IMG/VR virus record: IMGVR_UViG_3300038321_000292
Location: 7,506-71,505 of that record
Reading direction: 5' to 3' (one strand)
DNA: 64,000 nucleotides
From: a virus
Taxonomy: Duplodnaviria; Caudoviricetes
Shown here: piece after piece, positions 1 through 64,000 of the stretch
How positions within the stretch are numbered: position 1 is the first letter of the stretch
Layout of the letters: every line of letters begins with the position of its first letter
The notes under the pieces: model-generated
What the model saw: only the letters and a program-made list of their open reading frames with translations
Databases searched by the model: none
What the model was told of the DNA's origin: nothing
Made by a program: the position numbers and the translations under genes

Positions 1-148
1 TTTTATATTCTTCGTCTTGTTGTTTTTCTTGAAATTCTCGTTGTTGTTCTGCTACAAGTTTTAATCCTTGTTTAACAACTGGCATTTCTTCTTCGCTGAA
101 TATTGTTCCCGCGTAAGGAGCTTCTTGTTTTATTTTTAGATTAAGCAT
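1..148 (-). CDS. Hypothetical protein, runs off the left edge
   Basis: ATG at 148 after GTGAT-type RBS; MLNLKIKQEAPYAGTIFSEEEMPVVKQG... open to the window edge. Confidence 0.5.
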   Translation of the reverse strand, partial: MLNLKIKQEAPYAGTIFSEEEMPVVKQGLKLVAEQQREFQEKQQDEEYK

Positions 149-344
149 TTTTCATCACGTCTTAATGTTTTTTTTTAGAAGTGGATACCAAATTTTGCGG
201 ATTTGATTTCTGCTTCTTGTATTCTTGTATGTATTTTCTAGTATATAAAGTTAGTCTATTTTTAATCTATTAATAGGTAAATATATAAACAAGTGTAGAC
301 TAATATTAGTATATATAAATATTAAAAAAAATAGAAAGGGGACT

Positions 345-524
345 ATGAAGATTATGGAATTAAATAGTAATGTTATTAAACCAAATCCTAAAAGTAAATC
401 ATTAAGAACAACAATTCCTAAAGAGATCATTAACATTTTAAAATTAAATTGTAATGATAAATTACAATGGGATGTTGAAGCTTGTGATAATGAGCTTAAA
501 GTTTCGGTTTCAAAATCAGAATGA
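345..524 (+). CDS. AbrB/SpoVT/MazE-family DNA-binding protein (59 aa, not in ORF track)
   Basis: Hand translation MKIMELNSNVIKPNPKSKSLRTTIPKEIINILKLNCNDKLQWDVE...; SLRTTIP-x9-DKLQW is the AbrB swapped-hairpin pattern; RBS AAGGGGAC upstream. Confidence 0.8.
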   Translation: MKIMELNSNVIKPNPKSKSLRTTIPKEIINILKLNCNDKLQWDVEACDNELKVSVSKSE

Positions 525-1459
525 TTATTATGTTTTAAAAATTTAAGAATACTATTCTTGTAATAGTTTCTGTGAGTGCCTAAATTATTTAAACAATTCT
601 TAACAACCTCATACATTTGAGGACTATATACTTTACCAATGTTTATTTTCGGTAAATATAAATAGCATTTATTATCATAAATATGATTGGTTACTAAAAT
701 ATTAATCATCACGTCTTGATGTTATTTCTATTTTTTTAATGTAGCCTCTTGAGAATTGTGAAAGGATTAGGTATTTGCGGTACTGTTTGATTCCTTTCTA
801 TTTCTCTTGAAATTACAACTATTTTTTATATACTATTTTTTTTTAGTTTCAGTTGGGTGATTATTATTTACAATTTTTTACTATATAAAACTATTGATTT
901 ATTCAATAAGATTATGTTATTTTGTATACTTGTTCAGTTATATGTTTGTAAGTTTGTAAGTTTGTGTACTATTGAAAATTAAAACACATATGTTTTTGAA
1001 ATAACTGTTTAACAAAAAATCTATAAAATACTAAACTGTTTTATTTAATACCATCAATTAAAAATAATATAATAAAACAATCTATATATTAAACAGTGCA
1101 TCAATCATTAAAAAACATTCCATATATCCAGTTCAGCTCCTACAATTATATATTGTTATAATGTTTAAAAAAATAATAATAAAAGATTCTTAAAGATAAA
1201 AGTTTCTTTTTAATGCTGCAGGAAGTAAAATAAAATAATTAGAGTGAAAAAAAACCTCACACATAACATTAAAAAAATTTTGGATAAGTGAAGAGAGTAT
1301 CCTTTATTTTATCTTCTAAAATCTTTTACAATACTTAATCTATAAAAAGAGTACAAGAAAAAATAATCTTTCATGAATATTTAAGGATTAATTTTTAAAT
1401 AATATGAATACTATAATATATAATTAATTATACAAAATTTTTAAAGGGGAAGATATTTT

Positions 1460-1840
1460 ATGAGTAAAGGTCAATTTGTATGTCCATACTGTGGAGAAAA
1501 ATTTACAATGTTTGAAGAACAAGCATACTGTCCAAAATGTGGACAACCATTTGATGCACAACACAGACCAATATATGATCAAGTAAGTACAAGTTGGGGT
1601 AATGCAGGAATAACCTTATTTAAAATATTTGGATACTTATTTTTATTTGTTTTTCTTGCAGTGTTCCTGAATGTGTTTGGAGTTATAATATTCTTTATAT
1701 TAGTTATAATATTCCATTATGCCGGTAAGAAATTAAGTGAACCTAATACTTATACTTGTCCTTATTGTGGTAAGCAGTTTAAAGGTCAAAAACTTAATTG
1801 TCCTTATTGTGGAGGATTAATAAGATATAATAAGAAATAG
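1460..1840 (+). CDS. Zinc-ribbon membrane protein
   Basis: Four CPxC motifs flanking a hydrophobic transmembrane stretch; RBS AAGGGGAAG. Confidence 0.8.
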   Translation: MSKGQFVCPYCGEKFTMFEEQAYCPKCGQPFDAQHRPIYDQVSTSWGNAGITLFKIFGYLFLFVFLAVFLNVFGVIIFFILVIIFHYAGKKLSEPNTYTCPYCGKQFKGQKLNCPYCGGLIRYNKK

Positions 1841-1924
1841 ATTATTTTTTTTACCATTAATCAAAAAGTATATATACTACTATAACACAACTATAATATG
1901 TAACATATATAGGGGATAAAAAAA

Positions 1925-2686
1925 ATGAAAATAGAAAAAATAATAGAAAAAGCAGGATTAGAAAAATTTGACTGGACAAAATTAGTTATCGGATTAGATA
2001 AAAGTAAACAAGGTGGATACTCAATTTTAGGAAACTTCACAAAAGACACAGACCTACAAGATGGATTATACTTATCTGTCGACAAAGGAAGCTATGATTA
2101 CTACTGTTTATACAAAGTTACAGATGATGATTTAAACATTATTAAAATTTTTGAGAATGATAAAAAAAGTTGGGCTAGACAATTTTGGTCTGACATAGAA
2201 GAAAATTTAGATTTAAGCATGGGTGAAACATTATTTAATGAGGTTGTAGAAAAAATAAGTGATGTTGAAGATTTAAAAGAATTAGTTAAAAGATTAAATT
2301 ATAAAATTGAAGAAAAAGAAAATAAGTTTAATGAAAAATTTGATTTAAATTATTATTTTAATGTAAAAGATTTAAATTCTAGTGATCTTGAAGGGATTGA
2401 AGAAGAACATGAAGATGAATTTAAACAAATAGAAAAATTAAATGGTGAAAGAAAAGAAATTGAAAAAAACAAAGCATTAATTGTATATGGTTATATGAAG
2501 AAATTTAGTTTCATGAAAATTCAAGAAAATTATGAAATTGATTTTCGTGAATGTGATTCTGATGACTTCAGACGATCACTAGGAAATCCTAGTGAATGGG
2601 AATATTATCGAATTGGGGGGTATGGGGCAGCTTTTCAACAAGATGATGAAAATAAAAAACTTAAAATTATATATCCATTTATTTAA
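1925..2686 (+). CDS. Hypothetical protein
   Basis: 253 aa ORF co-oriented with neighbours; acidic; no recognised motif. Confidence 0.7.
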   Translation: MKIEKIIEKAGLEKFDWTKLVIGLDKSKQGGYSILGNFTKDTDLQDGLYLSVDKGSYDYYCLYKVTDDDLNIIKIFENDKKSWARQFWSDIEENLDLSMGETLFNEVVEKISDVEDLKELVKRLNYKIEEKENKFNEKFDLNYYFNVKDLNSSDLEGIEEEHEDEFKQIEKLNGERKEIEKNKALIVYGYMKKFSFMKIQENYEIDFRECDSDDFRRSLGNPSEWEYYRIGGYGAAFQQDDENKKLKIIYPFI

Positions 2687-2719
2687 TTTAAATTTTTTTT
2701 TTAAGAGGAATGATGAAAA

Positions 2720-3187
2720 ATGTATGATAAAGTAACAGATTTAAAAAAATTGGATGAAAATACTTACAGTTCTGTAATATTAAATTTAGCATTACGCGAA
2801 TATGGAGAATTTGCAAGTGAAAAAGTAGCAGATTTAGAAAATCATGATATTAAAATTATTCAAGAAGGAGAAGGATTAAATTCATCTTTTAAAATAATTG
2901 GAGATAAAAAAGAGATACAAGCTGCATTAAATTATGAATTATTAAAAGATGCAATTTTATTAACTTTTTGTCCTAAAGATCCTGAAGAATTATTATATAC
3001 TGATAAATCTTTATATGGGGATTATGTTGTTAATTTTGATGAACCTACAAGTATAACTTTAAATAAGAAATTACACTTTAAAGAAATAACTTGCTTATCA
3101 TTCGATTTACATGCTTTATATTTAAGTGTAGATAACAAACTCATTTTTGAAATGAGTTTAAAATGGTTAAATGATGTTGAAAACTAA
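2720..3187 (+). CDS. Hypothetical protein
   Basis: 155 aa ORF with RBS; operonic. Confidence 0.7.
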   Translation: MYDKVTDLKKLDENTYSSVILNLALREYGEFASEKVADLENHDIKIIQEGEGLNSSFKIIGDKKEIQAALNYELLKDAILLTFCPKDPEELLYTDKSLYGDYVVNFDEPTSITLNKKLHFKEITCLSFDLHALYLSVDNKLIFEMSLKWLNDVEN

Positions 3188-4000
3188 ATGAGGGGAATAA
3201 TAATGATACAATATTTTATAGCAGTATTTAAAGATGAACATATAATGTTCAAAATTAACAGAGAAGAAGAGGACTCACAATTCTTCTTCTTAAACGATAA
3301 AGTTTTAAATTTAAATGAATTAGATATTAGTGAAGAATTTAAACAAAATTTTCCTACTGAAAATGAATTAAGATTTGAATTACTATTCAGAAATAAACTG
3401 AATGATTCATATAAAAAAAATGGGATTAAATTTATTAATATAGGAGAAAATAATATGGTAAGTTATGATTTAATTAAAGAAGAAATTTTAAATAAAGTAA
3501 CTCATGGGATACCTTTTAATCCTAATGAGAAAATTAAATTGTTTGAAAATAAAATAATAAGAATAAATGGGATAAGATTGATGAATGTAAAAATGTTAGT
3601 ATTGAATAGTACTGGATTACAATTATATTCAGATCCTAACTCATTAATAAGTGATTTCGTTAGTATTAAAAAAATATCTTCATTTAGAATAGATGATGAA
3701 GATATTGAAGTACGATATATGGGGAATAATGATGAATATCATTATGATTTAGTTATTAGTCGGAGTATTAATGAATTACTTAATACTTTTAGTTCAGAAA
3801 CAGATAAACCATTATTAAGTACAGGTAAAGCTGTTCAATGGTTTAAAGATGTAGGATACAATTTATCAATCGATAATGAAAATGATGACTATGAGGGAAT
3901 ATTTGAAGTGCCTTGTTATTCAGATGATACTTGCAATGATAAATTGAAAAGATTATATGATCTTAATAATGAAGTGTTAAATTTATTAAAACACTTCTAA
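3188..4000 (+). CDS. Hypothetical protein
   Basis: 270 aa ORF abutting the previous stop. Confidence 0.7.
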   Translation: MRGIIMIQYFIAVFKDEHIMFKINREEEDSQFFFLNDKVLNLNELDISEEFKQNFPTENELRFELLFRNKLNDSYKKNGIKFINIGENNMVSYDLIKEEILNKVTHGIPFNPNEKIKLFENKIIRINGIRLMNVKMLVLNSTGLQLYSDPNSLISDFVSIKKISSFRIDDEDIEVRYMGNNDEYHYDLVISRSINELLNTFSSETDKPLLSTGKAVQWFKDVGYNLSIDNENDDYEGIFEVPCYSDDTCNDKLKRLYDLNNEVLNLLKHF

Positions 4001-4008
4001 AAAGAGGA

Positions 4009-4467
4009 TTGAAAATTATGATTAATAAAAAGAGTACTATTCAATTAACAGATAGAACTAAAAAAAAATTAAATAGTAGAAAATTAACAGATGGAGAATC
4101 ATATGAAAACATAATATTAAGATTATTAGAAAAAACTGGAGAAGATAAAATGTTAGCGAATAATGGATTTAATGAATATAGTATAAATACTGATGAAATA
4201 ATAAGTGATATAAGAAAAGCTGCAAAAGATTTAAAAGAAAATGAGTTTTTACGATTAAACTTTTCAGCTTATGATTATACTGGAACACTTAACAAGTATA
4301 CTGATTGGGATGTTGATGTTGATGGTTTCCATACTGGAGAAGTTGAAACATTATATCATTATACTTCCTTAAAACCGGCAGATGAGGAGATATTAGAAGT
4401 AGAAATAGAAAATATTGATGGAGTAGATTGGACTAATAATACTGATGCTTCACCTGTCTGGTTATAA
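4009..4467 (+). CDS. Protein with N-terminal ribbon-helix-helix-like DNA-binding domain
   Basis: STIQLTDRTKKKLNSRK...ESYENIILRLLE matches the archaeal CopG/RHH-like pattern; acidic C-terminus. Confidence 0.6.
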   Translation: MKIMINKKSTIQLTDRTKKKLNSRKLTDGESYENIILRLLEKTGEDKMLANNGFNEYSINTDEIISDIRKAAKDLKENEFLRLNFSAYDYTGTLNKYTDWDVDVDGFHTGEVETLYHYTSLKPADEEILEVEIENIDGVDWTNNTDASPVWL

Positions 4468-4473
4468 AATTTT

Positions 4474-5844
4474 TTACTTTTTTTCATTTTTTTCTAATAA
4501 ATTCTTTAAAACTTTTGGATCAACATTACGTAAAATATCCATAGTTTCCTTTAAACTATTATCATGCTCTTTATCACGAGCCTCTAATTTCTTATTAACC
4601 TCATCTAAACGTTCTTCCATTTCACGATAATCCTTACTTTTAATATGATGAACCTCTGTATCTTGGAATGTTAATTCACTTAAAACAGTTAAATAAGCAT
4701 CCATTATAGTTTCTTTACTTAATTTAATATAATTCTTATCCGTACTCTTCTCATCAGCGTGCCCTTCCATACGATAAGCTAACCGTGTATTAACCCCATT
4801 ATTAGCAAGTACACTACTAAAATATCTACGCATGGAATGAGGATTTAATCTAGGAATATTCTGTAATTTTTCATCTAATGTTTCATGACTAATCTTTTTA
4901 TTCTCATAATCCTCATATAATTGTATTTGTATAATATCCTTTAATTTTGTATTCATATACCCGAATAAAGTATATAATCCTCGATAAGTATATTTAGCAT
5001 TAGTATTTTTAGTTGGGGAGAATAGTTTAGTTTTCTTATGTAAGTATCGGTCAGTACCATGTTTCTTATTATATTTTTCAAGTAACCTTTTTTTCCATTG
5101 AAGATATTCTAATAAATAATTTGATGATTCTGGACTGTTACAGGTTTGACATTTAATATTATAATTTTCAGTTTTAATTGGATAAAATTCCCAGTACCCT
5201 ATCATATCTTTTTGGGCTTTATTTAGGAAATCATCAACTTCTGTACAGTGATGAGAATCATAGGTTGCAATCATAAAGTCTTCAATTGTAAAATCCATTA
5301 TATCCCCAACACGTGCGCCTATAGAAGCCATGAAACTAAATAATGCTCTTGTTGTGAAGTTCCCTAATTCAATTGCTTTTGCTATCATGCTTTTAGGAAG
5401 TATTTCTAATTCTTTACTATCATCTTTGAAATCAGTTTTATCAGGTAATTCAAGATCATAGAATTTAAAGAATGAACGCATATATGTTACATATGTTTTT
5501 ACTGTGTTTTGTTTTATATTGCCTTTCCTCATGTAATCTATTTTATTTCTTTCAAAAATAATAAAATCATCGAACATATCATTTATTAAACTATCGTTAG
5601 GGTTGAATCTATCAATGTATAATTCTTCTTCTCCATTAATTATTTGTTTTATTATTCTGTCTTTTTGTAAATTTTTTAATATTGTTATTAATTCTGTGGG
5701 AGATTTTTCTATATAATTACAGAATTGATGTAAACTTATAGTGTATAATCTTTGGGTGGCAGGTTTTATTTGTTTTTTATTTACTAATTTTAAATATTTT
5801 TTATCTTTTTCTATGTCTTGTTTAGTAAATTTTTCTGGGGTCAT
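4474..5844 (-). CDS. int: Tyrosine integrase
   Basis: Catalytic motifs GARVGD (R), PIKT (K), HSMRR (HxxR), GH...KNY (H, Y); N-terminal SAM-like region and C-terminal coiled coil. Confidence 0.92.
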   Translation of the reverse strand: MTPEKFTKQDIEKDKKYLKLVNKKQIKPATQRLYTISLHQFCNYIEKSPTELITILKNLQKDRIIKQIINGEEELYIDRFNPNDSLINDMFDDFIIFERNKIDYMRKGNIKQNTVKTYVTYMRSFFKFYDLELPDKTDFKDDSKELEILPKSMIAKAIELGNFTTRALFSFMASIGARVGDIMDFTIEDFMIATYDSHHCTEVDDFLNKAQKDMIGYWEFYPIKTENYNIKCQTCNSPESSNYLLEYLQWKKRLLEKYNKKHGTDRYLHKKTKLFSPTKNTNAKYTYRGLYTLFGYMNTKLKDIIQIQLYEDYENKKISHETLDEKLQNIPRLNPHSMRRYFSSVLANNGVNTRLAYRMEGHADEKSTDKNYIKLSKETIMDAYLTVLSELTFQDTEVHHIKSKDYREMEERLDEVNKKLEARDKEHDNSLKETMDILRNVDPKVLKNLLEKNEKK

Positions 5845-6175
5845 GATGATAGTTTATGATTTTGTTTATATATAATTTTGCAAAACGATGTAATTTTATG
5901 TTTTTTACAGGGAATAATCATATTAAAATTACGATGTTTACTAATTATTTTTGGTACTTATTTTTAGATAATTAAAGTTAAATATAAAATTGTTTTAAAT
6001 GGTTTAATGATTAAGTATAATAATACTTACTAAAAGAAGTATATTTTTAATTGAGTAAGTATTTAATATAAAACAAGTATAATTGTTTTATACAAAAAGT
6101 GTATAGTTTCATGTAGATTAACTATACTAAAAAAAGAATTCTTTAAAAAAAAGTAGAAAAGAAAAAAAATGATTA

Positions 6176-7996
6176 TTAATTTAACTTAGCAGTACAAATA
6201 CTTTTACCACTCATAGCATTCAACCAAGAAGTATTAGTACTTAAACTACGATACTCCAACCAACCACCACTAAGACTATTAGCTACAAGAATCTTCTTAG
6301 TCGTATGATTAATACCAATCGGATACTCATAATGCCCCCATTTATATTTATAATTTAAATGTTGTAATGCCCCAGTTTTAATATCCTTAATAAGTTTACC
6401 AAGACCATCACTACCAAGATCACTATAATACTGCCAAACAACACTAACATCCAAACCTTCATTTTTACATAATTTAATTATAGTACTAGTAATTTCATTT
6501 GGACCAGTACCACTTGTTGTAGTGCCTGCAACTTTCGCAATATAAGATTCCTTAAACCATTTACCAGTAAGTTCATATAATAATTGTTGTATACTATTAG
6601 GTCCACACCAGTATAATGTTTCCTGTTTGATAGCAGATGAAGATTCTTTATACCTTTGTGAAAGATACCAACCATCACCATTAGGAGTTAAATCATCACC
6701 AACAGCTTCAGGACGAGTAGTAGAATTACTATTACTTTGAGTGATAATATATACATAATTAGGGTTTCTATTCTTTGCTTTACGGAAACTAATAACTCTT
6801 GCAATCATATCCTTATATTTTGTATAAGTAACATACTCCATACGAGTACTGTAATCTAAATAGATTCTACGAGTATCTGCAGGTTTATTACCTTTACTGA
6901 GGAATGCTATAACTCTTTTCTCCATATCCAAAACAGTGGCAATAGGTAAAATCTTATCATCCCCACTAACATCTACTGCTACAGGTTTAATATAAATATA
7001 GTTAGGTTCACGACCATTTTTAGCTATGTAATTATTCCATCTATTTAACATTTCTTTATAACGCCAATATTGGAAAGCTATAATTGGACTTGGGTGAAGG
7101 GGAGTTACCATTGTTTCATCAACTGGTTTACCTCCATCTTTAATGAATTTATTAACTACTTTTATTGCAAGTTTAAAAATATCTTTACCGAGTTTTGTTT
7201 CATCCCATGTCATATCAGTCATTTTATTATTTACCTCTCCTTCTAATTCTAATTGTATATTATTCATTAAACCATATCGGAATAAAGCTACACCATCAGC
7301 CCCATAAGTTAATGCAGTATTCGCATCTACAAGTAATTCTGTACTGGATAATTTAGTAGTATCATTATCTGATTTATATGTTTGTAATCCCGGCATGATG
7401 TAAGCTTTTGGACAATTATCTTTATACCATTTACTTACTTTACCAATCCATGATGCTCCAGCTTTATAGTTTCCTTTGTAAACCATTGGTGTAAGTATAT
7501 CTAAATATTCACTTAATGCTATTGCGTTTTGCCCATAAGCTGTGCTTTTTGGTTCTGGCATAATTGAACCAGACACAAGACAATCTGATTTAACACTTTT
7601 AACTGCTTCAACTAATTGTTTAACACTATCTGTAATAATGGATTCTGCATTAGGATACTTCTTTGCAGTTCCTGGAAATCGGATATAATCAAGATTTATA
7701 CCGGTAACCCCATTAAAAGAAGCGTACTGTTTCACTTCTTTTAACTTTTCATTTAGAATACTATTATCTATTGTAGGGTTAATCCAACCATTTTTATAAA
7801 AGATTTGAACCCATATATGAATATTAATATTATAAGTATTTGCTTTCTTGATCCATCCCTCAACTCGTAATGTTCCATGTAGATTAAAAGCTGCTGAATT
7901 AAGGAAGATTACATTTATTCCATTACTTTTTAATTCAGATAAGTTTACTTTCTCTAAATCTTTACCTCGTAACCATATTGCATTATATTTACTCAT
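6176..7996 (-). CDS. Modular pseudomurein endolysin: glycoside-hydrolase-like TIM barrel, two pseudomurein-binding repeats, C39-like cysteine peptidase
   Basis: N-terminal LDYIRFPG / LTPMVYKGNY GH-like motifs; repeats YKEMLNRWNNYIAKNGREPNYIYI and YKDMIARVISFRKAKNRNPNYVYI; C-terminal QETLYWCGPNS...GHYE...LVANS. Confidence 0.85.
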   Translation of the reverse strand: MSKYNAIWLRGKDLEKVNLSELKSNGINVIFLNSAAFNLHGTLRVEGWIKKANTYNINIHIWVQIFYKNGWINPTIDNSILNEKLKEVKQYASFNGVTGINLDYIRFPGTAKKYPNAESIITDSVKQLVEAVKSVKSDCLVSGSIMPEPKSTAYGQNAIALSEYLDILTPMVYKGNYKAGASWIGKVSKWYKDNCPKAYIMPGLQTYKSDNDTTKLSSTELLVDANTALTYGADGVALFRYGLMNNIQLELEGEVNNKMTDMTWDETKLGKDIFKLAIKVVNKFIKDGGKPVDETMVTPLHPSPIIAFQYWRYKEMLNRWNNYIAKNGREPNYIYIKPVAVDVSGDDKILPIATVLDMEKRVIAFLSKGNKPADTRRIYLDYSTRMEYVTYTKYKDMIARVISFRKAKNRNPNYVYIITQSNSNSTTRPEAVGDDLTPNGDGWYLSQRYKESSSAIKQETLYWCGPNSIQQLLYELTGKWFKESYIAKVAGTTTSGTGPNEITSTIIKLCKNEGLDVSVVWQYYSDLGSDGLGKLIKDIKTGALQHLNYKYKWGHYEYPIGINHTTKKILVANSLSGGWLEYRSLSTNTSWLNAMSGKSICTAKLN

Positions 7997-8153
7997 TTAC
8001 TCCTCCATCTTCTTTTTCAAAATTTGCACATTTAATATCTTCATATTTATTATTTACAATGTTTAATTCACAATCTAAATCTTGATAATATTTACAATTG
8101 ACACATTGTGTTGCATAGATTAGCACATAATTATATTTCTTTTTACTTCTCAA
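7989..8153 (-). CDS. Cys4 microprotein (54 aa, not in ORF track)
   Basis: TTG start after GGTGAT RBS; MRSKKKYNYVLIYATQCVNCKYYQDLDCELNIVNNKYEDIKCANFEKEDGGVNE; overlaps the endolysin start; paralogue at 19789-19947. Confidence 0.7.
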   Translation of the reverse strand: MRSKKKYNYVLIYATQCVNCKYYQDLDCELNIVNNKYEDIKCANFEKEDGGVNE

Positions 8154-8189
8154 TTAATCACCAAAATCTTATTTTTTTTATATCATTAA

Positions 8190-10817
8190 TTATACTCTAT
8201 ATTGCCAATAGTCAGGTAAAATGTAAGCTTGATTACCAAGATTGGAACGAGTCATACGATAAGCTACACCTAATCCAGTATCAGTTAAGTTTGGTGTATA
8301 TCTAACTGTAACTATATCATCTGTAGTGAAGTCATTATAATAAAAGTTAATACGCTTATTAATATAATCCACCGTAAAGTCCAAGTCCTCATATAATTCC
8401 TGCTCCTCTTCAGTATCCTCATTCAACAACACTTTTCGGACAGCACATAAAGGTTCAACACTAAGCAAATAACTAGTATCTAAAACTTCATTAGTCCAAG
8501 TAATAGGAATAGTATCAATTAATAAATCTAAAGGAAAACCATCATAAACAATATTCCCAAGACTATTAGTTACTACATTCCCATCATCATCATGTTTAGC
8601 AAAAGTATCCATAGTTAACCCTTTAATCCATAAAGGAGTATATTCTACTTCATAATCCCCAACATCTAATTTACTAAGAGTATTTAAAGTATTTGTTTCA
8701 GATGAAGTACTGGACTGTTTAAGGAATGTTAAAACTGTTTTATCATCATTTTTTACATCATAAATATAATTATTATTACTAACAGTACATTGTAAAGTAT
8801 AATCATCATCACTGTAACTTGCAACATAATCATGATATTCACTTAAACCTTGTTCTGCTGCAGTACCATCACTACTCACTGGATGATAAGTCATATAACC
8901 AAGAGGACTTACAGCTTGACAACTTAAAGGTATTTGATATGTTCCTTTTAAATAAATATTATGCTCCTGCAATTGTGGAATAAGTGACGGATAATTAATT
9001 AAAAATTCCTCACCTTCAGCATCACTAGTTACTTTTGCTAATTCAGTATTAAATAATTCAATTATACTCTTAGATTCATCATCAGTTAATGAAAGATAAT
9101 GTTTACTTGTATATTCACTTATAACACTATCACTCGTAATTGTTTTACCAGTAGATTCAGTTAATACTGCAGCTATCTGTGTAGCCTCATAACTTGTAAT
9201 ATCCTGTGCAGTTGGAGTATCAGTTTCATTACTTGGATGAATACTATTATACCTATCCTTAAAATAATAATTTTGAATAAAACTTGCCTCAAAAGGATAA
9301 TCAACAATACTAGCAGGAGCTATAATTTTCCATCTATCCCTCATGATCATGTCACGGAAAATATCTACTTCAACATTTGTATCAGCTTCTGCAATATACG
9401 GATGATAACAATTACTCCAAATACTTGCACCTAACATTTCACTTACACGAGGTTTAAACATTTGAGATTTAAAGAAAGCATTATCTGCTTTTTCAGTATC
9501 ACAATGAATACTAATATAATTTATAGTAGGAGTATAAGTTTTATTAGTTGTTTTAAGTATTGCTTTTAAGAACATGAAATTAGTATTAGGATTATTTGTT
9601 GTACTAAATGTTGTACTATAATTTCCATTTTCTAATAATGGAGTCCATGTTTTAGCATCTTGTGAAACATACCAATCTACACTTGTACCATTTGCAGTAC
9701 TAACAGTTTGTGTTGGAGCAATTTTACAATAAGTTATAGGATTCATTCTTTGAGGTTTAAAGTATAATACATATTCAGTATTAATTGGATACTCGGAAGT
9801 TGTAGATACTATATGTGCAGCGAATGCGAAATTAACTGGAGGTTTAGCCCCATTATGATATTTAACTTTTTCAGGTTTACCATGTTTAATCCAACTATAA
9901 CCATTATCCTCACTTAACTCTGCATACCCTGATGGGTATGTATCTGTTCCACAAGGCTTACTCCACCCAGCAATTCCATAAGATTTTTTAAAACTTGTTA
10001 ATGGACTACGTAAAACAAAACAATATGCTTTATCCTTTGTAAGTGTTGGGGGAGCTTCAAAAGTAATAGCACACAATGCACTGGAAGTTGTTGTGAATCT
10101 GTATTCTGTTTTAGCTAAAGGTTTACTTGCACTAGTCTTTGGATATTCATAAATTTCAATTATAAGAGGATACTCAGCATCACTATGTCCTTTAAGATTA
10201 AGTGTTAATGTTTTTAATTGTCCAGTGATTGTTGGTATAAACTTCTGTAATCGACAAACTGATGGTATTTTAGTATTATCTAAATCATCTTTCCATTTAG
10301 TAGGATTATAAGTTTTTGTACGATTATATCCAATATACCAATATTCATTAGCTTGCATTCCACTCCAAGGACCATAATTATGTGTATCCTGATTTTCAGT
10401 AGTGGAAGTATTTACTGGTATAGTAACTGCTCCAGCATTTGTATCTATACTTGCAGTTGTTTTATTCAAGTCTATTGTGATGAAATTTTTAAATGCAGAT
10501 GAACCTGAGAAACTGGTACTATCATCAAAGCAGTAAGTTTCCTTTGTAACTTTTGTCCCATCTTCTTGTGTTACTTCATATGTACCAAGTTTTACCCCAT
10601 AACTTCCTTGATCCATAGGAATTGGGTTTTGCCAGATTCTACATTCAGGGTCTGTACTATCCCATAAATCTTTTATTTCTTGATATTCATATTCATCATT
10701 TGCAGCGTATTGACGGAGCATATCTTCGGTGATATATTTTTGGTCACCGTAAAGGTTATCGTTATCGTGCATTTTTACATATTTTGCTATTGTTTTACTC
10801 ATTAGTTCCCTCTGCAT
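8190..10817 (-). CDS. Large virion structural protein (tail/baseplate-associated, beta-rich)
   Basis: 875 aa, Thr/Ser/Tyr-rich, at the distal end of the tail operon. Confidence 0.6.
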   Translation of the reverse strand: MQRELMSKTIAKYVKMHDNDNLYGDQKYITEDMLRQYAANDEYEYQEIKDLWDSTDPECRIWQNPIPMDQGSYGVKLGTYEVTQEDGTKVTKETYCFDDSTSFSGSSAFKNFITIDLNKTTASIDTNAGAVTIPVNTSTTENQDTHNYGPWSGMQANEYWYIGYNRTKTYNPTKWKDDLDNTKIPSVCRLQKFIPTITGQLKTLTLNLKGHSDAEYPLIIEIYEYPKTSASKPLAKTEYRFTTTSSALCAITFEAPPTLTKDKAYCFVLRSPLTSFKKSYGIAGWSKPCGTDTYPSGYAELSEDNGYSWIKHGKPEKVKYHNGAKPPVNFAFAAHIVSTTSEYPINTEYVLYFKPQRMNPITYCKIAPTQTVSTANGTSVDWYVSQDAKTWTPLLENGNYSTTFSTTNNPNTNFMFLKAILKTTNKTYTPTINYISIHCDTEKADNAFFKSQMFKPRVSEMLGASIWSNCYHPYIAEADTNVEVDIFRDMIMRDRWKIIAPASIVDYPFEASFIQNYYFKDRYNSIHPSNETDTPTAQDITSYEATQIAAVLTESTGKTITSDSVISEYTSKHYLSLTDDESKSIIELFNTELAKVTSDAEGEEFLINYPSLIPQLQEHNIYLKGTYQIPLSCQAVSPLGYMTYHPVSSDGTAAEQGLSEYHDYVASYSDDDYTLQCTVSNNNYIYDVKNDDKTVLTFLKQSSTSSETNTLNTLSKLDVGDYEVEYTPLWIKGLTMDTFAKHDDDGNVVTNSLGNIVYDGFPLDLLIDTIPITWTNEVLDTSYLLSVEPLCAVRKVLLNEDTEEEQELYEDLDFTVDYINKRINFYYNDFTTDDIVTVRYTPNLTDTGLGVAYRMTRSNLGNQAYILPDYWQYRV

Positions 10818-11496
10818 ACTTTAAACTTATTTTGTGATTGGATGGGTTTAATCCATCACTTGTATGTATATATACTAAATTGTTTATAGTATCATAATAA
10901 TAACTGGAATCTGTTTTATCTACTTTGAATGCTCCTAGTACATTTTGGTATCCTGTGTTATTATCTTCTTCTGTTACTCCTATTATATTGTTTAGATTGG
11001 TTGTTTGGTAAGTGTTAACATATCCTTGGCTTTTTGTCCATCCTGTGCTAATGCTTAAAGTGTTTAATTTATATGTGTATACTATTGTGAATGTACTGGT
11101 AATTGGTATATCTATTTTTTCATGTACATCACGACTTATTAATACTCCATTACTGGTTGCTACTCCTATTTCAGTAGTACCATTTATACGGTTACTGTTG
11201 AATGTTGCTTTAAGTATTATTGAATTAGTACTTGAATCAGATGATAAGTTGGGTGTTGCACTGTTTCCTGTGAATAGTACATCATCTTTTCTTGGTAGAT
11301 TTGTACCGGTTCCAACTATAATGTTTTTAATTAAATCAACATCATTAGTTATCCATCGTTTAAGGAAGTAATCTACACCTGCACTTGTTATTAAGTTATG
11401 TTTTTTTAAGATTACAGTACTGTAATCATGAAACATTGTTGGAATATGAATAATATATTCATATTCTCCTGTAATATTTATTTTATCCATATCCAT
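10795..11496 (-). CDS. Tail collar/fibre-attachment-like protein
   Basis: HNLITSAG...IIVGTGT...TEIGV...LISR pattern typical of phage tail-collar fibre N-termini. Confidence 0.65.
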   Translation of the reverse strand: MDMDKINITGEYEYIIHIPTMFHDYSTVILKKHNLITSAGVDYFLKRWITNDVDLIKNIIVGTGTNLPRKDDVLFTGNSATPNLSSDSSTNSIILKATFNSNRINGTTEIGVATSNGVLISRDVHEKIDIPITSTFTIVYTYKLNTLSISTGWTKSQGYVNTYQTTNLNNIIGVTEEDNNTGYQNVLGAFKVDKTDSSYYYDTINNLVYIHTSDGLNPSNHKISLKYAEGTNE

Positions 11497-11524
11497 CTCA
11501 TTTTTTTAAAATTGTTTTTATTAT

Positions 11525-12118
11525 TCATAATTTCTTAATAGGATACTGTGTAGGTACAAATGTTTTAAGTGATGTCCAATAACTTCCAGGTTTAATAATA
11601 ATTTTTAAATAAATTGTACCATACATATTACTAACATCTATATTATTACTATCATACTTTCTTAACAATTCATTATTTGCACTATACATTTCATAGAAGC
11701 AACCTACAAGTTTACTTTCTAATGAAATTGTTTTAACAACTCCTAAATTTAATAATTGTGTTTTAGCAGTACAATTCAATTCCCCATTTGATTCAAGATT
11801 ACCTGAATTATTTATTACACCATTTTGTACATCTATTAAATCATTAGGGGTTATTGTTTGTATAAGATTTTGCACGAGACAATAATAATCACTTAAAACA
11901 TTTACTTTATTAGTATCTTTACTTGTATCTGTTTGGAATTTTATGAAGTTCTTTTGACTCATAGGAAGAGCACGTGATACTACTTCCTCAGCTTCAGTAG
12001 AAATTGGAATATGACGATTTTTTGGTATTTTATCATAGTTAATGTTTATATCATATACATTTGGATTCCAATTTTCTTTTGTATACATATATTTTTTAGG
12101 ACATGTTTGTTTGGTCAA
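11525..12118 (-). CDS. Hypothetical tail-module protein
   Basis: 197 aa ORF within the tail operon. Confidence 0.6.
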   Translation of the reverse strand: MTKQTCPKKYMYTKENWNPNVYDININYDKIPKNRHIPISTEAEEVVSRALPMSQKNFIKFQTDTSKDTNKVNVLSDYYCLVQNLIQTITPNDLIDVQNGVINNSGNLESNGELNCTAKTQLLNLGVVKTISLESKLVGCFYEMYSANNELLRKYDSNNIDVSNMYGTIYLKIIIKPGSYWTSLKTFVPTQYPIKKL

Positions 12119-12149
12119 ATGTGAATCCCATCAATTTGTAAAAATATTC

Positions 12150-12668
12150 TTATTCTACAATGTATACTAACGTGAAGTTTATATCATTCCATGTTTGATT
12201 ATATGTACCAGAACGTTCCAGACGATTATATAATGTGCTTCCACCAATACCAAAACTTAATGGGACTGCTGTTTTATATGTACTGTCAGTTAATATAATT
12301 TCATTATACCAGAATACATTTGCAGGAGGGGTGAAAATGTTTGCATATTCTCCAGTTGTTGGTAAATCTAACATTTTAAGGAATCCATTTAATCCATTAT
12401 CATAATCTCTTGAACCCATATGTACTCCATCAAGATCTATTCCTTTTAGTACACATGTTTTACCTGAACGGTATACACTTATACTTCCACTTGTGTTTTC
12501 GGTTCCGAGTAATACTTGTTTTGCGTAAATGTTTTCTACACTTTCACTTGTTACACTTACTGTTTCTAATATGTTTCCTGAAGCATCTTTTAATTTTACG
12601 ATTACTCCAGTATTTCCATTTCCATCTGTACCATCTATTGTTATTGTTGCACTGTTTGCGAGAGTCAT
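12150..12668 (-). CDS. Putative tail fibre tip/receptor-binding protein
   Basis: ISVYRSGKTCVL beta-strand pattern common in fibre C-terminal domains; position next to the adhesin. Confidence 0.5.
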   Translation of the reverse strand: MTLANSATITIDGTDGNGNTGVIVKLKDASGNILETVSVTSESVENIYAKQVLLGTENTSGSISVYRSGKTCVLKGIDLDGVHMGSRDYDNGLNGFLKMLDLPTTGEYANIFTPPANVFWYNEIILTDSTYKTAVPLSFGIGGSTLYNRLERSGTYNQTWNDINFTLVYIVE

Positions 12669-12753
12669 TTTGTTTCTATTTCTCCTTTTTTTGTAATAAT
12701 TTATTTATTGTGTATGTTTAGTTAAAAAATAAAAAAATTTAAAATTTAAGTTT

Positions 12754-15700
12754 TTAATTCCAATGTACTGTGAACATTGAAGTATTAGCATTGTATTGTC
12801 CAGATATTCCACTATAACTTACTGTTACTGTTATTGTTTCATTTACCCATTCATAATTCCATGCTGTACTCCAACTCACACTTCCATCAGTTGCTGTTGT
12901 ACTCCATTGTGTTTGATTTGCACCAGTTGCAGTACGTGTTGCTTTAATTGATACATGTTGTCCGATGATTGGGTTTCCTTGATAATCTTTCAAGTATACA
13001 GTAAATGTATCTCCCGGACTCATACTTGTAGGGGCTCCTGTAATGGTGGTTATTTTTGTATCATAACCTGTGATGATTACTGAAGAACTATCATTAGTAT
13101 TGTAATAATCATTTCCATTATAATGTGCATAGAAATACCATGAACCTCCTACTGTTGCTGTTGCAGTACTATTTAATACTGCTTTACCATTACTTATACT
13201 TACAGTACCTATTGGAATATATGAACTACTTGAACTTCCTTTCTGATAAAATGTTACATTACCTGTACAATCGGATGGTAAACTTGCAGTTAAACTATAA
13301 TTAGAACCTAAAGGAATACTATTACCACTACTTGTTAATGTGATACTTGGAGTTGTCTTAGTAACTGTTGGAACATATCCTGAAATACTAATTATGCCAC
13401 TGTCATTAGTGTTAAAGTTACTATCCCCATTATAATGTGCTGTGAAATTCCAAGTACCATTCACGGATATACTTGCAAGTTTACGGAGTGATGCTTTTCC
13501 ATTACTTATATTTGCGGTTCCAATATTTGTTCCTGCTTGATAAAATGTTACAGTACCAGTTGCACTTGTTGTGTTTAAAGTAGCTGTAAGAGTGTAGTAA
13601 TTACCATTTGCAACATTATAAGTATCACTAGTTAATGTAACTGTTGGTGTAAGTTTTGTAACTGTTGGTTTTGGATAAGTAACAACAGTAGTTTCTTTAC
13701 TATCTCCTGAAACATAAGTTGATCCATTATACCCATATTTCACAGTATCAGTTCTTGAACTTCCAGGTATACTTAAATTCAATGTAATATACGCGTAACC
13801 ATTATTATCTGTTGTTAAGTTATAGGTGTTAATGTAAACACTTGCACCAATAATAGGTTTACCTTTATCATCATATAAGTAAACTCCAAGGTTTTCACCA
13901 TTAGTTAAAGTATGTGATTCCGGTACAAGTTTAATACTGCTTGTATGTTGTTTAACAGTTAATGTTGTACTATTAGGTGTTGCTTTATTATAATTTTCAT
14001 CACCATCAAAACTTGCTGTGAATGTAACATTCTGTACATTTAACTCTATGAGTAAACGATATACTCCATTACCCATACTTGTAGCAGTATACTTTTTACT
14101 AAGATTACTTGTTAACGTGAAATAAACATTTTTATCACTTAAAGGATTACCATTTTCATCTGTTAATGTAGCATAAATATATTCCCCACGATAAACAATA
14201 TTTGTATTACATAAAATATTAGTATTAATCTTAGTTGTAGCAGTATAAGTTACATTAACATTATTACTTGTAGAATTATTATATCCACTATCACCACTAT
14301 AACTAGCACTATATACATATGTTCCAGCAGTACTTTTTGTTGTAGGAGCAGGTAAAGTAGCAATCCCTTCAGTATTTGTTGTACCATATGCAAAATGTGA
14401 ACCATTACATTTAAAATCAATTATTCTACCAACAATAAGATTATTAGTGCTAGATTTTAATGTAGCTTCTAAATTAACATTTTGATTAATACTACAATTT
14501 GTAGGATTAGCTACTAAACTTAAAACTGTTGAGATGTAAATATAACGCTTAACAACACTACTAGTACATGAATCATAAACATTATTTCCCTCATATACTG
14601 CTTTGAATAATTGTATGTTCTTAGAGTTTTCAACACTTGTAGGAGTATATTTAAATATGCTTTTTCCACCTGTATTTAAGTTAGCATAGCCAATTAAAAT
14701 ATCCCCTCGATAATAATATACTTTACCTGAAGTTATAGGTGTTCCATCTTTACTTGTTACTATTGCAGTTAAATCATAAGTAGAACCTACAAAAAGATTG
14801 TTATAATCAATTAATAATGTTATATTCGTATTACTTGTATTAACACTTGTAACATTAATATCTAAAATTTCAGAGGTGCTTGTAGCATAACCACTTGTTC
14901 CTTCAAATACTGCTTTTATATTCTTTATTTCTGGAGAACTTGTTATTTTAGCACAAGTATAAGTATATCTTGCCTTACCCTCTTCATCAGTTTGACAGGT
15001 TGCAAGTACTGTTGTACCATCATAAAATTTAAGATAACGTCCAATTACAGGATCATTATTACTATCAATTAATGTAGCAGTTAAAACACTTTTACCCTCA
15101 TCACTAGTATTATCAGTAGTTATACTATTCTTACTACTGGTTAGAGTTAATGTTGTTGTTAATTGGGTTGTTGGTTCATCTGGAATACCATTGTTCCTTA
15201 CTGGATAAACTTGTGCTGTTACAGTATTATAATCAGTACTTCCAGGATAATAAAGTGTAATAATATCAGATTCAGTGTAATTTGGTAATCTTACAACATG
15301 AGTCCAATGTTTACCTGTACCTGTACTAACAGCTCCTCCACTAATAGTAGTACCATTCTTTTGTACTTTAACATCAGTATTACTTAAACTTGTACCATTT
15401 GCATCGTGAAGTCCACATAATACATATTGGGGGTTGATGAAGATGTAGTTAAAGAAAGTGTCTAAAGCTCCTGTACTAACTGTTAATTTAGTTAGTAGGT
15501 TAGAACTTTCATAATTAGTATCTCCTTCATATTCAATTAGTAAAGGGTAAACTCCTATAGTTAATGGGGTATAATCCACACTAACTATTCCATCAGTGTT
15601 TGTAAGTTCTGTAAGTTTTGTTGTATTGTTTATAGTGAATTTAACTTTAGCATTAGTAATAGGATTATTATCTTTATCTGTTAAGGTAGCTTTAATCTTA

Positions 15701-18039
15701 TTAAGAGTATTAACTTTAAGTTTATCAGTATTTAAAACTATTTTACTTGTTTTTAAATCTCCAGTATTTGTTAAAACTACAGCACTACTTTTAAGGTAGA
15801 AATCTTCAACACCTTCGAAATTTAATGTTAAAATATCATTATTATTAAAACTTGGAATATTATTGATAATAGTCCAGCCTTTAGTAGTAATAACAGTTTT
15901 AATTAATGTACTATTCTTTTTCAAGATAACAGTTTGATTATCTAAAACTTTTCCATTAGCATCATGTAACCTGAAAGCAACAAGTGATGGGTTGATGAAA
16001 ACATCATTAAAAAAGGTTTCAATAGGTTCACTTGGAGTATCTATAAGAATTTCTTCAGGAGTTGGATAAATAACACAACTGCTTTTCTCATGTGTTTCAT
16101 CACCCTCAAATACTGCAGTAATAGTATCCTTTGCAGTATAAGATGGTAATGGTTTTGGAATAATAATATACTTAGTTTGACGTGAAATTATACTATCAAT
16201 TGCTTGATTATTTAATAAGATTTTAATAGTTTTATCATTAAGGAAATTAAAATCCTCATCAAAGATACGTAAACCTACATAATTTTTCATAAGAAAAAGA
16301 TAAGTTAACTCTGTCTGTATAAGAGCATCAGTTACCTTTAAAGTGAATTCACCATAATTCGGTGCAAAATAATCATCTCCACTATAAGTTGCTTTTACCT
16401 GATAAGAACCAGGATTCATAGTGAAAGGAATTAAATATTGAGTTATTGCTTCATTCTTATAATCGAAGTGCCAATTAGGATTTTCAAGATAACCTATAAG
16501 ATTACTAGTAACATCTTTACCATTAATACTAAAACTAATAGTACCAGTAATATTATCCTCTTTATTCCCACTACTAACATAAGCACTAAGGAAAATATTA
16601 GTACCAAAAATTCCTTTAACATTTAAACCATGCACAGATACAGGTATACGTTTAACATCACTAACACTTGTACGAATACTACTATTATACTTACTTGTAC
16701 CCTCAAATAGTGCAGTAACAGTTATTATTCCCTTAACTGATGGAGTGTATTTTAATACTGCACGATTGTTCTGTATTTTAACAGTTTCACGATACTCCTT
16801 ACCATTACTATCAGTTATTTTAAATGTAACATTACCTGCACTTACAATATTAATAGTATCTTTCTCTAATACTACTACTATGATTTTCTTTTCACGATTA
16901 ATGTTAAAAGTATTAGTACTAGTGAAACTAGTAGTAGTGTCAAGTTTCACTCCATCACCATCATCAGGACATGTTCCAGAACGCATATAAGTAATGTCTT
17001 GTTTAGCAAGATAAGTATCACGATTTACTAATTCACTTATAATACCATAAAACTTATACAATTCAAGTATAGGTAAATCTGTAGTGTCTAAATTGGTTAA
17101 ATAATATTTTAATCGGTTAGCATAATGATAATCATCTTCAGTTAAACAATTATTATAAGAAGGTTCAGTATTAGCATAGAATTCAGTGAAATTAAGAGTA
17201 CTTGTGTAAGGTATAAATTGTGAACGTGGAAAATTACTTCTACGACCAATATTATCAAGAGCATAATCATGATCATAAATATCAGGATAAAACTTATTCC
17301 CTTGAACACTTATTCTTTCAGTATACTCCTTATTATTCTCAGTATAAGTTACAATGAAAATATAATTACTGTTCAATATTTCTGTTTCAGGAGCACTGAA
17401 ACTATAACTCCAATTATTTGGATATGGGCGATTTTCATCAGGATTAAATACTTCATCTACTGTGATAAGATTATTTACAAGTATTTGTGCTTCTTTAATA
17501 CTTTTCAAATTGTTAGTACTAAATGTTATATCATACAAACCTTGATTATTAAGTTCTCGACTGATGTTTAAATGATCATTAACTGTTCTATCATTTTCAG
17601 GGAAACCTTTAGTGAAACTATATTCATCATAAGTTTCTACTGTTACATAATAATGTGTAGATGGTATTTCATTTTCAGATGTTGTAATGTATTCGTAAAA
17701 GAATTCATTTGTTTCATCAGCATAATTGTAAGTTTCTTGGTAAATTAATTCATCATTAGTTGCCCAGTTTTCTTTATAAATTTTTACACTTTTAAGATTA
17801 TTTAAGTTTATACGAAAGAAAATAGAGTAATCATATGCTTCATTTTGTTCTTTCCAAATTTGTATTGGACGATCTAAGTTTTCTTGTAATCGTAATTTTT
17901 CAAGTAAAATTTTTAATGGTAAGAATTGTTTGCTTATTGTGTTTACAAATTTGTATTGTGTTGTTTCTGGTAATCTTGTTATGAAGTTAGGATAATAATT
18001 TAATAATTTTTTTAATATTGTTTCTGGTTGATTACTCAT
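12754..18039 (-). CDS. Baseplate wedge-like N-terminus fused to many Ig-like (methanogen adhesin-like) repeats
   Basis: LDNIGRRSNFPR...EDDYHYANRL resembles gpI/gp7-type wedge proteins; followed by repeated ~95-100 aa T-x-L-T-L...A-x-Y/F-x-G-D/N Ig-like units. Confidence 0.75.
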   Translation of the reverse strand: MSNQPETILKKLLNYYPNFITRLPETTQYKFVNTISKQFLPLKILLEKLRLQENLDRPIQIWKEQNEAYDYSIFFRINLNNLKSVKIYKENWATNDELIYQETYNYADETNEFFYEYITTSENEIPSTHYYVTVETYDEYSFTKGFPENDRTVNDHLNISRELNNQGLYDITFSTNNLKSIKEAQILVNNLITVDEVFNPDENRPYPNNWSYSFSAPETEILNSNYIFIVTYTENNKEYTERISVQGNKFYPDIYDHDYALDNIGRRSNFPRSQFIPYTSTLNFTEFYANTEPSYNNCLTEDDYHYANRLKYYLTNLDTTDLPILELYKFYGIISELVNRDTYLAKQDITYMRSGTCPDDGDGVKLDTTTSFTSTNTFNINREKKIIVVVLEKDTINIVSAGNVTFKITDSNGKEYRETVKIQNNRAVLKYTPSVKGIITVTALFEGTSKYNSSIRTSVSDVKRIPVSVHGLNVKGIFGTNIFLSAYVSSGNKEDNITGTISFSINGKDVTSNLIGYLENPNWHFDYKNEAITQYLIPFTMNPGSYQVKATYSGDDYFAPNYGEFTLKVTDALIQTELTYLFLMKNYVGLRIFDEDFNFLNDKTIKILLNNQAIDSIISRQTKYIIIPKPLPSYTAKDTITAVFEGDETHEKSSCVIYPTPEEILIDTPSEPIETFFNDVFINPSLVAFRLHDANGKVLDNQTVILKKNSTLIKTVITTKGWTIINNIPSFNNNDILTLNFEGVEDFYLKSSAVVLTNTGDLKTSKIVLNTDKLKVNTLNKIKATLTDKDNNPITNAKVKFTINNTTKLTELTNTDGIVSVDYTPLTIGVYPLLIEYEGDTNYESSNLLTKLTVSTGALDTFFNYIFINPQYVLCGLHDANGTSLSNTDVKVQKNGTTISGGAVSTGTGKHWTHVVRLPNYTESDIITLYYPGSTDYNTVTAQVYPVRNNGIPDEPTTQLTTTLTLTSSKNSITTDNTSDEGKSVLTATLIDSNNDPVIGRYLKFYDGTTVLATCQTDEEGKARYTYTCAKITSSPEIKNIKAVFEGTSGYATSTSEILDINVTSVNTSNTNITLLIDYNNLFVGSTYDLTAIVTSKDGTPITSGKVYYYRGDILIGYANLNTGGKSIFKYTPTSVENSKNIQLFKAVYEGNNVYDSCTSSVVKRYIYISTVLSLVANPTNCSINQNVNLEATLKSSTNNLIVGRIIDFKCNGSHFAYGTTNTEGIATLPAPTTKSTAGTYVYSASYSGDSGYNNSTSNNVNVTYTATTKINTNILCNTNIVYRGEYIYATLTDENGNPLSDKNVYFTLTSNLSKKYTATSMGNGVYRLLIELNVQNVTFTASFDGDENYNKATPNSTTLTVKQHTSSIKLVPESHTLTNGENLGVYLYDDKGKPIIGASVYINTYNLTTDNNGYAYITLNLSIPGSSRTDTVKYGYNGSTYVSGDSKETTVVTYPKPTVTKLTPTVTLTSDTYNVANGNYYTLTATLNTTSATGTVTFYQAGTNIGTANISNGKASLRKLASISVNGTWNFTAHYNGDSNFNTNDSGIISISGYVPTVTKTTPSITLTSSGNSIPLGSNYSLTASLPSDCTGNVTFYQKGSSSSSYIPIGTVSISNGKAVLNSTATATVGGSWYFYAHYNGNDYYNTNDSSSVIITGYDTKITTITGAPTSMSPGDTFTVYLKDYQGNPIIGQHVSIKATRTATGANQTQWSTTATDGSVSWSTAWNYEWVNETITVTVSYSGISGQYNANTSMFTVHWN

Positions 18040-18094
18040 TTTTCACCTCCATATATTGTGTTATGTTTTAATATTATAATCTCTCCATTTTTTT

Positions 18095-19297
18095 TTATTG
18101 TACTGTTACTGTTAAGTTTTCAAGGTTTGTTATTGCCATTTCATCTTCTTTTATTTCTATTGGTGTTAATGGGCTTGTAAATGTTATATCTTTGATTTCA
18201 TCAATGATTAGGTTAAGATAGCTTCCTGCTTGGTATGGTATGAAGTCTTCACCTATGCCTAATCCATTATATCCTAAATCACTATCCCCCATTATATAAT
18301 TGTATAATCCTTTTTTGATTCTTTCACCTATTTCTGTTTTCTCTGCACTACTGTATTCTACTATACGGTCTATATCTACATTTACTGTGCATGATACTGT
18401 TATTTCTTTTTCTGTTGCACCTACAACAGTTACTGCTTCTTTACATAACCCTACATTATTGTCTATTTCATTTTTAACTCTTTTGATTAGTTCTGTTGTG
18501 TTCGGGTCTAGTACTACTTTTACTGTTCCTGGATAATTCCATTGAGGTATTAAGTAGTAACTGTCTAATCCATCTACTCTTTCTAAGTAATTTGTGTAGC
18601 ATGCGAGGTTTCCTTTTTGGAAACTGTAAACCCATTCTTTGAGTAGTGAACGATATTCTTCATCATCGTAGGCTGTTCGTCCTCCAGATGAACCTTTAAG
18701 GTTTATTGCGTAAATGTTTACATTATATTTGTTATCAATATTATCTATAATTTCAGATAATTCTTCTTGATCTACTCTTCCATCTAATCCTGCAGTTAGT
18801 GAACGACTGTTGACTTGTGTGTATCTGTATTCTTGTCCAGTGATGAGTATTGTTTTTGTACTTATTGAGGGTAATGTTACATCTTCGAGTGTTGCATAGA
18901 TTGGACCATCGGTTTTGTAGTTTCCTATTCGTGTTCCTTTTGGTATTATTATGTCTTTATCTGTAGGTGTTTTGATGTAGAATGTGATTACTGTTTCTGG
19001 ATATGTGGCTGGGGGTCTTGTGATTCCTTTTTCTTTTCCGATATTGTCGAGGTCGGTACTTGTTGCTTTGTCTATGTCTTTGGCATTGTAGATTAGTTCT
19101 GCATCGTCGTAGAAGAGGGATAGTTGGTATGCTATTATACTGTAATCTATTATGAGTATGTTTTCTATGTCTTCTTGGTTTTGCACATATTCGATGAAGT
19201 TTGTGTCTGTGCTGAGTAGTCCTTCTTGGTATGCGTCTATGAGTAAGGAGAGGAAGATTTCGTTGTATGTTCTTTTTTTGAAGTTTAGATTGTTCAT
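18095..19297 (-). CDS. Baseplate J-like wedge protein
   Basis: ATSTDLDNIG...R, GGRTAYDDEEYRSLL, PQWNYPGTVKVV motifs; about 400 aa. Confidence 0.88.
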   Translation of the reverse strand: MNNLNFKKRTYNEIFLSLLIDAYQEGLLSTDTNFIEYVQNQEDIENILIIDYSIIAYQLSLFYDDAELIYNAKDIDKATSTDLDNIGKEKGITRPPATYPETVITFYIKTPTDKDIIIPKGTRIGNYKTDGPIYATLEDVTLPSISTKTILITGQEYRYTQVNSRSLTAGLDGRVDQEELSEIIDNIDNKYNVNIYAINLKGSSGGRTAYDDEEYRSLLKEWVYSFQKGNLACYTNYLERVDGLDSYYLIPQWNYPGTVKVVLDPNTTELIKRVKNEIDNNVGLCKEAVTVVGATEKEITVSCTVNVDIDRIVEYSSAEKTEIGERIKKGLYNYIMGDSDLGYNGLGIGEDFIPYQAGSYLNLIIDEIKDITFTSPLTPIEIKEDEMAITNLENLTVTVQ

Positions 19298-19405
19298 TGT
19301 TTTTGTTTTCCTTTGTTTTTTTATATTCTCCTTTTTATATTTCTTTTATGAAGAATGGGCAGTTTTGTGGTTTTGTTTTTATTGTTTTTTTTATTAGTTG
19401 ATATT

Positions 19406-19792
19406 TTATTTTGTTAGTGAAGTATTTGCAGGGATTATAATATTATTATCTGTGGTTGCGATTATGCTGAAGGTCACAGTTACGAGTGGGTGTGTACCGG
19501 TTGGTCGTGGTATACCTAGTAGGTTGCCTAATATTTCTAAATCTGAACCTGTGGCTTTATCTATATCATTTGAGTTTATAATGGATTTCAGTGCATTGTA
19601 TTCTTGTTCATACTCCTGGGAATAGTTTGAGAGTGTTAGTATGTACATATTTTCAATATCAACACCATTTTCTATGTATTCGAGGAAATGAGTATCATCG
19701 CTTATGAGTCCTTGTTGATATGCGCGGGTTAGTAAATCAATAAATATTTCATTGTAAGTTTTTATTTTTGGGTTTATTGTATTATTTATCAT
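19406..19792 (-). CDS. Truncated paralogue of the baseplate J N-terminus
   Basis: Aligns by eye with residues 1-125 of 18095-19297 (TYNEIF..LL..AYQ.GL.S.DT.F.EY...DIEN...DIDKAT..DL...G...R). Confidence 0.75.
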   Translation of the reverse strand: MINNTINPKIKTYNEIFIDLLTRAYQQGLISDDTHFLEYIENGVDIENMYILTLSNYSQEYEQEYNALKSIINSNDIDKATGSDLEILGNLLGIPRPTGTHPLVTVTFSIIATTDNNIIIPANTSLTK

Positions 19793-19947
19793 TTAATATT
19801 TACCTCCTCCTTGTAATTGTAGCATTCATATTGATTATTATTCTTGTATAATGCTAAGTCGCATTCGTTTGTTTGTTCAAGTTTACAGTTTACACATTGA
19901 TTAGCGTAAACTTGTTGGTATCGATATTTTTCTTGTGTTTTGAAAAT
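19789..19947 (-). CDS. Cys4 microprotein, probable non-AUG (ATT) start (52 aa, not in ORF track)
   Basis: IFKTQEKYRYQQVYANQCVNCKLEQTNECDLALYKNNNQYECYNYKEEVNIK; homologous to 7989-8153; GGAGTTGA RBS; ATGA overlap with the next gene. Confidence 0.55.
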   Translation of the reverse strand: MFKTQEKYRYQQVYANQCVNCKLEQTNECDLALYKNNNQYECYNYKEEVNIK

Positions 19948-20058
19948 TCTTAATCAACTCCTTTTTTTTCAATATTATTTTTTTTATTATTTTAAAAGTA
20001 CATATAGTTAAAAATGTATATAATCCAATTTAAAAAAATAATAAAAAAGTTATGAATT

Positions 20059-21747
20059 TTATGTTTTTGTGATTGTAATGGTACTGGATACTTTACTTGT
20101 ATAAGTACTACCCCCTGCATAATATAATTGTAAACTATTTTCCCCTGTAAGTGTTGGTGTGTAAGTGTAGGTTATTGTTCCAGTTGTGTCACTTGTGAGG
20201 GTTGTTAATTTTTTATTGTTTTCTTTTAGGATTATACTTGCACTACTTATCACAGTATTGGTGTTAGTGGTTATTGTTCCAGTTATTATGGCTGTATCTG
20301 TGGTTAAACTGGTTTTATCTGTACTTATTTTTAATCTTACTGGTGTTTTACCAGTTGTTATACTTACAGTTACTGTGCTGGTTGTTATTGTATTATAATT
20401 TGTGGTTGCAGTACTTATTAATTTGTAAGTGGTATTTGCTGTTGGTTGTTGTGTGAAGTAAGCTTTTCCATTAGTATTTGTAGTAGTTGTTCCGAGTAAG
20501 GTATTGTTACTGTCGTATAGTTTTATTTCAAGATTGTTTATTGGTTGTTTCCATATGTCAAGGAATTGTCCATTTATTTCTATTTTTTCAGTATTTGTAG
20601 TACTTGTAGTACTAATGTTGATTGTTCCCGTAATATTTTTACTATCAGTTATATTATTACTTACTGTGTAACTTTGTAGTGTTCCATAAGTACTACTTGA
20701 TGGACTACTTGTATTCCAGTAACAATAAGTGATTGTTCCTGAATATGAACCGTTTACATAAATGTTTTGTGGGGTATTATTTTTAAATGAGGAGTAACTA
20801 ATATTATTATTACTATCATCATTGTAAACTCCACCACCCTCAGTTGAAGCATTATTACCTGAAAATGTACAACCAGTCACAGTATTTGAGGAATTGTTCA
20901 GAATAGCCCCACCAGAACTTGAAGCATTATTACTGAAAGTACAATCAGTCACAATATTTGAGAAACTGTTATAAATAGCCCCACCACCATAAGTTGAAGC
21001 ATTATTACTGAAAGTACAATCAGTCACCGTATTACTACTATTATTGTAAACTCCACCACCATAAGTTGAAGCATTATTACTGAAAGTACAATCAGTCACC
21101 GTATTACTACTATTATTGTAAACTCCACCACCATTATTTGAAGCATTATTACTGAAAGTACAATCAGTCACCGTATTACCACTACTATTGTAAACTCCAC
21201 CACCAGAAGTTGAAGCATTATTACCTGAAAATGTACAATCAGTCACCGTATTACTACTACCATTATTGCAAACTCCACCACCATTATTTGCATAACCATT
21301 TTGAAAAGTTAAACCCTGAAGTAAACAATGAACACCAGTAGGACTAACAAAACCACTACGATAAGTATCCTCACCATCAAACAAGGTTTTACCCTTAACA
21401 CCAAAAATCTTAACATTACCTCGTATTATAAGATTACAATTAACACCATCACCAGTATAAGTACCCTCCATAATTAACACGGATTCATAATCATTCATAA
21501 CACTTAAAGCTTTACTAACAGTTTTAAACGGTACTGTTTTACTTGTACCAGTATTAGTATCACTCCCTAAAGTATCACTAACATAATAATTATAAGTTTC
21601 AGGATAAACTACTCCTAAACCTTTAATCTTATTTGTAAGTGTAGTTAAACCCATAGTACTTGTTGCATCAGTTACACCTGCATCGTTAAGATTACTCACC
21701 ATAAGTCTTCTTAAAGTATTTATATTACTTAATAAACTCATATTCAA
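20059..21747 (-). CDS. Adhesin-like virion protein: parallel beta-helix with GGA(I/V)/FxxN repeats plus Ig-like C-terminal domains
   Basis: PFKTVSKAL N-terminal motif; repeated NTVTDCTFSNNAS..GGGVYN; Ig-like tail. Confidence 0.85.
   Translation of the reverse strand: MNMSLLSNINTLRRLMVSNLNDAGVTDATSTMGLTTLTNKIKGLGVVYPETYNYYVSDTLGSDTNTGTSKTVPFKTVSKALSVMNDYESVLIMEGTYTGDGVNCNLIIRGNVKIFGVKGKTLFDGEDTYRSGFVSPTGVHCLLQGLTFQNGYANNGGGVCNNGSSNTVTDCTFSGNNASTSGGGVYNSSGNTVTDCTFSNNASNNGGGVYNNSSNTVTDCTFSNNASTYGGGVYNNSSNTVTDCTFSNNASTYGGGAIYNSFSNIVTDCTFSNNASSSGGAILNNSSNTVTGCTFSGNNASTEGGGVYNDDSNNNISYSSFKNNTPQNIYVNGSYSGTITYCYWNTSSPSSSTYGTLQSYTVSNNITDSKNITGTINISTTSTTNTEKIEINGQFLDIWKQPINNLEIKLYDSNNTLLGTTTTNTNGKAYFTQQPTANTTYKLISTATTNYNTITTSTVTVSITTGKTPVRLKISTDKTSLTTDTAIITGTITTNTNTVISSASIILKENNKKLTTLTSDTTGTITYTYTPTLTGENSLQLYYAGGSTYTSKVSSTITITKT
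20821..21300. repeat. Coding tandem repeat, about 72 bp unit, 6-7 copies
   Basis: attattactgaaagtacaatcagtcac recurs at 21001 and 21073 (period 72); encodes the 24 aa unit NTVTDCTFSNNASTYGGGVYNNSS. Confidence 0.9.
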
Positions 21748-21750
21748 TCA

Positions 21751-22482
21751 CTATCCTGTTATTATATCATTTGCTGTACCAATCAGATTATCAATTTCAG
21801 TCTTAGAATACACATCACTACTATTAGCTTTAGTACTTAAACTAGTATCAACTTCAGTTTTAGTATAAACATCTGATGTATTTGCTTTTAATCCTAAATT
21901 AGTATCTACTTCACTTTTATTATAATAATCACTTAAATCAACTTCCAAACTACCAAAACGGTCATAAGCACCATTATACCACAAATAATTATCAAAACTA
22001 TTACTCCCACTAGTACCATTCGGAACACAATAAATAATACCAGTCTCACCAGTACTAGGTAACTCTGCAAAAGTATTCGCAGTAACAATAGTAAACAAAG
22101 TAGTACCAGTATCCCCCTTATCCCCCTTAGGACCACGAATATTAATATTAGCAGGATTAGTTAAATTCCCATTATTAGTCCATGATAAAATAACATCATC
22201 AGACAACTCAGTAACAACAGGAGTATAAACAAAACCAGCATCACCCTTCAAATCAGTGTAAGTATAATTCTCCTCAACACTATTCTTAATACCAAGTCTT
22301 GTACCCTCCCAACTATACAGAATACTAATCCCAGTAAGATTACCAGTATAAGTATACTCATCAGTACTTGTACCATTATTAGGTTTAACACGGATACCAA
22401 CACGATCATTTACTTTATCGATGACAAATTCTAATCCATCACCTGTTAAACCTTTAATATTATTTAAACTTTTTAAACTCAA
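21751..22482 (-). CDS. Fibre-like virion protein with collagen-like stretch and YxKxEVD coiled-coil repeats
   Basis: GPKGDKGDTG; LPSTGETGIIY; C-terminal YNKSEVD / YTKTEVD / YSKTEID repeats. Confidence 0.7.
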   Translation of the reverse strand: MSLKSLNNIKGLTGDGLEFVIDKVNDRVGIRVKPNNGTSTDEYTYTGNLTGISILYSWEGTRLGIKNSVEENYTYTDLKGDAGFVYTPVVTELSDDVILSWTNNGNLTNPANINIRGPKGDKGDTGTTLFTIVTANTFAELPSTGETGIIYCVPNGTSGSNSFDNYLWYNGAYDRFGSLEVDLSDYYNKSEVDTNLGLKANTSDVYTKTEVDTSLSTKANSSDVYSKTEIDNLIGTANDIITG

Positions 22483-22497
22483 AACTTATCCACACTC

Positions 22498-23418
22498 TCA
22501 TAAATCTATAAAAAAATTTCCATCATCATCAACACTCACATCACACTTAATACTATCTGTATCAACACTCATATCCCCCTCATCATCAACAATAAAATCA
22601 GGAATAGTGTCAATATTATCATTATAAATCAAATACAAGTTCCCATCTTTATCTTGAAAGAAATTATATTGGAAACTTGGAATACTAAGTAACTCTGATT
22701 CACTTGTATGGAAATCATTATCTCCATTAAAAACACTGCGAATATTTAACATTTCAGTATTACTTGGATTATAATAAACACTAGCAACACCCTCACTATT
22801 AGTCTTAGATTGTCCAATAAGTTTATCATTACTATAAAAACTCACATCAATATTAGGTAAACCTGAACCTCGAGTATTAGTTAAAATACTAACTAAATTC
22901 ATACTAACCCCAACATCTACACGATCATTTGGATTACTTGTTAATGTTAAAAATGTTCTTGATAAAACATTCTGACTACTATAATTCACTTCTCCACTAA
23001 TAGTAACATCTTGAAGAGTGTCTACACTAAAAATCACATCAAAACTATGAATATTATACTCTAATATTTCCAAGTTCAATACAGTTTTAACTCGACGGAT
23101 TTTATTTATAACTTCCTTAAAATAATTTTCCAATTTAAATACAAGCATACTTGACTTATTTTCCTTTAATAATTCATAAGAATGATTACCAAAATTATTA
23201 TAAGTGCTTAAACCTTTACTTCCTAACTCATTATAAGCAGTTAAGAGTGCTATTGTTATATCATTTTCTACACAATCTTTTCCTTTTAAAAGTTTAAAAT
23301 CTCCCTTTTCAAGTGTACGATCCCATCGTCCGTCTTCATTTCTACGATGAATATCAATATCCCTTCCAAGTGTACTGTATTGTCTATCTTCTGTGTCTGT
23401 GATTTTACTTATACTCAT
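22498..23418 (-). CDS. Baseplate gp25/gp46-like sheath initiator fused to an Ig-like domain
   Basis: GDFKLLKGKDCVENDITIALLTAYNEL...NFGN pattern; Ig-like second half. Confidence 0.7.
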   Translation of the reverse strand: MSISKITDTEDRQYSTLGRDIDIHRRNEDGRWDRTLEKGDFKLLKGKDCVENDITIALLTAYNELGSKGLSTYNNFGNHSYELLKENKSSMLVFKLENYFKEVINKIRRVKTVLNLEILEYNIHSFDVIFSVDTLQDVTISGEVNYSSQNVLSRTFLTLTSNPNDRVDVGVSMNLVSILTNTRGSGLPNIDVSFYSNDKLIGQSKTNSEGVASVYYNPSNTEMLNIRSVFNGDNDFHTSESELLSIPSFQYNFFQDKDGNLYLIYNDNIDTIPDFIVDDEGDMSVDTDSIKCDVSVDDDGNFFIDL

Positions 23419-24065
23419 GTTCCACCTCCATTATTTTCTAATACTGTTAATCGGTCATTTAATCCTTTAATTAAAGTATCTACTTCTGTTTTACTATAAT
23501 AATCTTTTGTATCTGTTGTTAATGCATCATTCCCATTAATTGTAACATTATCAGATTTAATTGTAATACTATCCTGATTAAGAATTATACTACTATCATA
23601 ATATTGTAATTTTAATTCCCCAGTATACGCATTATTAAGTATTAATTGATTATCTTTACTAATATATCCTATAACACAATTCTCTTTCTTATTATCACTA
23701 TCACGAATATTAAGAACAATTGCATAAAACTTATTAACTGGAATAATACATTGCTCATTATAAGTAGTATCAACACTAGCATCACCCACAGGGGTGAAAC
23801 TAACATTAACCTCCCCACTTACAACAAGATGTGATTCAACACAACGCTCTGTAGTGTTATCATTAAACTTAACTAAGACTTTATCAGTTGCAGGATAAAA
23901 TCGTAGTACTTCCCCCACACGGATTTTAGTAGATTCTAATTTCTCATCAGCTTTACTAGTCTGACTATCACTACCATTCAACACAGTATCAGAAGCATCG
24001 AACATATCCATAAATGCTTTATAACCCCTAAACTGTGTTACTGTTATATTCTTACTATTACTCAT
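23415..24065 (-). CDS. Baseplate spike (gpV/gp5-like OB fold)
   Basis: IRVGEVLRFYPATDKVLVKF OB-fold start; beta-strand repeats; position between hub and gp25-like gene. Confidence 0.65.
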   Translation of the reverse strand: MSNSKNITVTQFRGYKAFMDMFDASDTVLNGSDSQTSKADEKLESTKIRVGEVLRFYPATDKVLVKFNDNTTERCVESHLVVSGEVNVSFTPVGDASVDTTYNEQCIIPVNKFYAIVLNIRDSDNKKENCVIGYISKDNQLILNNAYTGELKLQYYDSSIILNQDSITIKSDNVTINGNDALTTDTKDYYSKTEVDTLIKGLNDRLTVLENNGGGT

Positions 24066-24080
24066 ACCATTAAATCCCTA

Positions 24081-24578
24081 TTAAGATGTTGTTGTGCTTG
24101 TTGTATTGGTACTGTCAGTTGATTCTGTTCCTGAACCCTCACTATCAGTACTAGTATCATCACTATTCTCACCAATCTTATTACTCTCACCAGACCCAAA
24201 ACTAGGAGGATAATCCTGAAAAGTTAAACCAGTAACCCATTCATCATCAGCTGATTGGCTATGATCCACTTTTGTTAAATACATATAATCACTAATATCA
24301 AATGACGGTACTTGTACAAGACACCATTTACCAGTTTTCCATTTATCACTACCAATTGTTTTACATTCAAGTGTATGCCCATTATCTCTTTTGGATTTGT
24401 TAACTTCAAGTTTAGCAAATTTAAGAGCATCAGTATAATTTGTGATTGGTTCTTCTACTGTTTTCTGAACCCATTTCTTTTCAGTTGTAGTGTTCTCAGT
24501 AGAGGAATCAGTTGATGTTGAATCAGTACTATTAGTTGTAGAATCCGTAGCATTAGTATTATCAGTTGTTGTTGGCAT
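24081..24578 (-). CDS. Baseplate hub (gp27/gp44-like), C-terminal portion
   Basis: WKTGKWCLVQVPSFDISDYMYLTKVDHSQ...WVTGLTF matches the last barrel of hub proteins; S/T/D-rich ends. Confidence 0.55.
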   Translation of the reverse strand: MPTTTDNTNATDSTTNSTDSTSTDSSTENTTTEKKWVQKTVEEPITNYTDALKFAKLEVNKSKRDNGHTLECKTIGSDKWKTGKWCLVQVPSFDISDYMYLTKVDHSQSADDEWVTGLTFQDYPPSFGSGESNKIGENSDDTSTDSEGSGTESTDSTNTTSTTTS

Positions 24579-24603
24579 TACTAATCATTTCCTTTTATTA
24601 TTA

Positions 24604-25560
24604 TTATTTCTTGTGCCATACCCATTTCTTCTTCTTACTATCCCAAGTATACTTTTCGCCTTTAATACGACCTTGACTATCTCTTTTAATTCCACTCTTC
24701 TTATCTGAAGAGTAAGAGGATTTTTTCATCCACACCCATTTACCATGAGTATAAAAGTATCGTTCACCACTTTTCTTTTTACTACTTGATTTACTACTTG
24801 TTTTACCACTACTTGTAGTTGAACTCCCAGTACTACTACTTGTACCCCCTGTACTTGTTCCATCAGTGCTTGTACTATCAGTTGAAGTTGAATCAGTACT
24901 ACTTGATGTTGATACATCTTCCTGAACCCATTTTAATACTTTTTTAGTACAATTAATCTCTTTTAATTTTGTACCAAATCGGTCAATCAATTCAGGAATC
25001 TTTATAACAAACTTCTTACTATAATCCTCACCATAACTGAAAACAAAGAAGTTAGGAGTATCAGGATTATAATCAGTAATAGTTACACCATCATCAGTAA
25101 TGTTTAATCCTTCACGTAACCATAATTCACAAGACTCTTCAGGAACAGGAACCTTATTAATATAAACACGATTCTCCACAATACGATACTCTACTTCTCC
25201 ATCTAATGGTTTTAATAAATCTTTAATCATATCATTATAAGTACTAGCACTATCCCCAGTATCATCTTCTTCAGTATTTGTAGATTCAGTAGCACTTACA
25301 AGACGGAATCTTGCACTACCACTTTTCTCAGTACCACAGAATCCACAATAATCACTATCACATTTACTACAAGTTAATTCCCCTTCAGGTACGCCTTTAG
25401 GATTATTCTGTAATGTTCCTGGTGTTTTACTATTACAGGTTGTACTAGTGCAAAGGTTTTTCCAAGTCTTAGTATACTTCTTATAACCTTGATAATCACT
25501 TTGACTTTTACATGACCCACAAGACGGGTACATGTTTACTGTTATTGTATCATCAGCCAT
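24604..25560 (-). CDS. Baseplate hub middle portion with Cys-rich N-terminal insert
   Basis: Eight Cys in the first ~70 aa; YNDMIKDLLKPLDGEVEYRIVENRVYINKVP hub-like segment; S/T- and K-rich tail. Confidence 0.5.
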   Translation of the reverse strand: MADDTITVNMYPSCGSCKSQSDYQGYKKYTKTWKNLCTSTTCNSKTPGTLQNNPKGVPEGELTCSKCDSDYCGFCGTEKSGSARFRLVSATESTNTEEDDTGDSASTYNDMIKDLLKPLDGEVEYRIVENRVYINKVPVPEESCELWLREGLNITDDGVTITDYNPDTPNFFVFSYGEDYSKKFVIKIPELIDRFGTKLKEINCTKKVLKWVQEDVSTSSSTDSTSTDSTSTDGTSTGGTSSSTGSSTTSSGKTSSKSSSKKKSGERYFYTHGKWVWMKKSSYSSDKKSGIKRDSQGRIKGEKYTWDSKKKKWVWHKK

Positions 25561-25583
25561 TTCTTATTTAACCTCCACTTTTT

Positions 25584-27245
25584 TTAAGTATTTTTACTCC
25601 ATTTACATTTAACATAAGCAGGAGTACTATTCCCACTTGGAGGGTCACGACATACTTGATCTTGTGTACGACTATGTATAATCCCAAGACTACTATTTCC
25701 TCCACTATAATAATCTGATGGGTCTTGCCATGATCCATTTTGTTTAATTTGTATAGTATGGTGAGTTCCACTTATACGGGAATGTGCTGATGGATAACAT
25801 ATATCTCTTGCTATTATTCCTACTTTAAAGTTTAGTACATGATACCACCATGCTGTAGCCCCATAACAATCAAAACTTCTTTGCCCTTTCTCATAAGCAT
25901 TCCATGCTTCTGTTGGGTCATGAGTACTGAATCCTCCATAACTAAAACTTTTAAATGCTGCTTTAGCTTGGTCAATAGTCATACTTCCATCACCATGAGC
26001 ACTACCATCATTACCTGAACTAGATTTACTTGTCCAACTTATCACATCATCTTGTAAGTCTGTGAAATCCACTACAGGTATAAGGCCTGCTGTTTTGATG
26101 ACTTCTTCAAGGATTTTACTACGATACATATTCTCATAAGTGAGTTTATCCTCTACTTCAAGTAATTTACCATAATCATTTAAACTTAATTCTGTACCAT
26201 CTTTAGTGAATTTTTCCTCGGTAATCCATCCATTAAGACTATGATATAAACCCGTTACTTCTTGTGTGATTTCATCTACTGCTTGTTGATGTATTTGTGT
26301 TTTTTCAAGTGTTGTTGGATTAGGATCTTCTTTTGCACCCGTACTGTTTAACTTATTCTTTTTTTCTATTTCTTTTTCAGTATCTTGATTAGTAATCACA
26401 TAATGAATTACAGTAGCAGTACTTGAACTATTACTATTATTACTTGTTTTTGATGAAGAGTTATCTGTGCTTGTTGAGTCCTTTGTACTATCAGTACTTG
26501 AAGTTTTACTCTTAGAATTAGTTGTAGATGAAGTAGTGTCTTTTGGTGCTTCTTCTTTACTTTTTATTTCAGATTCATTATGAGCTTTAATATTCTCTTT
26601 TTTACGTGCAACTAATTCAGCAAGTAATTCTTTTTCACGTTTACTAACCATTGCATTGATTTCAGTTTTAGTATAAGTTTTAGTATCTGATGGATCTTTA
26701 CGACCATTACATAATAGGATTCTTTGTCCTTTGTAAAGTTTCTTCAAATCTGTTTTATTATATTTTAATTGTACTTTTCCCTCACCAGTACAATCTTCAT
26801 AATCATTACTAAAATCTGCATTATATAATTGATTATAACTATAAGTTTCTAAGATTTCGCCTTGATGTAATTTGAATTTAGTACTATCATCATCAGATTC
26901 TGTATCTTCTTCAGTATCTTCACTATCACTATCTGTTGTGTCTTCAGTATCATCAGTGGTTTCCAAGTTACTTTCACCACTACGATAATCAGTAAAATTA
27001 TCTTCATCAGTGCGGTACACATCTAATTGATGTATACGAATGTTTGCTGGTACTGGTCGTAAATCTGTTGTGTTATATAAAGTTTTAGGAGGGGAAGTTA
27101 CTGTTTTGGAGGTGTTTGATGTAGATGTACCGGCCTCTTTTTCATTACTTTGAGGTGTTACTTGTACTGTTTTTTTTCGTGTTCTTACTACTGTCAGTTT
27201 TATCACTTGTTTTAGCAACTTTTCCCTTAGCTTCTTCAGCTTCAA
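25584..27245 (-). CDS. Baseplate hub N-terminal portion with C-terminal transglutaminase/papain-like Cys-His-Asp domain (candidate virion-associated pseudomurein peptidase)
   Basis: GWITEEKF...LSLNDYGKLLE hub pattern; DCYGATAW...GTHHTIQIKQNGSWQDP; true start may lie a few codons downstream. Confidence 0.6.
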   Translation of the reverse strand: MKLKKLREKLLKQVIKLTVVRTRKKTVQVTPQSNEKEAGTSTSNTSKTVTSPPKTLYNTTDLRPVPANIRIHQLDVYRTDEDNFTDYRSGESNLETTDDTEDTTDSDSEDTEEDTESDDDSTKFKLHQGEILETYSYNQLYNADFSNDYEDCTGEGKVQLKYNKTDLKKLYKGQRILLCNGRKDPSDTKTYTKTEINAMVSKREKELLAELVARKKENIKAHNESEIKSKEEAPKDTTSSTTNSKSKTSSTDSTKDSTSTDNSSSKTSNNSNSSSTATVIHYVITNQDTEKEIEKKNKLNSTGAKEDPNPTTLEKTQIHQQAVDEITQEVTGLYHSLNGWITEEKFTKDGTELSLNDYGKLLEVEDKLTYENMYRSKILEEVIKTAGLIPVVDFTDLQDDVISWTSKSSSGNDGSAHGDGSMTIDQAKAAFKSFSYGGFSTHDPTEAWNAYEKGQRSFDCYGATAWWYHVLNFKVGIIARDICYPSAHSRISGTHHTIQIKQNGSWQDPSDYYSGGNSSLGIIHSRTQDQVCRDPPSGNSTPAYVKCKWSKNT

Positions 27246-27726
27246 CTATTTTCTTATTCGCTTCAGTATATTCCTCAACTTTAATATTAGTAGTAGTACC
27301 CTCATAAATTGTTGAATTTGTAATAGTACTCGTGTTTTCTGGAATTTCAGTTACTGTGAATTCTAATTCAATACTTCGAGGCTTATTCCTATCCTTTTTA
27401 ACTGTAATGTTAGCTTTGAAAGGATCGCCCATATCACGACATGTAACAGTAGGTGTTCCCTGAATCATCTTGCGAAGAATCTTATCATGAACATCACTTT
27501 TACCTTTATCAAAAAACATTACTGCTTTAAAAGTAAATTGGCGAGGGATGAAATTAGCTTCACTAAACTGGATTGTACCATTCATAATATTAGTTCGAGT
27601 CATCTCTCGTCTTTGGTACGGTTCACTTGCAGTAATATTCTCCGCATAAAAAGGATACCCATCAATTTCAATATCCTGATTTTTATAAGCAATAGGAGTA
27701 TAATCCCAATTATTAGTAGAAACTAT
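27145..27726 (-). CDS. Tail tube initiator/distal-tail-like protein; probable ATA start at 27726 (track starts at 27603)
   Basis: 41 open codons (…DIEIDGYPFYAENI…) upstream of the ATG; ATA overlaps the tape-measure stop as ATAG, after GGATGTGA RBS. Confidence 0.6.
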   Translation of the reverse strand: MVSTNNWDYTPIAYKNQDIEIDGYPFYAENITASEPYQRREMTRTNIMNGTIQFSEANFIPRQFTFKAVMFFDKGKSDVHDKILRKMIQGTPTVTCRDMGDPFKANITVKKDRNKPRSIELEFTVTEIPENTSTITNSTIYEGTTTNIKVEEYTEANKKIVEAEEAKGKVAKTSDKTDSSKNTKKNSTSNTSK

Positions 27727-30700
27727 ACTGTCACATCCTTAACTGCTTTAAATCCTTCCATTGCATTAATCATAACTTGTTGACTTTCCCTTGTTGTTAA
27801 GTTACGAGCATCTAATTGCACAGCACCTTCACCTACTTGTATACTAACATTCTTTTGAGGTATTGATGGTTTGAATGTTTTATTAGCATCTTTAATACTA
27901 TTTAAAGTACTAGTACCGAAACTTTTACCTAAACTATTATTACTTAATAAACTACTGAAATTAGTACTTTTATAACCTAATGCTGCAGATTTACCCATAC
28001 GTTGAGCAGCAGTGTAAAGTTTACTTTCCCCACTACTGAAGAATTGGAGTGCATAATTAACTTCACCTAATGCTGAACGTGCAATAATACCAGGTGAAGC
28101 TATTCCTCCACCATCTTTATAACCTTGTGCAGATGCTGCTCCTAATTCACTACCTGCAGTATAAAATTGTGATTTCTTACTAGTAATATTACTTAAAGCT
28201 GTAGCTACTTCAGTTGCAGCTGCTTGAGCCATACCTTTAATACCAGCACTAAAACCATTCTTAACACCAGCACCAACCTGATTACCTTTACTATTAGCTT
28301 GACCCACAAGACTATTCATAGCAGATAAAAATATAGGGGTAATGACACCTGCAAGATTTCCTAAACCTGCACGTATACCTTGACTAATAGCTTGACCAAC
28401 ACTAACACCACCAGTTCTCATCTGTCCAGTACTTGTTTTAAGAATACCCCTAATCTGATTTAAAGCATTACGAATACTATTTAAAGCATTACCAGATTGT
28501 ACACTTTTAAGATTGTTCAAACCAGCTAATTCAGATGCAGTTTGCTTAATCGCAGATACTGCTTTCTTAATATTCGCAGTATTAGCAACAGTAGGAATAC
28601 CCTTTAAAGCACCTGCAGCTGTACGAACTTGAGGTAAAACTGTAGTTAACTTCTTAAGTTTAGTATTAACAGTAGTAGGAATATTACTAATAGTATTCAA
28701 ACCAGCAATATACACACTAGCTTGACCAAGAGCAGTACGAGCTTTCTGAAGTGTAGGTACAATATTAGTAAAATTAATACCTGTAGTTGTAATACCATTT
28801 AAAGTTTTAAGACTACTTGTAACAGTTTTAACACCTGTAGCAACATTCTTAACCTTAGTACTTGCTTGAGGAGGAACATTAGCAATAGTATTAAATCCTG
28901 CAAGAATTGTAGCTGCTTGTGTAATTTGTGATTTAGCAGTACGTAATGATCCAATTACATCACCATTGAAGATTCCACCAAGACCATTAGTATTCCAATT
29001 CAAATCCCCAAGACTTTTAATTGCACTACTAACATTTTTTAAAGCTTCTGCAGTGTTTTTAAGTTTTGTCCCTACACTTGTATCAATAGTAGGCATTCCA
29101 CTAAAACTGTTTAATATAGGTACTGCATTAATAATTTCAGTTTTAGCCATTTTTAAAGCATTCATCGTGGACTTAATACCAGTACCGAAACTTAAAAGAT
29201 TACCCATACCAGTATCCCATGTAACACCTGTTAATGCTTTAATAGCTTCACTAACAGCTTTCAATGCTTCAGCTGTACTTTTAAGTTTATTAACCGCACC
29301 AGTATCCACACTTTGAATACCTTTCATATTATTAATTTCACTTATAGCATTTTTAATATCCTTCATACCATTTTTCAAATTACTACTTAATGATCCAAAG
29401 ATTCCATGTAATGTTATAACTTGTCCAAGGAATAAACTTCCAGTAACTGCAGTCATACTCATAATAGCAATAGCAACAGCCCGTAAACTTGTACTTAACA
29501 TTTTAAGTTTAGCTGGAATACTACTATTAATATTCCCAACTGCACCTAACTGATTAACTGCACTTACAGCTTTCTTAACTTGATTAACTGCTACTTGTAT
29601 TGGATTAATAATTTGTGTAAATTGTTGTACTGCTGAAAAGATTACTGCTTCAATTGATACTAATGTGATTGCACCGAATGCTTTAGCTAATTCCCACATT
29701 GCTGTTCCAATCTGTTTTATTCCATTAATCTGTCCAGTTAAATTCATGGATTGGAAATCTAATGCTTGTATAAGCATTCCAATTCCTTTTACGAAGATTA
29801 ATACTTCTGCAGCGATACCTGCAATTATTGGAATCATAATTGCAACAACTGCAGCTACTGCTAACATTGGAACAAGCATGGATGAAATACTTGCACTAAG
29901 AGTGGATAATGCTCCAGCACTTGCAGTTGAAGTTGCACTTGCACTAGCTGCAGCTGGTGCTAATTCTGCTGTTTCTGTAGCTATACCTTTAATACCACTA
30001 GTAGCTCCTTTCATACTTTTATTAGCATTCTTAAATGAATTAGTATTTACAGAACGTTTATCCATATCTGGAGTATTTGATGATTTACGTTTATCAAATA
30101 TTCCTTCTGCTACTTCTCCACCTACATTACCAGCAACATCTGCTCCAACATCACTACCAGTTTCACTTGCAACTTTTCCTGCACCTTTACTTGCAGCAGC
30201 ACCAACAGCATCACCACCTACATCTAATCCGCCTTCAGCAGCTTTATATTCCATAAGTTTAGCGATCGCTCCACTAATACCATCAGATACTACATGCCAT
30301 ATTTTACTTAATGCACGAATACCTTGAGCTGCAGCTCCAACTGCACCTAATCCCTGAGCTAATACACTAGCACCTTCACCAGCTGCAAGTAATCCCACAG
30401 CTAAGTTTCCACCAGTAGCATCATTAATACCCATAAAACCTGTAAGAACCTGTTTCTCCATAGGTAATAAGTATGCACCTAACTGTTTACCAGCCTTACT
30501 GAAAGATTTACCCATTAAAGCTTCAAGCCCAGTAGTAGTATTCATTAACTCATCAGTACCACCAATAACTTGTTCAATAGCAGCCATATATCCTTCAATA
30601 TCATCAGCTTTACCACTCCATAAACCAGTATCTTTTAATGATTGCTCACTAACTTTATACTGGTCAAGTGATGCGAATTGTCCTTGTAAACCTTTACCAA

Positions 30701-31211
30701 GATCACTCATAGCAGTTTGTGCAACATCAGAACTGTAACCTAATGCTAATACATATTGTCCAAAATCTGCCATTGCAGGTACTACATTAGTATTTAATTG
30801 TGATGCAGTAGCACCAGATGATGCTTGGAAGTTACTCATTGCAGGTATAAGGTTCTGCATACTTACAAGAGATTTGTTAGTTGTTTCATCAACTGTATTA
30901 TATAAAGTGTTATATTCTGCTTCAGTATCGGTTAAACCTTTAATAAGTATCTTATTGGTTTCTGCAGTTTTACTCGTACCAAATATTAAGTTACCAAAGT
31001 TTTGTGCACCCATAGTACCCAATACTCCAGTAATAGCACCATCTAATCCTCCACAAGCATCAGCTATTCTACTAATACTACTTGCTCCTGATGAACCTGC
31101 ACTACTTGTAGTACCACCCATATTCTTTACACTGGACTGTATCTTATTAGTTACACCAGTAACATTATCCACTGCTGAGAAATTTAATAATACATCTGTT
31201 CCTGTTGGCAT
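27723..31211 (-). CDS. Tail tape measure protein
   Basis: 1162 aa, Ala/Gly/Ser-rich helical repeats, hydrophobic central segment, directly after the chaperone genes. Confidence 0.92.
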   Translation of the reverse strand: MPTGTDVLLNFSAVDNVTGVTNKIQSSVKNMGGTTSSAGSSGASSISRIADACGGLDGAITGVLGTMGAQNFGNLIFGTSKTAETNKILIKGLTDTEAEYNTLYNTVDETTNKSLVSMQNLIPAMSNFQASSGATASQLNTNVVPAMADFGQYVLALGYSSDVAQTAMSDLGKGLQGQFASLDQYKVSEQSLKDTGLWSGKADDIEGYMAAIEQVIGGTDELMNTTTGLEALMGKSFSKAGKQLGAYLLPMEKQVLTGFMGINDATGGNLAVGLLAAGEGASVLAQGLGAVGAAAQGIRALSKIWHVVSDGISGAIAKLMEYKAAEGGLDVGGDAVGAAASKGAGKVASETGSDVGADVAGNVGGEVAEGIFDKRKSSNTPDMDKRSVNTNSFKNANKSMKGATSGIKGIATETAELAPAAASASATSTASAGALSTLSASISSMLVPMLAVAAVVAIMIPIIAGIAAEVLIFVKGIGMLIQALDFQSMNLTGQINGIKQIGTAMWELAKAFGAITLVSIEAVIFSAVQQFTQIINPIQVAVNQVKKAVSAVNQLGAVGNINSSIPAKLKMLSTSLRAVAIAIMSMTAVTGSLFLGQVITLHGIFGSLSSNLKNGMKDIKNAISEINNMKGIQSVDTGAVNKLKSTAEALKAVSEAIKALTGVTWDTGMGNLLSFGTGIKSTMNALKMAKTEIINAVPILNSFSGMPTIDTSVGTKLKNTAEALKNVSSAIKSLGDLNWNTNGLGGIFNGDVIGSLRTAKSQITQAATILAGFNTIANVPPQASTKVKNVATGVKTVTSSLKTLNGITTTGINFTNIVPTLQKARTALGQASVYIAGLNTISNIPTTVNTKLKKLTTVLPQVRTAAGALKGIPTVANTANIKKAVSAIKQTASELAGLNNLKSVQSGNALNSIRNALNQIRGILKTSTGQMRTGGVSVGQAISQGIRAGLGNLAGVITPIFLSAMNSLVGQANSKGNQVGAGVKNGFSAGIKGMAQAAATEVATALSNITSKKSQFYTAGSELGAASAQGYKDGGGIASPGIIARSALGEVNYALQFFSSGESKLYTAAQRMGKSAALGYKSTNFSSLLSNNSLGKSFGTSTLNSIKDANKTFKPSIPQKNVSIQVGEGAVQLDARNLTTRESQQVMINAMEGFKAVKDVTV

Positions 31212-31312
31212 GATTCACCTCCTATTTTTTTAATTTTTTTGTTTGATTCTTGATTTATCATAATAAAAAATTTAATAATAAAAAAAAAGTAATATATAAA
31301 TTTAAAAAAGAA

Positions 31313-31510
31313 TTATTTCATCTTCTCCTCTAACTCTTCCTGTGCTTTCACTTCACTTAAAACTTCCCTGTAATATCTTGTAATAAGTAAACTATAATCA
31401 GGATTAAATTTCTTCCTAATCACATCACTTACAAAACATCCTAAGTGTTTACTTACACGGAAGTATACTTCAAATATTAAAGAATTAGTTAAGAAAGTAG
31501 ATATCATCAT
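31313..31510 (-). CDS. Second tail assembly chaperone ORF (T-like)
   Basis: 65 aa ORF overlapping the 3' end of the chaperone gene and preceding the tape measure. Confidence 0.6.
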   Translation of the reverse strand: MMISTFLTNSLIFEVYFRVSKHLGCFVSDVIRKKFNPDYSLLITRYYREVLSEVKAQEELEEKMK

Positions 31511-32288
31511 TCAAGGTTTCTGTTAAACCTAAAGTATCACGAACACGGAGATATAATGCCATTTTAGGCATGAAGCTTAATCTTTGCCAGAACCTTTTTT
31601 TATCATCATAATTTGTTAATACACTATTTTTCACATCTACATTGTATGCTAGGAATGTGTTCATTTCTTGTGCAATGTCCTCTTTTCTTCCTTTTTCTTC
31701 TAATTTTTTATTCACACTTCTAATTATTTGTGCTTCTTCAGGACTGATTGGTTCTCCTCTTTGTGCTTTCTCGTAGACGAATCTTTGATTGTCTGGAATG
31801 TCTTGGAACATTTGTAAGTGTTGTTGTACACTTTCTACTGCTCTACTATCATCAACTGGTTTGATTATTAGGTTGATTATAACATATTCTTGTTCTTTAC
31901 TATCTTCTGCTTCTCCGATGGGGTATTTGTATTTGATTGTTTTTGCTTGTCTTTTGTCGAGAAGATCAAGTAATTCTTTTTCACTGTTGATTTCACGGAT
32001 TATGTTGTTAGCGTTTTCTTCAAGTTCTGATGGAATGTTTTCGTGTAGTGCTCCTCTCCATCTCCCTAGTATTTCTCCAATGATTAAGAATTCTTCATCA
32101 GTTACGGTTTGGTGGTCTCTTACTCTTTCTGCTATGTCTTGTTCTTCTGTGGATAGATTGTTGTCTACTTTTAGTAGTTCGTAACATTCTTGGGGGTATT
32201 GTGTTTCTAAGAGGTATTGGTCTATGTCTTTGTTTCTTTCTTGTTCTGCTTTTTTTCTTGCGTGTTTTTTGTTTTGTTTTTTACTCAT
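31485..32288 (-). CDS. Tail assembly chaperone (G-like)
   Basis: Position between tube and tape measure; acidic and helical. Confidence 0.6.
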   Translation of the reverse strand: MSKKQNKKHARKKAEQERNKDIDQYLLETQYPQECYELLKVDNNLSTEEQDIAERVRDHQTVTDEEFLIIGEILGRWRGALHENIPSELEENANNIIREINSEKELLDLLDKRQAKTIKYKYPIGEAEDSKEQEYVIINLIIKPVDDSRAVESVQQHLQMFQDIPDNQRFVYEKAQRGEPISPEEAQIIRSVNKKLEEKGRKEDIAQEMNTFLAYNVDVKNSVLTNYDDKKRFWQRLSFMPKMALYLRVRDTLGLTETLNDDIYFLN

Positions 32289-32399
32289 ATTCAGTTTCTC
32301 TCCTTTTTTACAATCATTATGTATTATTAAAAAATTAATTAGTATTACTATTTGTTTAAAATAAAAAAAAGAATAATAAAAATAAAATAACTAGAAAAA

Positions 32400-32834
32400 T
32401 TAACTAGCTAAATCTTCATTACTCTTTAAATGTAAACCTTCACCCTTAATAGTTTTCTTACTCTTATCAGATAATTCATAAGTATTATCAGACAACTTAC
32501 AACCATACAATACAGCAGCCTCAACATAACTTCCACCTTTACGGAAATTATACAAAGCTAAAGGCCAACCATAATCATCCTCCTTCTGACTATTCCAAAG
32601 TTTACGGAAAAATGTAATATCATTAACCTCACCCAATTCAAAGGAATGCTCCTCACCACTCATCTGCCAAGCAATACCCTCATAATCAGAAATACTAGTT
32701 TGACGAGTAAGTGTTATTTTAGATTCAATCTTCACACTCCCCACAATCTTAACTTCACCATCTAACCGGACTTCACCTAAATCGTAAGTATCCTCTTTCT
32801 CAACTACTTTCGTTTCTGTACCATTATTACTCAT
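32400..32834 (-). CDS. Tail tube protein
   Basis: 144 aa beta-rich acidic protein immediately after the sheath gene. Confidence 0.7.
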   Translation of the reverse strand: MSNNGTETKVVEKEDTYDLGEVRLDGEVKIVGSVKIESKITLTRQTSISDYEGIAWQMSGEEHSFELGEVNDITFFRKLWNSQKEDDYGWPLALYNFRKGGSYVEAAVLYGCKLSDNTYELSDKSKKTIKGEGLHLKSNEDLAS

Positions 32835-32868
32835 TTATCTTATAACTCTCAAATAAAAAAAATTATGT

Positions 32869-33990
32869 TTAACTTGTTACCTTAACATTCGGATAAGATA
32901 CTGTACTGTAATGTTCAATATAGAGACTAGTGTTAACTGGTTTAATCTTACTATAAATATTTAAAGTGAAAGGATCACCATCAGCTTCTTCAACTGTGAT
33001 TTCAGTACCCTCCATTAAATACCCCTCACGAATACCAGTATCAACTATAGTATCCACATCAGTTTGAACATGTGCAATATTAGTTGCAGTTTCATTCCTT
33101 TTCAATTGATTATATGCAACAATATCAACATCTTCAATAACCTTATCAGCAATTCTCCGTGCATGATTAAGACAATCGTTAGGTCTTTCCTCTGTGTTCA
33201 ATGCCCAAGCAGTACTAGTAGCAAGATTCATCACAGGTCTTACTGTAGCACCGAAATGATCATCATATGCAAATATAATACCAGCATCACTTAACGCATC
33301 CATCTGTGCAGGAGTTCTTTCTTTCAAGGTTCCTACTTCAATACTACGGAAAGCATCACGGCCAGGTTCAATATCAAATGGAGTATAACAAAGTTTAGCT
33401 ATTTCCTTACCTGCAACTTGATTTTCTATAATGTTAATACGTGACTTATTAATGAAACTTCCAGCTACACCTGAAACATTTGTTTTAGCTATTAAATCTG
33501 CATCGGATACTGTTTTATCTGTTTCAATAAAGTATGCGAGTTTTAATGCTCCAAGTTTATTAACATCCATAATATTAGTATAAACTGCATCCATCACACT
33601 AACATCACTTGTTAAGTAAACTTCAATTTTCGCATCATTCTTTGTTTGTGCAAGTGTTGCAGCTGCTGTCCAATTTTCAGTAGTAGGTGCTATACCCATA
33701 TCAATAGCGTAACATGTACCTAATCCAAGGTCTGTTGCTTCTATTGGTTCTCCTTCTTCATAAAATTCTTTAATACATTTAAGTAAAGGATTAGTGTTTA
33801 AATCTACTGGTTCTATTCCGAGTCCGCCAGATGCTGTTGTTTTAGCTGCATCTTCATACTTTTTAAATTCAAGAATCTTAGGACTGTAAGTTGTTGTTTC
33901 TGTTGCTCCAATAAAGATAGGTATATACCGTCCCGTGTCCACTACTGGTAAACTGGATTGTTCTTTATGATTTACATAAGGTTTTACCAT
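32869..33990 (-). CDS. Contractile tail sheath protein
   Basis: IPIFIGAT N-terminus; C-terminal RRIAD...IREGYL...ITVE...LNIYSKIKPVNTSLYIE sheath pattern; baseplate J present in the genome. Confidence 0.8.
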   Translation of the reverse strand: MVKPYVNHKEQSSLPVVDTGRYIPIFIGATETTTYSPKILEFKKYEDAAKTTASGGLGIEPVDLNTNPLLKCIKEFYEEGEPIEATDLGLGTCYAIDMGIAPTTENWTAAATLAQTKNDAKIEVYLTSDVSVMDAVYTNIMDVNKLGALKLAYFIETDKTVSDADLIAKTNVSGVAGSFINKSRINIIENQVAGKEIAKLCYTPFDIEPGRDAFRSIEVGTLKERTPAQMDALSDAGIIFAYDDHFGATVRPVMNLATSTAWALNTEERPNDCLNHARRIADKVIEDVDIVAYNQLKRNETATNIAHVQTDVDTIVDTGIREGYLMEGTEITVEEADGDPFTLNIYSKIKPVNTSLYIEHYSTVSYPNVKVTS

Positions 33991-33996
33991 TTAATC

Positions 33997-34257
33997 CTAG
34001 ACCTCCATTTGTTTATAATCGTTTATCATTTTGTTAAATTCCTTATCTGTCATTACTCCTTCAGGATTTAACCCTAAATTCATATCTTTTTGTTCCTTAT
34101 AATATGAGGGTAATAATCCATTTTTGGATAATGCTCCAATGAGTAATATATATTCTTCTTCTGATTCAGTTACTAATTCATTTAATATTTTCTTAACTTC
34201 TTTAACTACCTTTTTACTTGTAACTGCTTCTTCCTTTTGTGTTTCTTCTTCTGCCAT
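33997..34257 (-). CDS. Small hypothetical morphogenesis protein
   Basis: 86 aa ORF between tail terminator and sheath. Confidence 0.65.
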   Translation of the reverse strand: MAEEETQKEEAVTSKKVVKEVKKILNELVTESEEEYILLIGALSKNGLLPSYYKEQKDMNLGLNPEGVMTDKEFNKMINDYKQMEV

Positions 34258-34287
34258 AAAAAATATCCTATATAAAATTTTTAATGA

Positions 34288-34965
34288 TTATATTCCTTGT
34301 TCAATTATATTTAATCCTGTTGTAGGGTTACCTCCAAGTACATGATAATTATAATAATCTAAACTAATCTTATAGATAGATCTAAAAATTGTTTCTTTAC
34401 TATCATACTCATCTTGATTGAATTCTGGTTCTACTTTAAAACTTGAACGTATGATGTTGTACTTCATGAATGGACTAATATAGTTATATGTTTCTGTGTT
34501 TGGGCATTGGCCTTTAATAGTACGACTATTATTCTTAGTAGTTACAGGACATGGTGTATTTGTGGTATTACATATTCCATTAGTATAATTACTGCATAAT
34601 GTATAGTAATCGGATTCGAGTTTCCATAATTGATTAGTGACTTGTTCATTTAACTGGTATCGTTCTTGTTCAGTACTTGCCCAAGTATTAATCACAACTG
34701 TTGTATAATTCTTGTTTCGTCGTACTTGTTGAGGGTACAGTTTATTGGGATTAGTTGTATCATATAATGGGTGTGTTGATGGTAATGGTAGATTCATGTT
34801 TAATAATTTATCCCCATCATTGTATCGTCCTCCTCCTTGATTGTTTATTGTGATACAAGGAGTACTATCTACAAGTGTGTAAGTAGGTAATATTTTCACA
34901 GGAACATCATTGATGGATATGTATCCTTTTAATATGCTTCTAAGAAACCATGTTACTTTATCCAT
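34288..34965 (-). CDS. Tail terminator/completion protein with Cys-cluster insertion
   Basis: TPCITI and VINTWAST..ERYQL motifs; synteny; four-Cys insert. Confidence 0.65.
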   Translation of the reverse strand: MDKVTWFLRSILKGYISINDVPVKILPTYTLVDSTPCITINNQGGGRYNDGDKLLNMNLPLPSTHPLYDTTNPNKLYPQQVRRNKNYTTVVINTWASTEQERYQLNEQVTNQLWKLESDYYTLCSNYTNGICNTTNTPCPVTTKNNSRTIKGQCPNTETYNYISPFMKYNIIRSSFKVEPEFNQDEYDSKETIFRSIYKISLDYYNYHVLGGNPTTGLNIIEQGI

Positions 34966-34966
34966 T

Positions 34967-35374
34967 TTAATTTATCCCATACTTATGTAATACTTCACGT
35001 GTTACCCTAGTCATATCCCCATTGGTTCTTAACTTGTTAAAAGCACGTAATGGATAATTGTTAGGCTTCATACGACTTGTACCATTAATTACATATGGCA
35101 CATATTCAACATTATTAGTGATCTGTTTACTTAATGAACTTCCAAGATTTAATTGATGTCCAGCTTTTAAAGTTCCACCAGTTTTACCATCTTCATACAC
35201 CCCAACTGGAGCACCTCCAGATGGTGTTTTCCCATCACGCACACCTACCCCTGATTCCATAATATAATTATATGCTGTTAATGTTACTTCATTTAAACAT
35301 TCACTGCAAATGGTTTTCCAATTGTTCCCACATTTCTTATAGAAACTATCATTAATTTTCACTTCAATATCCAA
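34967..35374 (-). CDS. HK97 gp10-like neck/tail completion protein
   Basis: APV...GTLK...ITNNVEYVPYVINGTSRM motif. Confidence 0.8.
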   Translation of the reverse strand: MDIEVKINDSFYKKCGNNWKTICSECLNEVTLTAYNYIMESGVGVRDGKTPSGGAPVGVYEDGKTGGTLKAGHQLNLGSSLSKQITNNVEYVPYVINGTSRMKPNNYPLRAFNKLRTNGDMTRVTREVLHKYGIN

Positions 35375-35383
35375 AACTATTCA

Positions 35384-35737
35384 TCACTCCTCTAATTTAC
35401 GGTTTGTTCTTTCTTGTGTGATTATGATTTTATGATGACTAGTTGCTGTGAAATGATTATTAACCTGCGGACTACCTGTGATGCTATAGGTGAGTGTATC
35501 ATTTTTGATTCTTAGTATGCAATTATCTGAACAATTTACATCTGTGTAGACTTTGAAAGTGTTTTGTAATATTTTCCCAAAATCTCTTATACTTTCTTTA
35601 GGAGTGTATGGTTGGAAATCCACACTACTTGTAGTGGTTAACCTATATTTTGTAAGGTTTGTGTCTGTGTAAACATCATACTCCTCACTTTCATAGGGTT
35701 CCCAGAACTCCATTGTTGTATTAGTAAAATAAGTCAT
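35384..35737 (-). CDS. Head closure protein
   Basis: 117 aa beta-rich protein after the adaptor; synteny. Confidence 0.65.
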   Translation of the reverse strand: MTYFTNTTMEFWEPYESEEYDVYTDTNLTKYRLTTTSSVDFQPYTPKESIRDFGKILQNTFKVYTDVNCSDNCILRIKNDTLTYSITGSPQVNNHFTATSHHKIIITQERTNRKLEE

Positions 35738-36330
35738 AACATTGTAGCTCGTGGTTTATTACTTGTTTTCAAATCTTCAATACTATTCATTAATGTAGTG
35801 TAGAATGTATTGTATTTACTACTAGTATTATCATAACTTACACTAACATCTCCCTCACTTACACTACTAGTAACACCTGAGTGTTGGTAGATGGGATTGT
35901 TTTGGAATACAATATAATCAAGTATTACTGGTTCTACATTATTTGTCCAGTAAGCTTCACTGATTTGACTGGTGTAGTTGATTGTTAATATGTCAAAGTC
36001 TACTGGGAAGATTGTTGGTTTGCGGAATTTGATTATACCATTAGTTTTATCCAAAAAGTAATCATTACTTGTTAACTCTGTTTCATTGTTAATTATAATT
36101 GATTCAATACTTTTAACTGGATAATAAGGGAGTAAGTAATTAATTAAATAGGGTGATGGGTATAAGTCAACTGTTTCCCTAGTAATTGGTGTAGATGATA
36201 AGCCAGTTAAATTACTAATCTGCGTAGTAGCATAACTTATCATACTATTCACTTCATCATCAGATAAACTTGATGTATCCACTCCATTCTGCTCTAATGC
36301 TAACAGCACATCTTCTTTCTTAATTACCAT
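35734..36330 (-). CDS. Head-tail adaptor/connector
   Basis: Helical N-terminus; LPYYPVKSIESI; SSVSEGDVSVSY motif. Confidence 0.8.
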   Translation of the reverse strand: MVIKKEDVLLALEQNGVDTSSLSDDEVNSMISYATTQISNLTGLSSTPITRETVDLYPSPYLINYLLPYYPVKSIESIIINNETELTSNDYFLDKTNGIIKFRKPTIFPVDFDILTINYTSQISEAYWTNNVEPVILDYIVFQNNPIYQHSGVTSSVSEGDVSVSYDNTSSKYNTFYTTLMNSIEDLKTSNKPRATML

Positions 36331-36377
36331 TCCCTATCCATTGTCCTTTTAAAAAAATATAATCTAAAAATTTATTT

Positions 36378-36653
36378 TTATGCTCTATCCTGTTTACCAG
36401 CTAATAATGCATCCACTTCAGTTTTAGTATAAACATCTGATGTATTTGCTTTTAAACCTAATGAGGTATCTACTTCAGTTTTATTATAAACCTCGGTAGA
36501 GTTTGCTTTAGTATTCAGTAAGGTATCTGATTCAGTTTTAGTATAAACATCAGTTTTAGCAGGAGTACTGGATTTTAAAGCTTTAATTTGATCATACAAA
36601 TATTTGATTTCTCCACCTTTACGTTGGAAAATCTTTTGAAAACTAGTAGTCAT
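36378..36653 (-). CDS. Small head-associated fibre/decoration candidate made of YxKxExD repeats
   Basis: DVYTKTESD, EVYNKTEVD, DVYTKTEVD; directly after the major capsid gene. Confidence 0.6.
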   Translation of the reverse strand: MTTSFQKIFQRKGGEIKYLYDQIKALKSSTPAKTDVYTKTESDTLLNTKANSTEVYNKTEVDTSLGLKANTSDVYTKTEVDALLAGKQDRA

Positions 36654-36655
36654 AC

Positions 36656-37630
36656 TTATTCAGTATCCCCGATTTTAATAATTTTTCCACCCCATTTCTC
36701 ATTACGATTATATGCTGTTAACCAAGTATAAATAGCTTTACTGGTTGAGAGTTTGGTTTTAGCAAAATCAACAGTCATTGGAGCTTGTAATTCTCTTATA
36801 CGATATGCTCGTTTATCCACAAATTGAAGTACATGTCCTTCAATACCAGTAGTGTCAATATTAGGGTCTACTATGATTGGAATAGTTTGTCCATTAGGGG
36901 CATTGTATCCAACTACACGAATACCAATATTTAAATCTACTTTATCAAGTACTCTTTGTTTAGATTCCATCATGTTCTTTAATTGTGTTTGAACTTTTGC
37001 AGTTGTTACAATTGCTGATGGACTTCCACCTGCATCTACAATGTCTTGTGCTACATTATCAACAGTATCTAAATCTAATACTGCTCCAGTGTTATCATGT
37101 GTATTAGTTGTGGTGGATGTGATTAATCCTTCAAAATCTTTCGCAGTTGTAGTACCTTTACCTTGAAGTATACCTTTATCTTTACTTTGTGCAATATCTA
37201 AGTATCCATCATTAATTTCCTCAGTTAAAAGGTCTGCTGCATCTACACCTTTCAAGGATAAGTCAGATATTTCAATTGGGTAGACAAGTGTTTTCATTTT
37301 AACAACTTCATCAGTATAAGTAGAAGTGTCAAATGCTGGGATATCATCTTTTTCTCCAATAAAACTAGATGTGGTTGCTTTCTGTCTTCTACGTACACCT
37401 ACCTTATCTCTTGTTGCACCAGTTACCATTCCTGCCCCTTCACAATATCGGAGGAAAGGAGATTGCATTGTTACAAGATTTTGAAGGTCTTTATCATAAT
37501 CAATAGTGATCATAACATCAGAATCTTCAGTTCCTTGTATTGCTTTTTGTTTTTCAAATGCTTTTTGTAAATTAATTAAATCTTCTTGAGAAGCGTATCT
37601 CGTCTGTAATGCATCGTTTAAGTTAACCAT
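36656..37630 (-). CDS. Major capsid protein (HK97 fold)
   Basis: 324 aa after the protease; KDFEGL, GGSPSAIVT, IPIIVDPNI; synteny. Confidence 0.9.
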   Translation of the reverse strand: MVNLNDALQTRYASQEDLINLQKAFEKQKAIQGTEDSDVMITIDYDKDLQNLVTMQSPFLRYCEGAGMVTGATRDKVGVRRRQKATTSSFIGEKDDIPAFDTSTYTDEVVKMKTLVYPIEISDLSLKGVDAADLLTEEINDGYLDIAQSKDKGILQGKGTTTAKDFEGLITSTTTNTHDNTGAVLDLDTVDNVAQDIVDAGGSPSAIVTTAKVQTQLKNMMESKQRVLDKVDLNIGIRVVGYNAPNGQTIPIIVDPNIDTTGIEGHVLQFVDKRAYRIRELQAPMTVDFAKTKLSTSKAIYTWLTAYNRNEKWGGKIIKIGDTE

Positions 37631-37702
37631 AATTGTTTAATTCTCTCTTTTTAAAATGTGTTTTATATTCCTTTAAATTCTGTTTAAATCTATTTTTCTT
37701 GT

Positions 37703-38821
37703 TTAACCTGTGAATATTTCAGCTATTTCTCTTGCACTTTTAGTTACAGGTTTACCAGTTTCTTCTTTACCCTTTTTTTCTAATTCTTCTTCTTTTACCA
37801 ATTTATCAGTTTTGCTTTCAGGTTTACGTGTTGCTTCTAAGTTTTTAACAAGATTATCTTCAACTTTACTTTCAACTTTATTGATGATGCTGTCTAAATC
37901 ATCGATTGTTAAACTTTTCTTTGGTTCCTTTTTAGGGTTGCATGCTTTTTCTTCTTCTAATTGTGCTTCGAGTTCTGCAATTCTTTGTTTAAGTTTTTCG
38001 GTTTCATCAGGTGTAGCTATTTCTTCTTTTTCAACTTCACTTTCACTGGATTCGGTTGATTTGTTTTCATCCATTGGGGGTAAGTTGTTTAATGCTTCGT
38101 TGATGAGGTCGATGATGCATTGTTGTTGTTCTGGGCTGAAGATTTCTCCATCCATTTTCTCTAATTGTTCTTCTTCTGTTTTTTTAATTGGTTCAGTCAT
38201 AGTATTCTCCTTATTTAATGTTTTAGTTTCTTCTTTGTTTGTTTCTGATTTACTCTTACGTAATAATGCACATGCCCCAGATAAGCATTTGGATTCTACA
38301 ATGTTTTTATGTAATTGTACTGTTCCGAAAGTATCCCAATTTGCTGGTAATCCAGTTAAACTGATTTCCATTAATTGTATGCTTTTAACTGTCCATCCAT
38401 TATCCTTATTGGTAGTGTAATCTTTAACTAATCCTCTTACACTTAAACCAAGTTTAACATCATTTTCTAATCTTTCTTTTACAAGTGGACTGATGCTGGG
38501 TATGATTTTGAATAAGATTTTAAGGTTAGTGTCATCAGTGTCTTCTACACTTATCACGGTTCCTATAACTTTTTTCAAGCTTTTTTCATGGTCGCAGTGT
38601 ATGTTTAAGTTTAATGCTTGATTTTTCATTTCTTGGATACATTCTGGTGTGAAGTTATCCATTTCTAAATCGGAACTGGTAGTGGATGCTATTCCTTCTA
38701 GGATTAATGGTTCATTGTTAGAATAAGTTTCATCATCTTGTTCTTTGATGATGTTCTGGTTATTGTGTGTTTGTATTTTTGAGTAAATCTTGAAATGGTT
38801 ATTGTTTTCCATATTACTCAA
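37703..38821 (-). CDS. HK97-type prohead protease with scaffold C-terminus
   Basis: LEGIAST...DLEMD, HCDH, GLSVRG, LMEISLTGLPANWDT; acidic coiled-coil tail. Confidence 0.9.
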   Translation of the reverse strand: MSNMENNNHFKIYSKIQTHNNQNIIKEQDDETYSNNEPLILEGIASTTSSDLEMDNFTPECIQEMKNQALNLNIHCDHEKSLKKVIGTVISVEDTDDTNLKILFKIIPSISPLVKERLENDVKLGLSVRGLVKDYTTNKDNGWTVKSIQLMEISLTGLPANWDTFGTVQLHKNIVESKCLSGACALLRKSKSETNKEETKTLNKENTMTEPIKKTEEEQLEKMDGEIFSPEQQQCIIDLINEALNNLPPMDENKSTESSESEVEKEEIATPDETEKLKQRIAELEAQLEEEKACNPKKEPKKSLTIDDLDSIINKVESKVEDNLVKNLEATRKPESKTDKLVKEEELEKKGKEETGKPVTKSAREIAEIFTG

Positions 38822-38996
38822 AATTATGTTTTTAATTATTGTTTTGTATAAAAATTAGGTTTTGTATGTGTTTTAATTGTTTTTATGTTTTTTAGGTTTT
38901 AGGTTACATATACACTCGTAAAAATTAGATTAATATAAAATAGGTTTAAATTAAAGTTAATATAAAAATAAAAAAAATTAGTAATAGTAAATGTAT

Positions 38997-39227
38997 TTAT
39001 TCTAAAGAATTTGCTAAGTCATCAATCTCAGCCATTTCCTTATCAGATATGGATTCCATGCTTTTAACCCATTCTTCATATTCGGAGTAAGCTGTTGAGT
39101 CTTCTTCTTTCAATTCTTTAATATATTCCTTTCTTTGATTTTCAGGTAATAGTTCAATGATTTTTTGTAAACTTTCATTTCCTCCAAGACCATAACCTTC
39201 ATCATATTTTAAAGCTGTCATATCCAT
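38997..39227 (-). CDS. Small acidic protein, candidate partner/immunity protein of the MuF C-terminal domain
   Basis: 76 aa, highly acidic, immediately downstream of the MuF gene; RBS AAGGAG. Confidence 0.6.
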   Translation of the reverse strand: MDMTALKYDEGYGLGGNESLQKIIELLPENQRKEYIKELKEEDSTAYSEYEEWVKSMESISDKEMAEIDDLANSLE

Positions 39228-39280
39228 TACTCCTTAAAATTTATGTGATTATTATTTGTTTCTTCTAATAAATATATTTT

Positions 39281-40906
39281 TTATGGTGTAACATGATAAA
39301 CATTAATATTACACTTACTTAACTTCTTATTCATCAACTTACAATACTTATCAGTATTCTCTATAAGATATTTATGAAATACAGTATTATACGCGTTATT
39401 AGCAGACTTAGGTGAGATTTTACCATCAGCTAATAATCCTCTTAACTTAGCATCATAATCTTGAGCCATTTTACTTTTTTCAAAATCTCTTTTAATTTTA
39501 TTATTAATAAGTTTAGCTTGATGATCTAATTCAACCCAATGGAACATTCCAGCATTATCTTCTGGAGCATGATTAACCATTACAATATAACCATTATCAC
39601 TTGAAGATGTTACCCCATAGATTGTTCTATTATGCCCCATTCCATTTGATATATCTGCAACTGATGGTAGACAACTACTTCCTTTTGGATGGTTATGTAT
39701 ACTCATTGCTAATCCCCCATTTTTAACATAATCATCTACTTCATCCGGAACACTTACTGTACCTTTCTTATGATCAGTATACATGTTAGTAACATTCTTA
39801 TACTTACTATCCCATATTGAAAGGTTTTCATAATGTAAATCTTTAGTTGCATTATGGAAGTCACTCATATTCTTTGCAACTGTTGGAATATCTTTTTCAT
39901 CAACAACCCCACTTAATTTACTTCTTAAGCTTTGCTCTTCAGTTAAAGGATTAATTTTCCCACCCCCTACAATTTGGGATTTAGGATTATTAACAGTACC
40001 CCCAGTCATCACAGGAGGATTACTTACAGGTTTATCAGGTAAATCTTTAAAGTCACGAGCATTCTCATTCTCACTTAAGGTTACTGGAACCCAAGTATGA
40101 CGACAGTTAGGATGAGCAGGTATTAATCCATCAGCATCTTTAATATTATAAGGATTCTGACTAATCAGATTTAAACAGATTTTACATTCTAAACCATCAC
40201 CAATCTCATTAATTTTCACTAAATTAATACCATAATCAGCCCATGATTGCAACTTACCAATATTCACTGCCCGACTAGATTCTGTATGAGCAATCTGAAT
40301 CGCACGTTGATGAACACTTAACCTTTTATCAGGTAAAGGTTTTAAAGGAAGATTCTCAATACTATGAGCAATCTTATCCTGTGATTGTCCCTCAGCTATT
40401 CCACGCCAAATATGTTCACGCATCCCCCCAACAAGATCACTACCTAAATTTTTAACCTTAGTAAATGCATACTGATTAACAAAGAAGAATGCTTGTTCAT
40501 CTGCCGGGGTATAATTAAGTTTACGCATTATCTGTGATAATCCCTGTTTCGCTCCAGCCTCATAAAAGTTTCCCATAAACTCCTCAACACTTTGAGCTTT
40601 ACTATTAGCTATATCATAACATTGGTCTTCCACATCTTTAAAGAAATCTTCCTTTAAATCACGATAATCAAATAATGCTTGTTTAAACTCTTTACTGTTT
40701 AAGTATTCTATTGCAGCATCAACATCTTGACTTATGAGATTATTTAATTCATCAAGGAATCTTTTCTCATCTAAGTTTAATTCTTTCTCAATTACAGGGT
40801 AAGTGTCTGGGAATGCTTTATCAAGTAATTCATAATACACGCTTTCAGGCATGCTTATGATTTTACTTGTTGATGCTAAACTTTTCATTTTCAATAATCT
40901 TCCCAA
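39281..40906 (-). CDS. Head morphogenesis protein (SPP1 gp7/MuF) with C-terminal JAB/MPN-like extension
   Basis: IAHTESSRAVN, C..C, PAHPNCRH MuF motifs; then SIHNHPKGSSCLPSVADI. Confidence 0.85.
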   Translation of the reverse strand: MGRLLKMKSLASTSKIISMPESVYYELLDKAFPDTYPVIEKELNLDEKRFLDELNNLISQDVDAAIEYLNSKEFKQALFDYRDLKEDFFKDVEDQCYDIANSKAQSVEEFMGNFYEAGAKQGLSQIMRKLNYTPADEQAFFFVNQYAFTKVKNLGSDLVGGMREHIWRGIAEGQSQDKIAHSIENLPLKPLPDKRLSVHQRAIQIAHTESSRAVNIGKLQSWADYGINLVKINEIGDGLECKICLNLISQNPYNIKDADGLIPAHPNCRHTWVPVTLSENENARDFKDLPDKPVSNPPVMTGGTVNNPKSQIVGGGKINPLTEEQSLRSKLSGVVDEKDIPTVAKNMSDFHNATKDLHYENLSIWDSKYKNVTNMYTDHKKGTVSVPDEVDDYVKNGGLAMSIHNHPKGSSCLPSVADISNGMGHNRTIYGVTSSSDNGYIVMVNHAPEDNAGMFHWVELDHQAKLINNKIKRDFEKSKMAQDYDAKLRGLLADGKISPKSANNAYNTVFHKYLIENTDKYCKLMNKKLSKCNINVYHVTP

Positions 40907-42249
40907 GTTAAACCATGTTCCATTAATGCTTTATTCACAATATCAAGTTTTAAGTTTGGTGTGGTTAGCATTGTTTTACTGGTTGGTACAATATCATCAG
41001 GTTTATCTATTGGTTCTTGGGTTATTATATCCTCCAAACTTTGCATACTTGTATTATTATTATAATTTAGTGGCACATCACCCCAATCTACTGGGTCCAT
41101 ACTATAACCACTACGCACCTCGTTGATGGTTACACTACCGTTATGTATTTGAGTGTTTTCAATATTAGCACGTTTCTCCTTATCCTCCAAATCCAAGTCT
41201 CCGTATTGGAATATTTCTTTGAATAATGAACGTCCTAATACTTTGTTAAATGCTCCTTCAAAGAGTTTACTTTTACCACTTAAAGTTTTTTTGAATTGAC
41301 GTTCCTGACTATCCCCTGAACCTGAACCAAGATTTGCTGTTTCAATAATTGATACTTTTTGAGGAGGAACACTGTAAGTGGCTAATACTCGGTCACGCAC
41401 ATCTTTCATCAACTCCATGAATTCCATATCACGATTACTTGTTGTTGCTCGTGTATACTTTCCTCCACGAACGATAAGTGTTCCTGTTTTTTGTTGTGTT
41501 TGACTTAATGCTGATAATCGTGCTATTTCCTGATTCCATTTAGTATCATCTAAGTTTGTATCATACTCTAATACTCCACGTGGGTCTAATCCATTATTCT
41601 CAAGTATATCTGAAGTATGTGTACGTCCAAGGATTTCTAGTGCTATGTCTGATGCGAGTATATCAATTTTACTTTCACCCCATACACTGCCTCGTATGTC
41701 TGGGTCTTTGACATGGATTAATTCATCATCTTCGAATTGGTGTGTTCCATTCATGAATTCCCAGCAATCATTCTCTAAATTATATTTCATATACTCTGAG
41801 GGTATGTGTTTTAATCCGATTGGTACATTTGTATATTCTGGATCATGTACTACTTCACAGAAAGCATCACCTAATCCTAGGTAGGATTTCCACATTAACA
41901 TTGTGAAAATCTCGTAACTGTCATTGTTACTTACTCCCATTGGATTGTTGAATAATCCTTCAAGGTAACTGGTGTGTGTGAAGTCTACTTCGTTTTGTTC
42001 TGGATTGTTGATTATGAATCCAAGGTTGATGATTTCATCAAGGTAGGTTTGGATACAAGCGTTTACCCATACATTGTTCATTGCATGGTAATAAGTGTTC
42101 CATCCTACGCCCATGCTTTTACTTCTTCTTTGGAATGTCCAACCATACTGGTTTAGTAATGTGTTGGTGTATGATTCATTTTTAGGTCTGCGGAGGAATG
42201 GTAATTTATTGTTTATTGTATGGTATGCTTTTGTGAATATGTTACTCAT
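40891..42249 (-). CDS. Portal protein
   Basis: LGDAFCEV, LKHIPS, DELIHVK, GESKID, DMEFMEL...VLATYSVPP, TINEVR motifs. Confidence 0.92.
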   Translation of the reverse strand: MSNIFTKAYHTINNKLPFLRRPKNESYTNTLLNQYGWTFQRRSKSMGVGWNTYYHAMNNVWVNACIQTYLDEIINLGFIINNPEQNEVDFTHTSYLEGLFNNPMGVSNNDSYEIFTMLMWKSYLGLGDAFCEVVHDPEYTNVPIGLKHIPSEYMKYNLENDCWEFMNGTHQFEDDELIHVKDPDIRGSVWGESKIDILASDIALEILGRTHTSDILENNGLDPRGVLEYDTNLDDTKWNQEIARLSALSQTQQKTGTLIVRGGKYTRATTSNRDMEFMELMKDVRDRVLATYSVPPQKVSIIETANLGSGSGDSQERQFKKTLSGKSKLFEGAFNKVLGRSLFKEIFQYGDLDLEDKEKRANIENTQIHNGSVTINEVRSGYSMDPVDWGDVPLNYNNNTSMQSLEDIITQEPIDKPDDIVPTSKTMLTTPNLKLDIVNKALMEHGLTWEDY

Positions 42250-42256
42250 AAATTTT

Positions 42257-42868
42257 TTATTCCTCCTTATATGTTTTGTTTGTTATTATGGTTGTATCAT
42301 AATTAGTGGATACTGCGTTGCTTTCATGTGCACATGCTTGCATTGCAATGTTGATTCTGTATTCAGGATCTTCACCAATTGTACTGTATAAGCTTCCTTG
42401 TGCTATTTCATTTGCACAGCCGATGCAATGGTAATCACTATCATATTCTATTGCTGTGTAATCTGAGAAGATTTCATATACGTGTCCTTTGTAGATTAGT
42501 AATAGGTTGAAGTCTAATTCATATTCTTCACTTGGTGGTCTTAGGTTTAATGCTGTGTAGTGTTCTTGGAGTGCTGGTAGTAGGTCTAGGTGTAGGTATG
42601 TTTCGAATGTGTCTGTTTCTATTTTGTCTGGTAGTTTGAAACCGTATTGTAAGTGATTGATTATTCCTATGTCTCCAGCGTAGGCTATGATTAGGTATTC
42701 TGTATGGTCTTTATCGGTTGTGTCTTCGAGGATGTTGGGTGTTATGGTGAATGGTTTTTTAAAATATTTTGGTTGGGGTAATGTTTTTTTTAGGTTTCCC
42801 CCTGTGACTTGTTTATCTGCTGCGAGGTAGATTTCGTTTTTGTTTTTGAGTGTTATTATTATTGTCAC
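42257..42868 (-). CDS. Ntn-hydrolase, HslV/proteasome-beta-like
   Basis: Thr at residue 2 (M-TIII...AADKQVT.G) and C-terminal CIGCANEIAQGSL, similar to AIGSG in HslV/proteasome beta. Confidence 0.75.
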   Translation of the reverse strand: MTIIITLKNKNEIYLAADKQVTGGNLKKTLPQPKYFKKPFTITPNILEDTTDKDHTEYLIIAYAGDIGIINHLQYGFKLPDKIETDTFETYLHLDLLPALQEHYTALNLRPPSEEYELDFNLLLIYKGHVYEIFSDYTAIEYDSDYHCIGCANEIAQGSLYSTIGEDPEYRINIAMQACAHESNAVSTNYDTTIITNKTYKEE

Positions 42869-42890
42869 GGTTTTCTTGTTTCCTTTATTT

Positions 42891-42957
42891 TTTTTTCTGT
42901 GTATTGAAAATGTGTTAGAGTTTATGATTGTTTTTTCTGTGTATTGAAAATGTGTTA
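42891..42957. repeat. Perfect 27 bp direct repeat, two copies 13 bp apart
   Basis: ttttttctgtgtattgaaaatgtgtta at 42891-42917 and 42931-42957. Confidence 0.9.
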
Positions 42958-42976
42958 TGTACCTATTTTTGTGTAG

Positions 42977-43051
42977 AGCTATTAGCAGGATTCGAACCTG
43001 CAGTCTCCAAATTACGAGTTTGGTGCATTATCCAGTTGATGCTATAATAGC
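42977..43051 (-). tRNA. tRNA-Thr(CGU)
   Basis: Cloverleaf GCTATTA/TAATAGC, D stem GCAT/ATGC, anticodon arm CCAAA-CTCGTAA-TTTGG, T arm GCAGG-TTCGAAT-CCTGC, discriminator T; no encoded CCA. Confidence 0.9.
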
Positions 43052-43057
43052 AATTGA

Positions 43058-43420
43058 TTATTTTTCTAATTCTTTTATTAGATTGGTTTTAAAATCTTTG
43101 TATGCTTTATCTAGGAATTGTATGTTACTTATTATAGTGTTCATTGATGCTATGGCCCCTAAGTCTTTTAATTCATTTTTGTTATGGATGAATTGGTGTG
43201 GATCATAGAAATTGTTTTGGCAGAGTATGTATTCTTCGCTGCATCCGTAGAGTTTGCATAGTTTGTCAATGATGCTTACTGTTAATTGTTTTTTTCCTGT
43301 TTCTAATTTTTGTGTTTCTTTGGGTGTTAGTTGTAGGTATTCTGCTAGTTCTGTGTTGGTGATGTTGTATTGGTTTCTTAGTTTTTTTAATCGTTGTGTG
43401 ATGTGTTGATTGTTGTGCAT
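43058..43420 (-). CDS. XRE-family HTH transcriptional regulator
   Basis: RLKKLRNQYNITNTELAEYLQL...LETGK...IIDKLCKLYGCSEEYIL. Confidence 0.85.
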   Translation of the reverse strand: MHNNQHITQRLKKLRNQYNITNTELAEYLQLTPKETQKLETGKKQLTVSIIDKLCKLYGCSEEYILCQNNFYDPHQFIHNKNELKDLGAIASMNTIISNIQFLDKAYKDFKTNLIKELEK

Positions 43421-43566
43421 GTTTCTAATTCTATTTCCCTGTAAACTTTTTGTGCGTGTTTGTATGATTCTTTTTCAGCTTTTGTTGCTGGTCTTTTCAT
43501 CTCATCTTGGAAATGTTTAGCTTTTTTCCCACTTAATGTTGGTGTGGGTCCTATTTTTCTTGCCAT
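43387..43566 (-). CDS. Small basic protein (59 aa, not in ORF track)
   Basis: Hand translation MARKIGPTPTLSGKKAKHFQDEMKRPATKAEKESYKHAQKVYREIELE...; overlaps the HTH start. Confidence 0.55.
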   Translation of the reverse strand: MARKIGPTPTLSGKKAKHFQDEMKRPATKAEKESYKHAQKVYREIELETCTTINTSHND

Positions 43567-43849
43567 AATGTTTTAATTTGTAAAATAATTAATTATAATG
43601 CTTTGTTAATGTTTTTAACGGTTCTTAGAGTTTATTAAGTAATCCTTAATAAATTCAAATTGAGCTTTAAATAAGTTTTAAGAACTTGTATATGCTTTAA
43701 TTTTTCTATTGGACTATTTTCGGGTATTTAACTTTACTATTTTGAGGCAAATCACTTTACTATTTTGTGATAAAAAAAGGGAGTAATAAATTAAATTTAC
43801 CAGATTTCACCCCACTTATCACAATGAATTATTGAACTAAAATATAAAA

Positions 43850-43927
43850 TGGGTAGCTGGGAGCTATCGCCCCCATACCTTTATGCCTGCATGAATGGCC
43901 TAAATTATTAGGGGTACATCACTACCA
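43850..43927 (-). ncRNA. Candidate structured non-coding RNA
   Basis: About 49% GC island (38/78) in an AT-rich intergenic region; helices GGTAG/CTACC, TACC/GGTA, CCTAA/TTAGG, GGGGGC-GATA-GCTCCC. Confidence 0.45.
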
Positions 43928-44089
43928 TATATGATTATCTAACTGAAAATATATAATATTCTTTCAAACTAATTGTCCTAACTTCTAACAATCAGTACTT
44001 AATTACACAAGGATTATCATCATAAACTTTAGATCTAACCTTAAATATGAACCTCATTTATATCTTTGATTTCATCTTTCATCATGATT

Positions 44090-44374
44090 TTACTCAGGAA
44101 ACTCAATTTTAGTAAATTTATCATTAATAAAAATAGCACTACCTTCAGGCACGGTAGCATGAAATCCTTTATTATGAATTAATTCATGAACTGTAGCATT
44201 AATAATTTTATTCCATTTTTTATTATCTTCTTTTAATACTTTAATGTAAGCTTCTTGAACCATTTCATTAAATTCTTCTATAGTATAATGATTTTCATGA
44301 GCTAAGATAAAAGGAGCATCTTCCCAATATTCCCCATCTACTTTATTAAAATTTAAAATATCATACCTATACAT
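44090..44374 (-). CDS. Hypothetical protein
   Basis: 94 aa ORF with GGAGTGA RBS. Confidence 0.65.
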   Translation of the reverse strand: MYRYDILNFNKVDGEYWEDAPFILAHENHYTIEEFNEMVQEAYIKVLKEDNKKWNKIINATVHELIHNKGFHATVPEGSAIFINDKFTKIEFPE

Positions 44375-44381
44375 TCATTAA

Positions 44382-44660
44382 TCACTCCTTTTTAATCCTT
44401 TCAAAATCTTTTTCAACAACATCAAACATTCTCCAAACATTTTCAGGTTCATTAATCTCAGTTACAATTTTCTTTGTATGTTTCTTCTGTGAAAGATATT
44501 CTTGTGCAAAAGATCTGCCCATGAAATCAACACCATGAAAATCTATTGTAAAAATTGTAAAAGTAGAATTGTTAATAAAATCAAATAAGTGTTTAGCTGA
44601 AGAATTCATACCTAAATTAGGATTTATTAATTCACAAATTTTTAAGTAAGTTCCATTCAT
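44382..44660 (-). CDS. STAS-like (DUF4325-type) protein; start re-set to 44660
   Basis: MNGTYLKI...TIDFHGVDFMGRSFAQEY; GTGAT RBS before the ATG at 44660; the longer track ORF overlaps the tRNA-like element. Confidence 0.7.
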   Translation of the reverse strand: MNGTYLKICELINPNLGMNSSAKHLFDFINNSTFTIFTIDFHGVDFMGRSFAQEYLSQKKHTKKIVTEINEPENVWRMFDVVEKDFERIKKE

Positions 44661-44722
44661 ATTAATCACTAATTTTAAAATGTATAGGAAATAGGGAAAA
44701 TTTGAACCAACATTCGTGGGGA

Positions 44723-44829
44723 TGTGAATAGTAGGATTCGAACCTACGGAGGAGTAAAAACAAATTAATGTTGCCCCATCAGAATACAACCATTGTATCT
44801 GACTCATTAGACCACTCTGACATATCCAC
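44723..44829 (-). tRNA. Aberrant class II tRNA-like RNA (14 nt anticodon loop, ~31 nt variable arm)
   Basis: Acceptor GTGGATA/TATTCAC-A, D arm TCAG-AGTGGTCTAA-TGA, T arm GTAGG-TTCGAAT-CCTAC; TCAGA/TCTGA stem closes TACAATGGTTGTAT. Confidence 0.7.
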
Positions 44830-44940
44830 AGTATTAATTGAATAATACATTATTTTCACAAAATATACAAATAAGTATTTGTAAAATGTTTCCAAGAAAA
44901 ACTAAAACAATAAAATTGAAAGTTAGTATTCCACGGAAAA

Positions 44941-46374
44941 CTAAATATCAAGATATAATAAATCAGGCCCACTATCAACCTTACCATCATTAGGATTCAA
45001 AAACAAATAGTTAAAACCATGACTCAAACTATCCACAATATCATCATGCTTACCATTCGGAAAAGATTTTAACTCATCCAACAACGCTTGACGCCCTGAC
45101 CCTTCCGGTAAATCAATATAAACCAAACCATCCTCAACAGCATTCTTAAAAGGAGTAGCACGATCTACTTTACTACCAATAGCTTCAGCCCTTTCAACAT
45201 TAAAACCTTTCAACTGTTGCTCCCATTCATGGAATAATAATTTACCAGCCGCAGCAATACCTGTCTCAATCTCAACACTAACACTAGGAGTATCCATCAC
45301 AGCTACTTGTTTCACTTTTCGGTAATTATCATTACCATACCGTCCATGAACTAGATTATTACAATAAAAGATTTTCTCCCCAACTCGATGATTTAATGTT
45401 CCAGCCGTATAATCTGAATTGTTTTGTAATTCATCACTGGAAGCCATATCCCATGCTCTTACAGATTTTTCTATTTGTAAATCTTCAGGACTTGTCCAAT
45501 GGATTTTACTAATATTAAAAAACGTACTAGTTTCATCTAAAGGTTGTTGTTGATAAATACTACTGAATAATCTTTCACCAATATTCTTACGCTTCTTCAA
45601 TATCTCAGCTTTAGTATATCGTTCACCCCATAAAGGTGTACCATCATTTTTTAATGCAGGATAAGTGACAAAGGTGAAATCATCACTCTGTTTCTCTTTA
45701 TAATACCCTATTAAATCATTACTATTCCATCTTGTGTGAAGTATACAATACTTTGTATGGGGTTCTATTCTTTGTTCAAGTATAGTGTTCGCCCAATCAA
45801 TTTTCTTCTGCAAACCAGATGGTGTTAATTCATCAGGTAAACCTTTGTAAGGGTCATCTACTATTAGAATATCCACGTCTTGTCCAGTGATTGAACCTTC
45901 TGGACTGGTTAATCTTATATTCCCTGAATACAATTCTCCATCATGGTCACAGAACATTAAATAAGTACTAGCAGATTTAATGTCGGATAAGTAACAATTA
46001 AAATAGGATCCATACTGTTTCACATATTCCCGTATACGAATACCGAAAACTTCAGCTAAACCCGGACTTGCAACAATTAATATTTTTTGTTTTGGATTTT
46101 GAAAGATTAACCATAAAGGAAAAGCAATAGTAACCATACTACTCTTTGAATGTCGTGGGGGCATACTTACTGCTAACCTATGCTTACCCACACCTAATTT
46201 CAAGTTAGTTAAATGCTTAGCCAACTCACGAATATGAGGAGCAGGAACATCATCATCATAATCCGAAGCAACAAAGTAACGATAAAACAAGTACAAATCA
46301 TTCAAGAATAAACTAATCTGCTGTTCCTTCAGTTCCCTCCGATGCTTCAACCTGAGTTCCCTTTGAGTCGCCAT
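44941..46374 (-). CDS. terL: Terminase large subunit
   Basis: Walker A SMPPRHSKS, Walker B LIVDDPYK, nuclease AWDMA and HDDIVDS. Confidence 0.95.
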   Translation of the reverse strand: MATQRELRLKHRRELKEQQISLFLNDLYLFYRYFVASDYDDDVPAPHIRELAKHLTNLKLGVGKHRLAVSMPPRHSKSSMVTIAFPLWLIFQNPKQKILIVASPGLAEVFGIRIREYVKQYGSYFNCYLSDIKSASTYLMFCDHDGELYSGNIRLTSPEGSITGQDVDILIVDDPYKGLPDELTPSGLQKKIDWANTILEQRIEPHTKYCILHTRWNSNDLIGYYKEKQSDDFTFVTYPALKNDGTPLWGERYTKAEILKKRKNIGERLFSSIYQQQPLDETSTFFNISKIHWTSPEDLQIEKSVRAWDMASSDELQNNSDYTAGTLNHRVGEKIFYCNNLVHGRYGNDNYRKVKQVAVMDTPSVSVEIETGIAAAGKLLFHEWEQQLKGFNVERAEAIGSKVDRATPFKNAVEDGLVYIDLPEGSGRQALLDELKSFPNGKHDDIVDSLSHGFNYLFLNPNDGKVDSGPDLLYLDI

Positions 46375-46792
46375 TAACCTTATCCTCTTCTTCCTGTTCT
46401 AAAATCTGTTTCATCTTACCCTCATCAAAAAACGAGGACACATCATGCTTCAAACCCAAACCCCCATCTAAAGATAATTTATTATTATTACTAAACTCAT
46501 CAGGATACATATTATTCAAAATATAAGCACTACTATGCCAATCCTTACTAGCATTAATCTTCTTAATATGATACAACTTATTCTGCTTACGAGCCTTCTT
46601 CAAAGCCAAATAAAAATCATAATACTTACCACTCTTAGCCTCACGACCTTTCTTCTCCCAGCGTTGCTGAGACTTAGTACTAATATCTAATAACTGACAA
46701 GCATCCTTAAAAGTTAAACCTTGACTAATATAATCACATAAATCTTCTGTTAGTTCTGGTGTTAATTTTGATTGTCTCATTGTCTTATCCAT
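46313..46792 (-). CDS. terS: Terminase small subunit
   Basis: N-terminal HTH SKLTPELTEDLCDYISQGLTFKDAC; overlaps terL. Confidence 0.8.
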   Translation of the reverse strand: MDKTMRQSKLTPELTEDLCDYISQGLTFKDACQLLDISTKSQQRWEKKGREAKSGKYYDFYLALKKARKQNKLYHIKKINASKDWHSSAYILNNMYPDEFSNNNKLSLDGGLGLKHDVSSFFDEGKMKQILEQEEEDKVNGDSKGTQVEASEGTEGTAD

Positions 46793-46821
46793 TCTCCTTT
46801 TATTTAGTGGGACTTTTAGTA

Positions 46822-47241
46822 TTATTCTTCTGGTTTATCTTTACAGTTTTCTTGTTGTGCTAGTATGATTTCTTCACGTATTTCTTTACGTAATCGTTCA
46901 TCATGTTCGCAAGCTTTTTCTTTTTCACGAAACACTCTTAATTCTTCTACTCGGTCTATCATCCATAATCCTAGTACTACTATGATTAATACGATTACTC
47001 CTATGCTGAAGCTTACGTAATCGAATTGTGCTAATGGTTTTGGGTGTAGGAAGTAATCTGTGATTGCTCCCATTACGAGGTTTATTGCGAATGCTATTAG
47101 TGCTGTTGCACTTAATGTTTTCACATAGTTGAAGTATCTGAAATGTTTTTGTTCACCAGAGTTTACGTATTCATCCCATATTTCCTGGTTTCCGCCTTGT
47201 GGTTTTCCTGTGCTTAGTAGGTCTCTTAGGTTATATTTCAT
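46822..47241 (-). CDS. Two-TM membrane protein
   Basis: Two hydrophobic helices and a charged C-terminal coil. Confidence 0.7.
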   Translation of the reverse strand: MKYNLRDLLSTGKPQGGNQEIWDEYVNSGEQKHFRYFNYVKTLSATALIAFAINLVMGAITDYFLHPKPLAQFDYVSFSIGVIVLIIVVLGLWMIDRVEELRVFREKEKACEHDERLRKEIREEIILAQQENCKDKPEE

Positions 47242-47246
47242 TTAAA

Positions 47247-47519
47247 TTATATTCCATCATCACTCGTTTCAGGTTCTGTTTCTGTGGTTTCGTTTATTGC
47301 TTCTGTGAATACTTTGGTAACGAGGCTGGATGGATATTTCTCGTTTAGGTAGGTTAGTAGGTAGGTGATTATTAGTGCTCCTATTCCTGCGATTAGGGGT
47401 GCGTAGGTTCCTGCGATTTGTGTATCTAATCCAAGGGTTAATGCTATCCACATTACTGCACTGTAGATTCCGGTTGTTAAATTGTTTTTATTTATTTCCA
47501 TTATAATTGTTTCCTCCAT
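47247..47519 (-). CDS. Small two-TM membrane protein, holin candidate
   Basis: 90 aa, two hydrophobic segments, acidic tail. Confidence 0.55.
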   Translation of the reverse strand: MEETIIMEINKNNLTTGIYSAVMWIALTLGLDTQIAGTYAPLIAGIGALIITYLLTYLNEKYPSSLVTKVFTEAINETTETEPETSDDGI

Positions 47520-47642
47520 AAAAAAAAGTATTTTAATTAATTAAATTTGTATGATAATGATTAAAAATATGTTATAATAAAAAGAAAGGTTGATGTATAT
47601 AAAAAAAAGGGAATAAAAAAAAGGGGGAGAGTGTATGTTATT

Positions 47643-48425
47643 TTAGATTCTTACAAGATCAGGCCTTTCTTGGTCAACATGGTATTCATCACCACTCACT
47701 TTTAAGTTTTTGTTAATGTTTAAACGAGTGAATGATTCTGGACTTATAGTCATTCCTTTATCTATTGCATATGATTTGAAATAGTTTAGGAAGTGTCCTG
47801 TGAATGTATAGTATCTTCTACCTACTCCACCATTTTTTGCCCTGTAAACATTTGTGAAGAAGCTTCCATAATGGTTATGTCCTTGCATGCATAGGTTAGC
47901 ATCTATTGTGTTCATATCTGTGATGAATCCTCTTTCTGCTAATCTTATACTTTTACTGAATCTTGTACCATGTTTTCCATAAATGGTGAATGGTTGGTCA
48001 TTAATGTTTAATGTGTCGAAGAAGTCTGTACGATTGTATGGTACTTCCAGATTCTTTGATACTATTTCTCCAAGATCTAAATTATAATCTCGTCGTAGTC
48101 TTGCTGGATGGTTTCCTGTTACCATGTATCGTATATATTTCTTGTATGGTTTGAGTAAGTGTGTTAAACGGTTTACTTGTTCATCACATGTCATGTTGAA
48201 TTCCCAACTACCGATTCGTAGATTTGGTGTATCTATCATGTCTCCGAGTAGGTATATGATTTTGTTTTTACTTCGTGTTTTTTTGAAGATTTCTTCCCAG
48301 TAATGGAAGTATTCAAGGTTGCATGCTGGTGATCCAAGATGTAAATCACTTAATGGGAATATGTATAATTTTTTTCCTTTTAAATTATAAGTATTGGTTG
48401 GGGTTTTCATAAGCGTATACCCCAT
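47643..48425 (-). CDS. Calcineurin-like metallophosphoesterase
   Basis: SDLHLG, GDMID, GNH, HG and GHNH motifs. Confidence 0.9.
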   Translation of the reverse strand: MGYTLMKTPTNTYNLKGKKLYIFPLSDLHLGSPACNLEYFHYWEEIFKKTRSKNKIIYLLGDMIDTPNLRIGSWEFNMTCDEQVNRLTHLLKPYKKYIRYMVTGNHPARLRRDYNLDLGEIVSKNLEVPYNRTDFFDTLNINDQPFTIYGKHGTRFSKSIRLAERGFITDMNTIDANLCMQGHNHYGSFFTNVYRAKNGGVGRRYYTFTGHFLNYFKSYAIDKGMTISPESFTRLNINKNLKVSGDEYHVDQERPDLVRI

Positions 48426-48685
48426 GGTAAATCATGTAATAATCCTGCAGTGTATGGATAATTGTTACTTAGTATGCATTGGCATGTGTTGCATCGTATT
48501 TCACTTGTGTCCATTATTGGATTTATTGTATTGCAGATTGGACATTTAGTGTATGGTTCAACAAGGTTTTCATCAGACTGTTTTTTTTGTTGATGTGTAT
48601 TTGTCATTCTTGTAAGAATTTCTTTAGTATCATTATCACTATATATACGGGACACGCCACCGGTGCTATCTTTTTCTTTACTCAT
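48407..48685 (-). CDS. TFB/TFIIB-type zinc-ribbon protein
   Basis: CPICNTINPIMDTSEIRCNTCQCIL resembles the TFB Zn ribbon (CPxC...D...EIxCxxC..VL). Confidence 0.6.
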   Translation of the reverse strand: MSKEKDSTGGVSRIYSDNDTKEILTRMTNTHQQKKQSDENLVEPYTKCPICNTINPIMDTSEIRCNTCQCILSNNYPYTAGLLHDLPWGIRL

Positions 48686-49143
48686 CTTTTACTTGCCTCG
48701 GTTTCATATAATTCTTTATGATTGTACATATCTGTTTCTATTGGTACAAGGTAGGATTTACTAAAAGCATAACTTGCTATCCTACAACAGATAAGGTATG
48801 CCACTTCTAAACTTAGATTATAATGTCGTAGTATACTGTAATCCTTGAATTGTATATTGGGATTGAATAATTTTTTCACATAAAAGCATATGGCTGCTAT
48901 TATCATTTCACTACTAGCTGTTCGATGTAATTCTTCTAATGGAATATTTTCTACTATCCATATTGCATGTTTTCTTTGCTCTCCTTTTATGCATAAGGCA
49001 TCCATTATTATTTGACAGGTTTGAGTATAACTTGTTGTTCTTTGATATTGTTTCTTCTTTGCTTCTGATTCTTTACTCCAAATTTCCCCAGGCTGTTCTG
49101 TTTGGTATTTATTTATTAACTTTTCATAATCTTCCTTTGTCAA
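48682..49143 (-). CDS. TFB-like single cyclin-fold protein
   Basis: IMDALCIKGEQRKHAIWIV...SSEMIIAAICFYVKK parallels the TFB core repeat (L.LP....A..I...R..E...AAA.YIA.R). Confidence 0.6.
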   Translation of the reverse strand: MTKEDYEKLINKYQTEQPGEIWSKESEAKKKQYQRTTSYTQTCQIIMDALCIKGEQRKHAIWIVENIPLEELHRTASSEMIIAAICFYVKKLFNPNIQFKDYSILRHYNLSLEVAYLICCRIASYAFSKSYLVPIETDMYNHKELYETEASKR

Positions 49144-49155
49144 TATTATAATCCC

Positions 49156-49350
49156 TTAGTTTTGGTTTAGTGTTTGTATATAATCTTTTGCCCTTTGTTG
49201 TGCGTTTAACCTGTCTCTACCATTTAATGTGTAGTAAAAACTTGCCATGATTTCTCCAGTGTTTGTGTTTATTATATCCCAACTGGATTTGTTTATAGTG
49301 GCATGATAAGGTTTTTCTAATAATGTATAACCATACATCCTTTTATCCAT
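49156..49350 (-). CDS. Hypothetical protein
   Basis: 64 aa ORF, operonic. Confidence 0.55.
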   Translation of the reverse strand: MDKRMYGYTLLEKPYHATINKSSWDIINTNTGEIMASFYYTLNGRDRLNAQQRAKDYIQTLNQN

Positions 49351-49501
49351 CTTCTTGTTCAGGTATGTTTTCTAATGCTTCTTCTATGAGTTGTTTTGCT
49401 CTTCTTGTTGTTAACCATTTACCTACAATGACTAATGCAATATACATTACTATTAATCCTAATATGAATCCTACTATTATTTCAGGTATTACAATTATCA
49501 T
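49343..49501 (-). CDS. Small single-TM protein (52 aa, not in ORF track)
   Basis: MIIVIPEIIVGFILGLIVMYIALVIVGKWLTTRRAKQ...; fills the gap between co-oriented genes. Confidence 0.5.
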   Translation of the reverse strand: MIIVIPEIIVGFILGLIVMYIALVIVGKWLTTRRAKQLIEEALENIPEQEDG

Positions 49502-49507
49502 TCTTTT

Positions 49508-50041
49508 TCATTCCTCTTTAACTATTATTACTTGATCTTTAACTAATTCAACAGTATTCTTAACTGCCATTTGTAAAATTTCATCACTAATTTTAACTGG
49601 ATAAATTTCACCTGTTTCACTTCGACCTAAACCTGCCATAGTACAATCTACAACCATTTCAATAACATCAAGTAGATTAACATCAATAGGAACATAATCA
49701 TTTAAATGATGTCGTTCTAATAAGTAATGTGTTTTACACCAATTTAAGTCACAAAAATTAATTTCATTATTGGAATCATATACAGTTTTAAAATCTTCCC
49801 ATTGTTCTTTAGCTAATGTAATTTTAGTATAATCATGTTTAGCTCCTTTTACAAGTAATAATTTACATAAGAAGTTTATTCCATTCATAACATCTTGTAT
49901 GTGTTGTGAACTTAAATATAATAATTCTTTCCTTGAGGGCATATGGTCACAAGTTCGGGTATCATTATTATTACTATTCTTAACATATATTGGTTCATAT
50001 TCTTTTAAATCATTATAATCAAGCATATACTGTTCCTCCAT
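49508..50041 (-). CDS. HD-like metal-binding protein (DUF5662-like)
   Basis: KHDYTK, HYLLERHH and DVIEMVVD motifs. Confidence 0.6.
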   Translation of the reverse strand: MEEQYMLDYNDLKEYEPIYVKNSNNNDTRTCDHMPSRKELLYLSSQHIQDVMNGINFLCKLLLVKGAKHDYTKITLAKEQWEDFKTVYDSNNEINFCDLNWCKTHYLLERHHLNDYVPIDVNLLDVIEMVVDCTMAGLGRSETGEIYPVKISDEILQMAVKNTVELVKDQVIIVKEE

Positions 50042-50444
50042 CTGTTAACTCTACAAATTGTAAAGTTAAACAATCATCTTCAATACTAACAATATTAAAA
50101 GTGTATCCTAACTCTTCTTCAATATCATCAATATTTTCCTTAACTGCAAAGCCTTCAGGATTTGTTATTACCCAATCAAAACTATAATTATGTAATTCTA
50201 TCTTACCTAACATACCTTTACTTGATAACCATCGATTTAACTCTATTTCTAATTCATGTCTATCTTTTAAAGTATCAGCATATTTTTTATTGAATGTAAC
50301 TAATTTTTCTATTAAATAATTTTTAGTAGGTAACTCTTCCTCTTGAAATGCAGAAGTATAACACATAGGAGAATCAGGTTCTGGTAAAGGATAAGCTTCA
50401 TTCTTTACTTCTTTTGGGGTACACATATCTTTAAACATCTCCAA
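50019..50444 (-). CDS. Hypothetical protein
   Basis: 141 aa acidic ORF, operonic. Confidence 0.65.
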   Translation of the reverse strand: MEMFKDMCTPKEVKNEAYPLPEPDSPMCYTSAFQEEELPTKNYLIEKLVTFNKKYADTLKDRHELEIELNRWLSSKGMLGKIELHNYSFDWVITNPEGFAVKENIDDIEEELGYTFNIVSIEDDCLTLQFVELTDGGTVYA

Positions 50445-50448
50445 TAAA

Positions 50449-50709
50449 TTAATTTTTTAAATCTAAACTTTCAATTTCTTTTAAATTATAACCAGTAACA
50501 TTACTACCTTGAATCTGCACTAGTAAACTATTCAAATTCAAACTCATATACTCCACATCCTCTCCCTCAATAATGATTGGGTCAGTATCTCTTAACTTAA
50601 TCTTCATCTGATGAAATCTTACTGGTGTTCGGTAGCAAACATAATAATCTTGGGAAAGTAAAGGTTTCTCTAATATGAGTTTAACTTTAACTTTATCAAT
50701 CAATAACAC
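50449..50709 (-). CDS. Hypothetical protein
   Basis: 86 aa ORF directly after PCNA. Confidence 0.6.
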   Translation of the reverse strand: MLLIDKVKVKLILEKPLLSQDYYVCYRTPVRFHQMKIKLRDTDPIIIEGEDVEYMSLNLNSLLVQIQGSNVTGYNLKEIESLDLKN

Positions 50710-50724
50710 AATCTAAACCTCAAT

Positions 50725-51453
50725 CTACGCTTCTATCCTAGGTGCAATGAGCATCATTACTTTTAAACCATAACCATTATCAAATTGTGCAGTTAAAGGC
50801 ATATCCTGACCCATAAATAATTTAACATCTTCTGATATGTTTAAACCAATAAGTTTCTTAACATTCTCTAATGCATATAAACTATCAACAGTCCCTTCTA
50901 CATGTTCTCCATGAATGAATTTACCAGTTATACTGTTAAACATTCCTTCACTATTATAACTGAAATAATCAGGATCAACTTTGAATAAGATTTTTTCTTC
51001 AACAATATTCACATCTTTTTCTGCTTCGATGAGAACTTTTAATGGTAATGTAATGTTTGTTGCATATTCTAATTCTGGAGGTTCTGCTTCTTTATAATCT
51101 TTACTTACACCATTAATATTAAATGTTCGAGTTGTTTTTTCATCCCCTTCAATTATTAAGTTTAGGTTTGCTTCATTGGCTGCTATTGTTAATTTATCAT
51201 TGTTACCGATTCTTTTAAGTATGTTGCTTAATTGTTCTGTGTCTATTATTACTTGGAATGGTTCTGTTAAACTATATGTTGTGAATAATTCTAAATCTAA
51301 ATGTGCTTGTATGAAGTTTATATGGCTTTTGTCTAGGGCACTGAATAATATTCCAGTATCATTTACATTTAATCTGATTTCATCAACTATTTTACTTACT
51401 CCTATGAATAAGTTTTTAAATTCTTTTGTATCATCTACTTCGCATTTTAACAA
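50725..51453 (-). CDS. pcn: PCNA sliding clamp
   Basis: ALDKSHINFI, IDTEQLSNILKR, GQDMPL, LIAPRIE; 242 aa. Confidence 0.93.
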   Translation of the reverse strand: MLKCEVDDTKEFKNLFIGVSKIVDEIRLNVNDTGILFSALDKSHINFIQAHLDLELFTTYSLTEPFQVIIDTEQLSNILKRIGNNDKLTIAANEANLNLIIEGDEKTTRTFNINGVSKDYKEAEPPELEYATNITLPLKVLIEAEKDVNIVEEKILFKVDPDYFSYNSEGMFNSITGKFIHGEHVEGTVDSLYALENVKKLIGLNISEDVKLFMGQDMPLTAQFDNGYGLKVMMLIAPRIEA

Positions 51454-51563
51454 TTTATATTCCTCCTATTTCTTGTAGGGTTATCCTTTTTATACTACTG
51501 TATTTGTTTTAGGGGTTTGTGAAAAAATAATCCCTATTAATTAATACAATGTAATGTAAACTT

Positions 51564-52535
51564 ATGATTAATAAAAAAAACAAATACAAAGCATACAATG
51601 AAATCGAACTACCCCAATTCCATGGTAACCATATAGTACAATTAAAAAAAGTATTCCCATTCACTCAAATGATTGATGAATACATTATTAATATTAAAAT
51701 CTTAAATTACTCACAAAATACTATACGCACTTATCGTAGCATTCTAAAAAGATTCTTCAAATATTTAAACACTCAAGATGTTTATGATGAAAATAGTTTC
51801 ATTAAATGTTTCATGAAATACATTGTAAATAAAAAAGAAAAGGATCATGTTAGTACAAATTACACTTACCTCATAACAGCAGTGTTGAAGAATTTTTGTA
51901 ACTATCATAAACTTAGTTGGATGAAAGAATTAAAATCTCCTAAAAGAACAAAGAGTTTACCTCGTGCTTTAACTGAAGATGAAGTTCATAGATTATTGAA
52001 AGCTACTCATCATAAACGTACTGATAGTAAAACTGTTAAGAATAAGAAATTAAAGGATAGATTGATTTTAACTATGCTTTATAGTACTGGTTTACGTGTT
52101 AATGAATTATTAACTTTACGTATTCAACAAATTGATTTTAATAATCGTACAATCCGTGTACGTGGTAAAGGTGATAAGGATAGGATTGTTTTATTTGATA
52201 AAGATACTGGTGTGTTGATTAAAAAGTTTTTATTAATACATAATGGTGTTAGTGATTATCTTTTTAATACTCGGACTGGTGAGCATTTACAAAGTAGATA
52301 TATACAGGGGGGTATAAAAGAATATGCTAAAGAGGCATGTATTACTAAACGTGTTACTCCCCATGTTTTAAGACATTCATTTGCAACACACTTACTTAAT
52401 AATGGTGTTAATATAAGGATTATCCAATCATTACTCGGACATTCCAGTCTCTCAACTACTCAGGTTTATACTGAATTATGTGTTGATGTAATGAAAGATG
52501 CTTATGATGAAGCTCGAAAGAGGGAGTTAAATTAA
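51564..52535 (+). CDS. xerA: XerA/XerC-like tyrosine recombinase
   Basis: TGLRVNEL, GKGDKDRIV, TPHVLRHSFATHLL, LLGHSSLSTTQVY. Confidence 0.93.
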   Translation: MINKKNKYKAYNEIELPQFHGNHIVQLKKVFPFTQMIDEYIINIKILNYSQNTIRTYRSILKRFFKYLNTQDVYDENSFIKCFMKYIVNKKEKDHVSTNYTYLITAVLKNFCNYHKLSWMKELKSPKRTKSLPRALTEDEVHRLLKATHHKRTDSKTVKNKKLKDRLILTMLYSTGLRVNELLTLRIQQIDFNNRTIRVRGKGDKDRIVLFDKDTGVLIKKFLLIHNGVSDYLFNTRTGEHLQSRYIQGGIKEYAKEACITKRVTPHVLRHSFATHLLNNGVNIRIIQSLLGHSSLSTTQVYTELCVDVMKDAYDEARKRELN

Positions 52536-52567
52536 TAAATTAAAAAACCATTTCACACCATTTTTTT

Positions 52568-53332
52568 TTAATCATCAATTACACACCCCATATACCCCAT
52601 AGATTTAGAAATATCTTTAATTAACACAACACTATTACCAAAATTAACAACAATCTCGGTTAAATAATTTAAACTACATTTACTTAAATTTAAATTCTTT
52701 GAAGCATCTTTAATAAGCAAATACAAAATTTCATTATTATTATTTAATCCAATACTTAACTCTGAATTTAATTTCACATTCTGTGTTTCAATATCATTAT
52801 TAAAAGAAATTAATAATAAATCAACAACTTTTAAATAGAATACATTCTCACTTTTCAATTCAAATAATTCATTAATTCCTAAATTAAAATTAAAATCAAT
52901 TACAGATTCAAAAACATTATTAACCTTACTAGCTTTAACATGATCCAATTTATAATTTGATCTAATACTTTCGATACTAGGATTCTTATTCCAATATCTA
53001 TTTAATTCTAAACATTTTTTTTCAGCTAACTTCCTAGCTAATTCTGGTCCGTAATCTCTTTTATAATAAATAATTAATAATCCCATATTTTGAGTATCAT
53101 TTATATTATAAGAATTACAATCCTCAAACACAATAAAAACAGGAGTCTTTTTATCCTTTTTAATATCCTGGGTATATGGACATTCTCCAAAATAAATATT
53201 ATAACCTACTCCGGGTATAAATTCTAATTGATTAATATCTTCTGCTAAACATTTGCCATGATGTTGATATGGACATAATTGACAATTTTCTACTTCTAAT
53301 TCTATAATTCTTCTAGTTCTCATATTACCCAC
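52568..53332 (-). CDS. Hypothetical protein with N-terminal Cys cluster
   Basis: 254 aa; C..CPY...C motif. Confidence 0.65.
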   Translation of the reverse strand: MGNMRTRRIIELEVENCQLCPYQHHGKCLAEDINQLEFIPGVGYNIYFGECPYTQDIKKDKKTPVFIVFEDCNSYNINDTQNMGLLIIYYKRDYGPELARKLAEKKCLELNRYWNKNPSIESIRSNYKLDHVKASKVNNVFESVIDFNFNLGINELFELKSENVFYLKVVDLLLISFNNDIETQNVKLNSELSIGLNNNNEILYLLIKDASKNLNLSKCSLNYLTEIVVNFGNSVVLIKDISKSMGYMGCVIDD

Positions 53333-53553
53333 TATTCCTCAACTTCTCTAGAATTCATCATTAACACTTTCACTAACCATATCAAAAACTTCTAAATATA
53401 ATTCATCAATCCATTCTTCTATCTCTTTTTGTTTAACTCTCTGCTCATCAGTTAAATCATTAAAATGATTATTCAAATAATTTAATTGTTGCTCTGCATC
53501 AATAACTTTAAATACTTCATCATCACGGATCTTTTATATCTCTCTTTTATTTT

Positions 53554-53799
53554 TTATTTATATTCTTTAAAAGCAGTACTTGGATCATGTCCACTCCAAC
53601 ACTTATATTCATACTTATTAATTTTTCTTGGATAATATTTTAATTTTTCTTTTTGTTCTATATAAAATGGACAGTAATCATTTTCTTTTAAATCATTTAC
53701 ACATTCTTTTATACCCCTAAATTTCTTACTAAATAAGAATAAGTATGCACAAAATTCACCAATACCATTACTACAAGTTTCACAACACTTACATATCAT
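53554..53799 (-). CDS. Small Cys-rich protein
   Basis: 81 aa with multiple Cys. Confidence 0.55.
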   Translation of the reverse strand: MICKCCETCSNGIGEFCAYLFLFSKKFRGIKECVNDLKENDYCPFYIEQKEKLKYYPRKINKYEYKCWSGHDPSTAFKEYK

Positions 53800-53875
53800 A
53801 TTATACCCACTATTCTCTTTATTTTTAATTATAATCTAATTCAATTACCTTAGCATGTAAACTCACACTATGATA

Positions 53876-54154
53876 CTATGTAACTCCAAGCAACTCATAA
53901 TCATTATTAAATTCTTTTAATTTATCAGATAAATAAGAATCATTAACTATAAATTTTAATTTACTTATAAATTCTGAAAACTTTTCTCTCATATAATAAT
54001 CCAACATTTCGCCATCTAGAAGATTATAATAACCAGTATATTCATAATGATCATCTGGACTTTGTAATCTTATTAACACTTTATTGTTACATTCCTTAGT
54101 AAATTCTTTACTAAACATTTTATACTCCTTTCTCCTTATAATATAGGCATTCAT
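53876..54154 (-). CDS. Hypothetical protein
   Basis: 92 aa ORF, operonic. Confidence 0.55.
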   Translation of the reverse strand: MNAYIIRRKEYKMFSKEFTKECNNKVLIRLQSPDDHYEYTGYYNLLDGEMLDYYMREKFSEFISKLKFIVNDSYLSDKLKEFNNDYELLGVT

Positions 54155-54373
54155 AATTATGATTCAATAATTCAAATATACTATCATAAAACTGTTTATA
54201 CTCCCAGTAAATATCATAATAACAATTTATGAATCCTTTATTCATACAGTTATTACAATTGTAAGTCATATTCAATCCTCCTATGTGTTAAACAGTATTC
54301 TACATAATTCTTGACTTATAAAGAATAATAATACTGAAATTATAATCCATTGAGTTTTGAGTTATTATTTTAT

Positions 54374-55027
54374 TTATTTTATCACCTTTTTTGCTTCTTC
54401 TAAATCAGTACTGTAAATATGAGCAGAAATACTGTGAACAGTTATCTCTTCTACTGTTGTGTTGGTTTTCTTCGCTACATATTGGGCTAAATAAGTTAAA
54501 CCTACTATATTTGGATACCATGCACCGTAGATGTCATGACTTCTCCATAAAGCAGTTGTAAGTAACTGATTATCTCTTATCTTGAAATCAACAAGCATTA
54601 AACAAGGTACTTCTTCTTTTACAGTGTCATCAACAGGACTCCAAGTAACACTTATTGCTCTTCTAGATTCACTACAATTATTCAATCTATCAATACTTAC
54701 TTGAATTTGGTCTATTCGGTCAAACCATGCTCTTAAACGATTACCATAAGTATAAATAAACCCATTTCGGTTTTTATCAATTAACTCTTTACAATATCTC
54801 TCTAACCTTTCACCCTCCCAAAAAGTAGGAAAATCAGGTTTCACTAACTCATAAACAGGTACAGGAATTGGAGAATAAGGAATAGGAGATTGAATAGTAG
54901 TAACAACATTCAAGCATTCTAATGTTTCACTACCCCGTTCATCCTTAACTTCCACGCCTTTAGAAAAAACTAAACCAACTAATTCCTGATAAGCACCACT
55001 AATACTACTTGTAACAACATTAAACAT
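54374..55027 (-). CDS. thyA: Thymidylate synthase (archaeal ThyA type)
   Basis: YTYGNRL, SRRAI, VPCL (catalytic Cys), WRSHD..GAWYPN, SAHIY. Confidence 0.9.
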   Translation of the reverse strand: MFNVVTSSISGAYQELVGLVFSKGVEVKDERGSETLECLNVVTTIQSPIPYSPIPVPVYELVKPDFPTFWEGERLERYCKELIDKNRNGFIYTYGNRLRAWFDRIDQIQVSIDRLNNCSESRRAISVTWSPVDDTVKEEVPCLMLVDFKIRDNQLLTTALWRSHDIYGAWYPNIVGLTYLAQYVAKKTNTTVEEITVHSISAHIYSTDLEEAKKVIK

Positions 55028-55083
55028 TCAATCATCACAACCATAAACTAATTCATTTAAAAAATCTTTAGATAAATTCATAA

Positions 55084-55533
55084 TTACTCCTTTTCAAGAT
55101 AAGATTTTGTAATTCCAGTTTGTCCCTGATAATGATTACCACACTCACCATACAATTTAATAGGAACTTCATCCAATTCCTCAAGACATAACTGACAAAT
55201 ACCCATACCATGCTTAAGTATCAAATCTTCATCATGACAATTAAATAATTCCAAAGTAATATTCCCTTCAAATCCTGGATCAATATATCCAGCTGTTAAG
55301 TGAATTAATAAACCTAACCTACCAAGACTAGATTTACCTTCAACCCTACCAGAATATTCTGGTGGTATTGTAACATATTCAATTGTACTAGCTAATTTTT
55401 TAGTTAAAGGTGGTATTATTATATCCTCATTTAACCGTAAATCAACACTAGCAGGTTGTACTTGCTCTATACTATAATCATCAAGCAAACCTTCCTCACA
55501 TTTCTCAACCAAACTTTGATAACAAAGAATCAT
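55084..55533 (-). CDS. dcd: dCTP deaminase
   Basis: QVQPASVDLRL, EGKSSLGRLGL, AGYIDPGFEGNITLELFN, YQGQ. Confidence 0.92.
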   Translation of the reverse strand: MILCYQSLVEKCEEGLLDDYSIEQVQPASVDLRLNEDIIIPPLTKKLASTIEYVTIPPEYSGRVEGKSSLGRLGLLIHLTAGYIDPGFEGNITLELFNCHDEDLILKHGMGICQLCLEELDEVPIKLYGECGNHYQGQTGITKSYLEKE

Positions 55534-56063
55534 AAACTTAACCCCTTTTCAAATATAAGTTCATCATCCAATTCAACCTTAACAATATCAGCAAAATTAA
55601 CCTTAGCAATAGTACACCCACCACCACGAATAAATAAAAAATCCTCACTAAAAACAAAACCAGTAGCAGGATAACATTCAATACCATTTATTCTAAACTT
55701 ATAACTGAAAGGATTCTCATTAATATATTTACCTTCCTCAAAAGTTTCAATATGTTTACTACGATTAAATTTATACTTTAAAACCTTTTCTAAATCAATT
55801 GAATCAAAAACAGTATCAATATCATTATCCCCTACCTGTGCCTTTAAAGTTTTAATTTCATCAACTGGAATTTCAGCATGACACAAATTATAAGGATTAA
55901 ATAAATCTAATTCTTCCCCCTTAATACTTAAGAATTCTACTGCAAGAATAGAAACATTATTAATTATAATCTCCCTAGTATACATCATTTGATTTTTCCA
56001 TTGTTTTTCACTTAGATTATCAAAATAGGGATAATCATTCAAGTTTTTAATAAGATTATTCAT
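55530..56063 (-). CDS. Hypothetical protein, possibly two tandem small beta domains
   Basis: 177 aa; halves end in EIPVDEIKTL and VNFADIVKVEL. Confidence 0.6.
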   Translation of the reverse strand: MNNLIKNLNDYPYFDNLSEKQWKNQMMYTREIIINNVSILAVEFLSIKGEELDLFNPYNLCHAEIPVDEIKTLKAQVGDNDIDTVFDSIDLEKVLKYKFNRSKHIETFEEGKYINENPFSYKFRINGIECYPATGFVFSEDFLFIRGGGCTIAKVNFADIVKVELDDELIFEKGLSL

Positions 56064-56086
56064 TTATTATTCAATCCTCCCAATTT

Positions 56087-56239
56087 TTAAATTAATCTTG
56101 TCTGGTCTTTAAAACGTCTACAAGTATTACAATCCTTACCATTCCTTAACACTTTACCATCAACCCTACAAAACTGAACACACTTCCCATCACCTACTAC
56201 TCTTACATCCCAATCCTTACAAGTATCATCAATAAACAT
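56087..56239 (-). CDS. Small Cys-rich protein (start re-set to 56239)
   Basis: MFIDDTCKDW...CVQFC...CNTC; the track's longer start overlaps the upstream gene. Confidence 0.45.
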   Translation of the reverse strand: MFIDDTCKDWDVRVVGDGKCVQFCRVDGKVLRNGKDCNTCRRFKDQTRLI

Positions 56240-56249
56240 AAACCCATAT

Positions 56250-56531
56250 TCACCCCCTATAATCCTTACGATAACCCTCATTACCATACCAAATAACATC
56301 ATAATCAAAAGGTAAAGTCTTATAAGACTCCTCACCACGAAGAAAATTCACAACAACAGCATTACCATTAGGTAAAAGTACAAATTCTTCAAGATGAAAA
56401 TCACTATCTAAATTGATTCTAACTTTCTTCTGCAAACCTACTGGCATATCAATAGGACGATTATAAACTTCACCAGATTCATTATTCTTTATTTTGAATA
56501 ACATTCTCAACATCCTCATCATAATAAACAT
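56250..56531 (-). CDS. Hypothetical protein
   Basis: 93 aa ORF, operonic. Confidence 0.55.
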   Translation of the reverse strand: MFIMMRMLRMLFKIKNNESGEVYNRPIDMPVGLQKKVRINLDSDFHLEEFVLLPNGNAVVVNFLRGEESYKTLPFDYDVIWYGNEGYRKDYRG

Positions 56532-56919
56532 ACTTACTAACCCAGTAACAAATTCTACAAGCTAACTGCTTCAAATCATCTTTCTGCTCACTTGCACAAG
56601 TATCATAATCTAAACCAGATATTTTACAAATCTTCAACACAAGATACAAAATCAAATCATCATCATGTAAATTACGACCTTTAAATGTTCCATCAACAGG
56701 AGGTAACAAATTACCAATAATACCCTTTAATTGTAGAACAGTTTCTAATTCATTATTCAATAAAGGTAATCTACCTTCCTCTAATTCATAAGTATCTCCA
56801 TCATTCTCAATATCATTAATTTCTTCACGAAGATTATTCTCATCAATGTCTGCTTGGTCCAAAACCTTAAATATTTTATTTTCATAATATAATTTATAAT
56901 CAAAACCTTTAACACTCAT
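56482..56919 (-). CDS. Hypothetical protein
   Basis: 145 aa acidic ORF. Confidence 0.65.
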   Translation of the reverse strand: MSVKGFDYKLYYENKIFKVLDQADIDENNLREEINDIENDGDTYELEEGRLPLLNNELETVLQLKGIIGNLLPPVDGTFKGRNLHDDDLILYLVLKICKISGLDYDTCASEQKDDLKQLACRICYWVSKYVYYDEDVENVIQNKE

Positions 56920-57101
56920 AATTCTTCACCTTTATCCTCTAACATTAATTCCACAACATCTTCACGTATATAATTCACTCCCTCATATTCTAATTGGAAA
57001 GTTTGATTTAATGCTTTAGGAAAATGTTTTTTAACTGTTTTCATTAATCTACGATTTAAATTAGTCATAATAATATATTTAAAAAATGAATAAAAGAAAA
57101 A

Positions 57102-57383
57102 TTAATCTTTTAAAAGTTTCTGGTATCGTTCTTCACTAATATCAATTAATCTTTGACTATGCAAATCAATATTAACTTCCTCAACAGGAATATTTAATAA
57201 GCGTTTCTGATGACAATATTCCTGTGCAGTTGTTAAACTCCAAATATTAAATCCTTTAAAATCTAATACTACTCTCTTAGTATAAGCTGGTAATTCAAGA
57301 AATATGTTTTCCATCTCACTACGCAAACAAGTACCTGCAGGATATAAATCCATCATTTTAATTTTAATAATATTCTTACCCAT
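57102..57383 (-). CDS. STAS-like (DUF4325-type) protein, paralogue of 44382-44660
   Basis: VVLDFKGFNIWSLTTAQEY versus TIDFHGVDFMGRSFAQEY. Confidence 0.6.
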   Translation of the reverse strand: MGKNIIKIKMMDLYPAGTCLRSEMENIFLELPAYTKRVVLDFKGFNIWSLTTAQEYCHQKRLLNIPVEEVNIDLHSQRLIDISEERYQKLLKD

Positions 57384-57386
57384 AAC

Positions 57387-57794
57387 TTAATATGCTCCTT
57401 CTTTCACTAAATCATGCTCTACTCGATGACAATGCCCACACATCAAAACCACATTATCCTTATCATACTTCAACCAAGGAGCCATACTCTTATAATTCAT
57501 ATGATGAATAGTTAAATGACTCATATCCATATCCCCACATTCAGCACAATGCAACTTATCCTTACTACCTAAACTTTGATAAACCGTATTTTTAAAATCA
57601 TTATTAATAAAATAACAATTATCCCCAGTACTCTTACGAGCACCATAACTAAAAATCTTTTTAAGATTCTTAGGATCAACACCATACTTATAAACCAATT
57701 GCTTACTTAATCGTTTATACAAACGTTCATAAGCTGCTTCAGGATTATCCTTTAATTGATAATATAAATTCTTTTTAAACTTCTCACTAACCAT
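57387..57794 (-). CDS. HNH endonuclease
   Basis: CAEC...LTIHH...NVVLMCGHCHRVEH. Confidence 0.88.
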   Translation of the reverse strand: MVSEKFKKNLYYQLKDNPEAAYERLYKRLSKQLVYKYGVDPKNLKKIFSYGARKSTGDNCYFINNDFKNTVYQSLGSKDKLHCAECGDMDMSHLTIHHMNYKSMAPWLKYDKDNVVLMCGHCHRVEHDLVKEGAY

Positions 57795-57801
57795 ATAATA
57801 A

Positions 57802-58131
57802 TCAATCCTTCACTAAATTAAATTCAATACAATAAACCATACTATCAGGGGTTAAAGAATAATAATCCATTAAAACATTCATCAACTCCTCTTTACGATT
57901 ATAACCCTCACGTTGAGCATCACTATCACTTAAATATTTAAACTTCTTTTCAACAATCCTATCCACATAAATATGTAAATAAAAAGGAATAATGTAATCA
58001 TCATCAACAAACACAGCACGAACCACCATACCATCAGTTAAACCAGTTTTAAGATGGTCTCGTGTTGTTTGTGTTTTAACTCCTTTCTGAATCATACCAT
58101 AAAATTTCTTATCAAATTTTAACCTAATCAT
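57802..58131 (-). CDS. ASCH-domain protein
   Basis: LKFDKKFYGMIQKGVKTQTTR (GxKxxTxR), DAQREGY, VYCIEF. Confidence 0.85.
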   Translation of the reverse strand: MIRLKFDKKFYGMIQKGVKTQTTRDHLKTGLTDGMVVRAVFVDDDYIIPFYLHIYVDRIVEKKFKYLSDSDAQREGYNRKEELMNVLMDYYSLTPDSMVYCIEFNLVKD

Positions 58132-58565
58132 ACACTCACCTTACGACCTAACCAAATAATTTCTCCATCAACACGCTCATCTAAACTTTCCATAGCATCA
58201 TAATCCCAACCACACATAATCAACTTATCACGTTCATCTAATGCAGATTTTAAGGTTTTGAATTGTCCAAAATTATAATTATACCCTTTAATCTTTTTTT
58301 CAATAATAAAAAAAGAACCAGTGTAAAAAATATATTTAGGTAAATTCTGTTTACAGATTTTAACAGGATCATTACGAGGCCAACCTAAATTTATTAATCT
58401 ATCCCTCTCCATTACTGCTTCCACAATACTATGAAACCTACCATAATAATGTCCTTTATATCTTAACTCTACAGTTGTACTGTTAATATAAGTAACATAT
58501 AATGGTAAATCATGCTGACACCATTTTTCCCCCAATAAAATTTCACCTATGATTCTAAAAAACAA
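58128..58565 (-). CDS. Tandem AP2-like DNA-binding domain protein
   Basis: Two repeats: YYGRFHSIVEAVMERDRL...GW and NFGQFKTLKSALDERDKL...GW. Confidence 0.7.
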   Translation of the reverse strand: MFFRIIGEILLGEKWCQHDLPLYVTYINSTTVELRYKGHYYGRFHSIVEAVMERDRLINLGWPRNDPVKICKQNLPKYIFYTGSFFIIEKKIKGYNYNFGQFKTLKSALDERDKLIMCGWDYDAMESLDERVDGEIIWLGRKVSV

Positions 58566-58683
58566 TTTTTTTAATTACTCCAAGATTAGATTACATTCTA
58601 TTATACTACTAAAAAAAGTAAGAATAGGAAAGTAAAAAATATAAAATTAAATATCCCCTACCTTTCCTAATCTTATGAAAAAA

Positions 58684-58878
58684 TTATTTATTTCTTTTTT
58701 TACCCATATTCAAATGGCTTTGTCGTCTAGCTCTCGTTTTATGATTCGCAATACGTTGTTGTGAAATATTCTTACTTTTCACATCACATCTTCTAATCAT
58801 TAAACTAGGTAATGACAAATTCATCTTATCACATGTTGCTAATATACTTCTCACCTCCTGGAAACTAATTCCTTCCAT
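58684..58878 (-). CDS. Small basic protein overlapping the cysH-like stop
   Basis: 64 aa, Arg/Lys-rich C-terminus. Confidence 0.5.
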   Translation of the reverse strand: MEGISFQEVRSILATCDKMNLSLPSLMIRRCDVKSKNISQQRIANHKTRARRQSHLNMGKKRNK

Positions 58879-59612
58879 TCTTCCTGATTAACTTCTTCAT
58901 TACGTTCACTATTAAAGAATATTCCCTCAAAATAATATTGCCCTCCAACTGCCAGGTTATTCTCATTATAATTACTTGTGAATCGTACTTTATCCCAACC
59001 ATATAAAGGGCCCATAACATCATATTGAGGATTATAAAACAAATCCTCTGTAATAATATAACTCCAAACATCATCAACAGTTAAATGTCGAATAGGGAAA
59101 GTAACCATACGATTCCCTTCATTTCTTATTAAAGGACCTTTTACACGATGTTTACGAGTAATGCTTTCTCCTCCACGAATACCAAGCACTTCTAAATCAC
59201 AATCCCATTTCTCCATGCACTCAAAAAGTAAAGGGAAATAATCTCTACAATTATAAACCCCATTCTCTTTTATTGGTAAATTCATATTATGAATATTGGT
59301 TGCTCCTGTTGATTCTGCACTTTTAATCACATTCTTAACAGTTTTAATTGAAGCATGAATCTGTTCTGCATTATAACTATAACTTGGAACATAATAGAAT
59401 ACTGGTAAGGTTGGATCTTCTTTACAAAATAAATTTAATAATACTAAACTATCCTTCCCTCCACTGAATTCTATTACAGGATTATAATACGAATTTAATA
59501 TGGTTTGAATATTTTCTTTTGCTTCTTTTAACCTATTCTTATATTCATCATGCTTTGTATGTAATTCAAAACCTCGACGTGTTCGTCTTGGCATATTATT
59601 ATCTTGATGCAT
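58851..59612 (-). CDS. cysH: CysH/PAPS-reductase-like PP-loop protein of the type IV-B locus
   Basis: FSGGKDS PP-loop, GIRGGES..R, PIRHLTVDDVWSYI, NPQYD. Confidence 0.88.
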   Translation of the reverse strand: MHQDNNMPRRTRRGFELHTKHDEYKNRLKEAKENIQTILNSYYNPVIEFSGGKDSLVLLNLFCKEDPTLPVFYYVPSYSYNAEQIHASIKTVKNVIKSAESTGATNIHNMNLPIKENGVYNCRDYFPLLFECMEKWDCDLEVLGIRGGESITRKHRVKGPLIRNEGNRMVTFPIRHLTVDDVWSYIITEDLFYNPQYDVMGPLYGWDKVRFTSNYNENNLAVGGQYYFEGIFFNSERNEEVNQEEWKELVSRR

Positions 59613-60356
59613 TTACACTACACTTATCTGTGATTCTGGAACATAACACATACACATATCCCCTTTAAACCAGTATGGTGGTTTGTAGGATTGTTTCTCA
59701 AAACACATTCCAGGAGTTATTGGAATCTTCATACTGGTAGGTAATGGTCGCATAAGTTTCCCATCTTTGAAAAAACTATAATCTTCATCAGCGTTTTCGA
59801 TTTTGAAATCTTTGATATGCCCTCCTCCAATACTTGACTTTTTACCCAAATGTGTTAAATTTGGTAATAAATATTCTAATGATTCCTTATCACCATTACA
59901 ATAAAAAGTAACTGTATCTGATAGTAATGCCGGTAAATTTATCATAAATCCTTTAAAGTAACCAGAACCAACTCTAACTTTTTTATACTTCTTAGAATTA
60001 ACACAACCTAACTCTTTATCACTAAATCGTTTATAAATAGTGTCTTTATATAATTTGGCTTGATTAAAAATCCCAACACTACTATGAAAAACATCTCCTG
60101 TTTTCTTTAAAGGTAATCTTAAGTCACGAGTATCAACAACAACTTCACTTGGCAAAATATAGAATAATTCATCAAGAGCATCTCGCAAACAAAGATAACT
60201 TAATATACTATCAAAATTCAGGAAAGGAGAAGTAATATAGATTGGAGAATCTATATTAAATGTAACCTTTAATGGAGTATAATCTGTTCCAGTTTCATAA
60301 TCAAGGATCTTATCAAAAATTTCATCCATTACTTCACTATTACTTCCTACTTCCAT
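59613..60356 (-). CDS. csf3: Csf3 (Cas5-group RAMP)
   Basis: PLKVTFNIDSPI, FDSILSY, Gly-rich LGKKSSIGGG, RPLP and PPYW. Confidence 0.85.
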   Translation of the reverse strand: MEVGSNSEVMDEIFDKILDYETGTDYTPLKVTFNIDSPIYITSPFLNFDSILSYLCLRDALDELFYILPSEVVVDTRDLRLPLKKTGDVFHSSVGIFNQAKLYKDTIYKRFSDKELGCVNSKKYKKVRVGSGYFKGFMINLPALLSDTVTFYCNGDKESLEYLLPNLTHLGKKSSIGGGHIKDFKIENADEDYSFFKDGKLMRPLPTSMKIPITPGMCFEKQSYKPPYWFKGDMCMCYVPESQISVV

Positions 60357-61210
60357 GTTCCCACCAATTCATCTAATAATTTTATCATCTCTTCTTTGTT
60401 ATCATTTACATAGTCACGATAAGCTGTATCAGTTGCCCCTTCGAGTGTAGGATAATCAAATTTCATTTTACCATAACCAGTAGCACCTTTACCACCTAAA
60501 TATGGTCTTTCTTTTAAAAGGTTAACTGCATTCACGAAACAAGCCTTTTCAACAGGATTCGCATCTTCAAGGACGAATTCATGAGTGAACATTGCTCCTC
60601 TAATAATAGTTTCAAATTCATACATCATTTGAGTGGATTGTTCTTTCTCTTTCTTATCATCATCATTTGCAGGTTTACTTTCTTTTAAATCATCTAATCT
60701 TGTACCGAAATCAGAAGCTTTCAAATTATATGCTCCAAAACTAGTATCATACTCATCAGAAATATAATCAGCAGTTTCCTTACAAACAAGATTACCAAGA
60801 CCTACTTTTAATTTGCCTTGAATCATCTGATTACCAAGTGCACTTCCAAGTAGGCTTATAGGAGGTATTAATTCACGTAAACGTTGTTTAAGCTTTAAAT
60901 CTATAGCTCCTTTATCAGCACTACTTCCTGCTTCAAGCATACCCCCAGTAAAAAGGAAATGATAAACTTTCATTGAGTCTAATTGGTAATCAAGTAAATC
61001 CAAATACTCTTGCATCATTAAACGTCTAAGTTTCCCCCGAATAGCATTACCATGAATTGCAGGTACCTTATCAATTCCCTTTTCCCCACTTTCATTTTTA
61101 ATCACAGTATCTAATCGTAGTATAAGTTTTGTTGTACCATAATCCTCGTTGCTTCCATGATGTAATGGTTCAAGACATGTCATATTTCCTTTAAATGTTT
61201 CAGTTATCAT
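60347..61210 (-). CDS. csf2: Csf2 (Cas7-group backbone RAMP)
   Basis: TCLEPLHHG, VPAIHGNAIRGKLRR, PPISLLG, QMMYEFETI, Gly-rich LGGKGATGYG. Confidence 0.92.
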   Translation of the reverse strand: MITETFKGNMTCLEPLHHGSNEDYGTTKLILRLDTVIKNESGEKGIDKVPAIHGNAIRGKLRRLMMQEYLDLLDYQLDSMKVYHFLFTGGMLEAGSSADKGAIDLKLKQRLRELIPPISLLGSALGNQMIQGKLKVGLGNLVCKETADYISDEYDTSFGAYNLKASDFGTRLDDLKESKPANDDDKKEKEQSTQMMYEFETIIRGAMFTHEFVLEDANPVEKACFVNAVNLLKERPYLGGKGATGYGKMKFDYPTLEGATDTAYRDYVNDNKEEMIKLLDELVGTWK

Positions 61211-61231
61211 ATATCAATCCTCTCCTTTTAA

Positions 61232-61615
61232 TTATAATGTTTTTTGCCCATTAGCTGCTAGTTTTCTATTTTCTTTTATTTCATCAACATAATCAAGTGC
61301 AAGATTTGCAATGTATGTTGTTTCCTTTCTTAATAATCTCATCACAACTTCGCGGTTTACATCTAAAAATTTTAATGCTTCTGTTTCTTCAGGTCTAACA
61401 AAATCCACTCCACATTTATGTATGAACACATCAAGGAACTCCTTAAAATTTGGTGCAGTACTACTTGCATTGATACGATCTACAAAGAATTTATGTGCAC
61501 TTTTAACTCCCACTTTTCTCCATGGGATTTTAACATATACTTCACCTAAAACATAGGCTAGTTTATTCTCAATTTCCATTTCAAATCGTTCTTGTTCTGT
61601 TATTTCATCTTTCAT
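61232..61615 (-). CDS. cas11: Cas11-like small subunit
   Basis: 127 aa all-helical ORF between csf1 and csf2, the IV-B position. Confidence 0.75.
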   Translation of the reverse strand: MKDEITEQERFEMEIENKLAYVLGEVYVKIPWRKVGVKSAHKFFVDRINASSTAPNFKEFLDVFIHKCGVDFVRPEETEALKFLDVNREVVMRLLRKETTYIANLALDYVDEIKENRKLAANGQKTL

Positions 61616-61648
61616 GCTATTCTAACCTCTTATTAATTATATTATAAC

Positions 61649-62284
61649 TTAATCTGCTATGTATAAGGCTAAATCATATATTGGGTTGCCCACATAACTT
61701 TTAACTTTTTTTAAAATATTTCTTGCTTCAATGTTACTAAATTCTTCTACAAGTTTACGATAATTGTACATTTCAAAATGTCCTGATTCTAAATCTTTTT
61801 TACTGATTTTTAAATCACGTAAACTTTTAATAAACTCATATAAACTTTTTAGATTTTCAAGATTACATTCTATAATGTCATAATCTTTTAAAATTTTAAT
61901 ATTATTCTTTGTGCTTTGATTATAAACTAGATTCATACGAATCCAACCTATTTTTTGCCAAGTGTCTGTTAAGTATAAGTAGAATGGTTTATCAGGTAAG
62001 TTAAAGATTATATCTTTAGCTTCCTTTTTCTTAAACTTCACAAACTCATCATTTGATAAGTAATACATTGTACGACGGTATTCATTACTATTATCTAATA
62101 AATAATGGCATTCTGGACAAATCACATCACCTGTAGATACGTAATCTGCAGTACTGAAGTTTCCACCAAACTTTTTCTTGAAACCAGTGGTAGTGTGTTT
62201 TCCACACATGCAACAAGTACCCTCAAGATCATTAGTTTCTGGAATGATGTTTCGTACTTTACATAATGTTTCACTGAAAGTCAA
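61649..62284 (-). CDS. csf1: Csf1 (reduced Cas8-like large subunit)
   Basis: CCMCG...ICPEC Zn-finger, PFYLYL.D.WQKIGW; first gene of the RAMP operon. Confidence 0.82.
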   Translation of the reverse strand: MTFSETLCKVRNIIPETNDLEGTCCMCGKHTTTGFKKKFGGNFSTADYVSTGDVICPECHYLLDNSNEYRRTMYYLSNDEFVKFKKKEAKDIIFNLPDKPFYLYLTDTWQKIGWIRMNLVYNQSTKNNIKILKDYDIIECNLENLKSLYEFIKSLRDLKISKKDLESGHFEMYNYRKLVEEFSNIEARNILKKVKSYVGNPIYDLALYIAD

Positions 62285-62345
62285 TCATATTCCCCTCCTT
62301 TCTAAAATTATTATAATAATTATTTTATTCACAATATCAGGGAAT

Positions 62346-62534
62346 TTATAATTCTTTTTCACCTTGAACTTTTGTAGCTTTAACATTACATTCAATATTA
62401 CTTGCAGTTCTTTGATTAATCCAATCACAAATCTTCTGTGCAGTAGGTTTACACTTACTTGGATCATTTGTCTCAAATCTTAACTCTAAAGTAGCAGTAT
62501 TAATAAACTTCATATAATTCCTCTTATTATTCAT
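62346..62534 (-). CDS. Small hypothetical protein upstream of csf1
   Basis: 62 aa ORF overlapping the previous stop. Confidence 0.5.
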   Translation of the reverse strand: MNNKRNYMKFINTATLELRFETNDPSKCKPTAQKICDWINQRTASNIECNVKATKVQGEKEL

Positions 62535-62772
62535 AATTTAAAGTACAGGTTTCAATACATGAGATAGGAACATAATAAACCCCATCATCCTCAGTAAACT
62601 TAATCATACCTCCAGTAATCATTATATCATCACCTGCAAAGAATAGTATACAAGTTGAATTCCGTATTGTGTTTTTCAAATTAAAATTAACTTCTAAATA
62701 CACAGTCTTATCAGAAGAATCACATTCTTCCCTAAAATTATTTAACACTACTTTAAAATCTTTACATTCCAT
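62527..62772 (-). CDS. Small paralogue 1 (possible Sm-like fold)
   Basis: FKVVLNNFR...YYVPISCIETC. Confidence 0.65.
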   Translation of the reverse strand: MECKDFKVVLNNFREECDSSDKTVYLEVNFNLKNTIRNSTCILFFAGDDIMITGGMIKFTEDDGVYYVPISCIETCTLNYE

Positions 62773-62802
62773 TTTAAACTCCTCCTAATTAATTATTTTA
62801 AT

Positions 62803-63045
62803 CTAATCATATTCTAATACACAAGCAGTAATAGAGGAAAAGGGAATATAAAATTTAATCCCCCCTCTACCCCAAAGTCCTCTTTGTGGAACTCTTATAC
62901 CCTCATCCATTATCTTTACTCGCTCATCATTACTAATAATGATATCAGAATCAGGATAGTATTTAATCTTAAGAGTTACATTATAAGAATCCTTAGAAGC
63001 TAATCTAAACTGTTCTAATATATCAGTAAACCATTCTTTATCCAT
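62803..63045 (-). CDS. Small paralogue 2 (possible Sm-like fold)
   Basis: FTDILEQFR...FYIPFSSITAC. Confidence 0.65.
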   Translation of the reverse strand: MDKEWFTDILEQFRLASKDSYNVTLKIKYYPDSDIIISNDERVKIMDEGIRVPQRGLWGRGGIKFYIPFSSITACVLEYD

Positions 63046-63052
63046 AAAAACA

Positions 63053-63310
63053 TCACACTTCCTCGGCTATTGTACAAGCAGTAATATAAGATAATGGAAT
63101 AAAAAATATATTTCCATTTAAAGGAAACTGAATAGTATCCCCCTCCGTATACACATTTTTCAAGGATTTAACTCCAGAAAAAATTATTTCAGCCCCATCA
63201 TCTAATACTGAATTTTCAGTCTTGAAAAAAATATGTAAATAATATTTAGAATTATATTTACAACATCTCCTAAACTCTCTAAATACACAATCTAAACCTA
63301 ATTTATCCAT
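63053..63310 (-). CDS. Small paralogue 3 (possible Sm-like fold)
   Basis: LDCVFREFR...FFIPLSYITAC. Confidence 0.65.
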   Translation of the reverse strand: MDKLGLDCVFREFRRCCKYNSKYYLHIFFKTENSVLDDGAEIIFSGVKSLKNVYTEGDTIQFPLNGNIFFIPLSYITACTIAEEV

Positions 63311-63527
63311 TCAAACCTTCCCCACAAAAATTAGTAATACAAGACTTAGGAGCACTAAGAATTAATTGATCATTACCATCAAACAATTGGTAACAATCCA
63401 ATAACTCCTTAATCCTAGAATAATAAACAATCAAACCATTAATAATAATAGCATGTATAGGTTCATTCCGATTATTCCAACTACTAACCTCTTTCTCACA
63501 ATTAATAACTTCACTCATAACAGACAC
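63303..63527 (-). CDS. Small protein, more distant member of the same family
   Basis: C-terminal LSAPKSCITNF. Confidence 0.5.
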   Translation of the reverse strand: MSVMSEVINCEKEVSSWNNRNEPIHAIIINGLIVYYSRIKELLDCYQLFDGNDQLILSAPKSCITNFCGEGLNG

Positions 63528-63771
63528 CCATTTTTTTAATATTTAACAAATAAACCAAGAACAATTAACAATAAAATAATCATAATAATATTAATAACAG
63601 TAATCATGATTCCCCTCTCAATTCAAATTTAAACAACTCTACTTGATGAATACTAGCCTCTAACTCCTTACTAATCCTAATCGCAGAATCAATAGGAATC
63701 ACCACATCCTCACCATCTAAAGATAAAATTACATTGAAACCATGATTACTAAAACCAACACAATGACTCAT

Positions 63772-63954
63772 TTACTCTAACCGTTCCTCAACCAAATACT
63801 CATTCATCATATCCTCAAACACATTATTAATACAAAAAGATAAAGTCTCATTCAATGATTTAAAACCATACTCATTACGAATACTCATCAAAGACTGTTT
63901 ATCCTCACGTTTTAACTTCAATTTATTCTGATTCTTATAAACATTATTAATCAT
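63772..63954 (-). CDS. Small RHH-like DNA-binding protein
   Basis: LKLKREDKQSLMSIRNEYGFKSLNETLSFCI. Confidence 0.5.
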   Translation of the reverse strand: MINNVYKNQNKLKLKREDKQSLMSIRNEYGFKSLNETLSFCINNVFEDMMNEYLVEERLE

Positions 63955-64000
63955 AAATTACTCCTTTAATTATTCCCCTAAACCTTTAGTAAGTTTTAAA

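What the first reader, a model, noticed from the sequence alone, without database searches (positions are those of the whole stretch)
58851..62284. Array-less type IV-B CRISPR-Cas effector operon carried by a methanogen virus
Seen: five tightly coupled ORFs with Zn-finger Csf1, helical Cas11, Cas7-type Csf2 (LEPLHHG, GNAIRGKLRR, LGGKGATGYG), Cas5-type Csf3 and a PP-loop CysH-like protein, embedded among viral early genes. No repeat-spacer array, cas6, cas1/2/4 or DinG is visible in the 64 kb. Established: this gene order defines subtype IV-B, which lacks arrays and a nuclease, is mostly reported on plasmids and prophages, and has no settled function. Inference: here it would act early in infection of an archaeal host, either sequestering host type I/III crRNAs (anti-CRISPR sponge) or using host or viral RNAs to target the CysH-like enzyme.
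Basis: partly seen in the sequence, partly recalled or inferred. Interest (0 to 1): 0.9.

Follow-up and report, generated by a model that had tools for sequence, protein, structure and literature searches.

The report
Array-less type IV-B Cas cassette, methanogen virus
A tailed virus of gut or rumen-type methanogens carries a complete five-gene type IV-B CRISPR-Cas set with no CRISPR array. It is a further example of a known system whose function is still unknown, and it is useful mainly because its closest viral relatives carry the same set plus a crRNA-cutting enzyme (Cas6).

Summary
Five tightly packed minus-strand genes at 58851-62284 encode Csf1, Cas11, Csf2 (Cas7), Csf3 (Cas5) and a PP-loop CysH-like enzyme. 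Profile E-values range from 1e-24 to 3e-70.

The 71.5-kb record is a tailed virus with terminase, portal, capsid, baseplate, integrases and a pseudomurein-binding lysin, so the host is a Methanobacteriales methanogen. I found no array, cas6, helicase, HD nuclease or adaptation gene in the record, which is estimated at about 70% complete.

This is a standard subtype IV-B architecture. It has been published for other archaeal viruses (Bathyarchaeia Fuxivirus, a Methanoperedens virus). This scan has already noted it in at least 19 other genomes, including methanogen viruses.

New here:
- The cassette is the best conserved block between this virus and its relatives (55-67% identity, against 28-53% for structural genes).
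- Most close relatives carry host-like cas6 genes of at least two unrelated types, yet have no array even in complete genomes.
- This virus is a natural cas6-less variant.

That pattern favours, but does not prove, loading of host crRNAs supplied in trans. The function remains untested. It is a new member of a known kind, of modest interest.

The parts
61649..62284 (-). csf1: small Zn-finger large subunit (Cas8-like), 211 aa, TTG start
   Evidence: PADLOC Csf1_0_IV 1.2e-33. NCBIfam TIGR03114 5.6e-06, below its cutoff. CxxC...CxxC cysteines C24/C27/C56/C59 are conserved in 17 relatives.
61232..61615 (-). cas11: helical small subunit, 127 aa
   Evidence: PADLOC Cas11_0_IV 1.4e-24. The AF2 model has pLDDT 87 and is all-helical. 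Its best structural match is Cas11 of the type IV-B complex, 7jhy_g: Z 9.3, rmsd 3.7 A, 112 residues aligned; the next hit scores Z 5.1.
60347..61210 (-). csf2: Cas7 backbone subunit, 287 aa
   Evidence: PADLOC Csf2_0_IV 3e-70. Pfam RAMPs 28.5 bits, above the 22.1-bit cutoff. PDB matches: 11fs_C type IV-C Cas7 5.9e-14, 7jhy_e IV-B Csf2 2.5e-08, IV-A Csf2 2.4e-04. All 17 family-invariant residues are kept.
59613..60356 (-). csf3: Cas5 subunit, 247 aa, overlapping csf2 by 10 nt
   Evidence: PADLOC Csf3_0_IV 4.7e-55. NCBIfam TIGR03116 3e-21, below its cutoff. 25 invariant columns across 15 relatives.
58851..59612 (-). cysH-like (CasCysH) PP-loop ATP alpha-hydrolase or adenylyltransferase-type enzyme, 253 aa
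   Evidence: Pfam PAPS_reduct 1.8e-11. SGGKDS (S50-S55) is invariant and no cysteine is conserved across 18 homologues. The AF2 model (pLDDT 82.7) matches PAPS/APS reductases, FAD synthase and TtuA at TM about 0.55. Homologues at 28-58% identity lie next to csf genes in the related loci.
58684..58878 (-). 64-aa ORF overlapping the cysH 3' end; doubtful gene
   Evidence: Listed. It has no homologue in any related locus. Probably not part of the system.
58566..58683 (-). T-rich intergenic stretch after the cassette; likely operon end and next promoter (inference)
   Evidence: The sequence shows several oligo-T runs. No test of termination was possible.
62285..62345 (-). short AT-rich leader with a GGAGGGG ribosome-binding site before csf1
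   Evidence: Sequence. Promoter function was not tested.

Best explanation
This is an intact subtype IV-B CRISPR-Cas effector cassette (csf1-cas11-csf2-csf3 plus a CasCysH-type enzyme). It sits in the replication and nucleotide-metabolism module of a temperate tailed virus of pseudomurein-walled methanogens (Methanobacteriaceae). By homology to the solved Mycobacterium IV-B complex, Csf2 and Cas11 should form a helical filament on an RNA of about 55-60 nt, capped by Csf3 and Csf1. There is no nuclease or helicase. The only enzyme is the PP-loop CysH-like protein, which keeps the ATP-binding SGGKDS loop but lacks the redox cysteine of true PAPS reductases. It therefore most likely adenylates or otherwise ATP-activates a substrate rather than reducing sulfate. 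The virus has no array, so the RNA must be supplied in trans. My preferred mechanism is inferred, not shown: the complex loads host CRISPR RNAs, cut here by the host's own Cas6. This serves the virus either by draining guides from host type I/III effectors or by re-using host guides against competing elements, with the CysH-like enzyme acting on whatever the complex binds.
For: Identity:
- Csf profile matches with E-values from 1e-24 to 3e-70.
- The Cas11 fold best matches 7jhy_g at Z 9.3.
- Csf2 matches type IV Cas7 structures.
- The nearest non-methanogen representatives keep the order csf2-csf3-PAPS_reduct.

Intactness and selection:
- All family-invariant residues are kept in Csf1, Csf2, Csf3 and CysH.
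- The cassette is the best conserved block between this virus and G001/G004: 55-67% amino-acid identity, against 36% for capsid, 36-44% for portal and 53% for terminase.

Virus and host:
- Structural genes, integrases and a pseudomurein-binding lysin are present.
- Csf2 relatives occur in Methanobrevibacter, Methanosphaera and Methanobacterium records.

Link to crRNAs:
- 7 of the 13 related methanogen-type loci examined carry cas6 beside the cassette.
- These cas6 genes fall into at least two types only 23-29% identical to each other, in different positions.
- One type is 40-51% identical to host chromosomal Cas6 genes; repeat arrays adjoin these genes in L044 and L045.
- No array exists in the four full cas6-bearing viral contigs, two of them rated 100% complete.
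- On the Csf2 tree the window sits inside a clade (support 1.0) with cas6-positive relatives.
Against: - The only biochemical study of a IV-B complex found heterogeneous non-CRISPR RNA bound, even when a type I-E array and Cas6 were co-expressed (PMC7937560).
- Pinilla-Redondo et al. judged a sponge too complex to be a likely anti-CRISPR and found IV-B negatively correlated with other CRISPR types (PMC7038947).
- This virus itself has no cas6, so the cas6 argument is by relatives only.
- No host-like solitary repeat was found in the viral genomes.
- The record may be incomplete.
Confidence: 0.45

Rival explanations
1. Guide-independent RNA coating. The Csf filament assembles on RNAs without sequence preference (host or viral transcripts, or small RNAs). 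The CysH-like enzyme then modifies the bound RNA or a nearby nucleic acid in an ATP-dependent way. The function would be unrelated to CRISPR RNAs, for example translation or RNA-stability control, or an epigenetic mark.
For: The JS623 complex bound heterogeneous RNA of uniform length (PMC7937560). This virus and the outgroup loci have no cas6 and no array. PP-loop relatives by fold include the tRNA thiolases TtuA and NcsA and FMN adenylyltransferase, all nucleotide or nucleobase-activating enzymes. Relatives insert DNA methylases or IbrA/IbrB-like enzymes between csf3 and cysH, which hints at nucleic-acid modification.
Against: It does not explain why cas6 genes of unrelated types are repeatedly found beside the cassette in array-less viruses. 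The heterologous E. coli result may simply reflect the absence of the natural RNA (caveat stated in PMC8175902).
Confidence: 0.3
2. Ordinary crRNA-guided system whose array, and perhaps cas6, lies in the missing part of the genome.
For: The record is linear and rated about 70% complete, and csf1 is 1.7 kb from the contig end. A Bathyarchaeia virus IV-B locus does have a mini-array (PMC10848311).
Against: The two complete relatives G003 and G004, and also G001 and G002, have no array anywhere. In relative L050 the genes upstream of csf1 run 940-aa protein ... ERCC4 ... csf1. They match the left end of this record at 57% and 55% identity, so the two contig ends probably adjoin with nothing cas-like between them.
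Confidence: 0.05
3. Decaying or non-functional passenger cassette.
For: It has lost the cas6, methylase and 235-aa genes present in its closest relatives. NCBIfam scores fall below the curated cutoffs.
Against: All five frames are open and tightly coupled, with ribosome-binding sites. Every family-invariant residue is retained. The block is more conserved than the capsid and portal genes.
Confidence: 0.03

Closest known systems
Subtype IV-B CRISPR-Cas of Mycobacterium sp. JS623 megaplasmid (Csf complex, PDB 7JHY; PMC7937560)
   Same: Same gene set (csf1, cas11, csf2, csf3, cysH-like), with no array, cas6, helicase or nuclease. The Cas11 fold matches 7jhy_g at Z 9.3. Csf2 matches 7jhy_e at 2.5e-08.
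   Different: The carrier is an archaeal tailed virus rather than an actinobacterial plasmid. The sequences are very distant, with NCBIfam equivalog scores far below cutoff.
Type IV-B loci of archaeal viruses: Bathyarchaeia 'Fuxivirus' (PMC10848311) and Methanoperedens virus Mp_virus_41kb (bioRxiv 10.1101/2023.08.02.551345)
   Same: The same five-gene IV-B cassette on an archaeal virus, with the same proposed counter-defence role.
   Different: Fuxivirus has a two-repeat mini-array; none was found here. The host order differs (Methanobacteriales).
cas6-bearing IV-B cassettes of related methanogen viruses (IMG/VR loci L001, L004, L005, L007; MAG locus L013; ENA locus L050; earlier scan notes e1-5854505 and e1-5797773)
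   Same: Same viral lineage and synteny. Csf1-Csf3 are 50-72% identical. None has an array.
   Different: The relatives add cas6, and some also add a DNA methylase or IbrA/IbrB-like genes. The window has none of these, and csf3 abuts cysH directly. Its cysH is of the L001/L007 type (55% identity), not the L050 type (28%).
Archaeal type IV-C1 (Thermococcus/Pyrococcus; PDB 11fs 'Cas7c'; PMC13676074)
   Same: Its Cas7 is the closest solved sequence to this Csf2 (5.9e-14). Both systems have Cas11, and both belong to archaeal lineages.
   Different: IV-C has a Cas10-like HD large subunit and is chromosomal. Here the large subunit is a 211-aa Csf1, a CysH-like gene is present, and no HD nuclease model matched.

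Membership tests
Subtype IV-B CRISPR-Cas | Csf1, a small zinc-finger large subunit | tested here: met
   PADLOC Csf1_0_IV 1.2e-33. CxxC...CxxC is conserved. NCBIfam TIGR03114 reaches only 26 bits against a 140-bit cutoff.
Subtype IV-B CRISPR-Cas | Cas11 small subunit (present in IV-B and IV-C, absent in IV-A) | tested here: met
   PADLOC Cas11_0_IV 1.4e-24. The AF2 model matches 7jhy_g at Z 9.3, rmsd 3.7 A over 112 residues, 4 Z units above the next hit.
Subtype IV-B CRISPR-Cas | Csf2 (Cas7) and Csf3 (Cas5) of the type IV lineage | tested here: met
   Csf2_0_IV 3e-70 and Csf3_0_IV 4.7e-55. Type III Csm3 models score no better than 2e-11. PDB hits are the type IV Cas7s.
Subtype IV-B CRISPR-Cas | Adjacent cysH-like gene with a PP-loop (SGGxDS) and no catalytic cysteine | tested here: met
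   Pfam PAPS_reduct 1.8e-11. SGGKDS is invariant and no cysteine is conserved. The fold is that of the PAPS reductase / adenine-nucleotide alpha-hydrolase class.
Subtype IV-B CRISPR-Cas | No DinG or RecD helicase and no Cas10-like HD subunit | tested here: met
   A PADLOC scan of the other 83 ORFs of the 71.5-kb record found no such model at E<=1e-4. This holds for the record only (about 70% complete).
Subtype IV-B CRISPR-Cas | No CRISPR array, cas6 or adaptation genes | tested here: met
   This holds for the record as held. Complete relatives also lack arrays, but most of them do carry cas6.
Subtype IV-B CRISPR-Cas | Assembly of a Csf2/Cas11 filament on RNA | not testable with these tools
   Needs purification.
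Assimilatory PAPS/APS reductase (true CysH) | C-terminal redox-active cysteine (ECGLH-type motif) | tested here: not met
   No conserved cysteine in the 18-sequence alignment, and the C-terminus is variable. NCBIfam cysH and APS-reductase models score 14 bits against cutoffs of 165-235.
Anti-CRISPR (crRNA sponge) | Inhibition of host CRISPR interference through crRNA sequestration | not testable with these tools
   There is only indirect support, from cas6 in array-less relatives.

The most novel reading that the evidence does not exclude
The methanogen-virus IV-B clade captures host CRISPR RNAs. Viruses have repeatedly acquired host-type cas6 genes to feed host pre-crRNA into their own Csf complex. 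This cas6-less virus does the same using the host's Cas6. The natural series cas6-plus / cas6-minus / IbrAB-plus among close relatives would then be a ready-made genetic dissection of what type IV-B does, which has been an open question since the subtype was defined.
Probability: 0.3. Interest if true: 0.75.

Novelty: new member of a known kind. Interest (0 to 1): 0.35.

Why it matters
Type IV-B is the one widespread CRISPR-Cas subtype with no established function (PMC13676074, 2026). This locus does not change that on its own. It does belong to a large family in viruses of gut and rumen methanogens: more than 170 Csf2 clusters at 90% identity.

Within that family the cassette is better conserved than the virion genes, and close relatives differ only in accessory genes (cas6 of two or more origins, DNA methylase, IbrA/IbrB-like enzymes). 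That gives a compact comparative system for testing whether IV-B complexes load host crRNAs and what the CysH-like enzyme does. These viruses infect organisms relevant to methane emission and gut ecology.

Tried and rejected
- Phage database searches (blastn, and tblastn with Csf2) found nothing. They therefore gave no named relative.
- CRISPR arrays were sought with TRF, Rfam, exact 20-nt and 3-mismatch 24-nt repeat scans, and a local repeat search. The only periodic hit is a coding 72-nt repeat in a beta-helix protein (window 20821-21284).
- Two host repeats taken from arrays beside host cas6 (L044, L045) were searched in five viral genomes with up to 7 mismatches. There were no hits.
- Neither Cas11 nor the CysH-like protein has a sequence match in the PDB. 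Foldseek on the Cas11 model gave no significant hit. Only the VIA re-alignment singled out 7jhy_g.
- The first tree run with treekit was killed by the sandbox. It was redone with MAFFT and FastTree.
- A Cas7 phylogeny against labelled IV-A/B/C references was not possible, because the reference sequences are not retrievable here. Classification rests on gene content, as in PMC7038947.
- The Csf2 'catalytic loop' acidic position (Asp42 of JS623) could not be assigned with confidence. The GG-DE motif is acidic in most relatives and reads NED here.
- Medvedeva et al. 2023 (methanogen virus compendium) is not held. I could not check whether it already lists this cassette.
- The small paralogous ORFs upstream of csf1, and the 64-aa ORF after cysH, have no counterparts in related loci. 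I rejected them as parts of the system.
Full report
**Observation**

The five ORFs are real and lie on the minus strand:

| Gene | Window coordinates | Length |
|---|---|---|
| csf1 | 61649-62284 | 211 aa |
| cas11 | 61232-61615 | 127 aa |
| csf2 | 60347-61210 | 287 aa |
| csf3 | 59613-60356 | 247 aa |
| cysH-like | 58851-59612 | 253 aa |

They are tightly packed. The gaps are 33 and 21 nt, csf2 and csf3 overlap by 10 nt, and the csf3 stop abuts the cysH start as TAAATG. Purine-rich ribosome-binding sites precede csf1, cas11, csf2 and csf3.

**Identity**

PADLOC profiles match strongly:
- Csf1_0_IV 1.2e-33
- Cas11_0_IV 1.4e-24
- Csf2_0_IV 3e-70
- Csf3_0_IV 4.7e-55

Type III Csm3 models score no better than 2e-11 against the Cas7 protein, so it belongs with Csf rather than type I/III RAMPs. 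Pfam gives RAMPs above its cutoff and PAPS_reduct at 1.8e-11. The NCBIfam Csf equivalogs match but fall far below their curated cutoffs, so this is a divergent branch. PHROGs holds unnamed families for Csf2 and Csf3.

Against solved structures, Csf2 matches three type IV Cas7 proteins:
- the archaeal type IV-C Cas7 (11fs) at 5.9e-14
- the Mycobacterium IV-B Csf2 (7jhy) at 2.5e-08
- a IV-A Csf2 at 2.4e-04

Cas11 has no sequence hit in the PDB. Its AlphaFold model (pLDDT 87, all helical) aligns best to Cas11 of the IV-B complex, 7jhy_g. The match is Z 9.3, rmsd 3.7 A over 112 residues, against Z 5.1 for the next hit, itself a Cas11. Foldseek alone was not significant.

Csf1 keeps a CxxC...CxxC zinc-ribbon signature across 17 relatives.

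The CysH-like protein keeps an invariant SGGKDS PP-loop and has no conserved cysteine. Its model (pLDDT 82.7) resembles PAPS/APS reductases, FAD synthase / FMN adenylyltransferase, CysD and the tRNA thiolase TtuA at TM about 0.55. This is the published description of CasCysH: an ATP alpha-hydrolase-type enzyme that cannot perform sulfonucleotide reduction (PMC8175902).

**What is absent**

The whole record is one 71,505-bp contig, and the window is its bases 7506-71505.
- TRF, Rfam and my own exact and mismatch-tolerant scans find no repeat-spacer array.
- A PADLOC scan of the other 83 ORFs finds no cas6, cas1/2/4, DinG, RecD or Cas10-HD model.
- A Cas6 query finds nothing.

The gene content is therefore the textbook IV-B architecture, as defined in PMC7038947 and PMC8175902.

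Two caveats apply. IMG/VR classes the record as linear and CheckV rates it about 70% complete. Also, csf1 lies 1.7 kb from the right end.

Against a hidden array just outside the record, consider the closest long relative, L050. There the genes upstream of csf1 run 940-aa protein, HNH, ERCC4, two unknown genes, then csf1. The 941-aa and ERCC4 genes at the left end of this record match them at 57% and 55% identity. The two ends of the record therefore probably adjoin, with nothing cas-like between them.

**Carrier and host**

The record encodes these virion and lifestyle genes:
- large terminase, portal, MuF-like protein, prohead protease, HK97-type capsid and baseplate J
- two tyrosine recombinases
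- a 606-aa lysin with pseudomurein-binding repeats

Pseudomurein points to Methanobacteriales. GC content is 30%. Csf2 relatives at 54-84% identity include proteins named from Methanobrevibacter gottschalkii, Methanosphaera cuniculi and Methanobacterium MAGs. 'Methanogen virus' is supported.

The cassette sits among replication and nucleotide-metabolism genes on the same strand: thymidylate-synthase-like, dCTP deaminase/dUTPase, HNH, ASCH, PCNA and ERCC4.

**Relatives**

Csf2 has 174 database hits. All 120 listed are at least 54% identical. A library-wide search finds 1095 relatives. The nearest non-methanogen representatives keep the order csf2-csf3-PAPS_reduct.

Ten IMG/VR loci and eight genome loci keep the order csf1-cas11-csf2-csf3-(inserts)-cysH. 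Only 5 of 201 sampled Methanobacteriaceae species genomes carry the cassette, so it is mainly a feature of the viruses.

1. **The cassette is the best conserved block.** Between this virus and its relatives G001 and G004, the cassette proteins are 55-67% identical. The figures for other shared genes are 36% for capsid, 36-44% for portal, 53% for terminase and 28-45% for tail genes. Every family-invariant residue is retained. It is not a decaying passenger.

2. **Most close relatives carry cas6.** Seven of the 13 related methanogen-type loci examined have a cas6 gene beside the cassette: L001, L004, L005, L007, L013, L050 and the P0004 contig.
   - These are strong Cas6 matches, for example Cas6b at 1.3e-74 and the type IV-associated Cas6_7_IV at 5.9e-58.
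   - They fall into at least two groups only 23-29% identical to each other, and they occupy different positions.
   - One group is 40-51% identical to chromosomal Cas6 genes of the host family; repeat arrays adjoin these genes in L044 and L045.
   - Even so, the full contigs of four cas6-bearing viruses, two of them rated 100% complete, contain no array. They also contain no copy of two sampled host repeats.
   - IV-B with cas6 is a recorded rarity: 12 instances in PMC7038947.

3. **The window is a derived minimal form.** On a Csf2 tree the window sits in a clade (support 1.0) with L050 and P0004, both of which read csf3-methylase-unknown-cysH-cas6. The window's bare five-gene state, with csf3 abutting cysH, therefore looks like a derived minimal form. 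Its cysH is 55% identical to the L001/L007 type but only 28% to the L050 type. The region downstream of csf3 has evidently been exchanged.

Other relatives (L002, L003, L014) insert three genes between csf3 and cysH: a PAPS_reduct+DUF3440 protein, a GNAT and a ParB_N protein. An earlier scan note calls this arrangement IbrA/IbrB-like.

**Mechanism**

What homology shows: a Csf2/Cas11 filament on RNA, capped by Csf3 and Csf1, with no nuclease or helicase, plus a PP-loop ATP-using enzyme.

What I infer: the RNA comes in trans. Array-less viruses have repeatedly acquired host-type cas6 genes beside this cassette. For that reason I favour loading of host CRISPR RNAs (confidence about 0.45). In this virus they would be cut by the host's own Cas6. 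The outcome would be guide depletion (a sponge) or re-use of host guides against competitors, and I cannot separate the two.

The main rival (about 0.3) is guide-independent RNA binding coupled to an ATP-dependent modification. It is supported by the heterogeneous RNA found in the JS623 complex (PMC7937560) and by the methylase and IbrAB inserts in relatives.

An array hidden in missing sequence (0.05) and a dead relic (0.03) are both unlikely.

**Comparison and novelty**

The closest known systems are:
- the Mycobacterium sp. JS623 IV-B complex (PDB 7JHY)
- the IV-B loci reported on a Bathyarchaeia virus, which has a mini-array (PMC10848311)
- the IV-B locus on a Methanoperedens virus (bioRxiv 10.1101/2023.08.02.551345)

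IV-B in archaea and prophages was already noted in PMC7038947. Its function was still called unclear in 2026 (PMC13676074).

This scan has already recorded virus-borne IV-B cassettes in at least 19 other genomes, including methanogen viruses with cas6. I could not check the methanogen-virus compendium of 2023 because it is not held. Two archaeal-virome papers that are held do not mention it.

**Verdict**

The function is open. This is a new member of a known kind. Its value lies in the comparative series it belongs to, not in the locus itself.

Noticed in passing
L001:9575-10270, L007:9572-10270, L004:10472-11185, L005:10617-11393, L013:8379-9107, L050:10697-11404: Relatives of this virus carry cas6 beside the IV-B cassette. 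The cas6 genes are of at least two types only 23-29% identical to each other, one of them 40-51% identical to host chromosomal Cas6. None of the four full viral contigs examined has a CRISPR array.
   Followed up: partly
L002:9609-12608, L003:9656-12641, L014:11582-14564: Between csf3 and a short cysH-like gene these relatives insert a 429-aa PAPS_reduct+DUF3440 protein, a GNAT acetyltransferase and a ParB_N protein (an IbrA/IbrB-like set).
   Followed up: partly
L050:8616-9946; L011:7174-7872; L013:6347-7677: N6/N4 DNA methyltransferase genes are inserted between csf3 and cysH in several relatives. In L050 and the P0004 contig a conserved unknown gene of 191-235 aa follows.
   Followed up: no
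window 58851-62284 compared with the whole genome: The Csf cassette is the most conserved block between this virus and relatives G001/G004 (55-67% amino-acid identity). That is higher than capsid (36%), portal (36-44%) and terminase (53%).
   Followed up: yes
P0211, P0216, P0220, P0224 and about 25 others: Many distant Csf2 relatives are 400-500 aa long and carry an extra N-terminal region of about 170-220 aa before the Cas7 domain. In L048 such a gene is followed by csf3. The extension was not identified.
   Followed up: no
L015:30-3529 and L016:1794-5293: Contigs binned as Synergistaceae and Patescibacteria carry a rearranged cassette, cas11-csf2-csf3-small ORF-cysH-csf1, with csf1 last. Csf2 is 49% identical to the window's.
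   Followed up: no
window 58128-58565; genome 255-800 (L019); L002:5104-6990; L003:6436-6957; L050:5292-5867 and 11391-11771: An unnamed protein family with an internally repeated motif (no Pfam hit for the window copy) lies directly next to the cassette in several relatives. It has two copies in this genome.
   Followed up: no
window 54374-55533: A truncated-looking thymidylate-synthase-like gene (217 aa, matching only the C-terminal half of the profile) sits next to a dCTP deaminase/dUTPase. This is a possible route to a modified pyrimidine in the viral DNA.
   Followed up: no
window 4474-5844 and 51564-52535: Two tyrosine recombinase genes: a 456-aa one next to the lysin, and a 323-aa XerC/D-like one on the opposite strand inside the replication module.
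   Followed up: no
window 1460-4467: The only plus-strand gene block, with the lowest GC of the record (about 24%). It lies beside the integrase and may be a moron or cargo region.
   Followed up: no
window 20821-21284: About six copies of a 72-nt tandem repeat inside a 562-aa beta-helix / Chlamydia-PMP-repeat protein (a likely receptor-binding or adhesin-like tail protein). This is the only periodic signal that array scans pick up.
   Followed up: partly
window 61649-61690 (Csf1 C-terminus): The Csf1 C-terminus carries a conserved NPxWxLAxYL-type motif across relatives. By eye it is not a canonical PCNA-binding box, although the virus encodes its own PCNA (50725-51453).
   Followed up: no
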